A stretch of 64,000 nucleotides of DNA from Crocinitomicaceae bacterium (GTDB taxonomy: Bacteria > Bacteroidota > Bacteroidia > Flavobacteriales_D > Crocinitomicaceae), in NCBI GenBank assembly GCA_044374225.1, contig JBILOX010000006.1, forward strand, positions 12,861 through 76,860. Reading direction: 5' to 3'. Below are positions 1 to 64,000 of the stretch, piece by piece. The position numbers and the translations under genes are program-made. The notes under the pieces are model-generated. The model was not told the origin of the DNA, did no database searches, and saw only the letters and a program-made list of their open reading frames with translations. Positions within the stretch are counted from its first letter, which is position 1. Every line of letters begins with the position of its first letter.

Positions 1-1
1 A

Positions 2-3000
2 GGAAATATCTCTGCGTTTTCTACTGTAAACTCAGGCGCTACTCCTGTTGTTGCAACAATTACTGTTACTCCTACCGCTAACAATTGTTCTGGAAATCCT
101 ATTTCTTTTACAATAACCGTCAACCCTACTCCTCAAGTATTAAACTTGAACAACTTAACGGTATGTCCTCAAGCAATTGTTCCTGCCAATGTATTGACAT
201 CCAATGTTGCCGGCGCAACCTATTCTTGGAATGTAAGTAATTCCAATCTTGGATTAACACCAATCAGTGGAACAACGAACAGCATCCCTGGATTTACTGC
301 TATCAACAATACCACATCACCTGTCACCGGAACAGTAACAATAACACCAAGTGTTTTATTAAATGGTGTAACATGTGCTGGATCACCTGCAACGTATACT
401 ATAACGGTTAATCCAAAACCAACAATGACTCCATACAACCCACAACTATTTGTGTTTTGTGAGGCTACTACTGCAACCGTCAATTTTAACTCCAACATTG
501 CAACAAATATGTCTTATTCATGGACAAATGATAATACTGCCATTGGAATAGGAGCTTCCGGAACAAGTAACTCGCCGGGTGCAGGGCTGTCATTTACAGC
601 TGTGAATAATTCTAATCAACCATTGACATCCAATTTTATAGCAACTCCGTTTTATACCAATAATGGAGTTTCTTGTCCTGGAAATCCCGTTTCGTTTGCT
701 ATCACGATCAATCCGTTACCTGATGTAATTCCGCTTAATTCATATACAATTTGTGCGACTAGCACAGGTTCAAACTTATATTCAAGTTTGAATCCTATTA
801 TTGGTTTAGGAACAACCTATGTGTGGACGAATTCAAATCCCGCAATTGGAATGATTTCTTCTGGCACGGGATCAAACTTTTTTACAGCTACTAATACAAC
901 ACTGAATCCTATTTCAGGATTAATTACTGTAACACCTACCTATACAAATAATAACGTTTCATGCACTGGTGCGCCAATCACCTTTACTATAACCGTTACT
1001 CCAATGCCAACAGTTGATCCAATTGCCAATCAAAGTTTGTGTGTTGGAAGTTCGACCACAGCAGTGATTCCAACGGGTACAATTCCAAATACTGTTTTCA
1101 CATGGAATAATGGAAATACAACAACGGGACTTGGAGCTAATGGACTCGGAACAATTCCCTCTTTTATTGGGATAAACTCTACCAATCAACCAAATGTTTC
1201 AACCATCAATGTAATTCCAAGTTATACTTTTAACAATATTACCTGTACGGGAACTGCAGGACAATTTGGAATAACGGTAAACCCAACTCCAATTTTGGAT
1301 ACAATTATTGACAATCAAGTTTGTTCAGGTAGCAATGTAAACGTTACTTTTAGTTCAGTCTCGAATATTGTAGGAACTACGTATCAATGGTCCAATTCAA
1401 ATCCAAACATCGGTTTAAGTTCTTCAGGAAATGGAAACGTGTCTTTTAATGCAATTAACACAACCAATTCTTCAATTACAGGGCAAATTACCGTTACACC
1501 GAGCTATACCAATGCAGGAATCACATGTACGGGCAATACAAGAACATTCAATATTACAATTTTACCAACTCCAACCGTATCTTCTATCAATGATCAAACA
1601 TTATGCAGCGGAGGAAATACGAATCAAATTAATTTTACTTCCAACTTACCAGGTACTATTTTCGATTGGACAAATTCAAATAATTCAATAGGCTTATCTT
1701 CCAATGGAACAGGCTCAATTGCAAGTTTTGTCACAACTAATTCGGGGACACAGCCAATTCAAGGAATAATTTCTGTTTCTCCCTCTTTATCGACAAATAA
1801 TCAAACATGCACTGGGTCCGCTGTAACTGGAACTTTAACGGTCAACCCAATTCCGGTTATGACACCTATTAGTAGTCAATCATTTTGTCAAGGAGCATCC
1901 GTTAATTTAGTTTTAAATTCAAACCTAACATCTAATGTAGTTTATAACTGGACAAATTCAAATAACGCTATTGGATTAGGGTCTTCAGGGACAGGAAATA
2001 TAAATTTTACGGCATTGAATTCATCAAATAATTCAATAAGCAGCGTCATTAGTGTAACTCCAGTTTATGCTTTTAATGGCGTATTATGTTCAGGAATTCC
2101 ATTGGTTTTCAATATTCAAGTAGTTCCCGCTCCAACTGTAAACCCAATAACCGATCTTGTTTATTGTAATAATACCTTAACAAATCCAATTTCATTTGGA
2201 AGTAATGTTTTAAACACCACCTTTTCATGGGTAAATGGTAATACCAATATTGGCTTGACTTCAAGTGGATCTGGAACTGTACCTGGATTTACAGCAACTA
2301 ATTCAAGTTCAAATTCACCCCTTTCCTCAATTGTATCTGTAACACCAACCCTTTCAACGGGCGGATCAACTTGTACTGGTCAAACCGCAAATTTTACAAT
2401 TACGGTAAATCCTACCACAACGGTTACAGCAATTCCACCTGTTACTTTGTGCAATGGAGCAAACAGTTCAACAATTAATTTTTCTGGTACAGGAAATGCT
2501 TACGCATGGAGTAATAACAATACCTCTATTGGTCTAGCGGCATCTGGAATAGGAAATATAACCCCATTTATTGCTAGCAATTCAGGTACGGCTCCAATAA
2601 CATCCACCATTTCAGTTTTATCGCAATATTCAGGCGGAGGAATCACATGTAATGGAGCAAATAGCACATTTTCAATAACTGTAAATCCAAGTCCATCTGT
2701 CACCCCACCAACGAATCAAATTTTATGTAACGGTTCAACATCGAACTTACTAAGTTTAACAGGAAATGCAACAAATTATACGTGGACAAATTCACTTCCA
2801 AGCATTGGATTAGCTAATTCTGGCTCTGGTGACATTCCTATTTTTACTGCTATTAACACAACAAATAATCCAGTTGTGGCGACAGTTATTATCACTCCTA
2901 TTTATCTATTTGGGAACGCATCCTGTAATGGACCTACTCAAAGTTTTACGTTTACTGTAAATCCAGCTCCAGCAGTAACTTTTAGTTCCGGAAATCAAAC

Positions 3001-6000
3001 AATTTGTTCAAGTTCAACAAGCAATCAGGTTACAATTTCCTCTTCAACGAACAACGCGCTTATTTCTTGGACAGCAACGAATGTTCCAGCCAGTATTTCT
3101 GGTTTGAATGCAACATCAGGAAATAACTCTATACCGAGTTTCAGTTTAGTTAATTCCTCCACGAGCCCTCAAACAATTACCTTATTAGCAAACGCAACAA
3201 CTTCAGGTAATCTCAGTTGTCCCGGTGGTGGAACACCTTATACGATTACAGTAAACCCACCGGCTACTATAAATCCAATAAGTGATCAAGTGATTTGTGC
3301 GGGAACCTCAACTTCCGCAGTAACTTTTGCAGGAAATGCGACAAATTATATTTGGTCAAACAATACCAATACTATTGGATTGGGTTCTTCTGGAAGTGGA
3401 AATATCCCTGTATTTCAGGTAATCAATGGAGGAAATTCAGTTGTAACAGCGACAATTTCTGCCACACCTCAATTTATTAATAATAATGTTACATGTAATG
3501 GAATTCCTGTAAATTTCACAATTACCGTAAATCCAACACCAATAGTTAATGCTATTTCAAACCTCACGATTTGTAATACCTCAACTACTCAACCAATAGC
3601 TATTACTGGAACAGGAACAACCTATAATTGGACAAATTCTAATACTCAAATTGGATTAGGATCAAATGGTATAGGGGATATCAATTCTTTTGTTGCTATA
3701 AATTCAACAAATACTCCCGTAACCTCATCCATTAGTGTGGTGCCAACTTTTACAAATAATGGCGTATCATGTCCTGGTTCACCATTACTTTTTTCAATTA
3801 CTGTTAATCCTACTCCAACGATAAATACAATGAACAACCAAGTAGTTTGTAATGGAGCAAATACAAATGCCATTCAATTTACTGGAACTGGAACATCATA
3901 CAGTTGGTCAAATTCAAATTCAGGAATTAATCTGGCTATTTCAGGAACAGGAAATATTCCTGTTTTCTCAGCAACGAATTCAACTGCAGTTCCATTAATT
4001 GGAACACTTACAGTTACTCCCGTTTATACAAACAATAATGTTGCATGTAACGGAAACGCGATAACAGCCACAATAACAGTTAACCCAACACCTAGTTTGA
4101 ATGTCCCGGTAAATCAAGTAATTTGCAATGGTACATCTACGAGCCAAATTGTATTTTCAGGAACAGGAACATCCTATAATTGGACCAATAGCAATTCATC
4201 TATAGGTTTAAATTCAGTAGGAACCGGAACGATAAATTCTTTTACAGGTATTAATAATTCAGTCAGTGCCATTTCTGGACAAATTAGTGTTACGCCAATT
4301 TTTTTAGGAAATTCCGTTTCATGTTCTGGTGTACCACAGTTGTTTAGTATCACTATTAATCCATCGCCATCTGTTGTTGACCCTGCAGATCAAGTAATTT
4401 GCAATGGTTTGCCAACTAATGCAATAAATTTCTCTGGAAATGGATCATCGTATAATTGGACTAATGATAATTCCGCAATAGGGCTTCCAGCATCAGGTAC
4501 AGGCAATATAGGTAGCTTTAATGCTCTAAATACTACAACTGCCCCAATTACTGCAACCATAACGGTTCAACCCATATTTACCGGTGGAAACTTAAGTTGT
4601 CCAGGAATCAATCAAACATTCACAATTACAGTAAATCCAACACCTACGTTAAATACGCTTTCCAATCAAGTAGTTTGCAGCAGTTCTTCCACGAGTCCAA
4701 TTTTGTTTAGTGGGAATAGCTCTGCATTTTCATGGGTAAATAACACTCCAAATATTGGTTTATCAGCAAATGGAACGGGAAATATTGCAGCATTTACGGC
4801 TTTAAATTCCAGTAATTCAACCACATTAATTGGAACTATTACAGTAACACCACAATATACCAATGGCGGACTAACCTGTAACGGTACCAGTCAGCAACTA
4901 ACAATTACTGTTAATCCAACACCAATTGTTTCATCGGTTCCGGATATTACACTTTGTAATGGTTCACTATCTACAGTAATTTCATTTGGAGGAACTGCAA
5001 CATCTTATACTTGGATAAATAATAATTCAACAATTGGATTGGCAACCAATGGCATTGGAAATATTGCATCTTTTACACCTACAAATTCGGGTATTCAGCC
5101 TGTAGTTGGTTCAATTTCAGTAACTCCAACATACACGGGGAACGGGGTAAATTGTATTGGAAATGATGCTATTTTTAACATTACTATTAACCCAACTCCA
5201 ACCGTTGATGCAATTAGCGATCAAGTGATTTGCAATGGAAGTCCATCGATAAGTGTTGGATTAAGTGGAACTGTTCCTAATACACTATTTAATTGGACAA
5301 ATAACACCCCTTCAATAGGTCTAACAAATAGTGGTACGAGTACTATTCCTTCCTTTAACGGAGTTAATAACTCAACGAATCCTATTATTGCTCAATTAAT
5401 TGCTACGCCGGTTTTTACGAATAATAATGTCTCTTGTGCCGGTACTCCTCAAAATTTCTCTATCACGGTCAATCCAACACCAATCGTCAATTTTAATTTG
5501 TCAAATCAAACGATATGTTCTCAGAATAACAATGCATCTGTTAGCATTAGCTCTCCTACAGCAGGGGCTTCAATTTCATGGAATGTTGTAAGTATTCCTG
5601 CTGATATAAGTGGATTTACATCAACTAGTGGAGGAGCAACCATTCCTTCATTTAATTTAACTAACGCTAGTTCAAGTCCACAAACGATACAACTTATTGC
5701 AAATGCAACAACAGGTGGAAACCTTACTTGTCCAGGTGGTGGTACTCCTTATACAATTACTGTTAATCCTACGCCAATTGTTACGGACCCATCGGATCAA
5801 GTGATTTGCCATAATTCAGCAACTTCAACGGTGATTTTTAGTGGAACTGGAACTTCTTATACTTGGACAAATAATACACCATCTATTGGTTTATCTGCTT
5901 CTGGCCAAGGAAATATAAATTCTTTTTCAGTAATTAATGGGACAAATTCAATTGTAACTGGAACGATAGCCGTTACTCCTCAATATACGTTCAATACTGT

Positions 6001-9000
6001 AACATGTCCAGGGGCAGTAGAGAATTTTTCAATTACCGTAAATCCAATTCCTGTCGTAAATTCTATTTCGAATTCAACTTTTTGCAATGGAACAACAAGC
6101 TCATCCATAGCAATCAACGGAACTGGAACCTCTTATTCGTGGATCAATAGTAATCCATCGATTGGATTAGGCACATCAGGAACAGGAGCAATTTCGCCCT
6201 TTCTAACAACCAATTCCGGAATAACATCTATTAATGGAACCATATCCATTACACCAACTTTTTTAAATGCTGGAGTATCATGTACCGGGAATACTTCAAA
6301 TTTTACAATTACCGTAAACCCAACACCTACTATTAATCCAATTAATAATCAAGTGGTATGTAACAATACATCCACAAGTGCTGTTCTATTCTCGGGTACG
6401 GGAACATCTTACACTTGGTCAAATGATAATCCAACAATTGGGCTTCAAATATCCGGAACAGGAAATATTAGTCCTTTTACAGCCACGAATAGCAGCACAC
6501 AAAACGATGTAATATCAACTGTAATTGCTACTCCAGTTTATACAAATAATTCTGTTTCATGTCTAGGAGCAACCACGTCATTCACCCTAACCGTCAATCC
6601 TACTCCAACGGTTATAGCTCCAAATAATCAAACGGTTTGTAATGGAGGAACAACTTCGCAAATTGTTTTTTCAGGAACAGGTACATCCTACACGTGGACA
6701 AATAGCGATCCTTCTATTTCACTTGCATCAAATGGAACTGGAACGATTAACCAATTTGTAGCAACCAATAATGGCGCTTCTCCAGTAAACGCGCAAATTG
6801 CAGTAACTCCAGTATTTCTAGGGAGTAATATTAGTTGCGCAGGAAATCCACAGAACTTTAGTATTTCTGTTAATCCAACACCAACACTTTTAGATCCAAC
6901 TGATCAAATTGTTTGCAACAACACATTGACGAATGCCGTTAATTTTTCAGGTAATGGAACCTCTTATTCCTGGGTAAATGACAATCCATCAATTGGACTT
7001 TTGGCTGCAGGAACTGGAAATATTTTGGCATTTAATTCAATCAATACTTCTTTAACCCCAATTATTGCAACCATAAGTATTACACCTAATTTCAGCGGTG
7101 GAGCAGCAAGTTGTCCGGGAGTAGGACAATCATTTACAATTACAGTAAATCCAACGCCAAGCTTAACCCAATTAACAAGTGAAGTATTGTGTGATGGCAG
7201 CTCAACTTCGCCGATTATTTTTACAGGCACTGGCACCTCTTATTCATGGACAAATAATACACCAGCGATCAATTTAGCAGCATCTGGGATTGGAGACATT
7301 CCTAGTTTTACAATTGATAACCCAAGCACATCAAATGTTTTAGTTGCAACTATCAGTGCCACTCCTATTTATACAAATGCTGGATTGAATTGTCTAGGAA
7401 ATTCTCAGCAAATGACATTTACAGTAAATCCAACACCTGTAATCACATCAATTTCAAATTTAACCTATTGCAATGCTACAAATACACAGTTAATTAGTTT
7501 TGCTGGAACTGGAACAACTTATAATTGGACAAATAACAATACAACTATAGGTTTAAATACATCAGGGAATGGGAATTCTATAAGTTCTTTTAATGCAATT
7601 AATCAAAGTACTCAAACAGTTAGCTCAACGATTAATGTAACTCCGCAATATGTTGCTAATGGTATAACTTGTCCAGGAAACTCGACCAATTTTACAATTA
7701 CTGTTAATCCCACACCAACGGTTAATCCAATTGCAAATCAATCCCTATGTAATGGAACCTTAACAAATCCAGTAATTTTCACAGGAAATGTTACTAGCAC
7801 AGTATTTAACTGGACAAACAACGTGTCTACAATTGGACTAAGTAATTCGGGCAGTAGTGATATTACATCTTTTAATGGCTTAAATAATGGTACAACGCCA
7901 GTTATCGCTCAAATTAATGTAACACCCATTTTCACAACGAATAATATAAGTTGTCCAGGGAATTCTCAATCGTTTACTTATACGATTAACCCTACTCCAA
8001 GTGTGAATAATCCAGGAAATCAATATTCTTGCGAGGGCGTGAATACAACTAATTTGATTTTTGGAGGAACAGGAAATAGCTACAGTTGGTCTAGTTCCAA
8101 TCAAAGTACTGGAATTCCACAAAATGGATATGATAACATCGCTTCATTTTTAACCCAAAATGGAAGTACGAGTCCTGTTTCAAGTTTAATCACCGTTACA
8201 CCCTATTTTAATGCTTCGCCAGTTTCTTGTCCTGGTGCACCGCAACAATTTTCTTATTTTGTTTTACCTAATCCACAAGTTACACCAATTGTAAATCAAA
8301 ACTATTGTCATCAATCAATTGTTCCAACAACAACAATTACGGGAACAGGAACTTCTTATACTTGGACTAATTCAAATACTTCCACAGGACTTGTTTCTGG
8401 CGGTCAAAACACTGTAAATAGCTTTTCAGGAGTTAATACTTCAGCGATAGCTAATGTTAGTTCTATTGCAGTAATACCTGTTTATTCTTTTCAAGGATTT
8501 TCATGTAATGGTCAAAATTCCAACTATTCGATTACGATTAATCCTCTACCTCATGTAAACGCACTTAATGATACGGTTATTTGTAATTATGAAAGTTTAG
8601 CCGTGAACATTAGTTCAAATATCCCATCTAATTTCACTTGGAATGCGACATCAAACAATAATGTCAATGGAGAATTAACAACAATTCAAACTTCGAATTT
8701 CATAATAGATTCTCTTGCTAATTTATCAAATTCACCACAATTTGTAACCTATACCATTACTCCAACTTCGTTTCCGGAAGGATGCATTGGACCGGATTCT
8801 TCATTTATTGCACAAGTGCAACCTGATGTTGTTTTATCAATCCCTACAAATCTTGAGATTTGTAGTGGGTCACCCGTAAATGCTATTTTGAATGCCAATA
8901 TCCCATCAAATTTTCAATGGTTCGTGTCTATCAATAATCCGAATGTTACGGGTGAATCATTGTTGACAAATACCAATAATGTAATAGGAGATATTTTAAT

Positions 9001-11266
9001 TAATAATGCGAATACTGATCAGGTTGTAATTTATTCAGTGTTTCCAACTTCGATTCAAGGAAATTGTATTGGCGCGGCACAAACCATAACAGTAATCGTA
9101 AAACCTCCACTCGCTTTGTTAAATGTCGACACATTGACAATTTGCAGCAACGACAATGTAAATTTAAATTTAGTGGCGAATACAAATGTCACTTTCAACT
9201 GGTATGCAGATCAGTCACTTAATGTTTTAAATGAGACAACAACCATTACAACATCACCGGTAATTTCTGATGTCTTGGTTAACCCAACTGGTAATGTAGA
9301 AGAAGTTACTTACCATGTAATTGGAACTTCAACTGTAAATGGCTGTTCAAGTCCTATAATTCCGATTACTGTTTTTGTAAATCCATTACCAATTGTTGAT
9401 CCTACACCTGACTTAAATTTATGTCATAATTACTCAAATCCACCAATTCTTTTCACAGGAAATGTTACTGGGGCGATTTACAATTGGACTTCCACCAGTG
9501 TTGCAGTTGGTCTGACTTCATCCAATGGTTCAAACTCTGTTCCTGGATTTACGACTACCAATTTAACCTCATCCCCAATTTCTGCAATTATTGATGTTAA
9601 GCCTATTTATACTAATAATAATGTGTCGTGTATGGGAACGGTTGACCAATTCACGATAACTGTAAATCCTGAACCATCGATTTATCCGTTGCCAAATATT
9701 ACACTTTGTCATGGTTCCCTTTCAAATACGGTTCAAATTGCAGGTCCGATTAGCGGATCTAGCTATACCTGGACAAATTCAAATCCGGCAATTGGACTAG
9801 GAGCTACAGGAACTGGAGATATTCCATCATTCTTTGGCGCTAACTTAACAAATTCATCTATCCAATCTACGATTGAAGTTACCCCAGCTTATATTAATAA
9901 TACAACGACCTGTTATGGTCAAATTAGTACGATTAATGTTACCATACATCCAATGCCTCATGTTTTGAATGGAGATGTTACTATTTGTTCTGGAGAAAAT
10001 ACAAACATAACGTTACAATCTGATATTCCGAGTACGTTTGAATGGCAAGCAATTCCATCCACGGAAGTATATAATGAAACTTCTTACCCCTTGCAAACGA
10101 GTTCTTTAATCTCGGATGATTTGGTTCAATTAGGTAATATACAAGAAGTAGTGCAATATCAAGTAACGCCAATATCTATTCCGTTTGGTTGTGTCGGTCC
10201 TAATTCTACAATTTTTGTTTACGTAAATCCATTACCTTCTGTTAATTTTGCTGCGATTAATCCTCCTTTTTGTGATTTAAATCCTATAGCCTTTCAAAAT
10301 AATTCGATTGGGACGTTGGATTTCATCTGGAGTTTTGGAGATGGAACGCTTTCCTATTTAAATAATCCGACCCATCAATTCCCCTCAGTAGGCAGTTTTA
10401 ATGTACAATTAAATGCAACAAATCCACTTACAGGATGTATAGATAGTTTGGTGCTCCCTATAATTGTTTCTCCTTCTCCTGATGCTAACTTTAATTATTC
10501 AGATTCTATTGGTTGTGATGTGTTAGACGTACTATATTCAGCATCAACCTCTAATCCTGCATGGAATTATTTATGGGATTTTGGAAATGGACAAACCACG
10601 CAGCAAGTTGGTACTGTAGGTTACCAATTTGATCAAGATGGTTGCTACGATGTGAGTCTTACTGTAACGAATAATCAAGGATGTTCATCCTCTGAGACAT
10701 ATTTAAATATTGCTTGTGTTTTTGACAGCCCAATTGCCAGTTTCTACACTGATCAATTGAATATAACTGTAGTCGAACCTCTAGTTTATTTTTATAATGA
10801 ATCTCAAAATACAACATCATTTGAATGGGATTTTGGTGACGGAACCACTGGATTTGCTGAAAATCCAATTCACACTTTTCCAGGAGAAGCGGGAGACTAT
10901 AACGTAATTTTAACTGTGTATAACCAAATTGGTTGTATTGATACCGCATCTTTAATTATCAATGTTTTTCAAGATTTAATTTTTTATGTTCCAAACAGTT
11001 TTACACCTAATGGTGATGAAGAGAATCAGATTTTTCTTCCCATACTTGCCGCAGGATATAAAAAAGACACGTATAGATTAACCATTTATAATCGTTGGGG
11101 GGAAATTGTATTTGAATCGCGAGATGAAAATTTGGGATGGTATGGTTCTTATGGAACTTTAGGAAAAGATTGTCAGATTGGAACTTATACTTGGATTATT
11201 GAAGTTGAAATGTTACAGAGTCAGGAAGTTAAAAAATTTATTGGTCACGTTAATTTAATTAGATAA
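2..11266 (+). CDS. Giant repetitive cell-surface (adhesin-like) protein, 5'-partial (N-terminus upstream of window); T9SS type B (gliding-motility-associated) C-terminal sorting domain
   Basis: Frame 2 is open from nt 2 (GNISAFSTVNSGATPVVATITVTPTANNCSGNPISFTITVNPTPQV precedes the TTG at 146 used by the ORF track), so the CDS runs off the 5' edge. It has at least 33 tandem ~90-aa units with the conserved pattern C-x-G ... Y-x-W-x-N-x-N ... IGL ... G-x-G-x-I ... F ... C-x-G ... F-x-ITVNPTP. A second repeat class occupies ~8.55-10.2 kb. Three PKD-like modules (WSFGDGT, WDFGNGQ, WDFGDGT) lie at ~10.3-10.9 kb. The C-terminus FYVPNSFTPNGDEENQIF...YNRWGEIVFES...GTYTWIIEV resembles the type B T9SS CTD family. 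Confidence 0.9.
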   Translation, partial: GNISAFSTVNSGATPVVATITVTPTANNCSGNPISFTITVNPTPQVLNLNNLTVCPQAIVPANVLTSNVAGATYSWNVSNSNLGLTPISGTTNSIPGFTAINNTTSPVTGTVTITPSVLLNGVTCAGSPATYTITVNPKPTMTPYNPQLFVFCEATTATVNFNSNIATNMSYSWTNDNTAIGIGASGTSNSPGAGLSFTAVNNSNQPLTSNFIATPFYTNNGVSCPGNPVSFAITINPLPDVIPLNSYTICATSTGSNLYSSLNPIIGLGTTYVWTNSNPAIGMISSGTGSNFFTATNTTLNPISGLITVTPTYTNNNVSCTGAPITFTITVTPMPTVDPIANQSLCVGSSTTAVIPTGTIPNTVFTWNNGNTTTGLGANGLGTIPSFIGINSTNQPNVSTINVIPSYTFNNITCTGTAGQFGITVNPTPILDTIIDNQVCSGSNVNVTFSSVSNIVGTTYQWSNSNPNIGLSSSGNGNVSFNAINTTNSSITGQITVTPSYTNAGITCTGNTRTFNITILPTPTVSSINDQTLCSGGNTNQINFTSNLPGTIFDWTNSNNSIGLSSNGTGSIASFVTTNSGTQPIQGIISVSPSLSTNNQTCTGSAVTGTLTVNPIPVMTPISSQSFCQGASVNLVLNSNLTSNVVYNWTNSNNAIGLGSSGTGNINFTALNSSNNSISSVISVTPVYAFNGVLCSGIPLVFNIQVVPAPTVNPITDLVYCNNTLTNPISFGSNVLNTTFSWVNGNTNIGLTSSGSGTVPGFTATNSSSNSPLSSIVSVTPTLSTGGSTCTGQTANFTITVNPTTTVTAIPPVTLCNGANSSTINFSGTGNAYAWSNNNTSIGLAASGIGNITPFIASNSGTAPITSTISVLSQYSGGGITCNGANSTFSITVNPSPSVTPPTNQILCNGSTSNLLSLTGNATNYTWTNSLPSIGLANSGSGDIPIFTAINTTNNPVVATVIITPIYLFGNASCNGPTQSFTFTVNPAPAVTFSSGNQTICSSSTSNQVTISSSTNNALISWTATNVPASISGLNATSGNNSIPSFSLVNSSTSPQTITLLANATTSGNLSCPGGGTPYTITVNPPATINPISDQVICAGTSTSAVTFAGNATNYIWSNNTNTIGLGSSGSGNIPVFQVINGGNSVVTATISATPQFINNNVTCNGIPVNFTITVNPTPIVNAISNLTICNTSTTQPIAITGTGTTYNWTNSNTQIGLGSNGIGDINSFVAINSTNTPVTSSISVVPTFTNNGVSCPGSPLLFSITVNPTPTINTMNNQVVCNGANTNAIQFTGTGTSYSWSNSNSGINLAISGTGNIPVFSATNSTAVPLIGTLTVTPVYTNNNVACNGNAITATITVNPTPSLNVPVNQVICNGTSTSQIVFSGTGTSYNWTNSNSSIGLNSVGTGTINSFTGINNSVSAISGQISVTPIFLGNSVSCSGVPQLFSITINPSPSVVDPADQVICNGLPTNAINFSGNGSSYNWTNDNSAIGLPASGTGNIGSFNALNTTTAPITATITVQPIFTGGNLSCPGINQTFTITVNPTPTLNTLSNQVVCSSSSTSPILFSGNSSAFSWVNNTPNIGLSANGTGNIAAFTALNSSNSTTLIGTITVTPQYTNGGLTCNGTSQQLTITVNPTPIVSSVPDITLCNGSLSTVISFGGTATSYTWINNNSTIGLATNGIGNIASFTPTNSGIQPVVGSISVTPTYTGNGVNCIGNDAIFNITINPTPTVDAISDQVICNGSPSISVGLSGTVPNTLFNWTNNTPSIGLTNSGTSTIPSFNGVNNSTNPIIAQLIATPVFTNNNVSCAGTPQNFSITVNPTPIVNFNLSNQTICSQNNNASVSISSPTAGASISWNVVSIPADISGFTSTSGGATIPSFNLTNASSSPQTIQLIANATTGGNLTCPGGGTPYTITVNPTPIVTDPSDQVICHNSATSTVIFSGTGTSYTWTNNTPSIGLSASGQGNINSFSVINGTNSIVTGTIAVTPQYTFNTVTCPGAVENFSITVNPIPVVNSISNSTFCNGTTSSSIAINGTGTSYSWINSNPSIGLGTSGTGAISPFLTTNSGITSINGTISITPTFLNAGVSCTGNTSNFTITVNPTPTINPINNQVVCNNTSTSAVLFSGTGTSYTWSNDNPTIGLQISGTGNISPFTATNSSTQNDVISTVIATPVYTNNSVSCLGATTSFTLTVNPTPTVIAPNNQTVCNGGTTSQIVFSGTGTSYTWTNSDPSISLASNGTGTINQFVATNNGASPVNAQIAVTPVFLGSNISCAGNPQNFSISVNPTPTLLDPTDQIVCNNTLTNAVNFSGNGTSYSWVNDNPSIGLLAAGTGNILAFNSINTSLTPIIATISITPNFSGGAASCPGVGQSFTITVNPTPSLTQLTSEVLCDGSSTSPIIFTGTGTSYSWTNNTPAINLAASGIGDIPSFTIDNPSTSNVLVATISATPIYTNAGLNCLGNSQQMTFTVNPTPVITSISNLTYCNATNTQLISFAGTGTTYNWTNNNTTIGLNTSGNGNSISSFNAINQSTQTVSSTINVTPQYVANGITCPGNSTNFTITVNPTPTVNPIANQSLCNGTLTNPVIFTGNVTSTVFNWTNNVSTIGLSNSGSSDITSFNGLNNGTTPVIAQINVTPIFTTNNISCPGNSQSFTYTINPTPSVNNPGNQYSCEGVNTTNLIFGGTGNSYSWSSSNQSTGIPQNGYDNIASFLTQNGSTSPVSSLITVTPYFNASPVSCPGAPQQFSYFVLPNPQVTPIVNQNYCHQSIVPTTTITGTGTSYTWTNSNTSTGLVSGGQNTVNSFSGVNTSAIANVSSIAVIPVYSFQGFSCNGQNSNYSITINPLPHVNALNDTVICNYESLAVNISSNIPSNFTWNATSNNNVNGELTTIQTSNFIIDSLANLSNSPQFVTYTITPTSFPEGCIGPDSSFIAQVQPDVVLSIPTNLEICSGSPVNAILNANIPSNFQWFVSINNPNVTGESLLTNTNNVIGDILINNANTDQVVIYSVFPTSIQGNCIGAAQTITVIVKPPLALLNVDTLTICSNDNVNLNLVANTNVTFNWYADQSLNVLNETTTITTSPVISDVLVNPTGNVEEVTYHVIGTSTVNGCSSPIIPITVFVNPLPIVDPTPDLNLCHNYSNPPILFTGNVTGAIYNWTSTSVAVGLTSSNGSNSVPGFTTTNLTSSPISAIIDVKPIYTNNNVSCMGTVDQFTITVNPEPSIYPLPNITLCHGSLSNTVQIAGPISGSSYTWTNSNPAIGLGATGTGDIPSFFGANLTNSSIQSTIEVTPAYINNTTTCYGQISTINVTIHPMPHVLNGDVTICSGENTNITLQSDIPSTFEWQAIPSTEVYNETSYPLQTSSLISDDLVQLGNIQEVVQYQVTPISIPFGCVGPNSTIFVYVNPLPSVNFAAINPPFCDLNPIAFQNNSIGTLDFIWSFGDGTLSYLNNPTHQFPSVGSFNVQLNATNPLTGCIDSLVLPIIVSPSPDANFNYSDSIGCDVLDVLYSASTSNPAWNYLWDFGNGQTTQQVGTVGYQFDQDGCYDVSLTVTNNQGCSSSETYLNIACVFDSPIASFYTDQLNITVVEPLVYFYNESQNTTSFEWDFGDGTTGFAENPIHTFPGEAGDYNVILTVYNQIGCIDTASLIINVFQDLIFYVPNSFTPNGDEENQIFLPILAAGYKKDTYRLTIYNRWGEIVFESRDENLGWYGSYGTLGKDCQIGTYTWIIEVEMLQSQEVKKFIGHVNLIR

Positions 11267-11974
11267 AGATTGAGGAATCCAGTTTCTGAAAGGAGTTAAA
11301 ATTGTTTGACACGAATTATAAATGTTAGCGAAACAATAATTTGCGAATGAAGAGAAATTTAAATACTTGATTTATTTTTTACTGGTAACGAGTCTACCGA
11401 AGCAGCAAGCAAAAGAACGGCAAAATTATTAATAGCGCAATCTTTATTTTCTTCGAGTTATGAATTAATCCACATTCTTTTTTCGAGGTTCGAAAACCCC
11501 GACTAAATTTTTTTTTACAAAAAGTGTTATAATATAGTTTACTTGTCGTTATTAACAAAAACATTCTTTGACGCACGTTTACAAATCTATTTTTTATTCA
11601 CCCAAATTTAAGAATACCGGTTCGTGTGTTATTTTTTTCTAGCAGTAATAATCGGGTCAATATCCTTTTATTTTGTAAAGTACACTGTAAAAGTCACTTA
11701 AACAAAAGCGAATAAACTTACTAAAGTGCCGTATTAATTTCCTTGGTTACACTAGGAAATAGCGATGCGATAAAAGTATTGTGTGCTGAGCAGGTATCGA
11801 AATTAGATTTGGAGATTGGGTGCGTTATCGTTAATAATTTTAAATTAATAAATCAAGTAAAAATGAACAAGACAGCTTTGAAATGTATTGAAAATCTCTA
11901 CGAAGTCTTAAAAGATTGTGAGATGAATTTGGAAAATGTGGAACAGGAAGATTTAATTTTTCTATCCGATTATA

Positions 11975-12478
11975 TTAACATTTCTGCTGAAGAAACAATT
12001 TTTTAGTACAGTATCTGGTCAAACTGAATAAACCGTATTTAAACCAACTGATTGGCGCCAATGATTGACCCTTATGATGGTTTTTGGTGATGAAAAAACA
12101 TGCGAAATTGAAAATCAGAAAAGGATTCAAGAATAAAAGAAATTCACCAACACTTAAAACTCCAGCGTTCAACATTCCATTTATCGTTGCGACTACAATG
12201 ATAATGAATCCCAATTGACGAACCACTCTAATCCAAAGAGGAAGTCCGCTATTTTTGATTTTCACCACCAATATATTATAGGTAATTAACATCGCAGAAA
12301 TAATCCCATAAAAAACGATGTAAACGTTCTGATAGTTCTCATTAACCCAATCCACATTTTGTATCGAATAATACATTAGGGTTGTCAATAATGCGATAAT
12401 GATTAAAGAAATTAATGAAGTGTTAATTCTTCTCTGTTGATTCATTTCACTTCTTACATTGGCTGTTGTTGCATTCAT
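11975..12478 (-). CDS. Hypothetical multi-pass membrane protein
   Basis: 167-aa ORF with several hydrophobic segments (LISLIIIALLTTLMYY, VYIVFYGIISAMLITYNILVV, LGFIIIVVATINGML, FLLFLNPFLIFNFACFFI). No recognisable family. The 3' end overlaps a weak + strand ORF. Confidence 0.5.
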   Translation of the reverse strand: MNATTANVRSEMNQQRRINTSLISLIIIALLTTLMYYSIQNVDWVNENYQNVYIVFYGIISAMLITYNILVVKIKNSGLPLWIRVVRQLGFIIIVVATINGMLNAGVLSVGEFLLFLNPFLIFNFACFFITKNHHKGQSLAPISWFKYGLFSLTRYCTKKLFLQQKC

Positions 12479-12824
12479 AACTATAGATTTTAGGGTTAAT
12501 AATTAAAGTCAGGTGATTACTAAAAATCACCAATGATTGTAAAGCATGTCGATTAAACTTTTGTCTATCGTGGCAAATTCAGTTATTTCTCATTTAATTC
12601 GTGATACTTTTTTGATTCTTCAGAACACTGAACAAAACAATGGCTATTCGTGAAGTACGTGTCTTACAATAGGCGGGATTTTAAGACAATAATGCTAGAA
12701 ATAGGAATTCGTTACTAATAATGATATTGAAATCCATTTCTCATCATCTTTTTCACCTTCGTAATCGTATTCACATGAATTCCCACAATTCTGGAAATTT
12801 CAGAAGCTTTATTTTTCCTTTGCG

Positions 12825-13739
12825 TTATTTAACAAGTAAATTGGTATAAAACGTATACCCCTGAAAACGCAGAATCCACATAAAATTTGAATTGACTTCT
12901 TTTTGAATAGTTGAGCCCAACAACTGTGTTTTTGTATCGTATATAATTTGAAGATCTTTGGTAAATTTTTCATTTTTGTACGTGTGTTTTTCGATCACAT
13001 TTCCAAACGAATCGTATTTGAAAACCCATTCTTCATAAGGTGCTGCTAACTCACTGTGGTACATTGAAACTCTTGAAAGCAAACCTTTTTCGTTGTAGGC
13101 ATACACTTTTTTATATTCAGAAGAAGCCATTCGCATCCGTTGCGTTGTTTCAATTAAATAACCGTCCGAATTACGTTTTTCAGTTTCTTCTAAATACGGT
13201 AAATTGTAATTGTTGTAAATCACTTTTTTCCAGCCATTTTCTATTGGGAAATAGCGCATTGATTCATTATTAATCAAAAAAGATTGACGTACTTTGCCAG
13301 AGTCACCGAGTACATCCCTCCTATTTTCCACGTAAACTAAACGATTTAAGGAATCGTATCTATAATGAAATGAACTAATTCCACCATATTCACTTTTGCG
13401 ATGCATACTAATTTTCCCTTCGCTTGTGTACTGGTAAAAGTTCATTAAAGTATCGGTCTTCGTGTCAACTGTTTTTGTTTCAAAAGTCGAAATTAAATAC
13501 CCCAAACTATCGAATTTATATTCAAAAATGTCTTTGGTATTTCGAATCATATCGTTGTCTTTTTTGCGTGAATAATTCCCTCTAACTGATTTTATTTTAT
13601 TTACACGAATAAAATTTACATCGAAATAAGGCAAATCGGTGAAGGCATTACCTTCCAAATTATAAATCATTTGCGCACTCGAAAACGAAGCGAAAAGTAA
13701 AAAAACAAACAATAAAAGTTTTTGAGACGTACTTATCAA
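12825..13739 (-). CDS. Secreted hypothetical protein with YD/RHS-repeat-like motifs
   Basis: TTG start 2 nt downstream of the glyQS stop, suggesting an operon. Signal peptide MISTSQKLLLFVFLLFASFSSAQ. Recurrent YD-like motifs are present (FDSLGYLIS, YDSLNRLVYVE, SDGYLIE, YNEKGLLSRV, YDSFGNVIEKH). The last codons and the stop lie inside a solo end of the 105-bp repeat family (tttaacaagtaaattggtata). Confidence 0.7.
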   Translation of the reverse strand: MISTSQKLLLFVFLLFASFSSAQMIYNLEGNAFTDLPYFDVNFIRVNKIKSVRGNYSRKKDNDMIRNTKDIFEYKFDSLGYLISTFETKTVDTKTDTLMNFYQYTSEGKISMHRKSEYGGISSFHYRYDSLNRLVYVENRRDVLGDSGKVRQSFLINNESMRYFPIENGWKKVIYNNYNLPYLEETEKRNSDGYLIETTQRMRMASSEYKKVYAYNEKGLLSRVSMYHSELAAPYEEWVFKYDSFGNVIEKHTYKNEKFTKDLQIIYDTKTQLLGSTIQKEVNSNFMWILRFQGYTFYTNLLVK

Positions 13740-13740
13740 T

Positions 13741-15282
13741 TTATAAACTTACTAAAATGGATTTCCAACTTACTTTTTCTGCAATGATTGTTCCAAGATT
13801 TTCAATTGCCACGCGCTCTTGTTGCATCGTGTCTCTATCGCGAATTGTTACGGTGTTGTCTTCCAAAGTTTGGTGGTCCACTGTTATTGCGAAAGGTGTT
13901 CCAATTGCATCTTGACGACGGTATCTTCTTCCGATTGCGTCTTTTTCGTCGTATTGAACGTTGTAGTCGAATTGTAAATCACGAAGAATTTCACGTGCTT
14001 TTTCTGGCAACCCGTCTTTTTTAATCAATGGTAAAATCGCTGCTTTATAAGGCGCAAGTACTGCTGGAATTTTTAAAACCACACGTTCTGAACCGTCTTC
14101 TAATTTTTCGTTTTGGTAAGCAGCACTCAGCACAGACAAGAACATTCTGTCCAAACCAACAGACGTTTCAACCACATACGGAACGTAACTTTGATTCATT
14201 TCTGGATCGAAGAATTGCAGTTTTTTACCTGAAAATTGCTCGTGTTGTTTCAAATCGAAATCGGTGCGCGAGTGAATTCCTTCCAATTCTTTGAATCCCA
14301 TTGGGAAATTGTACTCGATATCTGCTGCTGCGTTAGCGTAATGTGCCAATTTGATGTGGTCGTGGAAACGGTATAAATTATCACCTAAGCCAAGGTTTTT
14401 ATGCCATTTTGCACGCGCATCTTTCCAGTATTCGTACCATTTCATTTCTTCTCCTGGACGCACAAAAAATTGCATTTCCATTTGTTCAAATTCGCGCATT
14501 CTGAAAATAAACTGTCGCGCAACAATCTCGTTTCTAAACGCTTTTCCGATCTGTGCGATTCCAAAAGGAATTTTCATTCTTCCTGATTTTTGCACATTTA
14601 AGAAGTTCACAAAAATACCTTGAGCTGTTTCTGGGCGCAAATAAATCGTGGAAGCATCACCAGCAACAGAACCCAATTCGGTAGAAAACATCAAGTTGAA
14701 TTGGCGCACTTCTGTCCAGTTTTTAGAACCCGAAACCGGACAAACTATTTCTAAATCGATAATTAAATTACGAACACCATCCAAATCATTGTTTTCCAAC
14801 GCGGTGCGCATTCTATTTTCGATTTCTTCGATTTTCAAGAGGTTTCTCAATACGTTTGGATTCGTTGCCCGGAATTGAGCCTCGTCAAACGATTCACCAA
14901 ATTTCTTGATGCCTTTTTCAACCTCTTTCTCAATTTTCTGACGGATTTTCTCCATGTGTTCTTCCAATAGAACATCTGCGCGGTATCTTTTTTTAGAATC
15001 TTTGTTATCAATCAATGGGTCGTTGAACGCATCCACGTGACCTGAAGCTTTCCAAGTGGTTGGGTGCATAAAAATCGCTGCGTCAATTCCCACAATGTTT
15101 TCGTGCATTTGCACCATGGATTTCCACCAATACGTTTTGATATTATTTTTCAATTCGGAGCCCAACTGACCGTAGTCATAAGTGGCAGCCAATCCGTCGT
15201 AAATTTCTGATGAAGGAAAAACGAAACCATACTCTTTCGCATGGGAAATAATGTCTTTTAATTTGTCTTGATTTTGTTCCAT
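13741..15282 (-). CDS. glyQS: Glycine--tRNA ligase (homodimeric class II GlyRS)
   Basis: 513 aa. The N-terminus KDIISHAKEYGFVFPSSEIYDGLAATYDYGQLGSELKNNIKTYWW and the overall length and layout are typical of bacterial alpha2 GlyRS. Confidence 0.95.
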   Translation of the reverse strand: MEQNQDKLKDIISHAKEYGFVFPSSEIYDGLAATYDYGQLGSELKNNIKTYWWKSMVQMHENIVGIDAAIFMHPTTWKASGHVDAFNDPLIDNKDSKKRYRADVLLEEHMEKIRQKIEKEVEKGIKKFGESFDEAQFRATNPNVLRNLLKIEEIENRMRTALENNDLDGVRNLIIDLEIVCPVSGSKNWTEVRQFNLMFSTELGSVAGDASTIYLRPETAQGIFVNFLNVQKSGRMKIPFGIAQIGKAFRNEIVARQFIFRMREFEQMEMQFFVRPGEEMKWYEYWKDARAKWHKNLGLGDNLYRFHDHIKLAHYANAAADIEYNFPMGFKELEGIHSRTDFDLKQHEQFSGKKLQFFDPEMNQSYVPYVVETSVGLDRMFLSVLSAAYQNEKLEDGSERVVLKIPAVLAPYKAAILPLIKKDGLPEKAREILRDLQFDYNVQYDEKDAIGRRYRRQDAIGTPFAITVDHQTLEDNTVTIRDRDTMQQERVAIENLGTIIAEKVSWKSILVSL

Positions 15283-15286
15283 GCTG

Positions 15287-15294
15287 CAAAGATA
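15287..15294 (-). promoter_or_regulatory. Candidate Bacteroidetes -7 box (TAnnTTTG) for glyQS
   Basis: The plus strand reads CAAAGATA, which is TATCTTTG on the minus strand. It lies only 4 nt upstream of the glyQS ATG, implying a leaderless or near-leaderless mRNA. Confidence 0.45.
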
Positions 15295-15389
15295 AGCTAG
15301 ATATTAGAAGTGATTATGTGCAAGCGGAAACAATTTCAACATCGAAGTATTGAAAGTGGGAATTAGACTTGTATTTTTCAAATCTTTAT

Positions 15390-15397
15390 TACATTTG
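15390..15397 (+). promoter_or_regulatory. Candidate -7 box (TACATTTG) for the cyclase-like gene
   Basis: Matches TAnnTTTG and lies 4 nt upstream of the ATG at 15402. Confidence 0.45.
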
Positions 15398-15401
15398 ATT
15401 T

Positions 15402-16163
15402 ATGCGACTATATCTGAACGAAAAAGAATACATTGAAACGAATGAACCTTTGGATCTTTCCATTGGTTTGCAAGCAGGAGAAGGAAATTTAAGAGCTTGG
15501 TATGTGAATCCTCCAACTTTTGAACCTGTTCGTGCTAATGGTTTTATTGGAAGCGTAAAAGAGGGTGGTGGTGTAAACTTTCGCGATGTGTTTTTTAACC
15601 CACACGGACATGGTACGCATACAGAATGCCATGGTCACATTACACCTGAAGTTGTTTCCGTTAATCAAAAGTTACGCTCGTATTTTTTTAAAGCAAGAGT
15701 GGTTTCCGTTCAACCAGAAATTTTGGAAAATGGTGATGAATTAATAACAAAAAATCTGTTCGCGGAAAAAATTGACGATTCACCCTTCGAAGCTTTGATT
15801 ATTCGAACACTTCAAAATTCGTTTGATAAAACTTCCAAAAATTATTCTGACACCAATCCACCTTATTTGGACTTATCCGTTATGGAAATTATTGAAAAGC
15901 ATGATATTCAACATTTATTAGTCGATATGCCTTCTGTTGACAGGGAATCTGATGAGGGTAAATTGGCCTTTCACCACGCATTTTGGAATGTTCCCGAAAA
16001 TCCGAATGACAAAACGATCACTGAATTGATTTATGTTAAAGATGAAATCATAGATGGGTTATACATTTTAGAAATGCAAATGGCTCCTTTTGAGAATGAT
16101 GCGAGTCCTAGTCGCCCTGTTCTTTACAAAATACAGGGTAGGGAAAAGTTCCGCAGGATTTGA
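15402..16163 (+). CDS. Putative cyclase / arylformamidase-family protein
   Basis: 253 aa. The motif HGHGTHTECHGH resembles the HxGTHxDxPxH metal-binding signature of the putative cyclase (kynurenine formamidase-like) family. The last six codons and the TGA stop (EKFRRI*) are supplied by the palindromic repeat at 16145. Confidence 0.65.
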   Translation: MRLYLNEKEYIETNEPLDLSIGLQAGEGNLRAWYVNPPTFEPVRANGFIGSVKEGGGVNFRDVFFNPHGHGTHTECHGHITPEVVSVNQKLRSYFFKARVVSVQPEILENGDELITKNLFAEKIDDSPFEALIIRTLQNSFDKTSKNYSDTNPPYLDLSVMEIIEKHDIQHLLVDMPSVDRESDEGKLAFHHAFWNVPENPNDKTITELIYVKDEIIDGLYILEMQMAPFENDASPSRPVLYKIQGREKFRRI

Positions 16164-16197
16164 AAGTTCTGCAGGATTTGAAATCCTGCGGAACTTT
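16145..16197 (+). repeat. Palindromic junction repeat, copy 1 (one extra left half-site plus a ~29-35-nt palindrome followed by a T-run)
   Basis: aaagttccgcaggatttga / aagttctgcaggatttgaaatcctgcggaactttttt. Same family as the copies at 21725, 23257 and 24819. The stem plus T6 resembles an intrinsic terminator. Confidence 0.9.
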
Positions 16198-16831
16198 TTT
16201 CCACTATTTCTCCAACGTTCTAAATCTAAAAGTACTTTACGATTCATTTTCTATAATAATTTGGATGTTACATTACATTATTTATCCGTCTAAAAACACA
16301 AAGTAAAGGCAAATTATTTTTTTACTTCTGATTAGAAAAAAATCAAACCACAGAGTAAACGGAGGATGCAGAGATGAATTAACAACTAAAAAAGTAATTT
16401 TTTTTTGTTTGCTTCTTTTGTGAAAATGTATTTGATTCACTTTGACAAACTAAGGTATTTAAAAAAAAAATGTTTTTTTTCTCCTTTAACTCTTTGATCC
16501 TCTGCGGTAAAAACAACATAATCTTCTGTTTTATTTTTCTAATTATTGTAATCGAAAAGGATACAAGAAAATTGGTTCTCCCAATACTTATGTTAGAAAA
16601 TGAACAAAATTTCAAACTGCAAACTGATTGTACTACCTTGATTTTTCTTTGCACCGATGATGGAAAATTCTATCTGAGGTGGAATCTTGCGAGCCAGATG
16701 CGCGAGAAAGTAGAATTGTCACTAATGAAATGAATCTATTTCTTTTGGTTGAAAGCAATTGCAAAAAAAAATGTTTGCAAAATGTTTAATGTAATCGGGA
16801 CAAATCTCCTTCTCACTCTACTTAGTGGTAT

Positions 16832-17314
16832 ATGCATTTAGAAAAACTGAGAAAATTCATTCATTTGGTGGAGCGCAAGCAGACGGGAAAACCTGCTGAT
16901 GTTGCAAAGATATTAGGCGTTTCGGAGCGAATGATTTACAATTACACCAATTTTATTCGCAAAGAGTTGAATGCTCCCATTGTGTGGAATAACTTCAAGC
17001 AAAGCTATTTGTTTGCTGAAAGTGGCGTTTTGATTTGGAAATACAATAAAAATCATTCTATTGAACAAACAGATGCTGTATTTAATAACAAGCAACTGGC
17101 AACCTTGAACCGCATTTATTTGGGAATTAAACAAAACAATATCGTTTCTGCCGCTCAGTTTGCAAAGCAACTTGATATATCAGAACGCAGTTTTTTTAAT
17201 TATTTAAACGTGCTTAAAAACGAATTTCAGTGCCCTTTAATTTTTGACAAAAGCAGCAACAGCTACCAATTCAAACAAACTGGAAATTTGAACTTAAAAT
17301 GGCAAGCAAAATAA
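16832..17314 (+). CDS. Transcriptional regulator made of two tandem HTH modules
   Basis: 160 aa with a clear internal duplication: GKPADVAKILGVSERMIYNYTNFIRKELNAPIVWNNFKQSYLF versus VSAAQFAKQLDISERSFFNYLNVLKNEFQCPLIFDKSSNSYQF. The modules are HTH_11 / YafY-N-terminal-like. Confidence 0.75.
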   Translation: MHLEKLRKFIHLVERKQTGKPADVAKILGVSERMIYNYTNFIRKELNAPIVWNNFKQSYLFAESGVLIWKYNKNHSIEQTDAVFNNKQLATLNRIYLGIKQNNIVSAAQFAKQLDISERSFFNYLNVLKNEFQCPLIFDKSSNSYQFKQTGNLNLKWQAK

Positions 17315-17370
17315 TTTTTAGACTGCAAAGTGGTTGCAGTTGATTGATTTAAAATTGCAAAACCAAAAAA

Positions 17371-17425
17371 GACTTACTGCTGATTTCAGTAAGAGCGAAA
17401 CCCGAAAAGCTGGAGAGTAAGGGGG
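17371..17425 (+). repeat. Conserved 55-nt leader motif, copy 1 (possible cis-regulatory RNA)
   Basis: gacttactgctgatttcagtaagagcgaaacccgaaaagctggagagtaaggggg, about 90% identical to 27760-27815. It contains the hairpin cttactg/cagtaag and a second gtaag that could pair alternatively. It ends 25 nt upstream of the ATG at 17450. Confidence 0.7.
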
Positions 17426-17449
17426 AAATTGTTAATTAAATAAAAAAAG

Positions 17450-18001
17450 ATGCTGGAAATTTTACGAATTGCAATTAAGAATATTAACGAAAAATATTTT
17501 TTCAGAAAGGAACGTGATTTTTCTCACGAATTATACCATCAAATACGATTACAAAAGCTACCACTTGATACAGAAGTAACTTGCGAACATCCCAAAAGAA
17601 GATTCTCACATAGTGATACAATTTTTGAAGATCCGCTAGTTAAGCGTTATTTCTTCGCTGATGAAATCGATGAAGCAAAAAAGATTTTTCGATATCCAGA
17701 CTTGCTGATTCATGAGTTTGAAAATAGAACCCAACAATTGCTGGCGGTTGAAATAAAAAAACAATTTAATGTATCCCAAATTAAACGGGATTTGGCGAAA
17801 CTTATAGTTTATTGCAGAGGGCGCTTGAGATACAAAAACGGGGTGTTAATTATTACTCAACAAGCAAATACCAGACGAATAATTGAAGTGCGCGACATTA
17901 GAGAAATGCTTAGGAAATATCCCGAAGTAGAAATTTGGACGGTTTGTCCTGAAAGAATTGATGTTTATAATTCAATAACTATTAATAACCAAAATCAATA
18001 A
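17450..18001 (+). CDS. Hypothetical protein with PD-(D/E)xK nuclease-like motifs
   Basis: 183 aa. FRYPDLLIHEF ... LLAVEIKKQF gives D-(x17)-E-x-K with plausible beta-strand context, and an upstream acidic helix is present (FSHELYHQI). The stop lies 3 nt before the next start codon. Confidence 0.6.
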   Translation: MLEILRIAIKNINEKYFFRKERDFSHELYHQIRLQKLPLDTEVTCEHPKRRFSHSDTIFEDPLVKRYFFADEIDEAKKIFRYPDLLIHEFENRTQQLLAVEIKKQFNVSQIKRDLAKLIVYCRGRLRYKNGVLIITQQANTRRIIEVRDIREMLRKYPEVEIWTVCPERIDVYNSITINNQNQ

Positions 18002-18003
18002 CA

Positions 18004-21000
18004 ATGAAAAAAATAATTTTATTATTATTTACTGGAATATGTCTAATTTCTTTCGGTCAGCAGTTTAAAGCGGATTTAACTTTTAACACTGGAATTGGTT
18101 TTGACCAAGGTGTGACAGACATAATAACACAACAAGACGGAAAAATAATTGTTGGAGGAAGGTTTGAATTATATGGAATGAATACAACGTATACTAGACG
18201 TATAGCACGTTTGAATTCAAATGGTTCACTTGATAATACATTCAATACTGGATCTGGATTTAACAATGACGTAACATCTTTAGCCATTCAGACTGATGGT
18301 AAGATAGTTGTTGGAGGTGAGTTTTCATCTTTCAATGGAATAGCAAGAAATCGTATTGCACGTTTGAATAATGACGGATCACTTGATACCACGTTCAATC
18401 CGGGTTCAGGATTTTTTAACGGATTTGATTTCTGTAGTGTCTATTCTATTAGTATTCAGTCTGACGATAAGTTAATTGTTGGAGGTGGGTTTTCTTCTTT
18501 CAATGGGGTATCAAGAAAATGTATTGCACGTTTGAATAATGACGGTTCCCTTGATGCCACGTTCAATCCGGGTTCAGGATTTTTTAACCAATTTGATTTC
18601 TGTAATGTCTCTTCTACTAGTATTCAGTTTGATGGTAAGTTAATTGTTGGAGGTGGGTTTTCATCTTTCAATGGTATAGGAAGAAATAATATCTTACGTT
18701 TGAATAGTGATGGTTCACTGGATAATACATTCAATCCTGGTAGTGGATTTGATACAGAGGTGAGTTCCACTGCAATACAGTCTGATGGAAAATTAATTGT
18801 TGGAGGTGGGTTTACGTCATTCAACGGAATATCAAGAAACGGCATTACGCGATTGAATTCTGATGGATCAATAGACAATTCTTTTAATATTGGTTCTGGT
18901 TGCAGTGGATCAATACCTTCGGTTTTATCTTTAGCAATTCAGACAGATGGAAAGATTTTAATAGGTGGCTTATTTACATCATTCAATGGAATTAATATTA
19001 AAAGTATTGCAAGATTAAATATTAATGGAACTCTAGATAATTCATTCAATACAGGGACAGGCTTTATTGATTCAAATAACGGTCCTGGTTTTATTTCATC
19101 AATTTTAACATTATCTGATGATAAATTTGTTGCTACTGGTGAATATTCTAGTTTTAATGGAGTTAATAGAAATAAAATTTCAAGAATAATTGATTGTAGT
19201 TCTAATTCATCAAATAATATAGCAAATGTCACGGTTTGCGATTTAACAGTTATCCAAATTGGAAATCAAAATTATGCCACATCGAATAGCTATACATGGC
19301 CATTAAATGGAGAAACCTATTATGAGACTGGTCAATACAATACAAATATTACAATTAATTCTGTTGGATGTGATTCTGTCAATACACTAGACTTAAATTT
19401 TCATCAAAATTGGCGAGAAACTTCAATATTAGCCTGTTATTTAGATACTTTTTATATTGATGGATATGGTTATATTTCAAATCAGTCTGGATATTTCTTT
19501 GCTTATTCAAATCAACCGGCATTATACGGTTGTGACTCTTTGGTTATATATGATTTAACCTCAATTTCGCCTATTTATAACTCCTTTAATGTATCTATTT
19601 GTCCCGGTTCAAGTTATACTTGGAATGGTCAGCAGTATAATTCGGATGGTCAATTCCAACAAACTTTTTCAAGTTTAATAACTGGTTGTGATAGTATTGT
19701 AACTTTGAATCTTTCATATATCTTACCAGTTTATACATCATTTAACGTATCAATATGTCCTAGCTCAAGTTATATTTGGAATGGCCAACAATATAATTCA
19801 CCTGGGCAATATCAGCAATCTTTTTCAAGTTTCCTAACAGGTTGTGATAGTATTTCAACATTGAATCTTTCTTTTGTACCAAATAATTTCAACCCAACCT
19901 TCTCAAGCGCTCAACAATTGTACACTGCTCCTCCATTTGCTGTGCAGTTTACCAATTCAACGGCCAATCCTTCCAATTATTCATTTACATGGGATTTCGG
20001 AGATGGTACAACATTGGCATCTAACAATGCAACGGTTTTTCATCAGTATTTGTACAATGGACAATATACACTTTCATTGATTGCTACTAGCAACACAACA
20101 GGTTGTTCCGATACTACTACTCTTTCTGATTATATTTTCTGTACGGGTGGTGTGAGTTGTACGCATGTAGCAACAATTAATCAAACGAGTCCACAACAAG
20201 CGTGTCAAGGAACACCACTTTGGTTGTCGTGTAATAACGATCCTTCATTTACATACCAATGGAGAAGAAATGGTGTAACTATTCCAGGAAATAACAACGA
20301 CAGTTTGGCTGTAACACAATCAGGCACTTATTCTGTAATAATTTCGGTAAACAATTGTCCAATTACTTCAGGAGATGTGGTGGTAACAATTTTTTCTGCT
20401 CCATCAACTCCGATTATTACTTCTTCAGGAGCAATTCAACCATGTGTGGGAGGTTCGGTTACTTTGAATGCCGGAAGTTACACTACTTACAACTGGTCAA
20501 CAGGAGCAACAACACAAAGTATCAATGTTAACTCTTCAGGAACTTACTCGGTTTCTGTAACTGGAGCTAATGGTTGTTCGGCTTCTTCTACTCCATTTAA
20601 TGTAAATGCTTCTTTTGTTGCGCCTCCACAAGTTTGTATCGTTGGAATGGATTCATTAACAAACGAAAACAGAATCGTTTGGGAAAAACCGTTGACTTTG
20701 GGTATTGATTCATTCTACGTTTATAAAGAAAGTAATGTATCCAATGTTTACACAAAAATCGGCGCAACAGATTACAATCAATTAGCAGTTTTCTTAGATG
20801 CTAATTCAAATCCTGCTGTTCAAGCCTATCGTTATAAAATCTCAGCTTTAGATACATGTGGAACTGAATCAAACGTTGGAGATTTTCACAAAACCATACA
20901 CTTAACTATTAACCAAGGAGTTGGGAATTCTTGGAATTTAATTTGGAGTCATTATGAAGGTTTAACTTTTGGAAGTTATAGAATTTACAGGGGAACGAGC

Positions 21001-21432
21001 TTATCAAATATGGCTCTTTTGACAACTATCCAAAGTAATTTGAATTCATATACAGATTTAACTCCACCAACTGGACCAGTATTTTACCAAATTGAGGTTG
21101 TAAATCCTAATAATTGTGATCCAACTAAAATAATGAATTATGGTCTTTCAAAGTCTAATATTGTAGATAATGGAGTAAGTGGAATAAGTGAGGAAGTATT
21201 GTCAACAATAAATGTTTATCCGAACCCAACCAATGATAAATTTACTCTGAATGTTTCAAACGATTTGTTAGGAAAAGGATATGTAATCACTGATTTTTCT
21301 GGAAGAATAATTTCTCAAGGAAAAATTAATTCATTGATTCAAACCATAGATGTTCAGGAAATTTCTAAAGGTGCGTATTTCTTACAAATTGATAAATCAA
21401 CTACAAAAGCAATTAAAATTATCAAACAATAA
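18004..21432 (+). CDS. Large secreted multidomain protein: beta-propeller-type ~60-aa repeats, PKD domain, Ig/Fn3-like region, T9SS type A C-terminal sorting domain
   Basis: Signal peptide MKKIILLLFTGICLISFG. About 7 repeats of DGSLDxxFNxGSGF...IQxDGKxxVGGxFxSFNGxxRNxIxRLN (delta-60 / DUF5122-like). Two near-identical ~52-aa CxxSSYxWNGQQYNS...GCDSxxTLNLS repeats. PKD motif WDFGDGT. The C-terminus INVYPNPTNDKFTLNV...GAYFLQI...IKIIKQ is typical of Por/T9SS type A CTDs. Confidence 0.9.
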   Translation: MKKIILLLFTGICLISFGQQFKADLTFNTGIGFDQGVTDIITQQDGKIIVGGRFELYGMNTTYTRRIARLNSNGSLDNTFNTGSGFNNDVTSLAIQTDGKIVVGGEFSSFNGIARNRIARLNNDGSLDTTFNPGSGFFNGFDFCSVYSISIQSDDKLIVGGGFSSFNGVSRKCIARLNNDGSLDATFNPGSGFFNQFDFCNVSSTSIQFDGKLIVGGGFSSFNGIGRNNILRLNSDGSLDNTFNPGSGFDTEVSSTAIQSDGKLIVGGGFTSFNGISRNGITRLNSDGSIDNSFNIGSGCSGSIPSVLSLAIQTDGKILIGGLFTSFNGINIKSIARLNINGTLDNSFNTGTGFIDSNNGPGFISSILTLSDDKFVATGEYSSFNGVNRNKISRIIDCSSNSSNNIANVTVCDLTVIQIGNQNYATSNSYTWPLNGETYYETGQYNTNITINSVGCDSVNTLDLNFHQNWRETSILACYLDTFYIDGYGYISNQSGYFFAYSNQPALYGCDSLVIYDLTSISPIYNSFNVSICPGSSYTWNGQQYNSDGQFQQTFSSLITGCDSIVTLNLSYILPVYTSFNVSICPSSSYIWNGQQYNSPGQYQQSFSSFLTGCDSISTLNLSFVPNNFNPTFSSAQQLYTAPPFAVQFTNSTANPSNYSFTWDFGDGTTLASNNATVFHQYLYNGQYTLSLIATSNTTGCSDTTTLSDYIFCTGGVSCTHVATINQTSPQQACQGTPLWLSCNNDPSFTYQWRRNGVTIPGNNNDSLAVTQSGTYSVIISVNNCPITSGDVVVTIFSAPSTPIITSSGAIQPCVGGSVTLNAGSYTTYNWSTGATTQSINVNSSGTYSVSVTGANGCSASSTPFNVNASFVAPPQVCIVGMDSLTNENRIVWEKPLTLGIDSFYVYKESNVSNVYTKIGATDYNQLAVFLDANSNPAVQAYRYKISALDTCGTESNVGDFHKTIHLTINQGVGNSWNLIWSHYEGLTFGSYRIYRGTSLSNMALLTTIQSNLNSYTDLTPPTGPVFYQIEVVNPNNCDPTKIMNYGLSKSNIVDNGVSGISEEVLSTINVYPNPTNDKFTLNVSNDLLGKGYVITDFSGRIISQGKINSLIQTIDVQEISKGAYFLQIDKSTTKAIKIIKQ

Positions 21433-21456
21433 ACAATTTTTATTATAGTTTAGTTT

Positions 21457-21491
21457 AAATCCCATCAGCTTCGGTTGGTGGGATTTTTTTT
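21457..21491 (+). terminator. Intrinsic terminator (13-bp stem, UUCG loop, T-run) after the 1142-aa gene
   Basis: aaatcccatcagc-ttcg-gttggtgggattt followed by T8. This is the first part of the ~230-bp 3'-flank module. Confidence 0.75.
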
Positions 21492-21567
21492 ATATTGTTT
21501 TTTGAGAAATTTCAGATTATTTCAAAAACCTAGACCCCAATCAAAAAACAATTTCGATTATATAATG

Positions 21568-21684
21568 GATAAATGGTTTAAACCATTTTTTATATGTATT
21601 CATTTCATCATAGGGGAGGTTTTAAAACCTCCCCTATGATAAATCACCAAATAATTCAATAACCATTTCAATGGTTTGAGGTTG
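21568..21684 (+). repeat. Hairpin module, copy 1
   Basis: taaatggtttaaaccatt palindrome, then a perfect 17-bp-arm palindrome atcataggggaggtttt/aaaacctcccctatgat (21607-21640), then aaccatttcaatggtttgaggttg. The flanks are homologous to 23388-23505. Confidence 0.9.
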
Positions 21685-21724
21685 TTCATTTAATTCGTGC
21701 CAACGAAATACAGTTTCGGTTAAT

Positions 21725-21807
21725 AAAGTTCCGCAGGATTTGAAACGTAAAGTTCCGCAGGATTTCAAATGTAAAGTTCCGCAGGATTTGAAATCCTGCG
21801 GAACTTT
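21725..21807 (+). repeat. Palindromic junction repeat, copy 2 (two 24-bp left half-site units plus a 35-nt perfect palindrome)
   Basis: aaagttccgcaggatttgaaacgt | aaagttccgcaggatttcaaatgt | aaagttccgcaggattt-g-aaatcctgcggaacttt. Confidence 0.95.
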
Positions 21808-21829
21808 ACTGAAATCACAAAATAAATGT

Positions 21830-21837
21830 TATATTTG
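21830..21837 (+). promoter_or_regulatory. Candidate -7 box (TATATTTG) for the ATPase gene
   Basis: Matches TAnnTTTG. It lies 23 nt after the palindrome and 30 nt upstream of the ATG at 21868. Confidence 0.45.
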
Positions 21838-21867
21838 TGTAAATAATCACATTTTACATACTTATAT

Positions 21868-23178
21868 ATGGAAAGAGACCTACAACTTCAATTAATTAAA
21901 TGGAAAAACAAAACCGAGAGGTTACCATTAATTCTTCAAGGAGCGAGACAAGTTGGTAAAACCTATCTTATGCGTTGGTTTGGAGAAAATGCCTTTTCAC
22001 AATTTATTTACTTCAACTTTGACGAACGTCCAGAGTTAAAAGATTTTTTTCAAAAAAATAAAGATATACATCGAATCCTTGAGTCGTTTTCGCTTATCAG
22101 TGGTAAAGAAATAAATAGCGAAACATTGATAATTTTAGATGAAATCCAAGAATGTCCAGAGGCTTTGAATACCTTGAAATATTTTGCAGAACAAAAACCT
22201 GAAATTCCAATTATATGTGCTGGCTCACTTTTGGGTATATTGTTAAATTCAGGTAATTCTTTTCCTGTTGGGAAGGTTGAGTTTTTAACGCTTTATCCAA
22301 TGACATTTCGAGAAGTATTACCTAATTGGAGTAATTCTTTATCGAAGTATGTAGAGCAATTAGATGCACTAACTCCCATTCCTGACTATTTTTTTAATGA
22401 TTTATTACATCATTTCAAAAAATACATGATTACAGGAGGAATGCCGGCAATTGTTAAATCCTTTAACGACTCGAATACATTTGAAAATACAGACGAAACC
22501 TTAAACAATCTTATTCTTTCGTACAAAGGTGATTTTGCGAAACATCCAATTATGACAAACGTTGCTAAAATTGGCGAAGTGTTTAATTCGTTGCCCGCAC
22601 AACTTGCGAGAAAAAACAAAAAATTCATTTATCAATTAATTCGAACGGGAGCAAGAGCAAGAGAATATGAAGATGCAATTCAATGGTTGATAAATGCAGG
22701 ATTAGTATATCAAGTGAAATTAAATACAAAGCCATCATTACCACTAAGCGCTTATGAAGATCAAAGTGCATTTAAATTATATGCTTTAGACGTGGGAATT
22801 ATAAGAAACTTAGCTAAACTTTCACCAAGTGTTTTTTTAGAAGGAAATCGCCTTTTTTCTGAGTTTAAAGGTGCGTTGATAGAAAATTACATCCTACAAA
22901 GTTTGGTTGCTCAATTAAAAACTCCTCCTAGATATTGGACATCTGGAAATACTGCTGAAATTGACTTTTTAATTCAAATTGAAAATGAAATTATTCCAAT
23001 CGAAGTGAAGAGCGATGAAAATGTTAAAAGTAGAAGTCTCTCGTTATATAATGAAAAGTTTAATCCTTCATTAAGAATACGGTATTCATTGAAAAATTTA
23101 CAATATAGAGATGGCTTGTTGAATATTCCTCTTTTTCTAGCAGATTACACCATAGAAATGATTCGACGGGTTAAATAG
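21868..23178 (+). CDS. AAA+ ATPase with C-terminal DUF4143 / restriction-endonuclease-like domain
   Basis: 436 aa. Walker A is GARQVGKT and Walker B is LIILDEIQ. The C-terminal AEIDFLIQIENEIIPIEVKSDENVKS is typical of the AAA_14 + DUF4143 family. Confidence 0.85.
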   Translation: MERDLQLQLIKWKNKTERLPLILQGARQVGKTYLMRWFGENAFSQFIYFNFDERPELKDFFQKNKDIHRILESFSLISGKEINSETLIILDEIQECPEALNTLKYFAEQKPEIPIICAGSLLGILLNSGNSFPVGKVEFLTLYPMTFREVLPNWSNSLSKYVEQLDALTPIPDYFFNDLLHHFKKYMITGGMPAIVKSFNDSNTFENTDETLNNLILSYKGDFAKHPIMTNVAKIGEVFNSLPAQLARKNKKFIYQLIRTGARAREYEDAIQWLINAGLVYQVKLNTKPSLPLSAYEDQSAFKLYALDVGIIRNLAKLSPSVFLEGNRLFSEFKGALIENYILQSLVAQLKTPPRYWTSGNTAEIDFLIQIENEIIPIEVKSDENVKSRSLSLYNEKFNPSLRIRYSLKNLQYRDGLLNIPLFLADYTIEMIRRVK

Positions 23179-23256
23179 AAAATGAGCAAATGGTTTTTAA
23201 CGATTAAATTGACAGACAAAATAAAGGATTCAGGTAAGAAAAATTCTATTGAAATT

Positions 23257-23307
23257 AAAGTTCAGCAGGATTTGAAATCCTGCGGAACTTTCAAATCCTG
23301 CGGAACT
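23257..23307 (+). repeat. Palindromic junction repeat, copy 3 (palindrome followed by an extra right half-site, so inverted polarity relative to the other copies)
   Basis: aaagttcagcaggatttgaaatcctgcggaacttt + caaatcctgcggaact. Confidence 0.9.
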
Positions 23308-23337
23308 CCCGTTCGCTTCGGTTGGTGGGATTTTTTT
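23307..23337 (+). terminator. Degenerate copy of the UUCG-loop terminator hairpin
   Basis: tcccgttcgc-ttcg-gttggtggga followed by T7. Homologous to 21457-21491 but with more G-U pairs and mismatches. Confidence 0.4.
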
Positions 23338-23387
23338 GTCGCCAAATTTTGGTTAGTTGGTATTTTTTGGGAAATAAAAATTTTCGA

Positions 23388-23505
23388 GGGTAAATGGTTA
23401 AAACCATTTTATGTACGTGTGGTTTTCTCCTTAGGGTCGGATTTAAATCCGACCCTAAGGAGAAACACCAAAAAATTCATCAACCATTTCAATGGTTTGA
23501 GATTG
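23388..23505 (+). repeat. Hairpin module, copy 2
   Basis: taaatggttaaaaccatt, then a perfect 20-bp-arm palindrome ttctccttagggtcggattt/aaatccgaccctaaggagaa (23425-23464), then aaccatttcaatggtttgagattg. Same architecture as copy 1, but the central hairpin has a different sequence. Confidence 0.9.
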
Positions 23506-23610
23506 GAGTTTACTAAACTTGATATGAAATTATATTCAATAGTATATTGAGGAATCTAATTTCTTTGTAGGTAATGATAATGTTTTAGCAAAGAAATAAA
23601 ATCACAAAAA

Positions 23611-23628
23611 GTAAACAGATTTGTTTAC
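23611..23628 (+). promoter_or_regulatory. Candidate operator (inverted repeat GTAAACA-N4-TGTTTAC) upstream of the HigA-like gene
   Basis: Perfect 7-bp inverted repeat ending 16 nt upstream of the -7 box, roughly where a -33 element would be expected. This fits autoregulation by the HTH antitoxin. Confidence 0.4.
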
Positions 23629-23643
23629 TAAATAAAAATTTTT

Positions 23644-23651
23644 TACCTTTG
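23644..23651 (+). promoter_or_regulatory. Candidate -7 box (TACCTTTG) for the HigA-like/AbiEii-like pair
   Basis: Matches TAnnTTTG and lies 16 nt upstream of the ATG at 23668. Confidence 0.5.
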
Positions 23652-23667
23652 ATAAAAAACAAAGAAT

Positions 23668-24174
23668 ATGTTGCCTGAAATTTCAAAGATAAAAGGAATT
23701 CATCCTGGAGCTATTTTAAAAAGAGAACTCAAAAATCAAAGCCTGAAAAGTAGTGAATTAGCCAAATCAGTTAATGAACACAAGCAAACTATCAGTGCAA
23801 TTCTCAATGAAAAAAGAAGTGTTAATCCTGGACTTTCAATCAAACTGGCAAAACATTTCGGAGTAGCATCGGATTACTTTATGCATGTTCAAGCCAGTTA
23901 TGATATCCAAATAGAATTACAAAAAGACGCTGAAAAAAGTACCCCAGACCTCAAGAAGATACGGAAAATAGTATTTTGGGATACTGATTTCAACCTATTG
24001 GATTGGGAAAAACAAAAATCTGCTATTATCAAGCGTATCTTCGAAAGGGGAAATGATACAGAGATTAAGGAGATTATTTCTTTTTATGGACTTTCAACTG
24101 TGAAACAAACAATTGATGCTACTAAAAATAATTTTCTTCCTGCTTTCAATGAAAATGTAAAAAAGTACTTATAG
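23668..24174 (+). CDS. HigA-type XRE-HTH antitoxin-like protein fused to a C-terminal domain of unknown function
   Basis: The N-terminus IHPGAILKRELKNQSLKSSELAKSVNEHKQTISAILNEKRSVNPGLSIKLAKHFG is typical of HigA addiction-module antidotes. The C-terminal ~80 aa (IVFWDTDFNLLDWEKQKSAIIKRIFERGNDTEIKEIISFYG) is an extra domain. Confidence 0.75.
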   Translation: MLPEISKIKGIHPGAILKRELKNQSLKSSELAKSVNEHKQTISAILNEKRSVNPGLSIKLAKHFGVASDYFMHVQASYDIQIELQKDAEKSTPDLKKIRKIVFWDTDFNLLDWEKQKSAIIKRIFERGNDTEIKEIISFYGLSTVKQTIDATKNNFLPAFNENVKKYL

Positions 24175-24189
24175 ATAATACAGCATAAA

Positions 24190-24837
24190 TTGAATACACT
24201 TCACAGAAATACCGTTTCAGAATCGCTTTGGGTTTCATTAAATAAACTCATGAAAATTGAAGAATTAAAGAGTTTTCGATTGGTTGGTGGTACTTCTTTA
24301 AGTTTGCAAATTGGACACAGAATGTCCGTCGATATTGATTTGTTTACTGATGCACCTTATGATTCTATCGATTTCGACCGAATTGATGAAGTGATATGTT
24401 CAACCTTTCCAACAGTTGAAATGGGATATGGAGGAAATCACTCTATGGGTAAATCTTACTTTGTAGGAACATCAAAGGAAGACCTCGTCAAATTAGATTT
24501 TTTTTACACAGATTCATTTGTCTTTCCAGTACTTATTGAGCAGGATATTCGATTTGCAAGATTAGAAGAAATTGCGGCAATGAAACTAGAAGTGATAGGT
24601 AACAATGGAAGAAAAAAAGACTTTTGGGACCTTCATGAATTAATGGATCATTTTTCTCTAAATCAAATGATTGAATTTTATGAAAAACGCTATCCGTATA
24701 GCCTTACGAAAAAAGAAATAATATCCCAACTTACCTTTTTTGATAATGCAGACGAAGATTTTGATCCAATTTGCCTTCGTAATAAATATTGGGAGTTGAT
24801 AAAATTAGATTTTGAGGAAAAGTTCCGAAGGATTTGA
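24190..24837 (+). CDS. Nucleotidyltransferase, AbiEii/AbiGii toxin-like (DUF1814) family
   Basis: TTG start. FRLVGGTSLSLQIGHRMSVDIDLFTD matches the GGTAL...HR.S.DIDLF NTase signature of AbiEii-like proteins. The N-terminal LHRNTV segment argues for the TTG start rather than the internal ATG. The last six codons and the stop (EKFRRI*) come from the junction repeat. Confidence 0.75.
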   Translation: MNTLHRNTVSESLWVSLNKLMKIEELKSFRLVGGTSLSLQIGHRMSVDIDLFTDAPYDSIDFDRIDEVICSTFPTVEMGYGGNHSMGKSYFVGTSKEDLVKLDFFYTDSFVFPVLIEQDIRFARLEEIAAMKLEVIGNNGRKKDFWDLHELMDHFSLNQMIEFYEKRYPYSLTKKEIISQLTFFDNADEDFDPICLRNKYWELIKLDFEEKFRRI

Positions 24838-24925
24838 AACGCAAAGTTCCGAAGGATTTGAAACGCAAAGTTCAGCAGGATTTGAAACGTAAAGTTCCGC
24901 AGGATTTGAAATCCTGCGGAACTTT
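24819..24925 (+). repeat. Palindromic junction repeat, copy 4 (three 24-bp left half-site units plus a 35-nt perfect palindrome)
   Basis: aaagttccgaaggatttgaaacgc x2 | aaagttcagcaggatttgaaacgt | aaagttccgcaggattt-g-aaatcctgcggaacttt. Confidence 0.95.
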
Positions 24926-25039
24926 CTGCTAAAAGGATTTTTTATTCAAACTTGAAAAAACTTGCACTATAGATTTAATAGGCGACTGCAAAAATAGTTC
25001 ACTGTATTTTGTTTCTTTTGCAAGACTATATTTATAGAT

Positions 25040-27388
25040 ATGCGAAGTTGGTTTCTTTTGTTTCTGTTTTTAATTGTTTCAGCTGGTTTCGCAACTGCCA
25101 CTGTTTCTGAGAAATTGTTTCTTACAAAGAAAAGTGAACTTACCTTTTTGATAAATAGAGGTAGCTTGAATACTGCACTTTTGAAATGCGAAAAGCTTTT
25201 AGCTAGTAATTTAAGTAAGGATCAGCGTTATCAAATTTTAACCACTCAATCTAAGATTTATTTTTGGACAGAAAATTTATATGAATTTAATAGGACAGCA
25301 AAATCGGCTTATGAAATAAAAAAGAAAAATTTGGCAATTTACAAAGCGTATTATTATTCGCAGAAAGCAGCATTTTTTCATTATCATATTTTAGCTGATT
25401 CTGCTGTCTACTATTCTGACAAATCAATAGAACTACTTAGTAAAAACTGGCAATTTCGAACAAAAGTACCTTTTCATTTTATTTATCAAATTTATGGAAC
25501 GGTTTTTCTTTATAGAAATATAAATGGAAAATTTTATTCAAACTCTGAATTTGATTGCAATAATAGATTACCCTTGATTTTAAACTATCAGGATTCTGCT
25601 TTAAAGCATATCAATCAAGTCCCGCATTTTAAACAGGAGGAAGCAATTATACATCGATCAAAAGGAAATCGGATAATGGATCTTGTAGGTTATAGTGTTC
25701 GTAACAGCAAATCGGATTTTAATAATTATGCTTTTCAGATAAGTAAAGCAAACCAAGCAATTAATGAATATCGAATGGCTTTAAAGGTTTTAGACAAAAA
25801 TGAACATACCTTATCAAATGGAATCAAAAGTTTAATTGCTTTGGCTTTTTATTGTACAAATAGAGAGCATGAAGGGGATGCGATTTTGTGGCCAATTATT
25901 AAGAAGTTGAAGAAAGATAAAATAAAGGATATAAATTCGGAGAATATCCAATTATTGAATGTCCTGCAAACATTTTCTCACAGCATTATTTCTAAAAATA
26001 AATTTGATTCAAGAATCTATTCCGTTATCCGAATTTATAAATCCCTACGTGATGATTGGTATTGGTATTTAATTTCAAAAAACAAAAATTACCTCGATTC
26101 ATACGGAGAATCTCCTACATCCATGCTTTCCATTATCTATATTTGGCTCAACAATTTAGAAATTGAAAATTTAAATTTAAATTATAATTTGAGGTACAGT
26201 GCACTCGATAATTACATTTATTATAGTAAAACCTTAGATTTTCTTGTTAACAAAAATGGTCTTTCATTATCAAAAAAAGTGGAGATAAAAGCTTCAATCT
26301 TAACACTTCTTAATCTTTATAAAATCCAAAAGAAACTTAGTGAAAAAGATGCGGTAATGGTTCAGATTTTTGCAGCAATGAAAAAAGAGAAATATCTCTT
26401 AATTACAAAAAAAGCGCTTTATGTAGATACTTTTAAAAGACTACCATTAACACATTATACAAGTTTACAAATTGATGGATTAACGGAATTTAAAAGAAAA
26501 GGATTTGAAAATTTTTCAAGTTCTCCATTTTGCTATATTTTAAAAAAAAATAAAATTTCAAAGCTGTATGTAGCAATTGATATTCATGAAAATTTTGATT
26601 TGATGATTATGGACACATTAGGTGATTCATTTGAAGAATTAAACTATTTTAAAAGTAAAATTAATGTTATTAAAGTATATAATCCAATTGATTTTTTTTC
26701 AATATATCCTTCAACTGATTTACTAATTAAAGAAAACATAGCTCCATTTTATACTGACATTAATAGTAAAGATAGATTGCCTTTTTCACAATCGATTTTT
26801 ACTAATTTCAATAGAAAAAGAATAAAACCTTTACGATTTATAAATTTAAATGATAACGGAATAGCTCATATTATTGGTCACGGAAATTTGAAATTGGAAA
26901 AAGACAGACAATCTTATACCAACTATTTGCAATCAAATCAATTGAAAAAAGATTTAATAGGAAACCAGCGAATTAAAACTGACTTATTTATTTTAAATTT
27001 ATGTTTTGGTGCATACAAAAGAAGTATGTTTTATCCAGATCGTGATTTACAAAATCAACTAATTTCTAAAGGTGCTAAAGCTGTAATTGCCTCACCTTAC
27101 CAAACTATAGATCAAAGTTCAGCCTATATTTTTGAAAAATTTTATCACTATCTTTTCAAAGGAGAAACAGTAGAAGATGCATTACAGCTAGCAAAATTAG
27201 ACTATTTAAAAACGCATACAGGAATGGAGGCTCATCCACAATATTGGTCAACCTACGAACTTACCTCCAACGTCAAAGACCTACGTTTAGCCCTTGATCC
27301 AATACCAGATAAATCGTGGCAAGCGTATTTAGTGCTATTAGTTTTGATTGCAATAGTGTTGTGGTTTTATTTGTATTGGGAGGATTGA
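25040..27388 (+). CDS. CHAT-domain (caspase-like) protease with N-terminal signal peptide, helical-repeat region and C-terminal TM anchor
   Basis: 782 aa. Signal-like MRSWFLLFLFLIVSAGFATA. CHAT His/Cys dyad context GIAHIIGHGN ... TDLFILNLCFGAY, followed by GAKAVIASPYQTIDQSSAYIFEKFYHYLFKGETVEDALQLAKLDYLK. C-terminal hydrophobic WQAYLVLLVLIAIVLWFYLYW. Confidence 0.8.
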   Translation: MRSWFLLFLFLIVSAGFATATVSEKLFLTKKSELTFLINRGSLNTALLKCEKLLASNLSKDQRYQILTTQSKIYFWTENLYEFNRTAKSAYEIKKKNLAIYKAYYYSQKAAFFHYHILADSAVYYSDKSIELLSKNWQFRTKVPFHFIYQIYGTVFLYRNINGKFYSNSEFDCNNRLPLILNYQDSALKHINQVPHFKQEEAIIHRSKGNRIMDLVGYSVRNSKSDFNNYAFQISKANQAINEYRMALKVLDKNEHTLSNGIKSLIALAFYCTNREHEGDAILWPIIKKLKKDKIKDINSENIQLLNVLQTFSHSIISKNKFDSRIYSVIRIYKSLRDDWYWYLISKNKNYLDSYGESPTSMLSIIYIWLNNLEIENLNLNYNLRYSALDNYIYYSKTLDFLVNKNGLSLSKKVEIKASILTLLNLYKIQKKLSEKDAVMVQIFAAMKKEKYLLITKKALYVDTFKRLPLTHYTSLQIDGLTEFKRKGFENFSSSPFCYILKKNKISKLYVAIDIHENFDLMIMDTLGDSFEELNYFKSKINVIKVYNPIDFFSIYPSTDLLIKENIAPFYTDINSKDRLPFSQSIFTNFNRKRIKPLRFINLNDNGIAHIIGHGNLKLEKDRQSYTNYLQSNQLKKDLIGNQRIKTDLFILNLCFGAYKRSMFYPDRDLQNQLISKGAKAVIASPYQTIDQSSAYIFEKFYHYLFKGETVEDALQLAKLDYLKTHTGMEAHPQYWSTYELTSNVKDLRLALDPIPDKSWQAYLVLLVLIAIVLWFYLYWED

Positions 27389-27445
27389 TTTTTTTTTAAG
27401 AAAGTATTAAAAGTTATATTGTTTTATTGATACTAAAAGCGTCTA

Positions 27446-27550
27446 ATACCAATTTACTTGTTAAATGACGTAATTGAAAATCTATCTGGTATAATGCCGA
27501 GTTAGTTTTCAACGAGTATTCTACACGACAATTGAAAACAACTTCGGTAT
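27446..27550 (+). mobile_element. 105-bp MITE-like element (family A), copy 1
   Basis: ataccaatttacttgttaaatgacg...gaaaacaacttcggtat. Its reverse complement is identical (105/105, checked base by base) to 34809-34913. Short imperfect terminal inverted repeats (ATACC...GGTAT) and an internal gttttcaa/ttgaaaac hairpin. No coding capacity. Confidence 0.9.
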
Positions 27551-27759
27551 AACAATTACTTGATTTAATCTAGAAGAAAACATTCTCCGATTAAAAATTC
27601 ATGCTGTTTTATAAGTGTTTCAAATCACAATCGTTTTTTTATGGACATATTTATTGATTAGAAATAATTTAAAAAGATCTTTCATCTTACATGATAAGCA
27701 AAATATCACTTAAAGTGCAAGATTGTTTCAGTTAATTAACGTTTCTTTGCATACTACTA

Positions 27760-27815
27760 GACTTACTACTGATTTTTCAGTAAGAGCGAAACTCGTAAAG
27801 CTGGAGTGTAAGGAG
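27760..27815 (+). repeat. Conserved 55-nt leader motif, copy 2
   Basis: gacttactactgatttttcagtaagagcgaaactcgtaaagctggagtgtaaggag. It ends 39 nt upstream of the ATG at 27854. A partial third copy (ctggagtgtgggaa) lies at 30051-30064. Confidence 0.7.
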
Positions 27816-27853
27816 TATTAAAAATAAATTTTATTTAATTTTAAAAAATAACA

Positions 27854-28528
27854 ATGAAAAAAACAATTTTAATTCTAGGTGTCGTGTTCCTGGGTGGAAT
27901 AACATTAAACAGCTGTGGAGGATCAGAAGAAAAGAATTCAGCTGAAAACAAAACAAAAAAAGGCACTGCAACAGTGAAAAATGAAAAAGTAGAAGAAGAG
28001 TCAAAACCAATAGTTAGTTTGTCAAAAAAAGAGGCCCTCGATCGAATGAAAGCTTTTTTAAAAGATAATCGAAAAAAATACAGTGATTTCGGCGAGGTAC
28101 AGGACATGTCTGCAGTTGGAGGTAATTATTCTAAAGATGGGGCACTCGACTATTTTTATACAGTAGATTTCTATCCCGGTGGTGATTTTATCTATCCTTC
28201 TCATTTTTTCTATGAATCCGATCAGGATAAAATTCGTGAGCTTTCTATAAATAAGGCTACCGATTTTATGAAAAGCATCGACGTAAAAGAAATTATAGAA
28301 GGAAAGCTCATCGGATCGGCTAATTTGTGGAATGCATTTAGTGGAGAGCATGTTGCTTGGAGATCCGTGAATGCTGAGTTTACAATTGATGGAAACAAAA
28401 TATATTTCGATAATAAATACATCTCAAAATTTAAAAAAGGAGAAAAGGAAATTGCTAGTGAATTAAAAAAAATGGAAGAAGATATGATGAATGAATCAGA
28501 TGCATATAACTCTGAATTAGCAGAATAA
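27854..28528 (+). CDS. Hypothetical lipoprotein
   Basis: 224 aa. Lipobox-like LGGITLNSC followed by a charged low-complexity linker (GGSEEKNSAENKTKKG). Confidence 0.75.
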   Translation: MKKTILILGVVFLGGITLNSCGGSEEKNSAENKTKKGTATVKNEKVEEESKPIVSLSKKEALDRMKAFLKDNRKKYSDFGEVQDMSAVGGNYSKDGALDYFYTVDFYPGGDFIYPSHFFYESDQDKIRELSINKATDFMKSIDVKEIIEGKLIGSANLWNAFSGEHVAWRSVNAEFTIDGNKIYFDNKYISKFKKGEKEIASELKKMEEDMMNESDAYNSELAE

Positions 28529-28554
28529 ATTATTAAATATTTAAAAAAGTGAAT

Positions 28555-28896
28555 ATGAAATACATTATTACACTTACATTTTTCCTTTCTACACAACTAT
28601 TGTTTTCTCAAATGGAAAATGGCAGCTATAAATTCTCAAATAACAATATTACATTGGAGTTTATTATCGAAGATGATGGTTGGGTTATTTCATCTGGGAA
28701 AGTATCAAATAACCAATCGAAAATAAGCTTTGTGGGAAAAGGTGAATATCGCAGCAAAGATGACTACGAATGGTATGAATTTCAAACGAACGAATGTAAT
28801 TACTCTTTTAGTCTCCCAACAAATAAATTGACGCTAGAAATATTCGACTGTAAAAACGGAAGTAAATCAACTGAAGTTATTTTAGAAAGAAAATAA
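28555..28896 (+). CDS. Small secreted hypothetical protein
   Basis: An ATG at 28555 (MKYIITLTFFLSTQLLFSQ signal peptide) is preferred over the GTG at 28549 used in the ORF track. Confidence 0.65.
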   Translation: MKYIITLTFFLSTQLLFSQMENGSYKFSNNNITLEFIIEDDGWVISSGKVSNNQSKISFVGKGEYRSKDDYEWYEFQTNECNYSFSLPTNKLTLEIFDCKNGSKSTEVILERK

Positions 28897-28972
28897 TTTT
28901 CAAATAGCTTAAGTTAAAAAATAGAGTATACCGAAAATCTTTAAGAGTAGGTAAAATATCAAAAATGAAAAA

Positions 28973-29482
28973 ATGAAAAAAACGATTACAATGATTGGCG
29001 CACTAATGTTGCTTTCAATTTCAATGGTAAGTTGCAGCGACGCTAATTCAGCTGAAAAAACTGACAAAGGGGCTGTTAATGAAAAGAAGGATACAACAGC
29101 TACGAAGGAAACAAATGTTGAAGTTGAAGATAAAATTGAGCCAGGAAAAATACTAAAAGTCACATTGACTTATTCTGAATCTACGCTTGACAACGAAGAT
29201 TTAGGAAATCTAACAGAAACTCTTAAAAATGGTTCTGAATTATACTTGAATGGATGCAATACTCAAAAAATTAAAAACATTAAGATTGAAGGGTCAGGTA
29301 ACCATTTGACACTGTCTATAAAATCATCTGATGGTAAAGTTATTTTTGAGAAAAAGGATTTTTCAATCGACAAATCGATCACATTAACAGAAAAAGATAA
29401 AATTACTCTTGGTTCTATTACAATCACTCAAGAAAACAAAAACTTGTTCAAAAATGCAACTTTAATTAGTGGATGTAATTAG
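28973..29482 (+). CDS. Hypothetical lipoprotein
   Basis: 169 aa. MKKTITMIGALMLLSISMVSC lipobox, then a linker SDANSAEKTDKG similar to that of the 27854 product. Confidence 0.75.
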   Translation: MKKTITMIGALMLLSISMVSCSDANSAEKTDKGAVNEKKDTTATKETNVEVEDKIEPGKILKVTLTYSESTLDNEDLGNLTETLKNGSELYLNGCNTQKIKNIKIEGSGNHLTLSIKSSDGKVIFEKKDFSIDKSITLTEKDKITLGSITITQENKNLFKNATLISGCN

Positions 29483-29526
29483 ACATTCAAAAATGAATTT
29501 AATTCAAATTCTAGCAAAAACAAAAT

Positions 29527-29928
29527 ATGAAAAAAATAATTAGCTCAATCGTAACGATTTATTGTTGTTTTTTGGCTTTTGGTCAAAGCAACATTGGTAA
29601 AGCTTCAACTGAAAATAATTCGGTTACAAATCAATTACTACAAGGGAAATGGCAAGCAGTTGACGACAAAAAGAATTTCTTGGTGTTTGACAAAAATGAA
29701 AGAAAGGAAACTGGAGATGGGTCTACTTGGGATTCTGAAACGTATGTTTTATCGAACAAATGCATGAATGAAAGCGATTTGGAAAACGGTATTGAACCTG
29801 AAAAAGATAAATATATTTCTTGTGCTGAGTCAGATTTGTGCTGGTATATTGTTTTAATAAATAAGGATTTCTTGACGCTCAGTTATATGGGAAGGGGAAA
29901 TTCTTTGGAATACAAAAGAGTAAAATAA
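29527..29928 (+). CDS. Small secreted hypothetical protein
   Basis: 133 aa. Signal peptide MKKIISSIVTIYCCFLAFGQ. No recognisable family. Confidence 0.65.
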   Translation: MKKIISSIVTIYCCFLAFGQSNIGKASTENNSVTNQLLQGKWQAVDDKKNFLVFDKNERKETGDGSTWDSETYVLSNKCMNESDLENGIEPEKDKYISCAESDLCWYIVLINKDFLTLSYMGRGNSLEYKRVK

Positions 29929-29962
29929 TTTAAAGAATTCATTTTAGTAAGTAGGTTAGGTT

Positions 29963-30112
29963 AAATCTCATCGGTGTGAGTTGGTAGGATTTATTCGTAT
30001 TGTTTTTTTTGAGAAATTTTAGTTTATTTCAAAGACCAAAACCCCTGAATCTGGAGTGTGGGAATTAATAAGTTGAAAAGAACAATAATTAATTTTCAAC
30101 TAGGTTTGAGGT
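29963..30112 (+). repeat. 3'-flank module, copy 3 (partial and diverged)
   Basis: Hairpin aaatctcatcgg...ttggtaggattt plus a spacer attgttttttttgagaaattttagtttatttcaaagaccaaaacccc homologous to 21457-21538. This is followed by the hairpin gttgaaaa-N13-ttttcaac and taggtttgaggt (compare ggtttgaggttg in copy 1). Confidence 0.75.
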
Positions 30113-30198
30113 CCAAAATACGTACTATTTTTCAATGTAATTTAGCTGATTGGCTAATCCAAGAATAGCTCTACAAATAACTTCTGCGCGAGAAAAAA

Positions 30199-30248
30199 TA
30201 AGACTGTTTCAAAAGCCTAGATGAGAAATGGGTTTTGCAACGGTCTTA
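30199..30248 (+). mobile_element. MITE-like element family B, short (50-bp) form
   Basis: taagactgtttcaaaag...gggttttgcaacggtctta. The termini are inverted repeats (TAAGACTGTT / AACGGTCTTA) and are shared with 32173-32295. Confidence 0.8.
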
Positions 30249-30366
30249 TGCTGCGATTGTCAGCAAAATAAAGACCCAACTCTAATGGCAAAGTGAAAAA
30301 TTCGATTATGAAATTATTTACGAAAGTTTTATAGTTTCATATTTCCAATAAATCCTATCTGTTTTG

Positions 30367-30374
30367 TACCTTTG
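30367..30374 (+). promoter_or_regulatory. Candidate -7 box (TACCTTTG) for holA
   Basis: Matches TAnnTTTG and lies 7 nt upstream of the ATG at 30382. Confidence 0.45.
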
Positions 30375-30381
30375 AAATCCG

Positions 30382-31380
30382 ATGGATCACAAACTCATAA
30401 TTAAAGATATTAAGAACAAAAAGCTCGAGAAGATTTATTTTCTTCACGGAGAAGAACCTTTTTATATCGACTTGATTAGTAATGCTGTTGCCGAACACGC
30501 TTTAGAAGATTTTGAGCGCGACTTTAACCAAACAGTTTTATATGGTAAAGATTGTGATATTCTCGCACTTTTAAGTGAGTTGAAATCCTATCCAATGATG
30601 TCGGAAAGGCGAGTAGTGATCTTAAAAGAAGCACAAGATTTAAAACAATTTGATGAATTAGAATCCTATCTCGATTCTCCGTTGGAATCAACAGTTTTCG
30701 TAATTTGCTACAAGTATAAAGCTTTTGATGCGCGCAAAAAGTCAATTAAAAACGCTGCAAAAAACGGAATTGTTTTTAAATCCGAAAAAGTAAAAGAGTA
30801 TCAATTATCCGAATGGATTCAAGCTTACGTTAAATCGCTAGGTTTTGGAATCACTTCAAAAGCGGGAATGCTTTTAGCGGAGTTTTTAGGAAATGACCTT
30901 GGAAGAATTGTAAAGGAAATCGAAAAATTGTCCTTGCTAATAGAAGCTGGAACTACGATAAATGAAATTCACATCGAAGAAAACATTGGGATTTCTAAAG
31001 ACTACAATATTTTTGAGTTGACAAATGCAATCGCTACAAAAGACAGCGTAAAAGCGTTTAAAATTGTTCAGTATTTCGAGTATAATCCGAAAGCGGGGGA
31101 ATTAATTGTGATTATTCCTAATTTATTTAAGTTGTTTACTCAGCTAATGAAAATTCACTTTTTACCGAATAAATCACGAGAAGCAGTTGCCCAGGCTTTA
31201 GGTGTTCATCCTTTTGTGGCTGGAGAATTGACCAATCAGCGCAATAATTATGACCCAAAAAAGTTAGCTCAAAACATTGCGACACTTCACGAATATGATT
31301 TAAAGGCTAAAGGAGTTGGAAATTCAACCTTTCCATCAGGTGAATTAATGCGCGAAATGACGTATAAACTTTTGTACTAA
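30382..31380 (+). CDS. holA: DNA polymerase III subunit delta
   Basis: 332 aa. The N-terminus IYFLHGEEPFYIDLISNAV and the overall length and layout are typical of HolA. Confidence 0.85.
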   Translation: MDHKLIIKDIKNKKLEKIYFLHGEEPFYIDLISNAVAEHALEDFERDFNQTVLYGKDCDILALLSELKSYPMMSERRVVILKEAQDLKQFDELESYLDSPLESTVFVICYKYKAFDARKKSIKNAAKNGIVFKSEKVKEYQLSEWIQAYVKSLGFGITSKAGMLLAEFLGNDLGRIVKEIEKLSLLIEAGTTINEIHIEENIGISKDYNIFELTNAIATKDSVKAFKIVQYFEYNPKAGELIVIIPNLFKLFTQLMKIHFLPNKSREAVAQALGVHPFVAGELTNQRNNYDPKKLAQNIATLHEYDLKAKGVGNSTFPSGELMREMTYKLLY

Positions 31381-32060
31381 TGGCTTCTTTTTTCGCACCA
31401 GAAATCATTTTAGAAACGAAAGCTTACACACTTTCCGAAGAAGAATCAAAACATTGTGTGCGCGTTTTACGCAAGAAAAAAGGAGATTTTTTAGAATTAT
31501 TGAATGGTAAAGGAGTGCAATTGAAAGCGCGAATCATTGATGATAATCCAAAAAAATGTTCCGTTGAAGTGCTCGAAGCTATTTTGCATCCAGAAGCTGA
31601 AAATGAAATTCATATTGCTGTTGCTCCCACAAAAAATATGGACAGAATCGAGTGGTTTTTAGAAAAAGCTACAGAACTTGGTTTAACAAAATTGACTTTT
31701 TTAAAGTGCGCCAACAACGAGCGAAACAACGTAAATTTAGAACGCATTCATAAAATTACAGTGGCTGCGATGAAGCAATCCAAACGTTTCTATTTACCTG
31801 AAATTGAAGATTTAAAATCGGTAACTGCTTTTATCAATGAAACTCCAAAAGCATACATTGGACATTGCTACGAAGAAGAAAAAGCACCATTGAAATCAAT
31901 GAACGAATTTATTCCCTTTTTAATTGGTCCAGAAGGCGATTTTTCTGAAACAGAAGTTAAATTAGCTCTGGAAAAGGGATTCATTCCAATCAATCTTAGC
32001 GAAAATCGATTGCGAACTGAAACTGCTGCGCTGACGGCTGTTTTTGGATTGGTTTATTGA
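31380..32060 (+). CDS. rsmE: 16S rRNA (uracil1498-N3)-methyltransferase
   Basis: 226 aa. Motifs KQSKRFYLPEI, GPEGDFSETE and ENRLRTETAAL are characteristic of RsmE. The start overlaps the holA stop. Confidence 0.9.
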   Translation: MASFFAPEIILETKAYTLSEEESKHCVRVLRKKKGDFLELLNGKGVQLKARIIDDNPKKCSVEVLEAILHPEAENEIHIAVAPTKNMDRIEWFLEKATELGLTKLTFLKCANNERNNVNLERIHKITVAAMKQSKRFYLPEIEDLKSVTAFINETPKAYIGHCYEEEKAPLKSMNEFIPFLIGPEGDFSETEVKLALEKGFIPINLSENRLRTETAALTAVFGLVY

Positions 32061-32172
32061 TTTTGTTATCCTAATTTAAGACTTATTTTTGCTCATATAT
32101 TTATTATTACAAATTAAATACAAAAAAAAAGACCTCTTTATTTTCTGTAAATTCAACCTTACATCATAATCT

Positions 32173-32295
32173 TAAGACTGTTTCAAAAGTTATTAATCGA
32201 GGCTTTGCAAAAATTTAATACCGGAGTTAACCCTTGTTAATGAGGATATTAAATTTTTGAAGTAACGATGAGAAATGGATTTTGCAACGGTCTTA
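32173..32295 (+). mobile_element. MITE-like element family B, long (123-bp) form
   Basis: taagactgtttcaaaagttattaatcgaggctttgcaaaaatttaataccggagtt...tattaaatttttgaagtaacgatgagaaatggattttgcaacggtctta. The two halves are largely self-complementary (caaaaatttaata / tattaaatttttg), giving a long imperfect hairpin. Confidence 0.85.
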
Positions 32296-32542
32296 ATCTT
32301 TTGATTAAAATTATTTCGAGTAAGAAAAGAGTGGTTGAGCTTTGTGTTATGAATAAGAAATAAAGGAATAATTTTAGGACAAATAGACTTTTGGATGTTA
32401 GGGTATTAAAACATTACGATAATCCTCAATTCGTTATCATCTAATCCGCAATCATCCAATTTCATTTCTAGGTGAATTCGATATTGTTTTAAAAGGCTTG
32501 TGGTTTGTCAAATGCTTTTCTTTCGTAACTTGGCACCCCAAT

Positions 32543-33277
32543 ATGCCAAGGTATTTCATAGAGATCGCTTATAACGGCGCTGACTTTCACGGTTGGCAAA
32601 AGCAACCCAACGCTCCAAGTGTTCAAGAAACGATTGAAAAATGTTTGTTTAAGCAGTTTGGAAATTCAGAAGTCCCTATTGTTGGCTGTGGAAGAACGGA
32701 TGCTGGTGTACATGCTAAACAGTACTTTTTTCACCTTGATTTAACGATGGAAGTAGATGAAATTCAATTTGTTTATAAGTTAAATCGAATGTTTCCTAAA
32801 GGAATCGCTGCCTATTCAATGAATAAGGTAGCTTCGGATTTACACGCACGTTTCGATGCTAACAAAAGAACCTATCGTTATTTTATTCATCGATCAAAAA
32901 ATCCATTTCGAGAAGAATTAAGTTGGTATTTTCCACATGATTTGGATTTTGAAAAAATGAATCAAGCAGCAAAATTATTGGTAGGTGAAAAAGATTTTGG
33001 GTCTTTCGCTAAGGCACATACGGATGTCAAAACGAATATTTGTACCGTTTTTAATGCGGAGTGGATCGCCGATGAAAATGGCTATTATTTTGAAATCAGC
33101 GCCAATCGATTTTTGAGAAATATGGTGCGTGCAATTGTTGGAACTTTGATAGATATAGGCTCAGGAAAATTGAAATTAGCAAACATTCCTGTAATTTTAG
33201 AAGCAAAAAACAGACAAGAAGCATCAGTTTCAGTTCCAGGACATGCCTTGTTCTTGTGGAAAATTGACTACGAGTGA
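32543..33277 (+). CDS. truA: tRNA pseudouridine(38-40) synthase
   Basis: The start is set at the ATG at 32543 (MPRYFIEIAYNGADFHGWQKQ), not the upstream TTG of the ORF track. Catalytic motif GCGRTDAGVHA. Confidence 0.9.
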   Translation: MPRYFIEIAYNGADFHGWQKQPNAPSVQETIEKCLFKQFGNSEVPIVGCGRTDAGVHAKQYFFHLDLTMEVDEIQFVYKLNRMFPKGIAAYSMNKVASDLHARFDANKRTYRYFIHRSKNPFREELSWYFPHDLDFEKMNQAAKLLVGEKDFGSFAKAHTDVKTNICTVFNAEWIADENGYYFEISANRFLRNMVRAIVGTLIDIGSGKLKLANIPVILEAKNRQEASVSVPGHALFLWKIDYE

Positions 33278-33855
33278 AAAAAGTAATCCTTGTTTTATTC
33301 CTCACTTTCTATGGCTACGCAATCATTCGTTACCATATAGGCAAAAATATTTCGGGTTTGATGGCGTTTTTCTTCGTACTAAATAAAGCTTTCGCATGGA
33401 CAGCAGGAACGCTTTTGATTTTGAGTGTTTTACCTTCTTACTTTTTAGAAAAATATAAGTTAAAAAGAAGAGCAATTGGCTTATTTGCGTACACAATTGC
33501 TCTAATTCATATTAACAGTTCCATTCTGTTGTTAAATGAGAAATTCTATCCAAATTTCTATTCTCATTCGTGCCTCAATTTGAATGGTTGGCTTTACATT
33601 ACCTTGGGTGTACTATCTATTTTGTTGTTCACTATTCCTTTAATTGCGAGTAAGTTAAATTTACCTGAAGGTCATTTTATGTATCGCTTTGGTCGTTACG
33701 GAATTTTAATGAACTTGGCCCACGTAGCGGCAATAGGTTTCAAAGGTTGGTTGAGTTATCAAGATTGGCCTTATTTTATGCCTCCCATCACACTGCTTTT
33801 CGTTTTTAGTGGATTGCTGATTCTTGGACTTCGGTATTTGATTTTAAGAAAATAA
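33274..33855 (+). CDS. Hypothetical integral membrane protein
   Basis: 193 aa. The GTG start overlaps the truA stop. About 6 hydrophobic segments and no recognisable catalytic motif. Confidence 0.6.
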   Translation: MKKVILVLFLTFYGYAIIRYHIGKNISGLMAFFFVLNKAFAWTAGTLLILSVLPSYFLEKYKLKRRAIGLFAYTIALIHINSSILLLNEKFYPNFYSHSCLNLNGWLYITLGVLSILLFTIPLIASKLNLPEGHFMYRFGRYGILMNLAHVAAIGFKGWLSYQDWPYFMPPITLLFVFSGLLILGLRYLILRK

Positions 33856-33862
33856 TAACTGA

Positions 33863-33955
33863 GGATTACTGATTGCGGATTACTGATTGCGGATTACTGA
33901 TTGCAAATTGATTTTTTTTAATCTGCAATCTGTAATTTTCCAATCTGCAATCTAA
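33863..33955. terminator. Low-complexity tandem/inverted repeat between convergent genes (probable bidirectional terminator)
   Basis: ggattactgattgc x3, then gattgcaaattgattttttttaatctgcaatc, which forms an inverted repeat, plus further aatctgcaatc copies. Confidence 0.55.
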
Positions 33956-33957
33956 TT

Positions 33958-34665
33958 CTACCTGTTTTGAGCCTCCCAAGCGCGATATAACTCAAAGTAA
34001 CTTTTTGTTTCAACCACAATTGCTCCGCCCAGAGTATCTCCATATTTTGCTGGAAGCCCGCCTGTATAAACCATCATTCTGCTAATTGAACAACTCGGTA
34101 CATTAAAAACTTCATTGCATTTAATTCCGTCTAAAACATAGATCATATCTCCTTTACGTGCACCTCGGAACATCAATTGACCATCTTCGTCCATTTTAAT
34201 TTCAGAAGACATTGAAGTTGCCATTCCTGCCACACTAAATTTTAAAGTACTTTTCGTAATCTCCTCTGAAGTTAACTCTTTCACAGGTAAAAAACCTTTT
34301 ACTAATCTAACAGGTGGTTTAACTCTAACTTCAACTAAAGATAGAACTTTTGATTCAAATTTTATGGTACCCAAATCACACAATGCTTCAATTGGAACAT
34401 CGCATTTAATGTTTGAAAGTGTATCGCCCAAATACGTGATTTTCATTAAATACTTTCCCGCTGGAATCTCAGAAATTCTAAATCTTCCGTCGGCATCTAC
34501 TGTCGATTGGTATTTTCTACCATTATCATCAACAACTGCTCGCGCTCCAAATAACTTTTCACCTGTTTTAAGAGAAATTACTGTTCCAACGATATCGCCT
34601 GTTACTTGTTGTCCAAATGTGCTTCCTGCTATCAATAACATCCACACTGATACTAACTTTTTCAT
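33958..34665 (-). CDS. Carboxypeptidase-regulatory-like plus TonB-dependent-receptor Plug-like domain protein (no barrel)
   Basis: 235 aa. Signal peptide MKKLVSVWMLLIAGSTFGQ. GTVISLKTGEKLFGARAVV...DADGRFRISEIPAGKY is CarbopepD_reg-like. FRGARKGDMIYVLDGI is Plug-like. The ORF ends without any beta-barrel region. Confidence 0.7.
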   Translation of the reverse strand: MKKLVSVWMLLIAGSTFGQQVTGDIVGTVISLKTGEKLFGARAVVDDNGRKYQSTVDADGRFRISEIPAGKYLMKITYLGDTLSNIKCDVPIEALCDLGTIKFESKVLSLVEVRVKPPVRLVKGFLPVKELTSEEITKSTLKFSVAGMATSMSSEIKMDEDGQLMFRGARKGDMIYVLDGIKCNEVFNVPSCSISRMMVYTGGLPAKYGDTLGGAIVVETKSYFELYRAWEAQNR

Positions 34666-34808
34666 GGTTTTAAGTTTTATTTCTTTTAAGATGCAAAGCG
34701 GGTAACTTTTCCATAAATTTATTGTTTATTTTTTGGATGGTATCGGTTCAATACTAAAATTTGCACCATAGATTCGTAACGCAATTGTTTCACTTCCTGC
34801 TAGTAGTA

Positions 34809-34913
34809 ATACCGAAGTTGTTTTCAATTGTCGTGTAGAATACTCGTTGAAAACTAACTCGGCATTATACCAGATAGATTTTCAATTACGTCATTTAACA
34901 AGTAAATTGGTAT
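34809..34913 (-). mobile_element. 105-bp MITE-like element (family A), copy 2, inverted
   Basis: The reverse complement is 105/105 identical to 27446-27550. Confidence 0.9.
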
Positions 34914-34982
34914 AATTTCACTTTTTAGCTACCTAAACTAAAATTTATGTTGCTCCATTGTTAATAATCAACTAAAGATGCT

Positions 34983-34990
34983 TAAATTTG
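34983..34990 (+). promoter_or_regulatory. Candidate -7 box (TAAATTTG) of the ilv operon promoter
   Basis: Matches TAnnTTTG. A TTG at 34958-34960 could be the -33 element. The box lies 16 nt upstream of the leader-peptide ATG. Confidence 0.5.
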
Positions 34991-35006
34991 CAGAACAATT
35001 AAAAAA

Positions 35007-35060
35007 ATGACTCAACAAAAAAACATTAACGTAATTATTATCGTTCCAAGCGACCGGTGA
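35007..35060 (+). CDS. Candidate ilv leader peptide (17 aa, MTQQKNINVIIIVPSDR)
   Basis: A short ORF between the promoter box and a strong terminator, directly upstream of ilvE. Six of seven consecutive codons (INVIIIV) encode Ile or Val. Confidence 0.6.
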   Translation: MTQQKNINVIIIVPSDR

Positions 35061-35085
35061 GAAAGTGTTATAACTATATAATTCG

Positions 35086-35117
35086 AAGCCTTTCTCTCAA
35101 CAGAAAGGCTTTTTTTT
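35086..35117 (+). terminator. Attenuator terminator of the ilv leader
   Basis: aagcctttct-ctcaac-agaaaggctt followed by a T-run (35111-35117). It ends 18 nt before the ilvE ATG. The upstream gagaaag (35059-35065, overlapping the leader stop codon) is complementary to ctttctc (35090-35096) in the left terminator arm, giving a candidate antiterminator. Confidence 0.7.
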
Positions 35118-35135
35118 GAACTAAAAAAAACAAGT

Positions 35136-36023
35136 ATGTATTACAACGCTGATTCAAAAGTTTACTTAGACGGAAAGTTCATTTTGGCAAAGGATGCACA
35201 AACTGATTTGTATTCTCAGACACTTCACTATGGGAGTGGGGTTTTTGAAGGAATTCGAGCCTATGATACCCCTGATGGAGTTCGGATTTTTAAAGCAAAG
35301 GAGCATTACGAACGTCTAAAGTACTCAGCTGAGTCCATGCACATGCCTTTTCCTTGGACTGTTGAGGAACTGACAAAAATATCGTATGAATTACTAGAAA
35401 TCAACAACTTAAAAGATGCATACATCCGACCTTTAGTTTATTTAGGCGCAAATATGTCACTCACTCCCACAAATGAGGTGCATATTGTTTTAATGGCGTG
35501 GGAATGGGGCAAATATCTTGGAGATACCTTATTACATGTGATGTTATCCTCTTACCAACGTCCAAATCCAAAGAGTTGTCATGTTCAGGCAAAGGTTGTT
35601 GGTCATTATACAAATAGTATATTAGCAACCACAGAAGCAAAACAAAAAGGATATCACGAGGCTTTATTGACAGATATAAATGGCTTTATCGCAGAAGGTC
35701 CTGGGGCAAATTTCTTTTATGAAAAAGCAGGTAAGTTATTTACACCTCCACTCGGAAATATTTTGTCAGGAATAACCAGAGCAACTGTATTTGAAATTGC
35801 CAAAGAATTGGACATAGAAGTAGAAGAACGATTATTCAAACCAGAAGAAATCTATTCGGCTGATGCTGCATTTTTCTGTGGAACAGCCGCAGAAGTCATA
35901 GGCATCGGAAAATTCAATGATTATGTTTTACCCATGAAATGGGAAGACTCTAATTCCTCACTGATCCAACGAAAATATAAGAGAAGAGTAGCTTTTAACG
36001 AATATAAAGAATTCTATTTATAA
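35136..36023 (+). CDS. ilvE: Branched-chain-amino-acid aminotransferase (class IV)
   Basis: 295 aa. [14 protein letters not shown] and EGPGANFF motifs are typical of IlvE. It sits in the ilv operon. Confidence 0.9.
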
Positions 36024-36024
36024 T

Positions 36025-37698
36025 ATGGAACTGAATAAATATAGTAAAACACTAACGCAGGACGAAACTCAACCAGCGGCAAAAGCTATGTTGTATGGCG
36101 TAGGGTTGACAGAAAATGATATGAACAAAGCACAAGTTGGAATTGTGTCCAGCGGTTACGAGGGTAATACGTGTAATATGCACCTAAATGACCTTGCTAA
36201 AACTGTTAAAATGGGCGTTCAATCAGCTGAACTGGTTGGTCTAACTTTTCATACAATTGGTGTCAGTGATGGAATGGCAAACGGAACCGACGGAATGCGT
36301 TATTCCCTAGTTTCTAGAGATATTATTGCTGATTCTATTGAAGCCGTGACAGGAGCACAATGGTATGATGGAATCATAGCAGTTATGGGTTGCGACAAGA
36401 ATATGCCCGGTTCAATTATTGCCATGGGAAGACTGAATCGACCAGCAATAATGGTTTATGGAGGAACAATCCATTCAGGAAAATGGAAGGGAGAGGATTT
36501 AAATATTGTTTCTGCTTTTGAAGCTTTAGGAAAACGAATTGCCAATAATATCTCTGACGAAGATTTCAAAGGAATCATTCAGAATGCCTGTCCTGGTGCT
36601 GGTGCTTGTGGCGGAATGTACACAGCAAACACCATGGCGTCAGCCATCGAAGCGCTTGGAATGAGCTTACCTTACAGTTCATCCAATCCTGCTACAAGTG
36701 AAGAAAAACAACACGAATGTTTGCGAGCAGGAAGTACAATTCGATTATTACTCGAAAAAGATATTAAGCCAAGTGATATTATGTCGCGAAAGGCTTTTGA
36801 AAATGCAATGGTAATGGTTTCAGCACTTGGAGGTTCAACAAATGCAACTTTACATTTATTGGCAATGGCCCACGCTATAGGAGTAGATTTAAAACTTTCC
36901 GACTTTCAGGAAATAAGTGACCGAATACCGTTGATAGCCAATTTGAAGCCAAGTGGAAAATTCTTAATGGAAGATGTTCACCGAGTAGGCGGAACTCCAG
37001 CGATAATGAAGTATTTGTTAGAGAAAGGTCTTCTCCATGGTGATTGTTTGACAGTAACAGGAAAAACGCTCGCGGAGAATTTAGCGGGAGTTCCATCACT
37101 TATTGAAGGCCAAGAAGTAATTGTTCCATTAGAAACACCAATAAAGAACTCTGGGCATATTCAAATTTTGTTTGGAAACCTAGCAGAACGAGGTTCGGTA
37201 GCTAAAATCACAGGAAAAGAAGGTGAATTTTTCCGTGGCCCTGCAGTCGTTTTTGACAATGAATTCGATACAATTAAAGGTATTTCATCAGGAAATGTAA
37301 AAGCAGGCGATGTAGTAGTAATTCGCTATTGTGGTCCGAAAGGAGGTCCTGGAATGCCCGAAATGTTGAAGCCAACCTCAACGATTATTGGCGCTGGTTT
37401 GGGATCTTCTGTTGCATTGATTACCGATGGTCGCTTTTCAGGTGGTACTCACGGGTTTGTAGTAGGTCATATTTCGCCAGAAGCGTTTGATGGTGGAACG
37501 ATTGCATTAGCAAAAGACGGTGACATGATTACTATTGATACAATTAAAAATAAGCTCTTTCTTGAAGTTTCGGAAAAAGAATTGGCGGAAAGAAAAAGCC
37601 ATTGGAAACAACCAGAACTAAAAGTAAAATCCGGTGTTTTATACAAGTACGCGAAAAGTGTTTCGTGCGCTTCATTAGGTTGTATAACAGATTTATAA
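36025..37698 (+). CDS. ilvD: Dihydroxy-acid dehydratase
   Basis: 557 aa. Motifs GCDKNMPG and TDGRFSGGT. Confidence 0.95.
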
Positions 37699-37704
37699 AA
37701 GATT

Positions 37705-39420
37705 ATGAACAAATTATCGATTTCCGGTGCCGAGGCAGTTATTCGATCTCTCTTAGCAGAGGATGTATCCACTATTTTTGGTTATCCTGGCGGTGCCATC
37801 ATGCCAATTTATGATGCACTTTACGATTTTAAAGAAGAAGTAAATCACATTCTCGTAAGACATGAACAAGGCGCAATTCATGCTGCACAGGGCTTTGCAA
37901 GAGCTTCAGGCAAAACAGGAATTGTTTTCGCAACATCAGGACCCGGTGCTACAAATCTTATAACAGGATTGGCAGACGCTCTAATTGATTCTACACCAAT
38001 TGTATGTATTACTGGACAAGTTGCCTCTCATCTTTTGGGAACCGATGCATTTCAAGAAACGGATGTAATTGGTATCTCTATGCCAGTAACAAAGTGGAAT
38101 ATTCAAGTAACAAAAGCAGAGGATATTCCGTCAGCTATTGCTCGAGCATTTCACATTGCATCAACAGGAAGACCAGGGCCAGTTTTAATTGACATTACCA
38201 AAGACGCACAATTCGGGAAAATGGATTTCGCCTATGAAAAGTGCATTTCTGTACGAAGCTATGTTCCTGTGCCAAAAGTTGATCTTAGTATTTTGGAAAA
38301 GGCAGTAGAGCTGATTGATCGAGCAGAAAAACCGTATTTATTGATCGGACAAGGAATTTTGTTAGCTGAAGCAGAAAATGAGTTACTTCAATTTGTTGAA
38401 AAATCAGGAATCCCTGTCGCTTCAACACTTTTGGGTTTAGGGGCTTTTCCTGCCAATCACCAAAATTATGTAGGTTATTTGGGTATGCACGGAAACTATG
38501 CTCCAAATGTTTTGACCAACGAATGTGACTTACTCATTGCAATCGGAATGCGTTTCGATGATCGAGTAACAGGAGATGTCTCTCGATATGCCAAACAAGC
38601 CAAAATTATTCACGTAGATATTGATAAGGCAGAGATCAATAAAATCGTAAAAGTAGATATCGCCATTAATGCAGATGCTAAGGAAACCTTATCAATTTTG
38701 ACTAAATTCGTTCAAAATAAATCGCATAAAGCTTGGATTCAAGAATTTAGAAAATTAGAACAGGAAGAACATCAAGAAGTTATAATTGATGCAATAAATC
38801 CACAAGGCCCAGAATTAAAAATGTCTGAGGTGGTAAATTTAATTTCAGAAACACTGAAAGGAAATGCGATTGTTGTATCAGATGTCGGTCAGCACCAAAT
38901 GATTACATCACGTTATTTTAAGTATCAACATCCAAAAACAAACATTACATCAGGAGGTTTGGGTACCATGGGATTTGCACTTCCCGCTGCAATTGGAGCG
39001 AAACTTGCAAAACCTGAAAAAGAAGTTATTGCTATAATTGGTGACGGCGGTTTTCAAATGACTATTCAAGAATTAGGAACCATCTTACAAGCTGAAATTG
39101 CGGTTAAAATTGTCATTTTGAATAATAACTTTTTAGGAATGGTTCGTCAGTGGCAGCAATTATTTTTTGATAAACGATACTCATTTACAGATATAAAAAA
39201 CCCAAATTTTCTCAAGATTGCCGAGGGTTACGGAATTCAAGGCCGAAAAATTACGTCGCGTGATGAACTTCAAGATGGACTAAACGCCATGTTGTCGTGC
39301 AAAGAAAGTTATTTATTGGAAGTTATGGTGGAGCAAGAGGAAAATGTATTTCCAATGCTTCCAACCGGAGCCTCTGTTTCAGAAATTATTTTAAGTGAAA
39401 AACATGCATCAAACGTATAA
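37705..39420 (+). CDS. ilvB: Acetolactate synthase large subunit
   Basis: 571 aa. N-terminal GYPGGAIMPIYDAL and ThDP-binding motif GDGGFQMTIQEL. Confidence 0.95.
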   Translation: MNKLSISGAEAVIRSLLAEDVSTIFGYPGGAIMPIYDALYDFKEEVNHILVRHEQGAIHAAQGFARASGKTGIVFATSGPGATNLITGLADALIDSTPIVCITGQVASHLLGTDAFQETDVIGISMPVTKWNIQVTKAEDIPSAIARAFHIASTGRPGPVLIDITKDAQFGKMDFAYEKCISVRSYVPVPKVDLSILEKAVELIDRAEKPYLLIGQGILLAEAENELLQFVEKSGIPVASTLLGLGAFPANHQNYVGYLGMHGNYAPNVLTNECDLLIAIGMRFDDRVTGDVSRYAKQAKIIHVDIDKAEINKIVKVDIAINADAKETLSILTKFVQNKSHKAWIQEFRKLEQEEHQEVIIDAINPQGPELKMSEVVNLISETLKGNAIVVSDVGQHQMITSRYFKYQHPKTNITSGGLGTMGFALPAAIGAKLAKPEKEVIAIIGDGGFQMTIQELGTILQAEIAVKIVILNNNFLGMVRQWQQLFFDKRYSFTDIKNPNFLKIAEGYGIQGRKITSRDELQDGLNAMLSCKESYLLEVMVEQEENVFPMLPTGASVSEIILSEKHASNV

Positions 39421-39919
39421 CATATCACTCTTTACAGAAAACAGTATCGGGATTTTAAATCGCATCACGATCATTTTTACACGACGACACTTAAATATTG
39501 AAAGTATAACAGCTTCTGAATGTGAAATTCCGGAGGTTTACCGCTACACAATTGTTGTCAATACCTCTTTGGAACAAGTAATAAAAGTAGTGAATCAAAT
39601 TGAGAAACAAGTAGACGTTTTAAAAGCGTTTTACCATGCAGATGCGGAGGTCGTATATCAAGAACTGGCTTTATATAAGCTTCCAACAAATCTATTGAAG
39701 GGAGAGGAAATTGAAAAAGTGCTCCGACAACATCATGCGCGTATTTTATCGTTCAGTGCTGAATTTACAACGATTGAAAAAACAGGGAGACCGGAAGAAA
39801 TTAACAGTCTATTTGCAGATTTAAAACCATTTGGCGTTCTAGAATTTGCAAAGTCAGGTCGAGTGGCAATTTCAAAACCAATGAAAACATTGGAAGATTA
39901 TTTAAAAGAATTAGGGTGA
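39404..39919 (+). CDS. ilvN: Acetolactate synthase small (regulatory) subunit
   Basis: ACT-domain N-terminus ISLFTENSIGILNRITIIFTRRHLNIESI. The ATG at 39404 is preferred over the GTG at 39395. It overlaps the ilvB 3' end. Confidence 0.9.
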   Translation: MHQTYNISLFTENSIGILNRITIIFTRRHLNIESITASECEIPEVYRYTIVVNTSLEQVIKVVNQIEKQVDVLKAFYHADAEVVYQELALYKLPTNLLKGEEIEKVLRQHHARILSFSAEFTTIEKTGRPEEINSLFADLKPFGVLEFAKSGRVAISKPMKTLEDYLKELG

Positions 39920-39999
39920 AAATAAAATAAATAAATGTAAAATAACGATTTAGCTTGATTAATTCTAAATTCTTCATTCTAAATTTTAAATTAAAGTAT

Positions 40000-41043
40000 A
40001 TGGCAACAATAAATTTTGGAGGAGTTAATGAAAGAGTAGTTTTGCGAGAAGAATTTCCATTGGAAAAAGCGCAAGAAGTATTGAAAAACGACACAATCGC
40101 TGTAATTGGCTATGGTGTACAAGGCCCAGGACAAGCAATGAACCTAAGGGATAATGGCTTTCATGTACTAGTTGGACAGCGCAAAGGAGGCAAAAGTTGG
40201 GACAAAGCAGTTACTGATGGTTGGAAGGAAGGCGAAACACTACTCGAAATCGATGAAGCATGTAAAAAAGCAAGTGTAATCATGTATTTACTTTCCGATG
40301 CGGGACAAATAGATTCATGGAAAACAATTGAAGCAAATTTAAGCGAAGGTAAGACTCTATATTTTTCACACGGTTTCGGTGTTACTTTTCATGAACAAAC
40401 AGGCATTATTCCACCGAAAAATGTGGATGTCGTATTGGTTGCTCCAAAAGGTTCTGGTACATCGTTAAGACGATTATTTTTAAAAGGAGAAGGAATCAAT
40501 TCAAGTTTTGCTATATATCAAGATTTTACAGGAAAAGCTGAAGAAAGAACCTTGGCCTTAGGAATTGGTGTTGGTTCAGGTTATTTATTCGAAACTGATT
40601 TCAAAAAAGAAGTGCTGTCAGATCTAACAGGAGAAAGAGGTATACTAATGGGGGCATTGGCTGGAATGTTTGAGGCACAATATCAAGTATTGAGAGGTCA
40701 TGGCCATTCTCCGTCTGAGGCATTTAATGAAACAGTTGAGGAATTAACACAAAGTCTCATGCCATTGGTTGCAGAAAACGGAATGGATTGGATGTATGCA
40801 AACACATCTGTTACAGCACAAAGAGGAGCTTTGGATTGGAAGAATAAATTTAGAGATGCAGCCTTACCCGTTTTCAATTCATTATACGAAGAGGTTGCTT
40901 CGGGAAGAGAAGCTAAGCGTGTTATAGAAGAAGGAAGCAAACCAGATTACCGCGAAAAGTTGGAGAAAGAATTGAAAGAAATTCGTGAATCTGAATTGTG
41001 GCAAGCTGGAAGAGCTGTTCGTGGATTACGACCTAAACAATAA
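40000..41043 (+). CDS. ilvC: Ketol-acid reductoisomerase
   Basis: The start is set at the ATG at 40000 (MATINFGG). NADPH-binding motif GYGVQGPGQAMNLRDNG. Confidence 0.95.
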   Translation: MATINFGGVNERVVLREEFPLEKAQEVLKNDTIAVIGYGVQGPGQAMNLRDNGFHVLVGQRKGGKSWDKAVTDGWKEGETLLEIDEACKKASVIMYLLSDAGQIDSWKTIEANLSEGKTLYFSHGFGVTFHEQTGIIPPKNVDVVLVAPKGSGTSLRRLFLKGEGINSSFAIYQDFTGKAEERTLALGIGVGSGYLFETDFKKEVLSDLTGERGILMGALAGMFEAQYQVLRGHGHSPSEAFNETVEELTQSLMPLVAENGMDWMYANTSVTAQRGALDWKNKFRDAALPVFNSLYEEVASGREAKRVIEEGSKPDYREKLEKELKEIRESELWQAGRAVRGLRPKQ

Positions 41044-41044
41044 A

Positions 41045-42283
41045 ATGAACAAAAGTCAATTTATAAAAGGAAAGTTTCCCTATTTTGTCCGAGAAACACC
41101 ACTAGAATTCAGTAAGAAATTATCTGAAAGATTCGGTGCACAAATTTATTTAAAACGGGAGGACTTACAAACTGTCCGTTCATATAAAATTCGTGGTGCT
41201 TTTGCAAGAATGTTACAATTGACAGATGACCAAAAAAGTAAAGGGGTTATTTGTGCCTCCGCGGGTAATCATGCACAAGGAGTGGCTTTTTGCTGTAAAG
41301 AAATGCAAGTAAAAGGAACGATTGTCATGCCTGAAACTACACCTAAGCAAAAAATAAACATGGTAAAAAGCTTTGGTGAGGAATGGGTAACAATTTTATT
41401 AGTTGGGGATACCTTTGATGCAGCGAAGCATGTGGCTGAAATCAAAGCTGCTTCAGACGCCTTGTGTTTTATTCCACCATTTGATGATGAATGGGTAATT
41501 GCAGGTCAAGGCACTGTTGGAATTGAAATATTGAGTCAATTGGGAGCCTTGCCTAATTTTGTATTAGTTCCTGTGGGAGGAGGCGGTTTGGCGGCAGGGA
41601 TTTGCAGTGTAATGTCAGAAACTTCACCTGAAACTAAAATAATTGGCGTTGAGCCAACAGGCGCACCTTCAATGACAGAGGCACTTAAAAATGGTGCTCC
41701 CGTTGAACTTCAACAGATCGATAAATTTGTGGATGGAGCGTCAGTAAAACGAGTAGGCGATTTGAATTTTTCGATTTGTAAAAATAAACTATCAACGATG
41801 CTTTTAGTTGATGAAGGCAAAATCTGTGGGACAATCCTACAATTGTATAATGAATTTGGAATCATTGTAGAACCCGCTGGGGCGCTAACTGTGGCAGCAT
41901 TGGAACAATTAAATCCAGAAGAAATAAAAGACAAAACCGTTGTTCTAATTGTCAGTGGAGGAAACAACGATATAACTCGAACGGAAGAAATTAGAGAGCG
42001 CTGGATGTTGTACGAGGGATTGAAACATTATTTTCTGATACGCTTTCCGCAGCGACCTGGAGCCCTCAAAGAATTCGTTTCAGATGTGGTGGGACAAAAT
42101 GACGATATTGTATATTTTCAATTTTCCAGCAAAACAGGTCGTGAAAGTGGCCCTGCAGTTGTTGGAATTGAAACAGCCCAATCAGAAGATCGAATTTCTA
42201 TTGAAAACAAACTTCGAGAAAAAGGATTTGATTTTGAATACCTCCAACCAAACTCACTACTTTTTCAGCAATTGGTCGGCTAG
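41045..42283 (+). CDS. ilvA: Threonine ammonia-lyase (biosynthetic threonine dehydratase)
   Basis: The start is set at the ATG at 41045 (MNKSQF), 1 nt after the ilvC stop. PLP-lysine motif SYKIRGA, a GGGGL loop and a C-terminal ACT-like regulatory domain. Confidence 0.9.
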   Translation: MNKSQFIKGKFPYFVRETPLEFSKKLSERFGAQIYLKREDLQTVRSYKIRGAFARMLQLTDDQKSKGVICASAGNHAQGVAFCCKEMQVKGTIVMPETTPKQKINMVKSFGEEWVTILLVGDTFDAAKHVAEIKAASDALCFIPPFDDEWVIAGQGTVGIEILSQLGALPNFVLVPVGGGGLAAGICSVMSETSPETKIIGVEPTGAPSMTEALKNGAPVELQQIDKFVDGASVKRVGDLNFSICKNKLSTMLLVDEGKICGTILQLYNEFGIIVEPAGALTVAALEQLNPEEIKDKTVVLIVSGGNNDITRTEEIRERWMLYEGLKHYFLIRFPQRPGALKEFVSDVVGQNDDIVYFQFSSKTGRESGPAVVGIETAQSEDRISIENKLREKGFDFEYLQPNSLLFQQLVG

Positions 42284-42434
42284 TTTGGGTCACTGGTTAT
42301 TTGAATAAAGTTTAAGTTCCAATTGCGAATTTTATTTTGAATATTGAATAGCAGTAAATTTTCGACTGAAAAAAGGTAAATTCAATTTCAAGTACATTTA
42401 TTTAAAATTCTATCCGCTATTCCGTTCTCCTTTC

Positions 42435-42442
42435 TAAATTTG
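42435..42442 (+). promoter_or_regulatory. Candidate -7 box (TAAATTTG)
   Basis: Matches TAnnTTTG and lies 16 nt upstream of the ATG at 42459. Confidence 0.45.
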
Positions 42443-42458
42443 TGGGTAAACTTTTTTT

Positions 42459-43232
42459 ATGGAAATTCTGAGATCAGATTTAAATGGAGTGTGTACGTTG
42501 ACACTCAATCGTCCGAACGTTTTTAACTCGTTCAATAAAACAATGGCACTTCAATTACACGCGGCCTTGGACGCTTGTGCTGTTGATGATAATGTGCGTG
42601 TTGTAGTAATCAAAGGCGAAGGAAAAGCTTTTTGTGCAGGACAAGATTTAGCAGAAGTAATCGATCCTGAAGGACCAGAAATGAAAAATATCGTTGGAGA
42701 ACATTACAATCCAATTATACTTAAAATCAGAAACTTAGAAAAACCAGTTATTGCCGCTGTCAATGGCGTTGCCGCTGGAGCAGGTGCAAATATAGCTTTG
42801 GCTTGTGACATTACGATCGCAAAAAAATCGGCAGCGTTTATTCAAGCTTTTTCCAAAATCGGCTTGATTCCAGATTCTGGAGGAACGTTCTTTTTACCAC
42901 GTTTAATCGGACTTCAAAAAGCTATGGCTTTAATGTTTACTGGCGAAAAAGTGGGCGCTGAACAAGCTGAAAAATTGAATATGATTTACAAAGCTGTAGA
43001 CGATGAAACTTTTGAAGAAGAAGTTTTGAAATTCGCTGAAACACTTGCCGTGATGCCAACTCGCGGTTTAGGTTTAACGAAAAAAGCGGTAAATTTAGGA
43101 CTATTCAATAACTTGGAAGATCAGTTAGCTGTGGAAGGTTTATTGCAAACTGAAGCTGGTGAAACAGAAGATTTCCGTGAAGGAGTGAATGCATTTTTGG
43201 AGAAAAGAGCTGCTGTTTTTAAGGGGAGATAG
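42459..43232 (+). CDS. Enoyl-CoA hydratase/isomerase family protein (PaaG-like)
   Basis: 257 aa. Crotonase-fold motifs KAFCAGQDL and AAVNGVAAGAGANIALACD. Confidence 0.85.
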   Translation: MEILRSDLNGVCTLTLNRPNVFNSFNKTMALQLHAALDACAVDDNVRVVVIKGEGKAFCAGQDLAEVIDPEGPEMKNIVGEHYNPIILKIRNLEKPVIAAVNGVAAGAGANIALACDITIAKKSAAFIQAFSKIGLIPDSGGTFFLPRLIGLQKAMALMFTGEKVGAEQAEKLNMIYKAVDDETFEEEVLKFAETLAVMPTRGLGLTKKAVNLGLFNNLEDQLAVEGLLQTEAGETEDFREGVNAFLEKRAAVFKGR

Positions 43233-43342
43233 TTTTAAAATTAAGAATTGAAAATGTAGAATGTAAAATTGAAAATGTGGTTCGCCGTGATGGAGAAATT
43301 CAAGGTTCGCAATTCGCAATTGATAATTCGCAATTATAAAGT

Positions 43343-44485
43343 ATGAAAGAAATTATAGGAGTTTTAGGAGCAGGCACAATGGGTGCTGGAATTGCGCAAG
43401 TAGCGGCTCAAAGTGGTCACGAGGTGATTTTGGTAGATTTGAATGCTGCCCAACTTGAAAAAGCTAAAAGCAACTTAGATAAAACCTTAACAAAACTGGT
43501 TGAAAAAGGAAAAATCGATGCATCAGAAAAAGACGCAATCGAAGGAAAAATTAGATATGCCAGTGAAATCAGCGAGTTTTCATTTTGTAATTTAATCATT
43601 GAAGCAATTGTTGAAGATTTAGACGTGAAACATAAAGTTTTTGCATCGCTTGAAGAAATCGTTTCTGAAGATTGTATTTTGGCAAGTAACACCTCTTCCC
43701 TATCCATTGCTTCGATTGGTTCGGTACTTAAAAATGCCAATCGCATTATTGGAATTCACTTTTTCAACCCAGCGCCTTTGATGCCTTTGGTAGAAATTAT
43801 TCCAGCGGTTCAAACAAGCGAAGAGACTTTATCAAAAGCAGTAGATTTAATCAAAAGCTGGAAAAAAACGGTTGTAGTTTGTAAAGACACACCTGGATTT
43901 ATTGTGAATAGAGTTGCTCGTCCATTCTATGGTGAAGCCTTAAGAATTTATGAAGAAGGAATAGCAGATTTCGCAACAATCGATTGGGCTATGACGCATT
44001 TCGGAGCCTTCAAAATGGGTCCGTTTACCTTGATGGATTACATTGGAAACGATGTGAATTACGCCGTGACCGAATCTGTTTTTCAAGCATTCTATTACGA
44101 TCCACGATTCAAACCATCTTTCACTCAAAAACGTCACCGTGAAGCAGGATACTTCGGTAGAAAAACAGGTCGTGGCTATTACAATTATGCAGAAGGAACA
44201 ACTTTGCCGCTACCAACTGAAAACGAAGAATTAGGAAAGCAAATTTTCAACCGTATCTTAGTAATGTTAATCAACGAAGCTTTTGACGCTGTTTTTATGC
44301 AAGTAGCATCACGCGAAGATGTTGATTTAGCAATGACTAAAGGCGTAAATTATCCAAAAGGATTATTAGCTTGGGCGGATGAAATCGGATTGAAAAATAT
44401 ATTAGCGCAACTACAAGCATTATTTGATGAATATGGAGAAGACCGTTATCGTCCGAATCCATTGTTGAAGAGAATGGCGAGTTAG
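43343..44485 (+). CDS. 3-hydroxyacyl-CoA dehydrogenase (PaaH/Hbd-like, with extra C-terminal domain)
   Basis: 380 aa. Rossmann motif GVLGAGTMGAGIAQV and GFIVNR. The TAG stop lies in a partial family-A repeat (gagttagttttcaa). Confidence 0.85.
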   Translation: MKEIIGVLGAGTMGAGIAQVAAQSGHEVILVDLNAAQLEKAKSNLDKTLTKLVEKGKIDASEKDAIEGKIRYASEISEFSFCNLIIEAIVEDLDVKHKVFASLEEIVSEDCILASNTSSLSIASIGSVLKNANRIIGIHFFNPAPLMPLVEIIPAVQTSEETLSKAVDLIKSWKKTVVVCKDTPGFIVNRVARPFYGEALRIYEEGIADFATIDWAMTHFGAFKMGPFTLMDYIGNDVNYAVTESVFQAFYYDPRFKPSFTQKRHREAGYFGRKTGRGYYNYAEGTTLPLPTENEELGKQIFNRILVMLINEAFDAVFMQVASREDVDLAMTKGVNYPKGLLAWADEIGLKNILAQLQALFDEYGEDRYRPNPLLKRMAS

Positions 44486-44530
44486 TTTTCAAGAAGTTTT
44501 TATATGACTTTGCCGCAACGGAAGCAATTA

Positions 44531-47068
44531 TTATAAAAACGCAGGTGGTTTTCTAATTTCAATCTTCGCATCTCTGAACACTGACGAAGTGTTACGAATG
44601 CTGAACAAGAAACTTTTATTACCTCCGATTGGAGTCCAAAAAAACGAGAGTGCCCAACAATGCATATTGCGATTTAAGGAAAAATAAAGATTCGTTACAG
44701 CAAATTCCTCCAAATTTAAGTTCAAATTCCCAGAAATATTCCAACGCTTTGTAAAACTCATATCGCCATTCAAAACCAAAGTTTGAACTTGATTGTAAAT
44801 TTTTGGGGAAGAAATTGTTATGTTTTGATTGGCATTAATTGTGTAAACGTGTGAAAGCGACATTTTCCAAGGAATATCAAAATAAATAGCACGTTCAGGA
44901 TACAAGGCAAAATAATTAAAATCGCTATTCCAGTTAGTATTTAATCGTTCGCCAGTTTCTTGAATTTTTTTACGGTCTTTTTGTGGAGCAAGCGTTAAAG
45001 CTGTTGTTAAACCTGTACTTAAAAATCTACCAAGTCCCTGTGCTGTGTTTAATGCGTAATCGCCAATCGTTCTTCCAGTTGTTTCATTCCATCCGTAAGG
45101 GCTGAAAGTAGCATTCGATACAAAATTAATCCAATTAAAAGGAGCAATTCTCAACGCTAAGGTAATATTCGATAAATTCATAGAATCGCGCATAAAATCG
45201 TAGTTTCCATTGATTGAAAACTGATCTATTAATCGTGTTTTTTTGAAACCAGTCAGCGTATCTTTATCCGATTTATATTTCAATTCAAACGTATTGTTGA
45301 TTCCAAAATTCAAAAACGCAGCTTGGTTGGAATTGCCTACATTATATATACTTCGCTCGAAAGGGGAATAAGTAACTAAAGTTTGATTTACTCCTACACT
45401 TTCGGAAATTAATGGATTTAACAAGGGAACATAACGAAAGCCAACACTTGGAGTCATTAAATGGCGCATTTTAGGCTTGTTTTTTCCAACGAAATTATAA
45501 TACGTGTAAAGATTGGTCGTTAAACTTACATTCATATTAAATTCGTGCCCCATTCCATAACTTCTGATTGTATCAGTGATGGTTGAATTGGAAAGTAAAT
45601 CATACGATTTGTCAACTTGTTGAAAGTTAATTTTATTTCCATAATTAATAGAAGGATTGATTTTGAGGGTATTACTTATTAAACCGAAATTTGTTTGAAG
45701 CGCTGCCGTCTGTGAGATACCATTTAAAAATTGATTGGAAATCCCTTGAAAATCGCCTACAGAAAGTAAATTCGCATCAAAATTAGAACGATTTTGGCCT
45801 TCTAAATTGTAAGTTAAACCAATGCGAGCAATCGTTTTTTTCCATTCTTTGTTGGCAACTTTAAACATGTTTTTAAATGGAAAAACCCGTGTTAAATTGG
45901 CATTAAAAACAGGGCTTATTAATGAAATGTTATTTGCAATTGAACTTTGACGCATAGATAATTTCATTCCCATTGTTAAGGGTTTACCTGGGAAAAAACG
46001 ATTGATGTTAATATCTGAGTTGAAGGAATTATTAAAAAATTCTGGATTGATTGGGTCTAAATTATTTTTGGTGGTATTATCAGAAATAAAATTTACACTC
46101 GAAGAAAAATTCCAATAAGGATTTGATTTAGGTTCTTTCCGATGTGACCAGTTAACACTCACTTTGTTTGAATTACTATTTTCTGGAAATCCAGATCGAA
46201 ACTGCTGAAAACCAACAGAAAGTCTCCCCGAAAAGCCATAACGCTTCGAATAGTCTAAATCGTTTCTCAATCCCCAACTTCCGCGGCTGTATAAATTGGC
46301 ATAAAGTGAAGTTTGTAAATTATCATTGATTGGAATGTAGTATCCCAAATTCTGAAAACCAAAACCAAACTGAGAAAATGGCACAAATTCAGGAAACAAT
46401 AAACCGGAAGTCTGTTCTTTTTGATTAGTTGGGATAAGTGCAAAAGGAAGGCCAAATGGTGTTGGTATTCCTTTAACCCATAAATTCATTGGTCCGGTTA
46501 CGATGCGCTCATTCGGAACAACAACACCTTTCGACAATTGGAAATGATAATGTGGTTCTTCTAAATCACAAGTTGTGAGCCTTCCTTGTCGCAAGTGAAT
46601 TTCATCGTTCGGATGACGTTTTGCAATTCCCATGTGAAAATAAAACTCATCTTGCTTAAGCGAGAGTTCTTCCAAAAACCCTTTTTTTGTCTCAGTATTG
46701 TATCGCAATTTATATGCAGTAACAACCTCACTACCATCTGTAAAGGTTGGAAATTCAACCTTGTTGCTATCTTTGTCATACGCATAACTTGCTGAAATTT
46801 CATTGGTATTCAGATCCACCAATATATAACCCGAACTCATATTTATTTCGTCCATCTGAATTTTAGCATCACCATAAAGATGAACTTGCTTCTTCTTCAA
46901 GTCGTTAAAAATAGAATCGCGCGCACTGTAGCGAATGATACTCTCCAATGAATTATCATTAATCACAAGCGTGTCTTTTTGTCCAACCTGCGCTGTAACA
47001 AAAACTTGCCCGAACATTATTAACAATGTGACGAAGAAAAGTTGTTGTATGTTGATAAACTTGTTCAA
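44531..47068 (-). CDS. lptD: Putative LPS-assembly outer-membrane protein (LptD/OstA-like)
   Basis: 845 aa. It has a signal peptide, an OstA-like N-terminal segment (VHLYGDAKIQMDEINMSSGYILVD) and a long beta-rich C-terminal region. It is divergent from an amidase gene, as recalled from other Flavobacteriia. Confidence 0.65.
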   Translation of the reverse strand: MNKFINIQQLFFVTLLIMFGQVFVTAQVGQKDTLVINDNSLESIIRYSARDSIFNDLKKKQVHLYGDAKIQMDEINMSSGYILVDLNTNEISASYAYDKDSNKVEFPTFTDGSEVVTAYKLRYNTETKKGFLEELSLKQDEFYFHMGIAKRHPNDEIHLRQGRLTTCDLEEPHYHFQLSKGVVVPNERIVTGPMNLWVKGIPTPFGLPFALIPTNQKEQTSGLLFPEFVPFSQFGFGFQNLGYYIPINDNLQTSLYANLYSRGSWGLRNDLDYSKRYGFSGRLSVGFQQFRSGFPENSNSNKVSVNWSHRKEPKSNPYWNFSSSVNFISDNTTKNNLDPINPEFFNNSFNSDININRFFPGKPLTMGMKLSMRQSSIANNISLISPVFNANLTRVFPFKNMFKVANKEWKKTIARIGLTYNLEGQNRSNFDANLLSVGDFQGISNQFLNGISQTAALQTNFGLISNTLKINPSINYGNKINFQQVDKSYDLLSNSTITDTIRSYGMGHEFNMNVSLTTNLYTYYNFVGKNKPKMRHLMTPSVGFRYVPLLNPLISESVGVNQTLVTYSPFERSIYNVGNSNQAAFLNFGINNTFELKYKSDKDTLTGFKKTRLIDQFSINGNYDFMRDSMNLSNITLALRIAPFNWINFVSNATFSPYGWNETTGRTIGDYALNTAQGLGRFLSTGLTTALTLAPQKDRKKIQETGERLNTNWNSDFNYFALYPERAIYFDIPWKMSLSHVYTINANQNITISSPKIYNQVQTLVLNGDMSFTKRWNISGNLNLNLEEFAVTNLYFSLNRNMHCWALSFFWTPIGGNKSFLFSIRNTSSVFRDAKIEIRKPPAFL

Positions 47069-47132
47069 GCTATGTTGCTAATTTTGTAGTATAAAGAAAA
47101 TTGGTGCAAAACTACCAAAATTCAAGGTGCGA

Positions 47133-48308
47133 ATGAAAAACGAAATACAAGTAAAAATATTTGCCAAATTAATGTTTATGCTTTTTAGCATGTTCACACT
47201 TAGTGGATATTCTCAAAGTGGAAAAGCTGAAAAACAATTAATCAAAACCGTTGTCATTGATGCAGGACATGGAGGAAAAGACCCCGGCTGTCACGGAAAT
47301 TTTGCGAATGAAAAAGCTGTTTGTCTTGAAATGGCATTAAAACTAGGAACTTTAATAAAGACAAAATACCCTGACGTTAAAGTTGTTTACACGCGTGACA
47401 AAGATATTTTTATTGAATTAATTGAACGAGCAAACATCGCCAATCGCAATAAAGCCGATTTATTTATTTGTATTCATGCCAACGCAGGAAGCGCTGCAGC
47501 TTTTGGGACCGAAACGTATGTCTTGGGTTTACATCGAACAGATGCACAACAAAAAGTAATGGAAAGAGAAAACTCGATTATTGCTTTAGAAGACGATAAA
47601 GGCGCTAAGTACAAAGACTTTGACATGTCTCCAGATGCAATTATTGCTAAACACTTACAAGGCGCCGTTTATTTAAATAATTCGATTCTGTTTGCTGAAA
47701 ATTTACAACGTGAATTTAAAAAGATGGGTCGCTATGACCGCGGTGTAAAGCAAGCAGGATTTTTAGTTTTATATAAAACAACAATGCCAAGTGTTTTAAT
47801 TGAAACAGGATTTTTAACTAATCCATCGGAGGAAAAATTTTTAGGTGTTAAAGATGGCCAAGATCAAATGGCTAACTCAATGTTTAAAGCCTTTGAAAAT
47901 TACAAAAATCAAATGGAAGGAAGAACAGTTGTTAGAGCTACGCAAACAGAATCAAATCTAGTCGTGTCAACAACTCCAAATTCAAATAATACGGAAACAA
48001 CGGCAAACTCTTCTAAAGATCAATTCGTAACAAAAGATAGCACGGGGCTGATATTTCGAATTCAAATTCATACCTCTGACAGAAAAATATCGTTGACGTC
48101 TTCTCGTTTTAAAGGAATGGAAATATTTGAATATCAAGAGGATAATTTATATAAATATTGTGTGGGAATTTTTCAAAATAATCTTCAAGCCGCCAAAAAC
48201 TATAAAAATGAACAGATTGAAAATGGCTTTCAAAACGCATTTGTTGTAGCTTTCTTTAACGGAGAGCGAATTAGTATTGAAAAAGCTATTAAATTAGCAG
48301 AAAAATAA
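47133..48308 (+). CDS. N-acetylmuramoyl-L-alanine amidase (Amidase_3) with C-terminal SPOR-like domain
   Basis: VVIDAGHGGKDPG and IHANA motifs. The C-terminal region LIFRIQIHTSDRK...YKYCVGIF...A is SPOR-like. The ATG at 47133 is preferred over the GTG at 47127. Confidence 0.85.
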   Translation: MKNEIQVKIFAKLMFMLFSMFTLSGYSQSGKAEKQLIKTVVIDAGHGGKDPGCHGNFANEKAVCLEMALKLGTLIKTKYPDVKVVYTRDKDIFIELIERANIANRNKADLFICIHANAGSAAAFGTETYVLGLHRTDAQQKVMERENSIIALEDDKGAKYKDFDMSPDAIIAKHLQGAVYLNNSILFAENLQREFKKMGRYDRGVKQAGFLVLYKTTMPSVLIETGFLTNPSEEKFLGVKDGQDQMANSMFKAFENYKNQMEGRTVVRATQTESNLVVSTTPNSNNTETTANSSKDQFVTKDSTGLIFRIQIHTSDRKISLTSSRFKGMEIFEYQEDNLYKYCVGIFQNNLQAAKNYKNEQIENGFQNAFVVAFFNGERISIEKAIKLAEK

Positions 48309-48312
48309 GAAA

Positions 48313-49350
48313 TTGAAATTAGCAAAAGAAATAAAAGTAGGTGTTATAGCAATTTTGGCAATCGTTGTCCTTGTGGCTGGTGTCAATTTCCTTAAAGGAA
48401 ATAGTTTTTTTGGAGGCGACGTTAAATACACTTCATTCTTTCCGAACTCAGGAAATATTATGGTTTCAAGTAATGTTACTTTAAATGGCGTTGTTGTTGG
48501 AAAAGTAATGTCAATAAAAAATATTTCAACTAATCCACCTGACAAAAGGGTTAAGATTGAGTTCAGTATTCAAGATGAAAATATCAAATTACCAAAAGGC
48601 ACCGTAATTGAAATTGGTTCACTAGATGTACTCACCAAAGCAATAATCGTTCAAATCCCACTAAATTCCAATAAAGGATATTATAAAGCGGGTCAAGTTT
48701 TACCGGGAAAATTATCTGTTGATATGATGTCTCAAGTTAAACAATATGCCGATCCAATTTCACAGCGTTTGCAGGCAATGATGAGTTCAATTGATAAAAT
48801 GGTAGTTTCACTCGGCGCCTTTTGGGATACAACTGCAACTTCAGAAATTGAAGGGAGCCTTAGACAAGTAAAAATCACAATTCAAAAATTAGGAAACGTT
48901 GCAGAAGAGATTGAATCATTTGTTGGTGAGGAAAAAATTCTATTTGCGAGAATAATGACAAACGTTGAAAACATAACCGGAAATTTAAAGAAAAGTAATG
49001 ATCAAGTTACTGCAATCATTGGTAACACAAAGAAAATATCAGACGATTTAGTAACTGCAGATTTTAAAAGTGTAGTATTGGATGCACAAACAACCATTAA
49101 GAAATTGAACCTAGTTTTAGCTGATGTGGAAAACGGAACTGGTACGATGGGTAAATTATTGAAAGATGAAAAGCTCTATTCAGAATTAGTTGAAACGAAC
49201 AATGAACTACAAAATCTTGTTAATGACTTGCAATTGCATCCAGAAAGATACATACACTTTTCCGTGTTTGGCGCAAAAACAAAAGGTGTTCCTTTGACAT
49301 CACAAGAAGAAAAGAAGTTTAGAAAATTATTGGATACCATCCCAGATTAA
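48313..49350 (+). CDS. MlaD/MCE family protein
   Basis: TTG start. The N-terminal TM KVGVIAILAIVVLVAGVNFLKG is followed by an MCE-like beta domain and a long helical C-terminal region. Confidence 0.8.
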   Translation: MKLAKEIKVGVIAILAIVVLVAGVNFLKGNSFFGGDVKYTSFFPNSGNIMVSSNVTLNGVVVGKVMSIKNISTNPPDKRVKIEFSIQDENIKLPKGTVIEIGSLDVLTKAIIVQIPLNSNKGYYKAGQVLPGKLSVDMMSQVKQYADPISQRLQAMMSSIDKMVVSLGAFWDTTATSEIEGSLRQVKITIQKLGNVAEEIESFVGEEKILFARIMTNVENITGNLKKSNDQVTAIIGNTKKISDDLVTADFKSVVLDAQTTIKKLNLVLADVENGTGTMGKLLKDEKLYSELVETNNELQNLVNDLQLHPERYIHFSVFGAKTKGVPLTSQEEKKFRKLLDTIPD

Positions 49351-49359
49351 GTTAAAAAT

Positions 49360-50694
49360 ATGATTCAAATTATCGTTTTCACACTTATTTCTATCGCCGG
49401 TTTTGGCGTCTTTGGATATAATATTTGGAAAGTTCGAAGCAATATTTTACTCGGTAGAGACATTGATAGAAAAGGAAATTCAAGTGAGCGTTGGAAAACA
49501 ATGCTTTTAGTGGCATTTGGTCAACAAAAAATGTTCAGTAAACCTATTCCAGCTTTCTTACATCTAGCACTTTATGTTGCTTTTGTAATTACACAAATCG
49601 AATTGATTGAGATTATCGTTGATGGTTTAACCGGTAATCATCGTGTTTTTTACTTTGCGCTTGGTGGATTTTATACCTTCATGATTAGCTTCATTGAGTT
49701 ACTGTCGCTTTTAGCTTTAATCGCGACTATCGCTTTTTTAGCAAGGAGAAATTTGTTGAAGTTACCAAGATTCACAATGAAAGAATTAGCAGGATGGCCA
49801 ACTAAAGATGCCAACTTAATTTTAATCATGGAAATCGTTTTAGTGACGTGTATATTTACAATGAACACCACAGACGAAATTTTATATAGAATTGGTGGTT
49901 CACACGTTGCACATGCCAATGGTTCGTTTGGTTTCTTAATATCTAATTTTATGGCTGATATGTTGATGCCGATGTTTGCCGATGGTTATCCAACAAGCAC
50001 ATTAGAATTATTGGAGCGTATTGGTTGGTGGGGACACATTGCAATGGTTTTTGCTTTTTTAAATTATTTACCTTATTCCAAGCATTTTCATATTGTATTA
50101 GCATTTCCGAATACTTATTTTTCAAATTTAGAAAAGAAAGGGAAATTCACCAATATGGAATCGGTTACAAATGAGGTAAAATTGATGTTGGATCCAAGCG
50201 CAGATACATTTGCCCCTCCAGCAAATGCTACACCTCAACGTTTTGGAGCAAAAGATGTACAGGATTTAACTTGGAAAAATTTATTGGATGCCTACACCTG
50301 TACAGAGTGTGGACGTTGTACTTCGTCTTGTCCTGCAAATCAAACAGGGAAATTACTTTCACCACGAAAAATAATGATGGACACACGCGATCGCTTGGTG
50401 GAGGTTGGTAATAATGTTCGCCAGCACGGGGAAGGGTATGATGATGGAAAAAGCTTGTTTTCATATATTTCAGAAGAAGAAATTTGGGCATGCACAAGTT
50501 GTAATGCATGTGTGGAAGAATGTCCAATAAATATTGATCCGCTTTCTGTAATTATTGATTTACGTCGCTATCTAGTGATGGAAGAATCGAAAATGCCATC
50601 AGAATTAACAGGTATGTTGACAAATATTGAGAATAATGGTGCACCTTGGCAGTTCTCACCAAGTGATCGATTAAATTGGGCTAAAGAAGATTAA
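49360..50694 (+). CDS. (Fe-S)-binding membrane protein (heterodisulfide-reductase-like, 2x[4Fe-4S])
   Basis: 444 aa. N-terminal multi-TM region, then CTECGRCTSSCP and CTSCNACVEECP ferredoxin-type motifs. Confidence 0.8.
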   Translation: MIQIIVFTLISIAGFGVFGYNIWKVRSNILLGRDIDRKGNSSERWKTMLLVAFGQQKMFSKPIPAFLHLALYVAFVITQIELIEIIVDGLTGNHRVFYFALGGFYTFMISFIELLSLLALIATIAFLARRNLLKLPRFTMKELAGWPTKDANLILIMEIVLVTCIFTMNTTDEILYRIGGSHVAHANGSFGFLISNFMADMLMPMFADGYPTSTLELLERIGWWGHIAMVFAFLNYLPYSKHFHIVLAFPNTYFSNLEKKGKFTNMESVTNEVKLMLDPSADTFAPPANATPQRFGAKDVQDLTWKNLLDAYTCTECGRCTSSCPANQTGKLLSPRKIMMDTRDRLVEVGNNVRQHGEGYDDGKSLFSYISEEEIWACTSCNACVEECPINIDPLSVIIDLRRYLVMEESKMPSELTGMLTNIENNGAPWQFSPSDRLNWAKED

Positions 50695-50695
50695 A

Positions 50696-51118
50696 ATGGA
50701 AAACAAGTTTTTAAACAATATTCAAGTTGACGGAAAAAATGTTTCACCAATTCTACCTAGTCATATTAAAAACTATTTAATTGATATTGATGGGACGATA
50801 TGTGATGATATTCCAAATGAAGAGCCACAAAGAATGGAAACGGCTGATCTTTATCCAGATGCCTTAAAAATTATTAATGAATGGTATGCTCAAGGACACA
50901 TCATTACTTTTTTTACATCTAGACTGGAAGAACATAGGGAGGTTACAGAAAATTGGTTGAATAACAATGGTTTTAAATTCCACGGAATCCTTATGAATAA
51001 ACCAAGAGGAGGAAACTACCACTGGATTGATAATCATATCGTTAGGGCTACAAAATATAATGGTAAATTTACCGACCTTACAAGTAAAGTGAGTAATATT
51101 CAAGTTTTCGAAGATTAA
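50696..51118 (+). CDS. HAD-superfamily-like small protein
   Basis: 140 aa. The DxDxT-type motif LIDIDGTICDD suggests a HAD phosphatase fold. The specific function is unknown. Confidence 0.55.
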   Translation: MENKFLNNIQVDGKNVSPILPSHIKNYLIDIDGTICDDIPNEEPQRMETADLYPDALKIINEWYAQGHIITFFTSRLEEHREVTENWLNNNGFKFHGILMNKPRGGNYHWIDNHIVRATKYNGKFTDLTSKVSNIQVFED

Positions 51119-51120
51119 TT

Positions 51121-51909
51121 ATGAGTTTACACGTACCTACTATGGCCGAAATGATGGCTAATGGCGAAACACCAGATGTACTATTTTGGGTGGGTTGCGC
51201 TGGAAGTTTTGACGATAGAGCAAAGAAAATAACTAAGGCTTTGGTGAAGATTTTAAACCATTGTAACGTAAAATTCGCTGTTTTAGGAACCGAAGAAAGC
51301 TGTACTGGCGATCCTGCAAAACGCGCTGGAAATGAATTTACATTTCAAATGCAAGCCATGATGAATATTCAAGTCTTGAACGGTTATGAAGTAAAAAAAA
51401 TCGTAACGGCTTGTCCGCATTGTTTTAATACCTTGAAAAACGAATATCCTGAATTAGGTGGAAATTACGAAGTGGTTCACCATACACAATTAATTCAAGA
51501 TTTAATCAACACCGGAAAATTAGCTTTAGAAGGAAAACAAACTTACAAAGGCAAAAAAATCACGTTCCACGATCCATGTTATCTAGGAAGAGCAAACGAT
51601 GTTTACGAAGCTCCGCGTGCTTTAATTGAAAAATTAGACGCCGAATTAGTGGAAATGAAACGCTGCAAAACAAAAGGATTGTGCTGTGGCGCTGGAGGTG
51701 CACAAATGTTTAAAGAGGCTGAAAAAGGGAACAAAGAGGTCAACATTGAAAGAACAGAGGACGCTTTGGAAACAAGTGCAGGAATTATTGCAACAGGTTG
51801 TCCTTTTTGCAATACAATGATGACGGATGGGGTTAAAAACTTCAACAAAGAAGACGAAATCAAAGTATTGGATGTTGCTGAACTAATTGCAAATGCTGCC
51901 GAACTTTAG
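51121..51909 (+). CDS. (Fe-S)-binding protein with CCG cysteine-rich domains (HdrB/GlcF-C-like)
   Basis: 262 aa. CPHCFNT, DPCYLGR, CCGAGG and CPFCNTM motifs. Confidence 0.8.
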   Translation: MSLHVPTMAEMMANGETPDVLFWVGCAGSFDDRAKKITKALVKILNHCNVKFAVLGTEESCTGDPAKRAGNEFTFQMQAMMNIQVLNGYEVKKIVTACPHCFNTLKNEYPELGGNYEVVHHTQLIQDLINTGKLALEGKQTYKGKKITFHDPCYLGRANDVYEAPRALIEKLDAELVEMKRCKTKGLCCGAGGAQMFKEAEKGNKEVNIERTEDALETSAGIIATGCPFCNTMMTDGVKNFNKEDEIKVLDVAELIANAAEL

Positions 51910-52324
51910 TCAACTTTTCCCGAATTTACCTAATCATAGTCGCGTTTGGTTATATCTTGCCGATCGAAAATTAGACGCTACAGAAGCGCAGTATGTCAAT
52001 GAACAAATTCACCATTTCTTGTCCAATTGGGCAGCACATAACAAGAAACTTAGTTGCGACGGAACTTTACTTTTCAATCAATATCTAATGCTAGCCGTGA
52101 ATGAGGATATTGAATCAGCTTCCGGTTGTTCTATCGATAGTTCGGTTCGTTTTGTAAAAAGTCTAGGTGCAGAATTAGCTGTTGATTTCTTTAATCGCTT
52201 AAATGTAATGGTGCTAGAAAATAAAGAACCCATCATCAGTTCCTATCTTGAGGCCGTTGAGAAGAAAAAAATATTCATCAATCCAATGATTACAAAACTG
52301 GAAGAATTGCGTGAAATCTATTGA
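51887..52324 (+). CDS. Conserved hypothetical protein
   Basis: 145-aa ORF overlapping the upstream gene by 23 nt. No recognisable motif, and the start codon is uncertain (51887 or 51893). Confidence 0.5.
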   Translation: MQMLPNFSQLFPNLPNHSRVWLYLADRKLDATEAQYVNEQIHHFLSNWAAHNKKLSCDGTLLFNQYLMLAVNEDIESASGCSIDSSVRFVKSLGAELAVDFFNRLNVMVLENKEPIISSYLEAVEKKKIFINPMITKLEELREIY

Positions 52325-52678
52325 ATTTAAAGTTTAAATTAGTTTTCAAATAATCACTTTAACGCCGTATTTCGTTCATTAAATCTTATGAAAATTAAAA
52401 ATAGGGACTAAAATATTTTAGATTCTTTCCTTATGCATTTTAATACAATCAACTATAACAACTCATCACAATGTAATTGATGATTCGAAATATTTGTATC
52501 AAATTTTTCTCCTTTTTTTCGCTTTTACAAATTCGCATTAGAGAGGTCAAAAAAAATAAACTATAACTATCATTTAACATTTGGTTTGTGTTAATAAACA
52601 GTTAACACTATTTCAAAAACAGTTTAAAACTCTTTTGTATTTCAATTGTTCATTGATTTATGTTTCACTTTGAAACTG

Positions 52679-52686
52679 TATATTTG
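52679..52686 (+). promoter_or_regulatory. Candidate -7 box (TATATTTG) for gcvP
   Basis: Matches TAnnTTTG and lies 23 nt upstream of the ATG at 52710. Confidence 0.45.
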
Positions 52687-52709
52687 ACCCCGCATTAAAA
52701 TCTCTTTTT

Positions 52710-55550
52710 ATGAATCCTTTTTCTAGAAGACACATCGGTCCAAGCGAAGCTGAAAAGCAAGCGATGTTGCAAAAAATTGGAGTAAACTCAACAGCAGAAT
52801 TAGTAGATAAAACGATTCCTGCACACATCCGTTTGAACGGTGAATTGAACATCGCAGACGCAATGACAGAGCAAGAATATTTACAACATATCAATGAATT
52901 AGGAAAGAAAAATCAGGTGAATAAATCATTCATCGGGATGGGTTATAATGAAACAATCGTTCCTTCTGTGATTTTGAGAAATGTATTGGAAAATCCAGGA
53001 TGGTACACGGCTTATACGCCTTATCAAGCTGAGATTTCGCAAGGACGTTTAGAGGCTTTGTTGAATTTTCAAACGATGGTTTTGGAATTAACAGGAATGG
53101 AAATTGCAAATGCATCTTTGTTAGATGAAGCTACAGCAGCAGCCGAAGCAATGATTATGTTCTACAATTCACGTTCAAGAGCGGAAATCAAAGAAGGGAA
53201 AAATAAATTCTTTATCGCTTCAAATGCATTTCCACAAACGATTGATGTAGTAACAGGTCGAGCTTTGAATTTAGGAATTGAATTGGTAATTTCTGACCCA
53301 GCAACTTTTGAGGCAGATGCTCAATTCTTCGGTGCTTTGGTTCAATATCCAGATGCAAATGGAGCAATTACAGACATCGCTTCATTCATCACAAAAATGA
53401 AAAACTTTGGAATTCAAGTCGCAGTTGCTGCTGATATTCTTTCTTTAGTTTTATTAAAATCCCCAGGTTCATTTGGAGCTGATGCTGTTTTGGGCACGAC
53501 TCAACGTTTCGGTGTGCCAATGGGTTACGGTGGTCCTCACGCGGCATTTTTTGCAGTGAAAGAAGATTACAAACGTAATTTACCAGGTAGAATTATTGGT
53601 GTTTCAAAAGATGCAGATGATAATATGGCCTTACGTATGGCATTGCAAACACGTGAGCAACACATCAAACGCGATAAAGCAACTTCAAATATTTGTACAG
53701 CTCAAGCTCTTTTGGCTGTGATGGCAAGTATGTATGCCGTTTACCACGGTCCAAATGGAATGAAAGCGATAGCAACACATGCGCACAAATTAGCGGCAAC
53801 AACGGCAGCTGGTTTGAATAAATTAGGTATTTCATTAGGTGCTAACTCTTATTTTGATACTATTTGGTTGAAAGGTGTTGATTGTGCTTCAATTCGTTCA
53901 AAAGCAGAAGCAGCCGGAATGAATTTCAATTATTTGAACGATTCAGAATTAACGATTAGCTTCGGTGAGCCACATACACTAGCTGATGTAAATGCAATTT
54001 TGGCTGTTTTTGGAAATGAAAGTGCATGCGAACTTTCTGCAACAAGCCTAACATCAGAACTTTTAAGAACGGATGCTATTTTTTCTCACAAGGTATTTAA
54101 CAGTTATCATTCAGAATCAAGAATGATGCGTTATTTGAAACGTTTGGAGAATAAAGATTTATCATTGGTACACAGTATGATTCCATTAGGATCTTGTACC
54201 ATGAAATTAAATGCTGCAAGTGAATTGATTCCGATAACTAATCCACAATTTGCGAACATGCATCCATTTGCACCGCTTTCACAAGCTGCAGGTTACCACG
54301 AACTATTCCGTAAATTGGAAAAAGATTTGTGTGAATGTACTGGATTCGCAGCGGTTTCATTGCAACCAAACTCTGGAGCACAAGGTGAATACGCTGGTTT
54401 AATGGTGATTAAAGCATACCATGAATCTCGTGGCGATTTCCACAGAAAGAAAATGATTATTCCTTCCTCTGCACATGGAACAAATCCTGCTTCAGCTGTT
54501 ATGGCTGGTTTTGAGGTGGTGGTTACAGGTTGCGACGAAAACGGAAATATAGATGTAGAAGAATTAAAAAGAGTAGCTATTGAATTAAAGGATTCATTGG
54601 CAGGATTGATGGTTACCTATCCGTCTACACATGGTGTTTTCGAAGAAGAAATTCGCGAAATCACTTCTATCATCCACGAAAATGGAGGACAAGTTTACAT
54701 GGATGGTGCAAATATGAACGCACAAGTTGGCTTAACAAATCCAGGAAATATTGGAGCAGATGTTTGCCACTTGAATTTACATAAAACGTTTGCAATTCCT
54801 CACGGTGGTGGTGGTCCTGGAATGGGTCCAATTGGAGTTGGAGCGCATTTAGCGCCGTTCTTACCGGGAAGTCCACTTGTGGAAGCTGGAGGAACAAATG
54901 CTATTCACGCAGTTTCTGCTGCACCTTATGGAAGTGCCCTGATTTTATTGATTTCTTACGGATACATCAAAATGTTAGGAGCAATTGGTTTACGCGAATC
55001 AACTGAAATTGCGATTTTAAATGCCAATTATATCGCAGCTTCTTTGAAAGGACATTACGATATTTTGTACACAGGAAAAAATGGTACAGTTGCTCACGAA
55101 ATGATTTTAGATTGCCGTGATTTCAAACGCACTTCAGAAGTTGAAGTTGCAGACATTGCGAAACGGTTGATTGACTTTAATTTCCACGCACCAACGGTTT
55201 CTTTCCCTGTTGCAGGAACATTAATGATTGAGCCAACTGAATCTGAAGACAAAGAAGAATTGGATCGTTTTATCGAAGCAATGATTAAAATTCGTGAAGA
55301 AATTCGTGAGATTGAAAACGGTCACGCAGATAAATCGAACAACTTATTGAAAAATGCACCACACACAGCGGATTGTATCATTAATAAAGATTGGAATTAT
55401 CCATATTCACCACAAGAAGCTGTTTATCCTTTGCCTTACTTGAAAGAATTTAAATACTGGGTTCCTGTTCGTCGTGTTGACAATGCATACGGAGATAGAA
55501 ACTTGATTTGTTCTTGCCCGAGTGTGGAAAGCTACGCTACGGTTGAATAA
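52710..55550 (+). CDS. gcvP: Glycine dehydrogenase (aminomethyl-transferring), glycine cleavage P protein
   Basis: 946 aa. N-terminal FSRRHIGPSEAE and the PLP-lysine context NLHKTFAIPHGGGGPG. Confidence 0.95.
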   Translation: MNPFSRRHIGPSEAEKQAMLQKIGVNSTAELVDKTIPAHIRLNGELNIADAMTEQEYLQHINELGKKNQVNKSFIGMGYNETIVPSVILRNVLENPGWYTAYTPYQAEISQGRLEALLNFQTMVLELTGMEIANASLLDEATAAAEAMIMFYNSRSRAEIKEGKNKFFIASNAFPQTIDVVTGRALNLGIELVISDPATFEADAQFFGALVQYPDANGAITDIASFITKMKNFGIQVAVAADILSLVLLKSPGSFGADAVLGTTQRFGVPMGYGGPHAAFFAVKEDYKRNLPGRIIGVSKDADDNMALRMALQTREQHIKRDKATSNICTAQALLAVMASMYAVYHGPNGMKAIATHAHKLAATTAAGLNKLGISLGANSYFDTIWLKGVDCASIRSKAEAAGMNFNYLNDSELTISFGEPHTLADVNAILAVFGNESACELSATSLTSELLRTDAIFSHKVFNSYHSESRMMRYLKRLENKDLSLVHSMIPLGSCTMKLNAASELIPITNPQFANMHPFAPLSQAAGYHELFRKLEKDLCECTGFAAVSLQPNSGAQGEYAGLMVIKAYHESRGDFHRKKMIIPSSAHGTNPASAVMAGFEVVVTGCDENGNIDVEELKRVAIELKDSLAGLMVTYPSTHGVFEEEIREITSIIHENGGQVYMDGANMNAQVGLTNPGNIGADVCHLNLHKTFAIPHGGGGPGMGPIGVGAHLAPFLPGSPLVEAGGTNAIHAVSAAPYGSALILLISYGYIKMLGAIGLRESTEIAILNANYIAASLKGHYDILYTGKNGTVAHEMILDCRDFKRTSEVEVADIAKRLIDFNFHAPTVSFPVAGTLMIEPTESEDKEELDRFIEAMIKIREEIREIENGHADKSNNLLKNAPHTADCIINKDWNYPYSPQEAVYPLPYLKEFKYWVPVRRVDNAYGDRNLICSCPSVESYATVE

Positions 55551-55576
55551 ATAAATTACAGATTGACAGATTGCAA

Positions 55577-55608
55577 ATTGCAGATTGAATTAATACTTAA
55601 TCTGCAAT
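55577..55608 (+). terminator. Hairpin after gcvP within a gattgca-type low-complexity tract
   Basis: attgcagatt-N12-aatctgcaat (10-bp stem), with no strong T-run. Confidence 0.45.
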
Positions 55609-55641
55609 TTGTAATCTGCAATCATTTAATTTTAATAAACT

Positions 55642-56358
55642 ATGAAACTCGACATCCTAGCCATTGCAGCACATCCAGACGACGTTGAATTATCAGCTTC
55701 GGGAACACTTATGCGCTATGTTGCGGAAGGAAAAAAAGTTGGGATTATTGATTTAACAGAAGGTGAATTAGGAACAAGAGGTACAGTCGAAACACGCTAT
55801 GAAGAAGCTGCAGATGCATCCAAAATTATGGGTTTATCAGCACGTGAAAACTTACGAATGCCCGATGGTTTTTTTGAAGACAATGCAGAAAACAAACGCT
55901 TAATCATTGAACAAATTCGTAAGTATCAGCCAGAAATTGTTTTGGCAAATAGTGTAACCGACCGTCACCCAGATCATGGAAGAGCTGGAAAATTAATCGA
56001 AGACGCTTGTTTTTTAGCAGGTTTACGCAAAATCGAAACAAGTTTGGAAGGACAAGAACAACTTCCACATCGTCCGCGTTTGGTAGCACATTACATTCAA
56101 GATTTTTATTTGGAGCCGGACTTCGTAATTGATGTTTCGCTTTTTGTTGAGCGTAAAATCGAAGTCATAAAAGCATTTAAAACGCAATTCTACGACCCAA
56201 ATAGTCCAGAGCCAAACACACCAATTTCTGGTGAAGAGTTCTTCGATTTCATCAAAGGTAGAATGCTCAATATGGGACGACCAGCTGGAATGAAATATGC
56301 TGAAGGTTTTACTGTTTCAAGAGTGTTTGGTGTGAAGGATTTGTTTGGGGTTGTTTAA
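55642..56358 (+). CDS. bshB1: PIG-L/LmbE-family deacetylase, bacillithiol biosynthesis BshB1-like
   Basis: 238 aa. AHPDDVELSASGT and HPDH motifs. Confidence 0.7.
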   Translation: MKLDILAIAAHPDDVELSASGTLMRYVAEGKKVGIIDLTEGELGTRGTVETRYEEAADASKIMGLSARENLRMPDGFFEDNAENKRLIIEQIRKYQPEIVLANSVTDRHPDHGRAGKLIEDACFLAGLRKIETSLEGQEQLPHRPRLVAHYIQDFYLEPDFVIDVSLFVERKIEVIKAFKTQFYDPNSPEPNTPISGEEFFDFIKGRMLNMGRPAGMKYAEGFTVSRVFGVKDLFGVV

Positions 56359-56406
56359 TTCTGATAAAAATTCTTAATTAAATTTCCCATTTCGGTAACT
56401 TTATTT

Positions 56407-56414
56407 TATATTTG
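56407..56414 (+). promoter_or_regulatory. Candidate -7 box (TATATTTG) for higBA
   Basis: Matches TAnnTTTG and lies 14 nt upstream of the TTG start at 56429. Confidence 0.4.
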
Positions 56415-56428
56415 ATAAAATTTTTCAA

Positions 56429-56722
56429 TTGAGAATAATTGCAAAGAAAATACTAAGAGATTTTTGGATTAAACACAATGATTCAGAACAGCAACTCAAA
56501 TCTTGGTTTAAAGAAATTGGAAAAGTTGAATGGGAAACACCTAATGAAATAAAACACGATTATCCAAGTGCAAGTATTTTGAATGAAAACCGTGTTGTTT
56601 TTAATATAAAAGGAAATAAATATAGGTTAATTGTAAAAATTAATTTTGAATATAAAATGGTTTGGATTAGGTTCATTGGAACTCATTCTGAATATGATAA
56701 AATAAATGCAAACACAATTTAA
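56429..56722 (+). CDS. higB: Type II toxin HigB (mRNA interferase) family
   Basis: 97 aa. ILRDFW...W...P.E.K...PSASIL.ENRVVFNIKGNKYRLIV.I.F....V.IRFIGTH.EYDKI is the typical HigB_toxin pattern. Confidence 0.8.
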   Translation: MRIIAKKILRDFWIKHNDSEQQLKSWFKEIGKVEWETPNEIKHDYPSASILNENRVVFNIKGNKYRLIVKINFEYKMVWIRFIGTHSEYDKINANTI

Positions 56723-56723
56723 G

Positions 56724-57080
56724 ATGAATATTCACCTTATTAAAACAGAAGAAAATTATAATCAAGCTTTAAAAAGATTGGATGAGATTTTTGATGCAAA
56801 AAAAGGAACTGAAGAAGGTGATGAACTTGAACTTCTAGGTTTATTAATTGAACAGTATGAAAATGAACATTTTCCAATTGAATTACCCGACCCTATTGAT
56901 GCTATCAAATTTAGAATGGAACAGTTAGGATATAATCAAAATGATTTAGCTAAAATTATTGGTTTTAAAAGTAGAGCAAGTGAAATTCTAAATAAAAAAA
57001 GAAAGCTGTCTTTAGAAATGATAAGGTTAATTCATACTAGTTTAAACATTCCAACTGACGTTTTAATTCAAAGCTATTAA
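56724..57080 (+). CDS. higA: Type II antitoxin HigA (XRE-HTH) family
   Basis: The start is set at the ATG at 56724, 1 nt after the higB stop. C-terminal HTH NQNDLAKIIGFKSRASEILNKKRKLSLEMIRLI. Confidence 0.8.
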   Translation: MNIHLIKTEENYNQALKRLDEIFDAKKGTEEGDELELLGLLIEQYENEHFPIELPDPIDAIKFRMEQLGYNQNDLAKIIGFKSRASEILNKKRKLSLEMIRLIHTSLNIPTDVLIQSY

Positions 57081-57178
57081 ATTCATAAAATGAAATAAGC
57101 CATAGTGTGATTCGTCACAATAAAGGATGAATTTAATTGGCGATTGCATATGACTATTGAAAAAATAATTAAACACAT

Positions 57179-57973
57179 ATGAAACAATACCACGATTTAT
57201 TACAACATATATTAGATAAAGGTGTAACGAAAGAAGACCGCACAGGAACGGGAACGATTTCTGTTTTTGGTTACCAAATGCGCTTTGACTTGAATGAAGG
57301 TTTTCCTGCATTGACAACTAAAAAACTACATCTACGTTCGATTATTCACGAATTGTTGTGGTTTTTAAAAGGCGATACCAACATCCAATATTTGAAAGAT
57401 AACAATGTTTCAATTTGGGACGAATGGGCAGATGAAAATGGAAATTTAGGTCCAGTTTACGGATCGCAATGGAGAAGTTGGCCTACAGCTGATGGACGTC
57501 ACATCGACCAAATCAAAAAAGTAGTTGATCAACTTAAAAATAATCCTGATTCACGACGTATCATTGTTTCTGCTTGGAATGTAGGTGAAATTGAGAATAT
57601 GAAATTGCCTCCTTGCCACGCCTTTTTTCAGTTTTATGTTGCCGAAGGAAAATTGAGTTGCCAATTGTATCAACGCAGTGCCGATACATTTTTAGGTGTT
57701 CCCTTCAACATTGCATCTTATGCTTTATTGACGATAATGATGGCGCAAGTTTGTGGTTTACAACCTGGAGATTTCGTTCACACATTGGGCGATGCGCATT
57801 TGTATTCCAACCATTTGGAGCAGGCACGTTTACAATTGACCCGTGATTTCAGACCTTTACCAACTATGAAAATCAATCCTGAAGTGAAAGATATTTTTGA
57901 CTTTAAATTTGAAGATTTTGAATTAGTAGGTTACGACCCGCATCCACACATTAAAGCAGCCGTAGCCGTTTAA
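57179..57973 (+). CDS. thyA: Thymidylate synthase
   Basis: 264 aa. EDRTGTGT, active-site [11 protein letters not shown] and [18 protein letters not shown]. Confidence 0.97.
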
Positions 57974-57977
57974 GAAT

Positions 57978-58484
57978 ATGAAAGTAGCACTAATTGTGGC
58001 AATGGATGCCGAAAGAGGAATCGGAAAAAACAACGATTTAATGTGGCATTTGCCCGCCGATATGCGATTTTTTAAAGAAACGACTAAAGAACATATCGTA
58101 GTTATGGGACGAAGAAATTACGATTCCATTCCAGAAAAATACCGTCCTCTTGCAAATCGTTTGAATGTAATTTTAACGCGTAATCAAACCTTAGAAGCAC
58201 CAAACTGTTTGATTTTCCATTCCTTAGAAGACTGTTTAAATGCCTTTCAAAATGAAACCGAACGCACTGTTTTCATCATTGGTGGCGGAGAAATTTACAA
58301 AATGGCCTTGGAATTAGATTGCCTAAACGAACTATATATCACCTATGTTCAAGGAGTTTTTGGTGCTGATACTTTTTTTCCAACATTTGATGAAAGCCAA
58401 TGGGAACAATCGATTTTAGGTCATCAAGCGCCTGATGAAAAACACTCGCACGGTTTTGTGATTATGAAATACACCAAGGATTAA
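57978..58484 (+). CDS. folA: Dihydrofolate reductase
   Basis: 168 aa. IVAMDAERGIGKNNDLMWHLPADMRFFKETT and IGGGEIY. Confidence 0.95.
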   Translation: MKVALIVAMDAERGIGKNNDLMWHLPADMRFFKETTKEHIVVMGRRNYDSIPEKYRPLANRLNVILTRNQTLEAPNCLIFHSLEDCLNAFQNETERTVFIIGGGEIYKMALELDCLNELYITYVQGVFGADTFFPTFDESQWEQSILGHQAPDEKHSHGFVIMKYTKD

Positions 58485-58589
58485 AATTAATTTATTTCAG
58501 TCATTGCTATTTTACTAAACTCCCTTTAACCCAAAATTCAATAAAACTCACGGATATTCCAATATTCGATTCCTTTTGAATTCGATATA

Positions 58590-58668
58590 GGAGTTTCATC
58601 CATGCCCTAATTAATGAAAATGTTAAATTTTGAAGTAACGATGAAAAATGGGTTTTGCAACGGTCTTA
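58590..58668 (+). repeat. Right-half copy of MITE-like family B
   Basis: ggagtt...ccctaattaatgaaaatgttaaattttgaagtaacgatgaaaaatgggttttgcaacggtctta aligns with 32224-32295. The left half (taagactgtttcaaaag) is absent. Confidence 0.75.
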
Positions 58669-58886
58669 TCTCATTTATATACTGAATTTGGAAGGGTAAA
58701 ATTGCATTTCGCATTCCGATATCTTCAAAGTAAAATTTTTTACCAATTTCAAAGATTTTTTTACCGTGAATATCGGCCCGACGAACTCCATCAATAAACT
58801 TGAATCTCGATCAAGAATTTCATCTTTGATTTTATTCTCTCTTAAAATCAATCCCTCTTTTACATTAACTTCGCAAAAAAAATTAA

Positions 58887-59972
58887 ATGTCAGAAAAATT
58901 CCGCACCATTTGGACCACAAGCGACGGATTCGTTGAAGTAATCGACCAACGTCAGCTACCACATAACTTAGTAACTGTTAAATTATTAACTTACAAGGAT
59001 GCAGAAATCGCTATAAAAAATATGACCGTTCGTGGTGCACCTTTAATTGGAGCAACTGCAGCTTATGGTATTTACTTGGCAACGCGAGAAATGGCTGAAA
59101 AACAACTTGAAGCCGACTTTTTAAATCAAGCTTTTGAAGATTTACGCAATTCTCGACCAACTGCTGTCAACTTGTTTTGGGCTTTGGATAAAATGAAAAA
59201 AGCACTTGAATCAACTCCTGATTTAGTGAAAACTGCTTGGGAAGAAGCGGGAAAAATCGTAGATGAAGATATTGAAACGTGTCGTATGATTGGCGTACAC
59301 GGACTTCCTATTATTGAAGAAATTTCGAAACGCAAAAACGGCGAAGTTGTAAATATTTTAACACACTGCAACGCAGGAATGTTAGGCTGTATCGAATGGG
59401 GAACCATCACCTCCCCTATTTATCAAGCGCAAGAAAAAGGGATTAAAGTACACGTTTGGGTTGACGAAACACGACCGCGCAATCAAGGTTCAAATTTGAC
59501 TGCTTATGAATTAACACGTCACGGAATCGACCATACGTTAGTTGTTGATAACACGGGCGGACATTTAATGCAACACGGTTTGGTGGATATGGTAATCGTT
59601 GGAACCGATCGAACAACAAGAAATGGAGATGTGGCAAATAAAATTGGAACTTACTTAAAAGCTTTGGCTGCAAAAGACAATGAAATTCCTTTTTATGTTG
59701 CTTTGCCAAGTACGACATTAGATATGACGATTCGCGATGGTTTGAAAGAAATTCCGATTGAAGAACGCGATCAAAACGAAGTGAAATACATTCAAGGAAA
59801 ACGTTCTGATGGTCAAATTGATAGCGTTTTGATTTGCCCTGAAACTACCAAAGCTAGCAATTATGGTTTTGATGTTACCCCAGCGCGTCTAGTCACTGCA
59901 TTGATTACAGAAAGAGGTGTTTGTGAGGCCAACGAAGCTGGAATTGTTTCACTTTTCCCTGAATATAAATAA
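58887..59972 (+). CDS. mtnA: S-methyl-5-thioribose-1-phosphate isomerase
   Basis: 361 aa. IDQRQLPH, MTVRGAPLIGATAAYG, THCNAG and GTDR...NGDVANKIGTY are typical of MtnA/eIF-2B-like isomerases. Confidence 0.85.
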   Translation: MSEKFRTIWTTSDGFVEVIDQRQLPHNLVTVKLLTYKDAEIAIKNMTVRGAPLIGATAAYGIYLATREMAEKQLEADFLNQAFEDLRNSRPTAVNLFWALDKMKKALESTPDLVKTAWEEAGKIVDEDIETCRMIGVHGLPIIEEISKRKNGEVVNILTHCNAGMLGCIEWGTITSPIYQAQEKGIKVHVWVDETRPRNQGSNLTAYELTRHGIDHTLVVDNTGGHLMQHGLVDMVIVGTDRTTRNGDVANKIGTYLKALAAKDNEIPFYVALPSTTLDMTIRDGLKEIPIEERDQNEVKYIQGKRSDGQIDSVLICPETTKASNYGFDVTPARLVTALITERGVCEANEAGIVSLFPEYK

Positions 59973-59973
59973 G

Positions 59974-61350
59974 ATGAAAATACATTTTCTATTCATTTTT
60001 CTCGTTTTTGCCAATTGGAGTTTCTCGCAAATTACGGGTGTTTGGCATACCTCGTTCACAGTTGCAGGAACAAATAATCGAATGGATTTATACATAGATG
60101 GTATCGGAAGAGATGGAACTTTAAAAATTGGCTTACCTGACGTTGCTGATTTTGAACCTAAATTGATGGAGGATGCAATAATTTTAAAAGAAAACTTAGA
60201 GTTTTCTTGGCAGACATTAGCTTTGAAATACAAAGGAAAATATTCCTCGAAAGGAGATTCTATTTATGGTATTATGTCGCAATCAGGCTTAGAATGGGAC
60301 GTTACTTTCAAACGAGAAGAACAAGTTTTAAAGAAAACGATTCGTCCACAAGAACCAAAAGCGCCATTTGATTACACTGTTGAAGAATTGATTATCACCA
60401 ACGGAAAATTCAATATTGGAGCGACTTTAACGGCACCAAAAAATGTAAAAAACTTTCCAATCGTTGTACTTGCATCCGGATCAGGTCCACAAAATCGCGA
60501 TTGTGAAATTATGGGTCACAAACCTTTTTGGGTAATTGCTGATTATTTAACTAAGAATGGAATTGGCGTGCTTCGCTTTGATGATCGTGGAACAGGAAAA
60601 AGTACTGCTGATTATTCGAAAGCAAATCTCGAAGATTTTTCGAGTGATGTAGAGGCTTGTTATAAATTTCTTCGCAGAAAATACAAGAAAAATAAAATTG
60701 GTCTAGCAGGACATTCGGAAGGCGGAATGCACACTTTAATTGCAACGACTCAACTCAAAAAGGTAGATTTTTTAATTCAATTGGCAGCAGTTGGAACAAA
60801 TGGACGAGACGTTTTAGTGGAGCAACAATACTTGATTCCACTAAAAAATGGTCAAGCGGAAGAATTAGCAAAATGGAACAGCGCAACTTATGACACCTTG
60901 ACAAAGCTATTAATTCAAACTCCGAAAGAAGATTTTGCAAATCAAGTAATTGCTTTTGTGGAACGAAATTTTGAATCAATTCCAAGTGAATTAAAGGAAA
61001 AAGCAACGAAACAAGAATTTTTAAATGGGTACATTTCCTTTTTGGATAATACCTGGGCACGTGGATTTATGACCTTCAATTCAAGCGTTTATCTTCAAAA
61101 AATCAACTGTCCGATTTTAGTTATTAATGGCTCGGAAGATATTCAAGTGCCACCACTAAAAAATCAAGAAGGCTTTAGAACTAACCTCTCTGAAAAAAGT
61201 AAATTGAAATCAAAAATTGTACTTTTACCTGGCTTGAATCATTTATTTCAGACGTGTAAAAAATGTAGTATTTTAGAATATGGCGATTTGGAAGAAACAG
61301 TTTCTCCTAAAGTCTTAAATGAGATAGTTAGTTGGATTAAAGGAGTTTAA
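59974..61350 (+). CDS. Secreted alpha/beta-hydrolase family protein
   Basis: The start is set at the ATG at 59974 (MKIHFLFIFLVFANWSFSQ signal peptide), 1 nt after the mtnA stop. Nucleophile elbow GHSEGG. Confidence 0.8.
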   Translation: MKIHFLFIFLVFANWSFSQITGVWHTSFTVAGTNNRMDLYIDGIGRDGTLKIGLPDVADFEPKLMEDAIILKENLEFSWQTLALKYKGKYSSKGDSIYGIMSQSGLEWDVTFKREEQVLKKTIRPQEPKAPFDYTVEELIITNGKFNIGATLTAPKNVKNFPIVVLASGSGPQNRDCEIMGHKPFWVIADYLTKNGIGVLRFDDRGTGKSTADYSKANLEDFSSDVEACYKFLRRKYKKNKIGLAGHSEGGMHTLIATTQLKKVDFLIQLAAVGTNGRDVLVEQQYLIPLKNGQAEELAKWNSATYDTLTKLLIQTPKEDFANQVIAFVERNFESIPSELKEKATKQEFLNGYISFLDNTWARGFMTFNSSVYLQKINCPILVINGSEDIQVPPLKNQEGFRTNLSEKSKLKSKIVLLPGLNHLFQTCKKCSILEYGDLEETVSPKVLNEIVSWIKGV

Positions 61351-61534
61351 ATCAATAATTTTTTACCCACGAAAAATGTTCTTCAATAATTGACTCTTTT
61401 TCCGAATTGACGAAATCAATAAATGCTTGTGCAATTGAAAATTATGCAGTTTTCAATACAACAGTGATTCTTTGAAACCCATTTATAATTTTATAATTCT
61501 AAGTTAAATAATTACAAATCACCCGTGTTTCATT

Positions 61535-61542
61535 TAACTTTG
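61535..61542 (+). promoter_or_regulatory. Candidate -7 box (TAACTTTG) for the histidine kinase gene
   Basis: Matches TAnnTTTG and lies 5 nt upstream of the ATG at 61548. Confidence 0.45.
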
Positions 61543-61547
61543 CGCTG

Positions 61548-62888
61548 ATGAATAATAAAACCATTAATGCAGTAGTAATTTTAGGCGTACTTTCCTTGAT
61601 AAGTATTTTATTTGTCCAGCTTGTTTGGGTGAGTAAAACCATGGAAATGCAAGCGAAAAATATCGCCATCCAAGAAAAAGAGGACAGCCTAAACTTGAAA
61701 GAATTTTCGGAGCAAGCGCATATCGCTTTGACTAACGTTTTGGAAATAACCACCAAAAAAACAGATGACAAATCCGATTTATATGGCGCTGTAAAACAGT
61801 TGAGAACCAATCATTTCACCGTTGATATCAATCAAGAACTGCAACCATTTTACTTAGAAACTTTATTGAAGAAAGCACTTTACAATCAAAACATCCATCA
61901 AGATTTTGTGTACGGAATTTACGATTGTTTTACGGATACATTGATTTTTAGTAATCTCATAAAATTCTCAAAAGATTCGCTTTATGCACCAGTAAATGAA
62001 TCTATTCCTGGATTAACTTCTGCAAAATTACGACTGAAAAAAGATGGACATTACTTTACTGTTTTCTTTCCGAAAGTGAAGGCAAAATCAATTGAACCAA
62101 CCGTTTTTATTTCGCCTTGGATTTATATCTCGATTATAGTTGTTTTAGTATTAATTTTCTTTGCCTATAGCTTAACAATCATCATTCGCCAAAAACGACT
62201 TTCGGAAGTTAAAAACGACTTCATTAATAATATGACGCACGAGCTCAAAACACCGATTTCGACCATAAGTTTATCAAGTGAATTGCTTTTAAGAATGGAC
62301 GAAGAAAACAACATTGAAAAAGTACGTCGTTATGCAGGAATCATTTACAAAGAAAACAAACGCCTTGAAAATCAAGTAGAAAGAGTTTTAAATGTCGCTA
62401 AATTGGACAAAGACAAAGTAGTATTGAACAAAGAAAACTTTAACATTCATGAATTATTAGATGAAGTGAAAGACAATTTTGAGTTCAACCATTCCGAAGC
62501 TGGGGGTGAAATTGAATTATTAAAAAACGCAACTAATTTTTGTATTCAAGCAGATCCAGTTCATATCACAAATGTGGTTTATAATTTATTGGATAATGCG
62601 GTGAAATATTGCGCTGAAAAACCTAAAATTAAAATTACAACTCGTAATGAAAAGAGTGGTTTATCATTAGAAATAACTGATAATGGAATTGGTATGAAAC
62701 GCGAGCACAGTAAACTGATTTTTGATAAATTCTATCGAGTTCCAACTGGAAATCTTCACAATGTAAAAGGTTTTGGGCTTGGTTTATATTACGTTAAATT
62801 AATCGTTGAAGCACATCAAGGAAAAATCGACGTTAAAAGCACCGTTGGAAAAGGGACGACGTTTGTATTATTGTTTCCTTTGGGGTGA
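61548..62888 (+). CDS. Membrane sensor histidine kinase
   Basis: 446 aa. Two TM segments, H-box FINNMTHELKTPIST, N-box LLDNAVKY and G-boxes DNGIGM / GFGLGL. No cognate response regulator is present in the window. Confidence 0.9.
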   Translation: MNNKTINAVVILGVLSLISILFVQLVWVSKTMEMQAKNIAIQEKEDSLNLKEFSEQAHIALTNVLEITTKKTDDKSDLYGAVKQLRTNHFTVDINQELQPFYLETLLKKALYNQNIHQDFVYGIYDCFTDTLIFSNLIKFSKDSLYAPVNESIPGLTSAKLRLKKDGHYFTVFFPKVKAKSIEPTVFISPWIYISIIVVLVLIFFAYSLTIIIRQKRLSEVKNDFINNMTHELKTPISTISLSSELLLRMDEENNIEKVRRYAGIIYKENKRLENQVERVLNVAKLDKDKVVLNKENFNIHELLDEVKDNFEFNHSEAGGEIELLKNATNFCIQADPVHITNVVYNLLDNAVKYCAEKPKIKITTRNEKSGLSLEITDNGIGMKREHSKLIFDKFYRVPTGNLHNVKGFGLGLYYVKLIVEAHQGKIDVKSTVGKGTTFVLLFPLG

Positions 62889-63000
62889 GGGTAAATGATA
62901 GCGGTAAATTGACTTGATTTTGATCATTTTAGCTTCCTCCCTTGAGGGAGGATTAAGGAGGGTGACCACGTGATTATCAATTATTCAATGTATTATATCA

Positions 63001-63157
63001 ACTTACATACTAAATGACGCAATGGAAAATCCGTCTGGTATATTGCAAAGTTAGTTTTCTACAAGTATTTTTTTTATGACTTCGAAGCTACGAATGAAAA
63101 CAACTCCGGTATTAAATTTTTGCAAAGCCTCGATTAATGACTTTTGAAACAGTCTTA
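63001..63157 (-). repeat. Mosaic repeat: diverged family-A element fused to the left half of family B
   Basis: taaatgacgcaatggaaaatccgtctggtata...agttagttttc...gaaaacaactccggtat is a diverged family-A copy. It is followed directly by taaatttttgcaaagcctcgattaatgacttttgaaacagtctta, the reverse complement of the family-B left half (32173-32225). Confidence 0.8.
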
Positions 63158-63352
63158 TAATTTGATTATTTTAGCTATTTGTAAGCGGTTTAACAAAAGT
63201 TGAAAAGTGAGTAATATTCTTAATAATAGATCCAGTTTTCATTGCTAAAAGTTTCTACAATTCAACTACAACAAAAATTCAATATATTTCCACCTTTTAG
63301 CGAAAATAACTAGAAAAAATCATCCGAAAAAAGATAAAACCAAGAAAATTAT

Positions 63353-64000
63353 TTAATCGTTTTTTCCAGAACATACCAATTTCATTACTCGCCCAGAATT
63401 TTTGAATTTCAACAGATAGATTCCCCCAGAATTATTTATGAGTTCAAATTTGTTTTCTCCAATTTCGAGTTTACGTTCTTCGAGTTTTTGACCCAAATAA
63501 TTAAAGATTTCAAGCTCTTCTTTAATCGAAGATTTAATGGTTATTTCGTTTTCAAATGGATTTGGGAACACACTAATTTCAGGAACACTTTCAATTTCGT
63601 TGATTCCTAAATTGCTTCCTTCCCTATGTTCTAAATGGAAAATTCCACCTAAATCTTGTCCGACGAATAAATCTAATTTTCCGTTTGCATCAATATCAGT
63701 AACAGCACAAGCGCTGAAGGCCCCAATTTCTTTTTGGAGTCCAAGAAAATTAAAGGTTCTCAAACGAAAAGTTGAACCACTTGTTAAGTTTAAATCAATC
63801 GAATCATAAAAACGAATTGCTCCATCATAAGCTCCCAACATTAAATAAGTGGTGTCGTTGTAACTAAAAAAGTTTGGGATTGGAAAACCATCTGGATTTG
63901 TGGTTGCTACATCAATTCCTCCTAAATTGCTGTTTTGAAGCTCAAATAGCGGATTTGTACTCGTTCCAACGTTTTGATAATAAACAAGTTCTCCCGTTTT
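63353..64000 (-). CDS. FG-GAP/VCBS-like repeat protein with T9SS type A C-terminal sorting domain (5'-partial, N-terminus beyond window)
   Basis: The minus-strand frame stays open from 63841 to the window edge (...GELVYYQNVGTSTNPLFELQNSNLGGIDVATTNPDGFPIPNFFSYNDTTYLM...), so the ORF-track start is an artefact. The DIDANGKLDLFVGQDLGG motif is FG-GAP-like. The C-terminus ISVFPNPFENEITIKS...GIYLLKF is T9SS CTD-like. Confidence 0.85.
   Translation of the reverse strand, partial: KTGELVYYQNVGTSTNPLFELQNSNLGGIDVATTNPDGFPIPNFFSYNDTTYLMLGAYDGAIRFYDSIDLNLTSGSTFRLRTFNFLGLQKEIGAFSACAVTDIDANGKLDLFVGQDLGGIFHLEHREGSNLGINEIESVPEISVFPNPFENEITIKSSIKEELEIFNYLGQKLEERKLEIGENKFELINNSGGIYLLKFKNSGRVMKLVCSGKND

Follow-up and report, generated by a model that had tools for sequence, protein, structure and literature searches.

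The window analysed here, a stretch of 64,000 nucleotides from a freshwater Flavobacteriales bacterium, carries six consecutive ilv genes on its forward strand. The order ilvE-ilvD-ilvB-ilvN-ilvC-ilvA, which had been proposed in an earlier note on this DNA, is backed by NCBIfam matches. The first gene, ilvE (35136-36023), encodes a branched-chain amino-acid aminotransferase (NF005146, 300.7 bits, above the cut-off) and is followed by ilvD (dihydroxy-acid dehydratase, 36025-37698; NF002068, 800 bits), ilvB (acetolactate synthase large subunit, 37705-39420; TIGR00118, 745.8 bits) and ilvN (acetolactate synthase small subunit, 39395-39919; TIGR00119, 105.9 bits). The ketol-acid reductoisomerase gene ilvC (39955-41043; TIGR00465, 314.8 bits) and the threonine ammonia-lyase gene ilvA (40985-42283; TIGR02079, 573.6 bits) complete the operon. 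The listed start codons of these last two genes, TTG and GTG, were assigned mechanically, and as listed the two ORFs overlap by 59 nt. Since the family matches begin only at residues 43 and 34, respectively, and the genes would otherwise share these 59 nt, the true starts of ilvC and ilvA are probably located further downstream.

The region preceding ilvE contains a compact set of regulatory elements. The earlier note had described a promoter box, a 17-codon ORF, a terminator ending 18 nt before ilvE and a complementarity to the motif GAGAAAG, and we found each of these at the same position. The -7 promoter box TAAATTTG at 34983-34990 on the forward strand is of the TAnnTTTG type and is also seen in relatives. 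A TTG at 34958-34960, 22 nt upstream of the -7 box, is a putative and weakly assigned -33 element; in close relatives the equivalent is TTTG, 21 nt upstream of the box. This assignment follows the promoter consensus of Bacteroidota. The distance from the TAnnTTTG box to the leader ATG is 22-26 nt in the window and in the nine relatives of the closest type, which suggests a 5′-UTR of about 10 nt, and in four more loci the box lies further upstream, at 32-42 nt. A separate arrangement was seen in one Crocinitomicaceae lineage (L010-L013, L046, L048, L058), where tandem repeats of the GGTTA/GGTTTA type, for example AGGTTAGGTTAGGTTAGGTTGAAC, occupy the 60-70 nt upstream of the leader ATG, immediately before the start codon; no TAnnTTTG box was found within 60 nt in these loci. 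The window also contains a 113-nt inverted-repeat arm at 34801-34913, 97% complementary to its partner at 27446-27558; this arm ends 45 nt before the putative -33 element of the ilv promoter.

The leader ORF MTQQKNINVIIIVPSDR starts with the ATG at 35007 and consists of 17 codons and a TGA stop codon at 35058-35060. It is the only open frame in this region. A run encoding I-N-V-I-I-I-V (35025-35045; ATT, AAC, GTA, ATT, ATT, ATC, GTT) provides four Ile and two Val codons. The ORF is followed by a hairpin with a stem of 11 bp, formed by GAAGCCTTTCT (35085-35095) and AGAAAGGCTTT (35102-35112) and closed by the 6-nt loop CTCAAC, and by a T8 tract (35110-35117). With a hairpin stability of about -14 kcal/mol, 35085-35117 was the top-ranked terminator-like site in a 10-kb scan. 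The terminator is located between the promoter and the ilv operon, with 18 nt separating the end of the T tract at 35117 from the ilvE ATG at 35136. The gene upstream of the leader (33958-34665) is encoded on the opposite strand, so the terminator at 35117 does not serve to end any gene of the forward strand.

To describe the alternative pairings, we divide the leader into four regions, all on the forward strand. Region 1 (35038-35046) is the 5′ strand (UUAUCG.UC) of a weak 1:2 hairpin predicted by folding, with its partner at 35052-35060. Region 2 (35057-35069) is the 5′ strand of a candidate antiterminator and spans the leader stop codon; it pairs with 35087-35098. Region 3 (35085-35098) comprises the left arm of the terminator and three loop bases and is common to antiterminator and terminator, while region 4 (35102-35117) contains the right arm and the T tract. 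The earlier note had pointed out that GAGAAAG (35059-35065) is complementary to CTTTCTC (35090-35096). This complementarity is present, and the helix is longer than described there. Beyond a 1-nt bulge it is extended by the pairs G35067-C35089, U35068-G35088 and U35069-A35087, and a further pair is formed by G35057 and C35098. The 1:2 hairpin, which was absent from that description, connects the end of the Ile/Val run with the stop region, and an equivalent small hairpin of different sequence was found in most lineage groups. In the window it is weak (-6.7 kcal/mol for the whole segment, z = -0.1), so its role is presumptive. Hairpins of this kind do not outcompete the 2:3 pairing in the naked fold.

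Folding predictions were made with and without ribosome masks. Before region 4 is available, region 3 of the window leader pairs with region 2, whether the RNA is naked or carries a ribosome stalled at the Ile codons. When the stop codon is masked by a ribosome, region 3 is left unpaired. The antiterminator duplex, at -8 to about -11 kcal/mol, is weaker than the terminator at about -14 kcal/mol, and the full-length leader always adopts the terminator at equilibrium, even with the stalled-ribosome mask. A thermodynamic switch is ruled out by these full-leader folds, which gave the terminator every time under ribosome masks, and the decision must therefore be kinetic. Classical trp and ilv attenuators likewise decide kinetically. 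The antiterminator is the helix predicted to arise first in naked RNA, so termination might be bypassed in transcripts that are not translated.

The conservation of a short Ile-rich ORF and a terminator upstream of ilvE, a check that the earlier note had itself proposed, was examined in a set of 49 related IlvE loci. Of these, 45 were of the Flavobacteriales type with the upstream region included; the relatives are mostly metagenome-assembled genomes, for which some species labels are unreliable. The arrangement was observed in 43 of the 45 loci, across several Flavobacteriales families and with carriers from Crocinitomicaceae, Flavobacterium, Fluviicola and others, and an Ile-rich leader with a terminator was missing from two (L033 and L041). 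Because the layout recurs in 43 of 45 loci with different sequences, it is not explained by chance. A covariance model built from 20 leaders was additionally run on 301 evenly sampled Flavobacteriales genomes and gave matches in 44. The 24 best-scoring matches to which a locus was assigned all immediately precede ilvE or ilvD. No ilv gene adjoins any of the six weakest loci, most of which are plain terminators at gene ends. This type of IlvE is encoded in 28 of the 301 genomes, 21 of which have a match to the model. On inspection, five of the six remaining assessable loci also showed an Ile-rich leader and a terminator, so that a leader is present in 26 of 27 assessable loci; one of the 28 genomes lacks it and one locus is cut by a contig end. 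Across the 20 aligned sequences, 96.8% pairing was counted in the terminator stem, three base pairs had both partners replaced, and shuffled alignments never did as well. One locus (L069, reverse strand, about 1485-1855) carries two tandem Ile-rich leaders before ilvE, MKTLVSIIVIINSTE followed by LERNINIVIINSR with a GTG start, and each has its own terminator.

The leader peptides, such as MKQVIIIQVIIDIPKE, MKNINITISIIKNIRVI, MQVVNIHIIISIITIW, MKNNNVIIINTIIVWTT and MKLNVIIESIIVTVISIIGSVTGRMAYE, are 14-28 residues long and diverge widely between lineages except for their Ile content. In 41 unique leaders, Ile accounts for 33.7% of the residues, Val for 8.5% and Leu for 1.9%, compared with 7.7%, 6.3% and 8.8% in the long ORFs of the genome. 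The other two frames of the leaders contain 8-11% stop codons. On this composition, the leader is predicted to sense mainly isoleucine, with valine in second place. The presumptive gene starts of the genome are preceded by A-rich, G-poor sequence without a Shine-Dalgarno signal. In this context the leader ATG ranks in the 58th percentile of gene starts and in the 98.7th percentile of internal ATGs; the ilvE start ranks in the 59th percentile of gene starts.

The complementarity between the stop-codon region and the terminator was assessed locus by locus. Every 16-nt window upstream of the terminator (about 190 per locus) was compared with the left arm and loop, and the most complementary window started no more than 8 nt from the leader stop in 40 of 43 loci. 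In the Fluviicola pair, in which the leader is longer, the best window is located 19 nt before the stop. In a swap test with 21 lineage representatives, region 2/region 3 duplexes had a mean stability of -13.1 kcal/mol for cognate partners versus -9.7 kcal/mol for swapped partners. None of 10,000 permutations was as good as this difference of 3.4 kcal/mol (p<1e-4). Matched changes on the two sides include GUGAGA/UCUCAC, UGACGAGA/UCUCGUCA, GGUGAAAGG/CCUUUCUCC, ACGGAUUGG/CCUUUUCCGU and GAAGAAUGGC/GCCAUUCC. These per-locus tests were used in place of a column count in a fixed register. In that count the antiterminator was 81% paired versus 42-63% in slid registers, and no excess of covariation over shuffles was observed for the antiterminator. 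The GAGAAAG/CTTTCTC core is nearly invariant, and lineages differ in their register.

The distances within the leader are also conserved. Counted from the first base of the final Ile/Val codon, region 2 begins at a median distance of 13 nt (interquartile range 10-16). It spans positions from about 0 to +13 relative to the leader stop, and is followed by the end of the terminator at +54 (interquartile range 53-55). In a bacterial ribosome, the A site and the front edge are about 13 nt apart. The spacing of region 2 thus fits the ribosome footprint, such that region 2 would be freed by a stall at the regulatory codons and masked by a ribosome at the stop codon.

The host genome was searched for related pathways and for similar leaders. 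No leuB, trpE or thrC was found above threshold in the genome. The host is therefore probably auxotrophic for Leu, Trp and Thr, judging from its gene content, while it retains ilvEDBNCA. Without leuB, the ilv operon would supply Ile and Val and not Leu, which matches the Leu-free leader, and the absence of the three genes means that no leu, trp or thr leaders could be searched for in this genome. A strict genome-wide scan for a short ORF followed by a terminator and a gene returned only the ilv and his leaders as convincing cases. A Leu-rich candidate before a PabB-like gene was also noted in the genome-wide leader scan. The His leader MILTNTHHHLLLG is located upstream of hisG (host contig C58, minus strand, about 39109-39348) and has a terminator and alternative pairings. 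Its ATG lies only 4 nt past the promoter box TATTTTTG, and the transcript may therefore have almost no 5′ leader or none at all. Eight other Flavobacteriales genomes (L088-L093, L096, L097) likewise have a His-rich leader with a terminator in front of hisG. In a genome of another family (L084, reverse strand, about 1472-1725), the tandem Phe/Tyr-rich leaders MSQSASFFYYYFNYSG and MKSNTFYFWYYFYNTHQSE, each with a terminator, precede a pheA-like (prephenate-dehydratase-like) gene, MKLKIAIQGIKGAFHEEA. The occurrence of codon-matched leaders for three pathways argues that sensing by the ribosome is in general use among Flavobacteriales. The earlier note had questioned whether ribosome-mediated attenuation operates in Bacteroidota, with their short leaders poor in Shine-Dalgarno sequences. 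The typical start context of the leader and the His and Phe/Tyr leaders elsewhere in the order answer this question on comparative grounds.

Taken together, these data point to a ribosome-mediated leader-peptide transcription attenuator that controls ilvEDBNCA and senses mainly isoleucyl-tRNA and secondarily valyl-tRNA. Judging from sequence and comparison, we assign this reading a probability of about 0.85. The classical attenuation logic suggested in the earlier note gains support from the conservation of the layout, the position of the antiterminator at the stop codon, the co-evolution of regions 2 and 3 and the footprint-sized spacing. The TAnnTTTG promoter would start transcription about 10 nt before the leader ATG, and a ribosome would translate the 17-codon leader as the RNA polymerase moves on. 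Such coupling of transcription and translation is presumed here; we know of no demonstration of it in Bacteroidota. With Ile and Val in good supply, translation would run to the TGA at 35058, where the ribosome would cover region 2 (35057-35069). Region 3 would then stay unpaired until region 4 emerges, and the 3:4 hairpin together with the U tract would end the transcript at about 35117. A shortage of charged tRNA-Ile or tRNA-Val would make the ribosome stall in the run at 35025-35045. With its front edge about 13 nt past the A site, the stalled ribosome would cover region 1 and leave region 2 free. Region 2 could then capture region 3 ahead of the synthesis of region 4, so that the terminator would not form and the polymerase would enter ilvE.

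It might be argued that a small molecule, a protein or uncharged tRNA, and not a translating ribosome, recognizes the leader RNA and that the ORF is incidental or auxiliary. Translation of the leader ORF is itself a prediction, and branched-chain amino-acid operons in Firmicutes are indeed controlled by T-boxes and CodY. A search against Rfam, including its riboswitch and T-box families, gave no match near a gathering score over the leader at E-values up to 10; the best overlapping scores were at chance level, with 17-20 bits versus thresholds of 41-43. Besides this lack of a family near threshold, the leader comprises only about 110 nt and its conserved structure is limited to three small helices. 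What has been kept across the lineages is the amino-acid composition and the reading frame, not the nucleotide sequence, and the His and Phe/Tyr leaders exchange the codon type to suit their operon, as expected for codon sensing. We therefore consider a sensor other than the ribosome very unlikely. Even less likely, in our estimate, is an ordinary or leaky unregulated terminator, belonging to an upstream transcript or left over from a repeat element, with the Ile-rich ORF as a by-product of AT-rich DNA. The genome has a G+C content of 34% and ATT-rich stretches are common in it, the 113-nt inverted-repeat arm ends nearby at 34913, and the weakest six loci found by the covariance model are not beside ilv genes and are mostly gene-end terminators. 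On the other hand, the upstream gene at 33958-34665 is on the other strand, the other frames of the leader are closed, and in 43 of 45 loci the ORF, the Ile run, the position of the stop codon and its complementarity have persisted through sequence turnover.

Finally, the short ORF might encode a functional hydrophobic micro-peptide, acting for example at the membrane, and the terminator would then end its own small transcript. The peptides are hydrophobic with a conserved composition, and leader peptides that act in trans exist, such as peTrpL (PMC7298713). This explanation appears the least likely of the three, given that peptides of 14-28 residues differ widely in sequence between lineages except in their Ile content, that they are always encoded between the promoter and ilvE, and that their stop codon lies inside the antiterminator. 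Nothing in the data requires a functional peptide.

The attenuator proposed for ilvEDBNCA resembles those of the enterobacterial ilvGMEDA (ilvL) and ilvBN (ivbL) operons, in which a short leader ORF with codons for the end products and a terminator also precede the first structural gene, the antiterminator uses the 5′ arm of the terminator and the position of the ribosome sets the outcome. However, there is no sequence similarity to these systems. The leader described here has 17 codons versus 32 and is dominated by Ile and free of Leu. Moreover, the stop codon lies within region 2, the 1:2 pairing is very weak, and the mRNA has no Shine-Dalgarno sequence, a 5′-UTR of about 10 nt and a promoter of the Bacteroidota type. 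A comparative-genomic study of 2004 by Vitreschak and co-workers reportedly predicted attenuators in Proteobacteria for the operons of the branched-chain amino acids, His, Thr, Trp and Phe, and extended this ‘in some cases’ to Bacteroidetes/Chlorobi. The Bacteroid-trp motif combines a short ORF containing Trp codons with a terminator. In Bacteroidetes it was predicted to be a cis-regulatory leader preceding an operon for amino-acid biosynthesis (RF01692; Weinberg et al. 2010, PMC2864571). The ilvE leader differs from it in amino acid and operon, and RF01692 did not match the ilvE leader.

Outside Proteobacteria, the ilvBNC attenuator of Corynebacterium glutamicum has been described by a three-hairpin model with mutational support (PMC11857589). 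It shares with the ilvE leader a branched-chain leader peptide and three alternative hairpins, but belongs to another phylum, with a different gene order and leader and no sequence in common, whereas the ilvE attenuator is predicted from sequence and comparison. The ilv-leu operon of Staphylococcus aureus likewise has a leader-peptide attenuator, with a Leu-rich peptide, together with CodY (PMC5794164), and represents a further branched-chain operon outside Proteobacteria. Unlike the ilvE leader, it is Leu-rich, is partnered with CodY and depends on Shine-Dalgarno initiation. A transcriptome study of Bacteroides merely remarks on short ORFs ‘reminiscent of leader peptides’ (PMC7366714). Our literature search, to which the 2004 comparative study did not belong, returned no description of an Ile leader in Bacteroidota. 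The ilvE leader is very probably a newly seen example of a familiar type of attenuator.

The distribution of the operon is uneven. At a strict threshold, this ilvE was present in only 2 of 25 genomes of the host genus, and two other congeners have a version of ilvE that is 61-63% identical and is preceded by the different leaders MKNYNTIKRIIEIIAVRN and MQLKKTIQEIIKIIAKRN. This sparse occurrence, together with diverged versions that carry other leaders, makes the operon look accessory and repeatedly acquired. We tentatively raise a wider interpretation, of which we are more doubtful than convinced. Flavobacteriales may possess an uncatalogued set of compact attenuators (Ile/ilv, His/his and Phe/Tyr/pheA) on mRNAs without Shine-Dalgarno sequences, in which the 5′ leader is short or almost missing. 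In that case, the strict spacing of these attenuators, which matches a ribosome footprint in size, might be the first comparative evidence of selection for close coupling of ribosome and RNA polymerase in Bacteroidota, and the ilv operon might move between genomes as an accessory cassette with its own attenuator.

As the proposed mechanism is a textbook one, the main value of the finding lies in annotation and in its use as a research tool. The leader is flagged as an unannotated regulatory mini-gene, and the aligned leaders could serve as the seed of an RNA-family entry for ilv leaders of Flavobacteriales. For the organism, an ilv operon that appears to be tuned chiefly to isoleucine fits a genome without the leucine branch. 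For the order, the ilv leader offers a clearly delimited and widely conserved test case for transcription-translation coupling in Bacteroidota on mRNAs that lack Shine-Dalgarno sequences, and cultivable carriers such as Flavobacterium proteolyticum, F. lacisediminis and F. cheniae make such experiments feasible.
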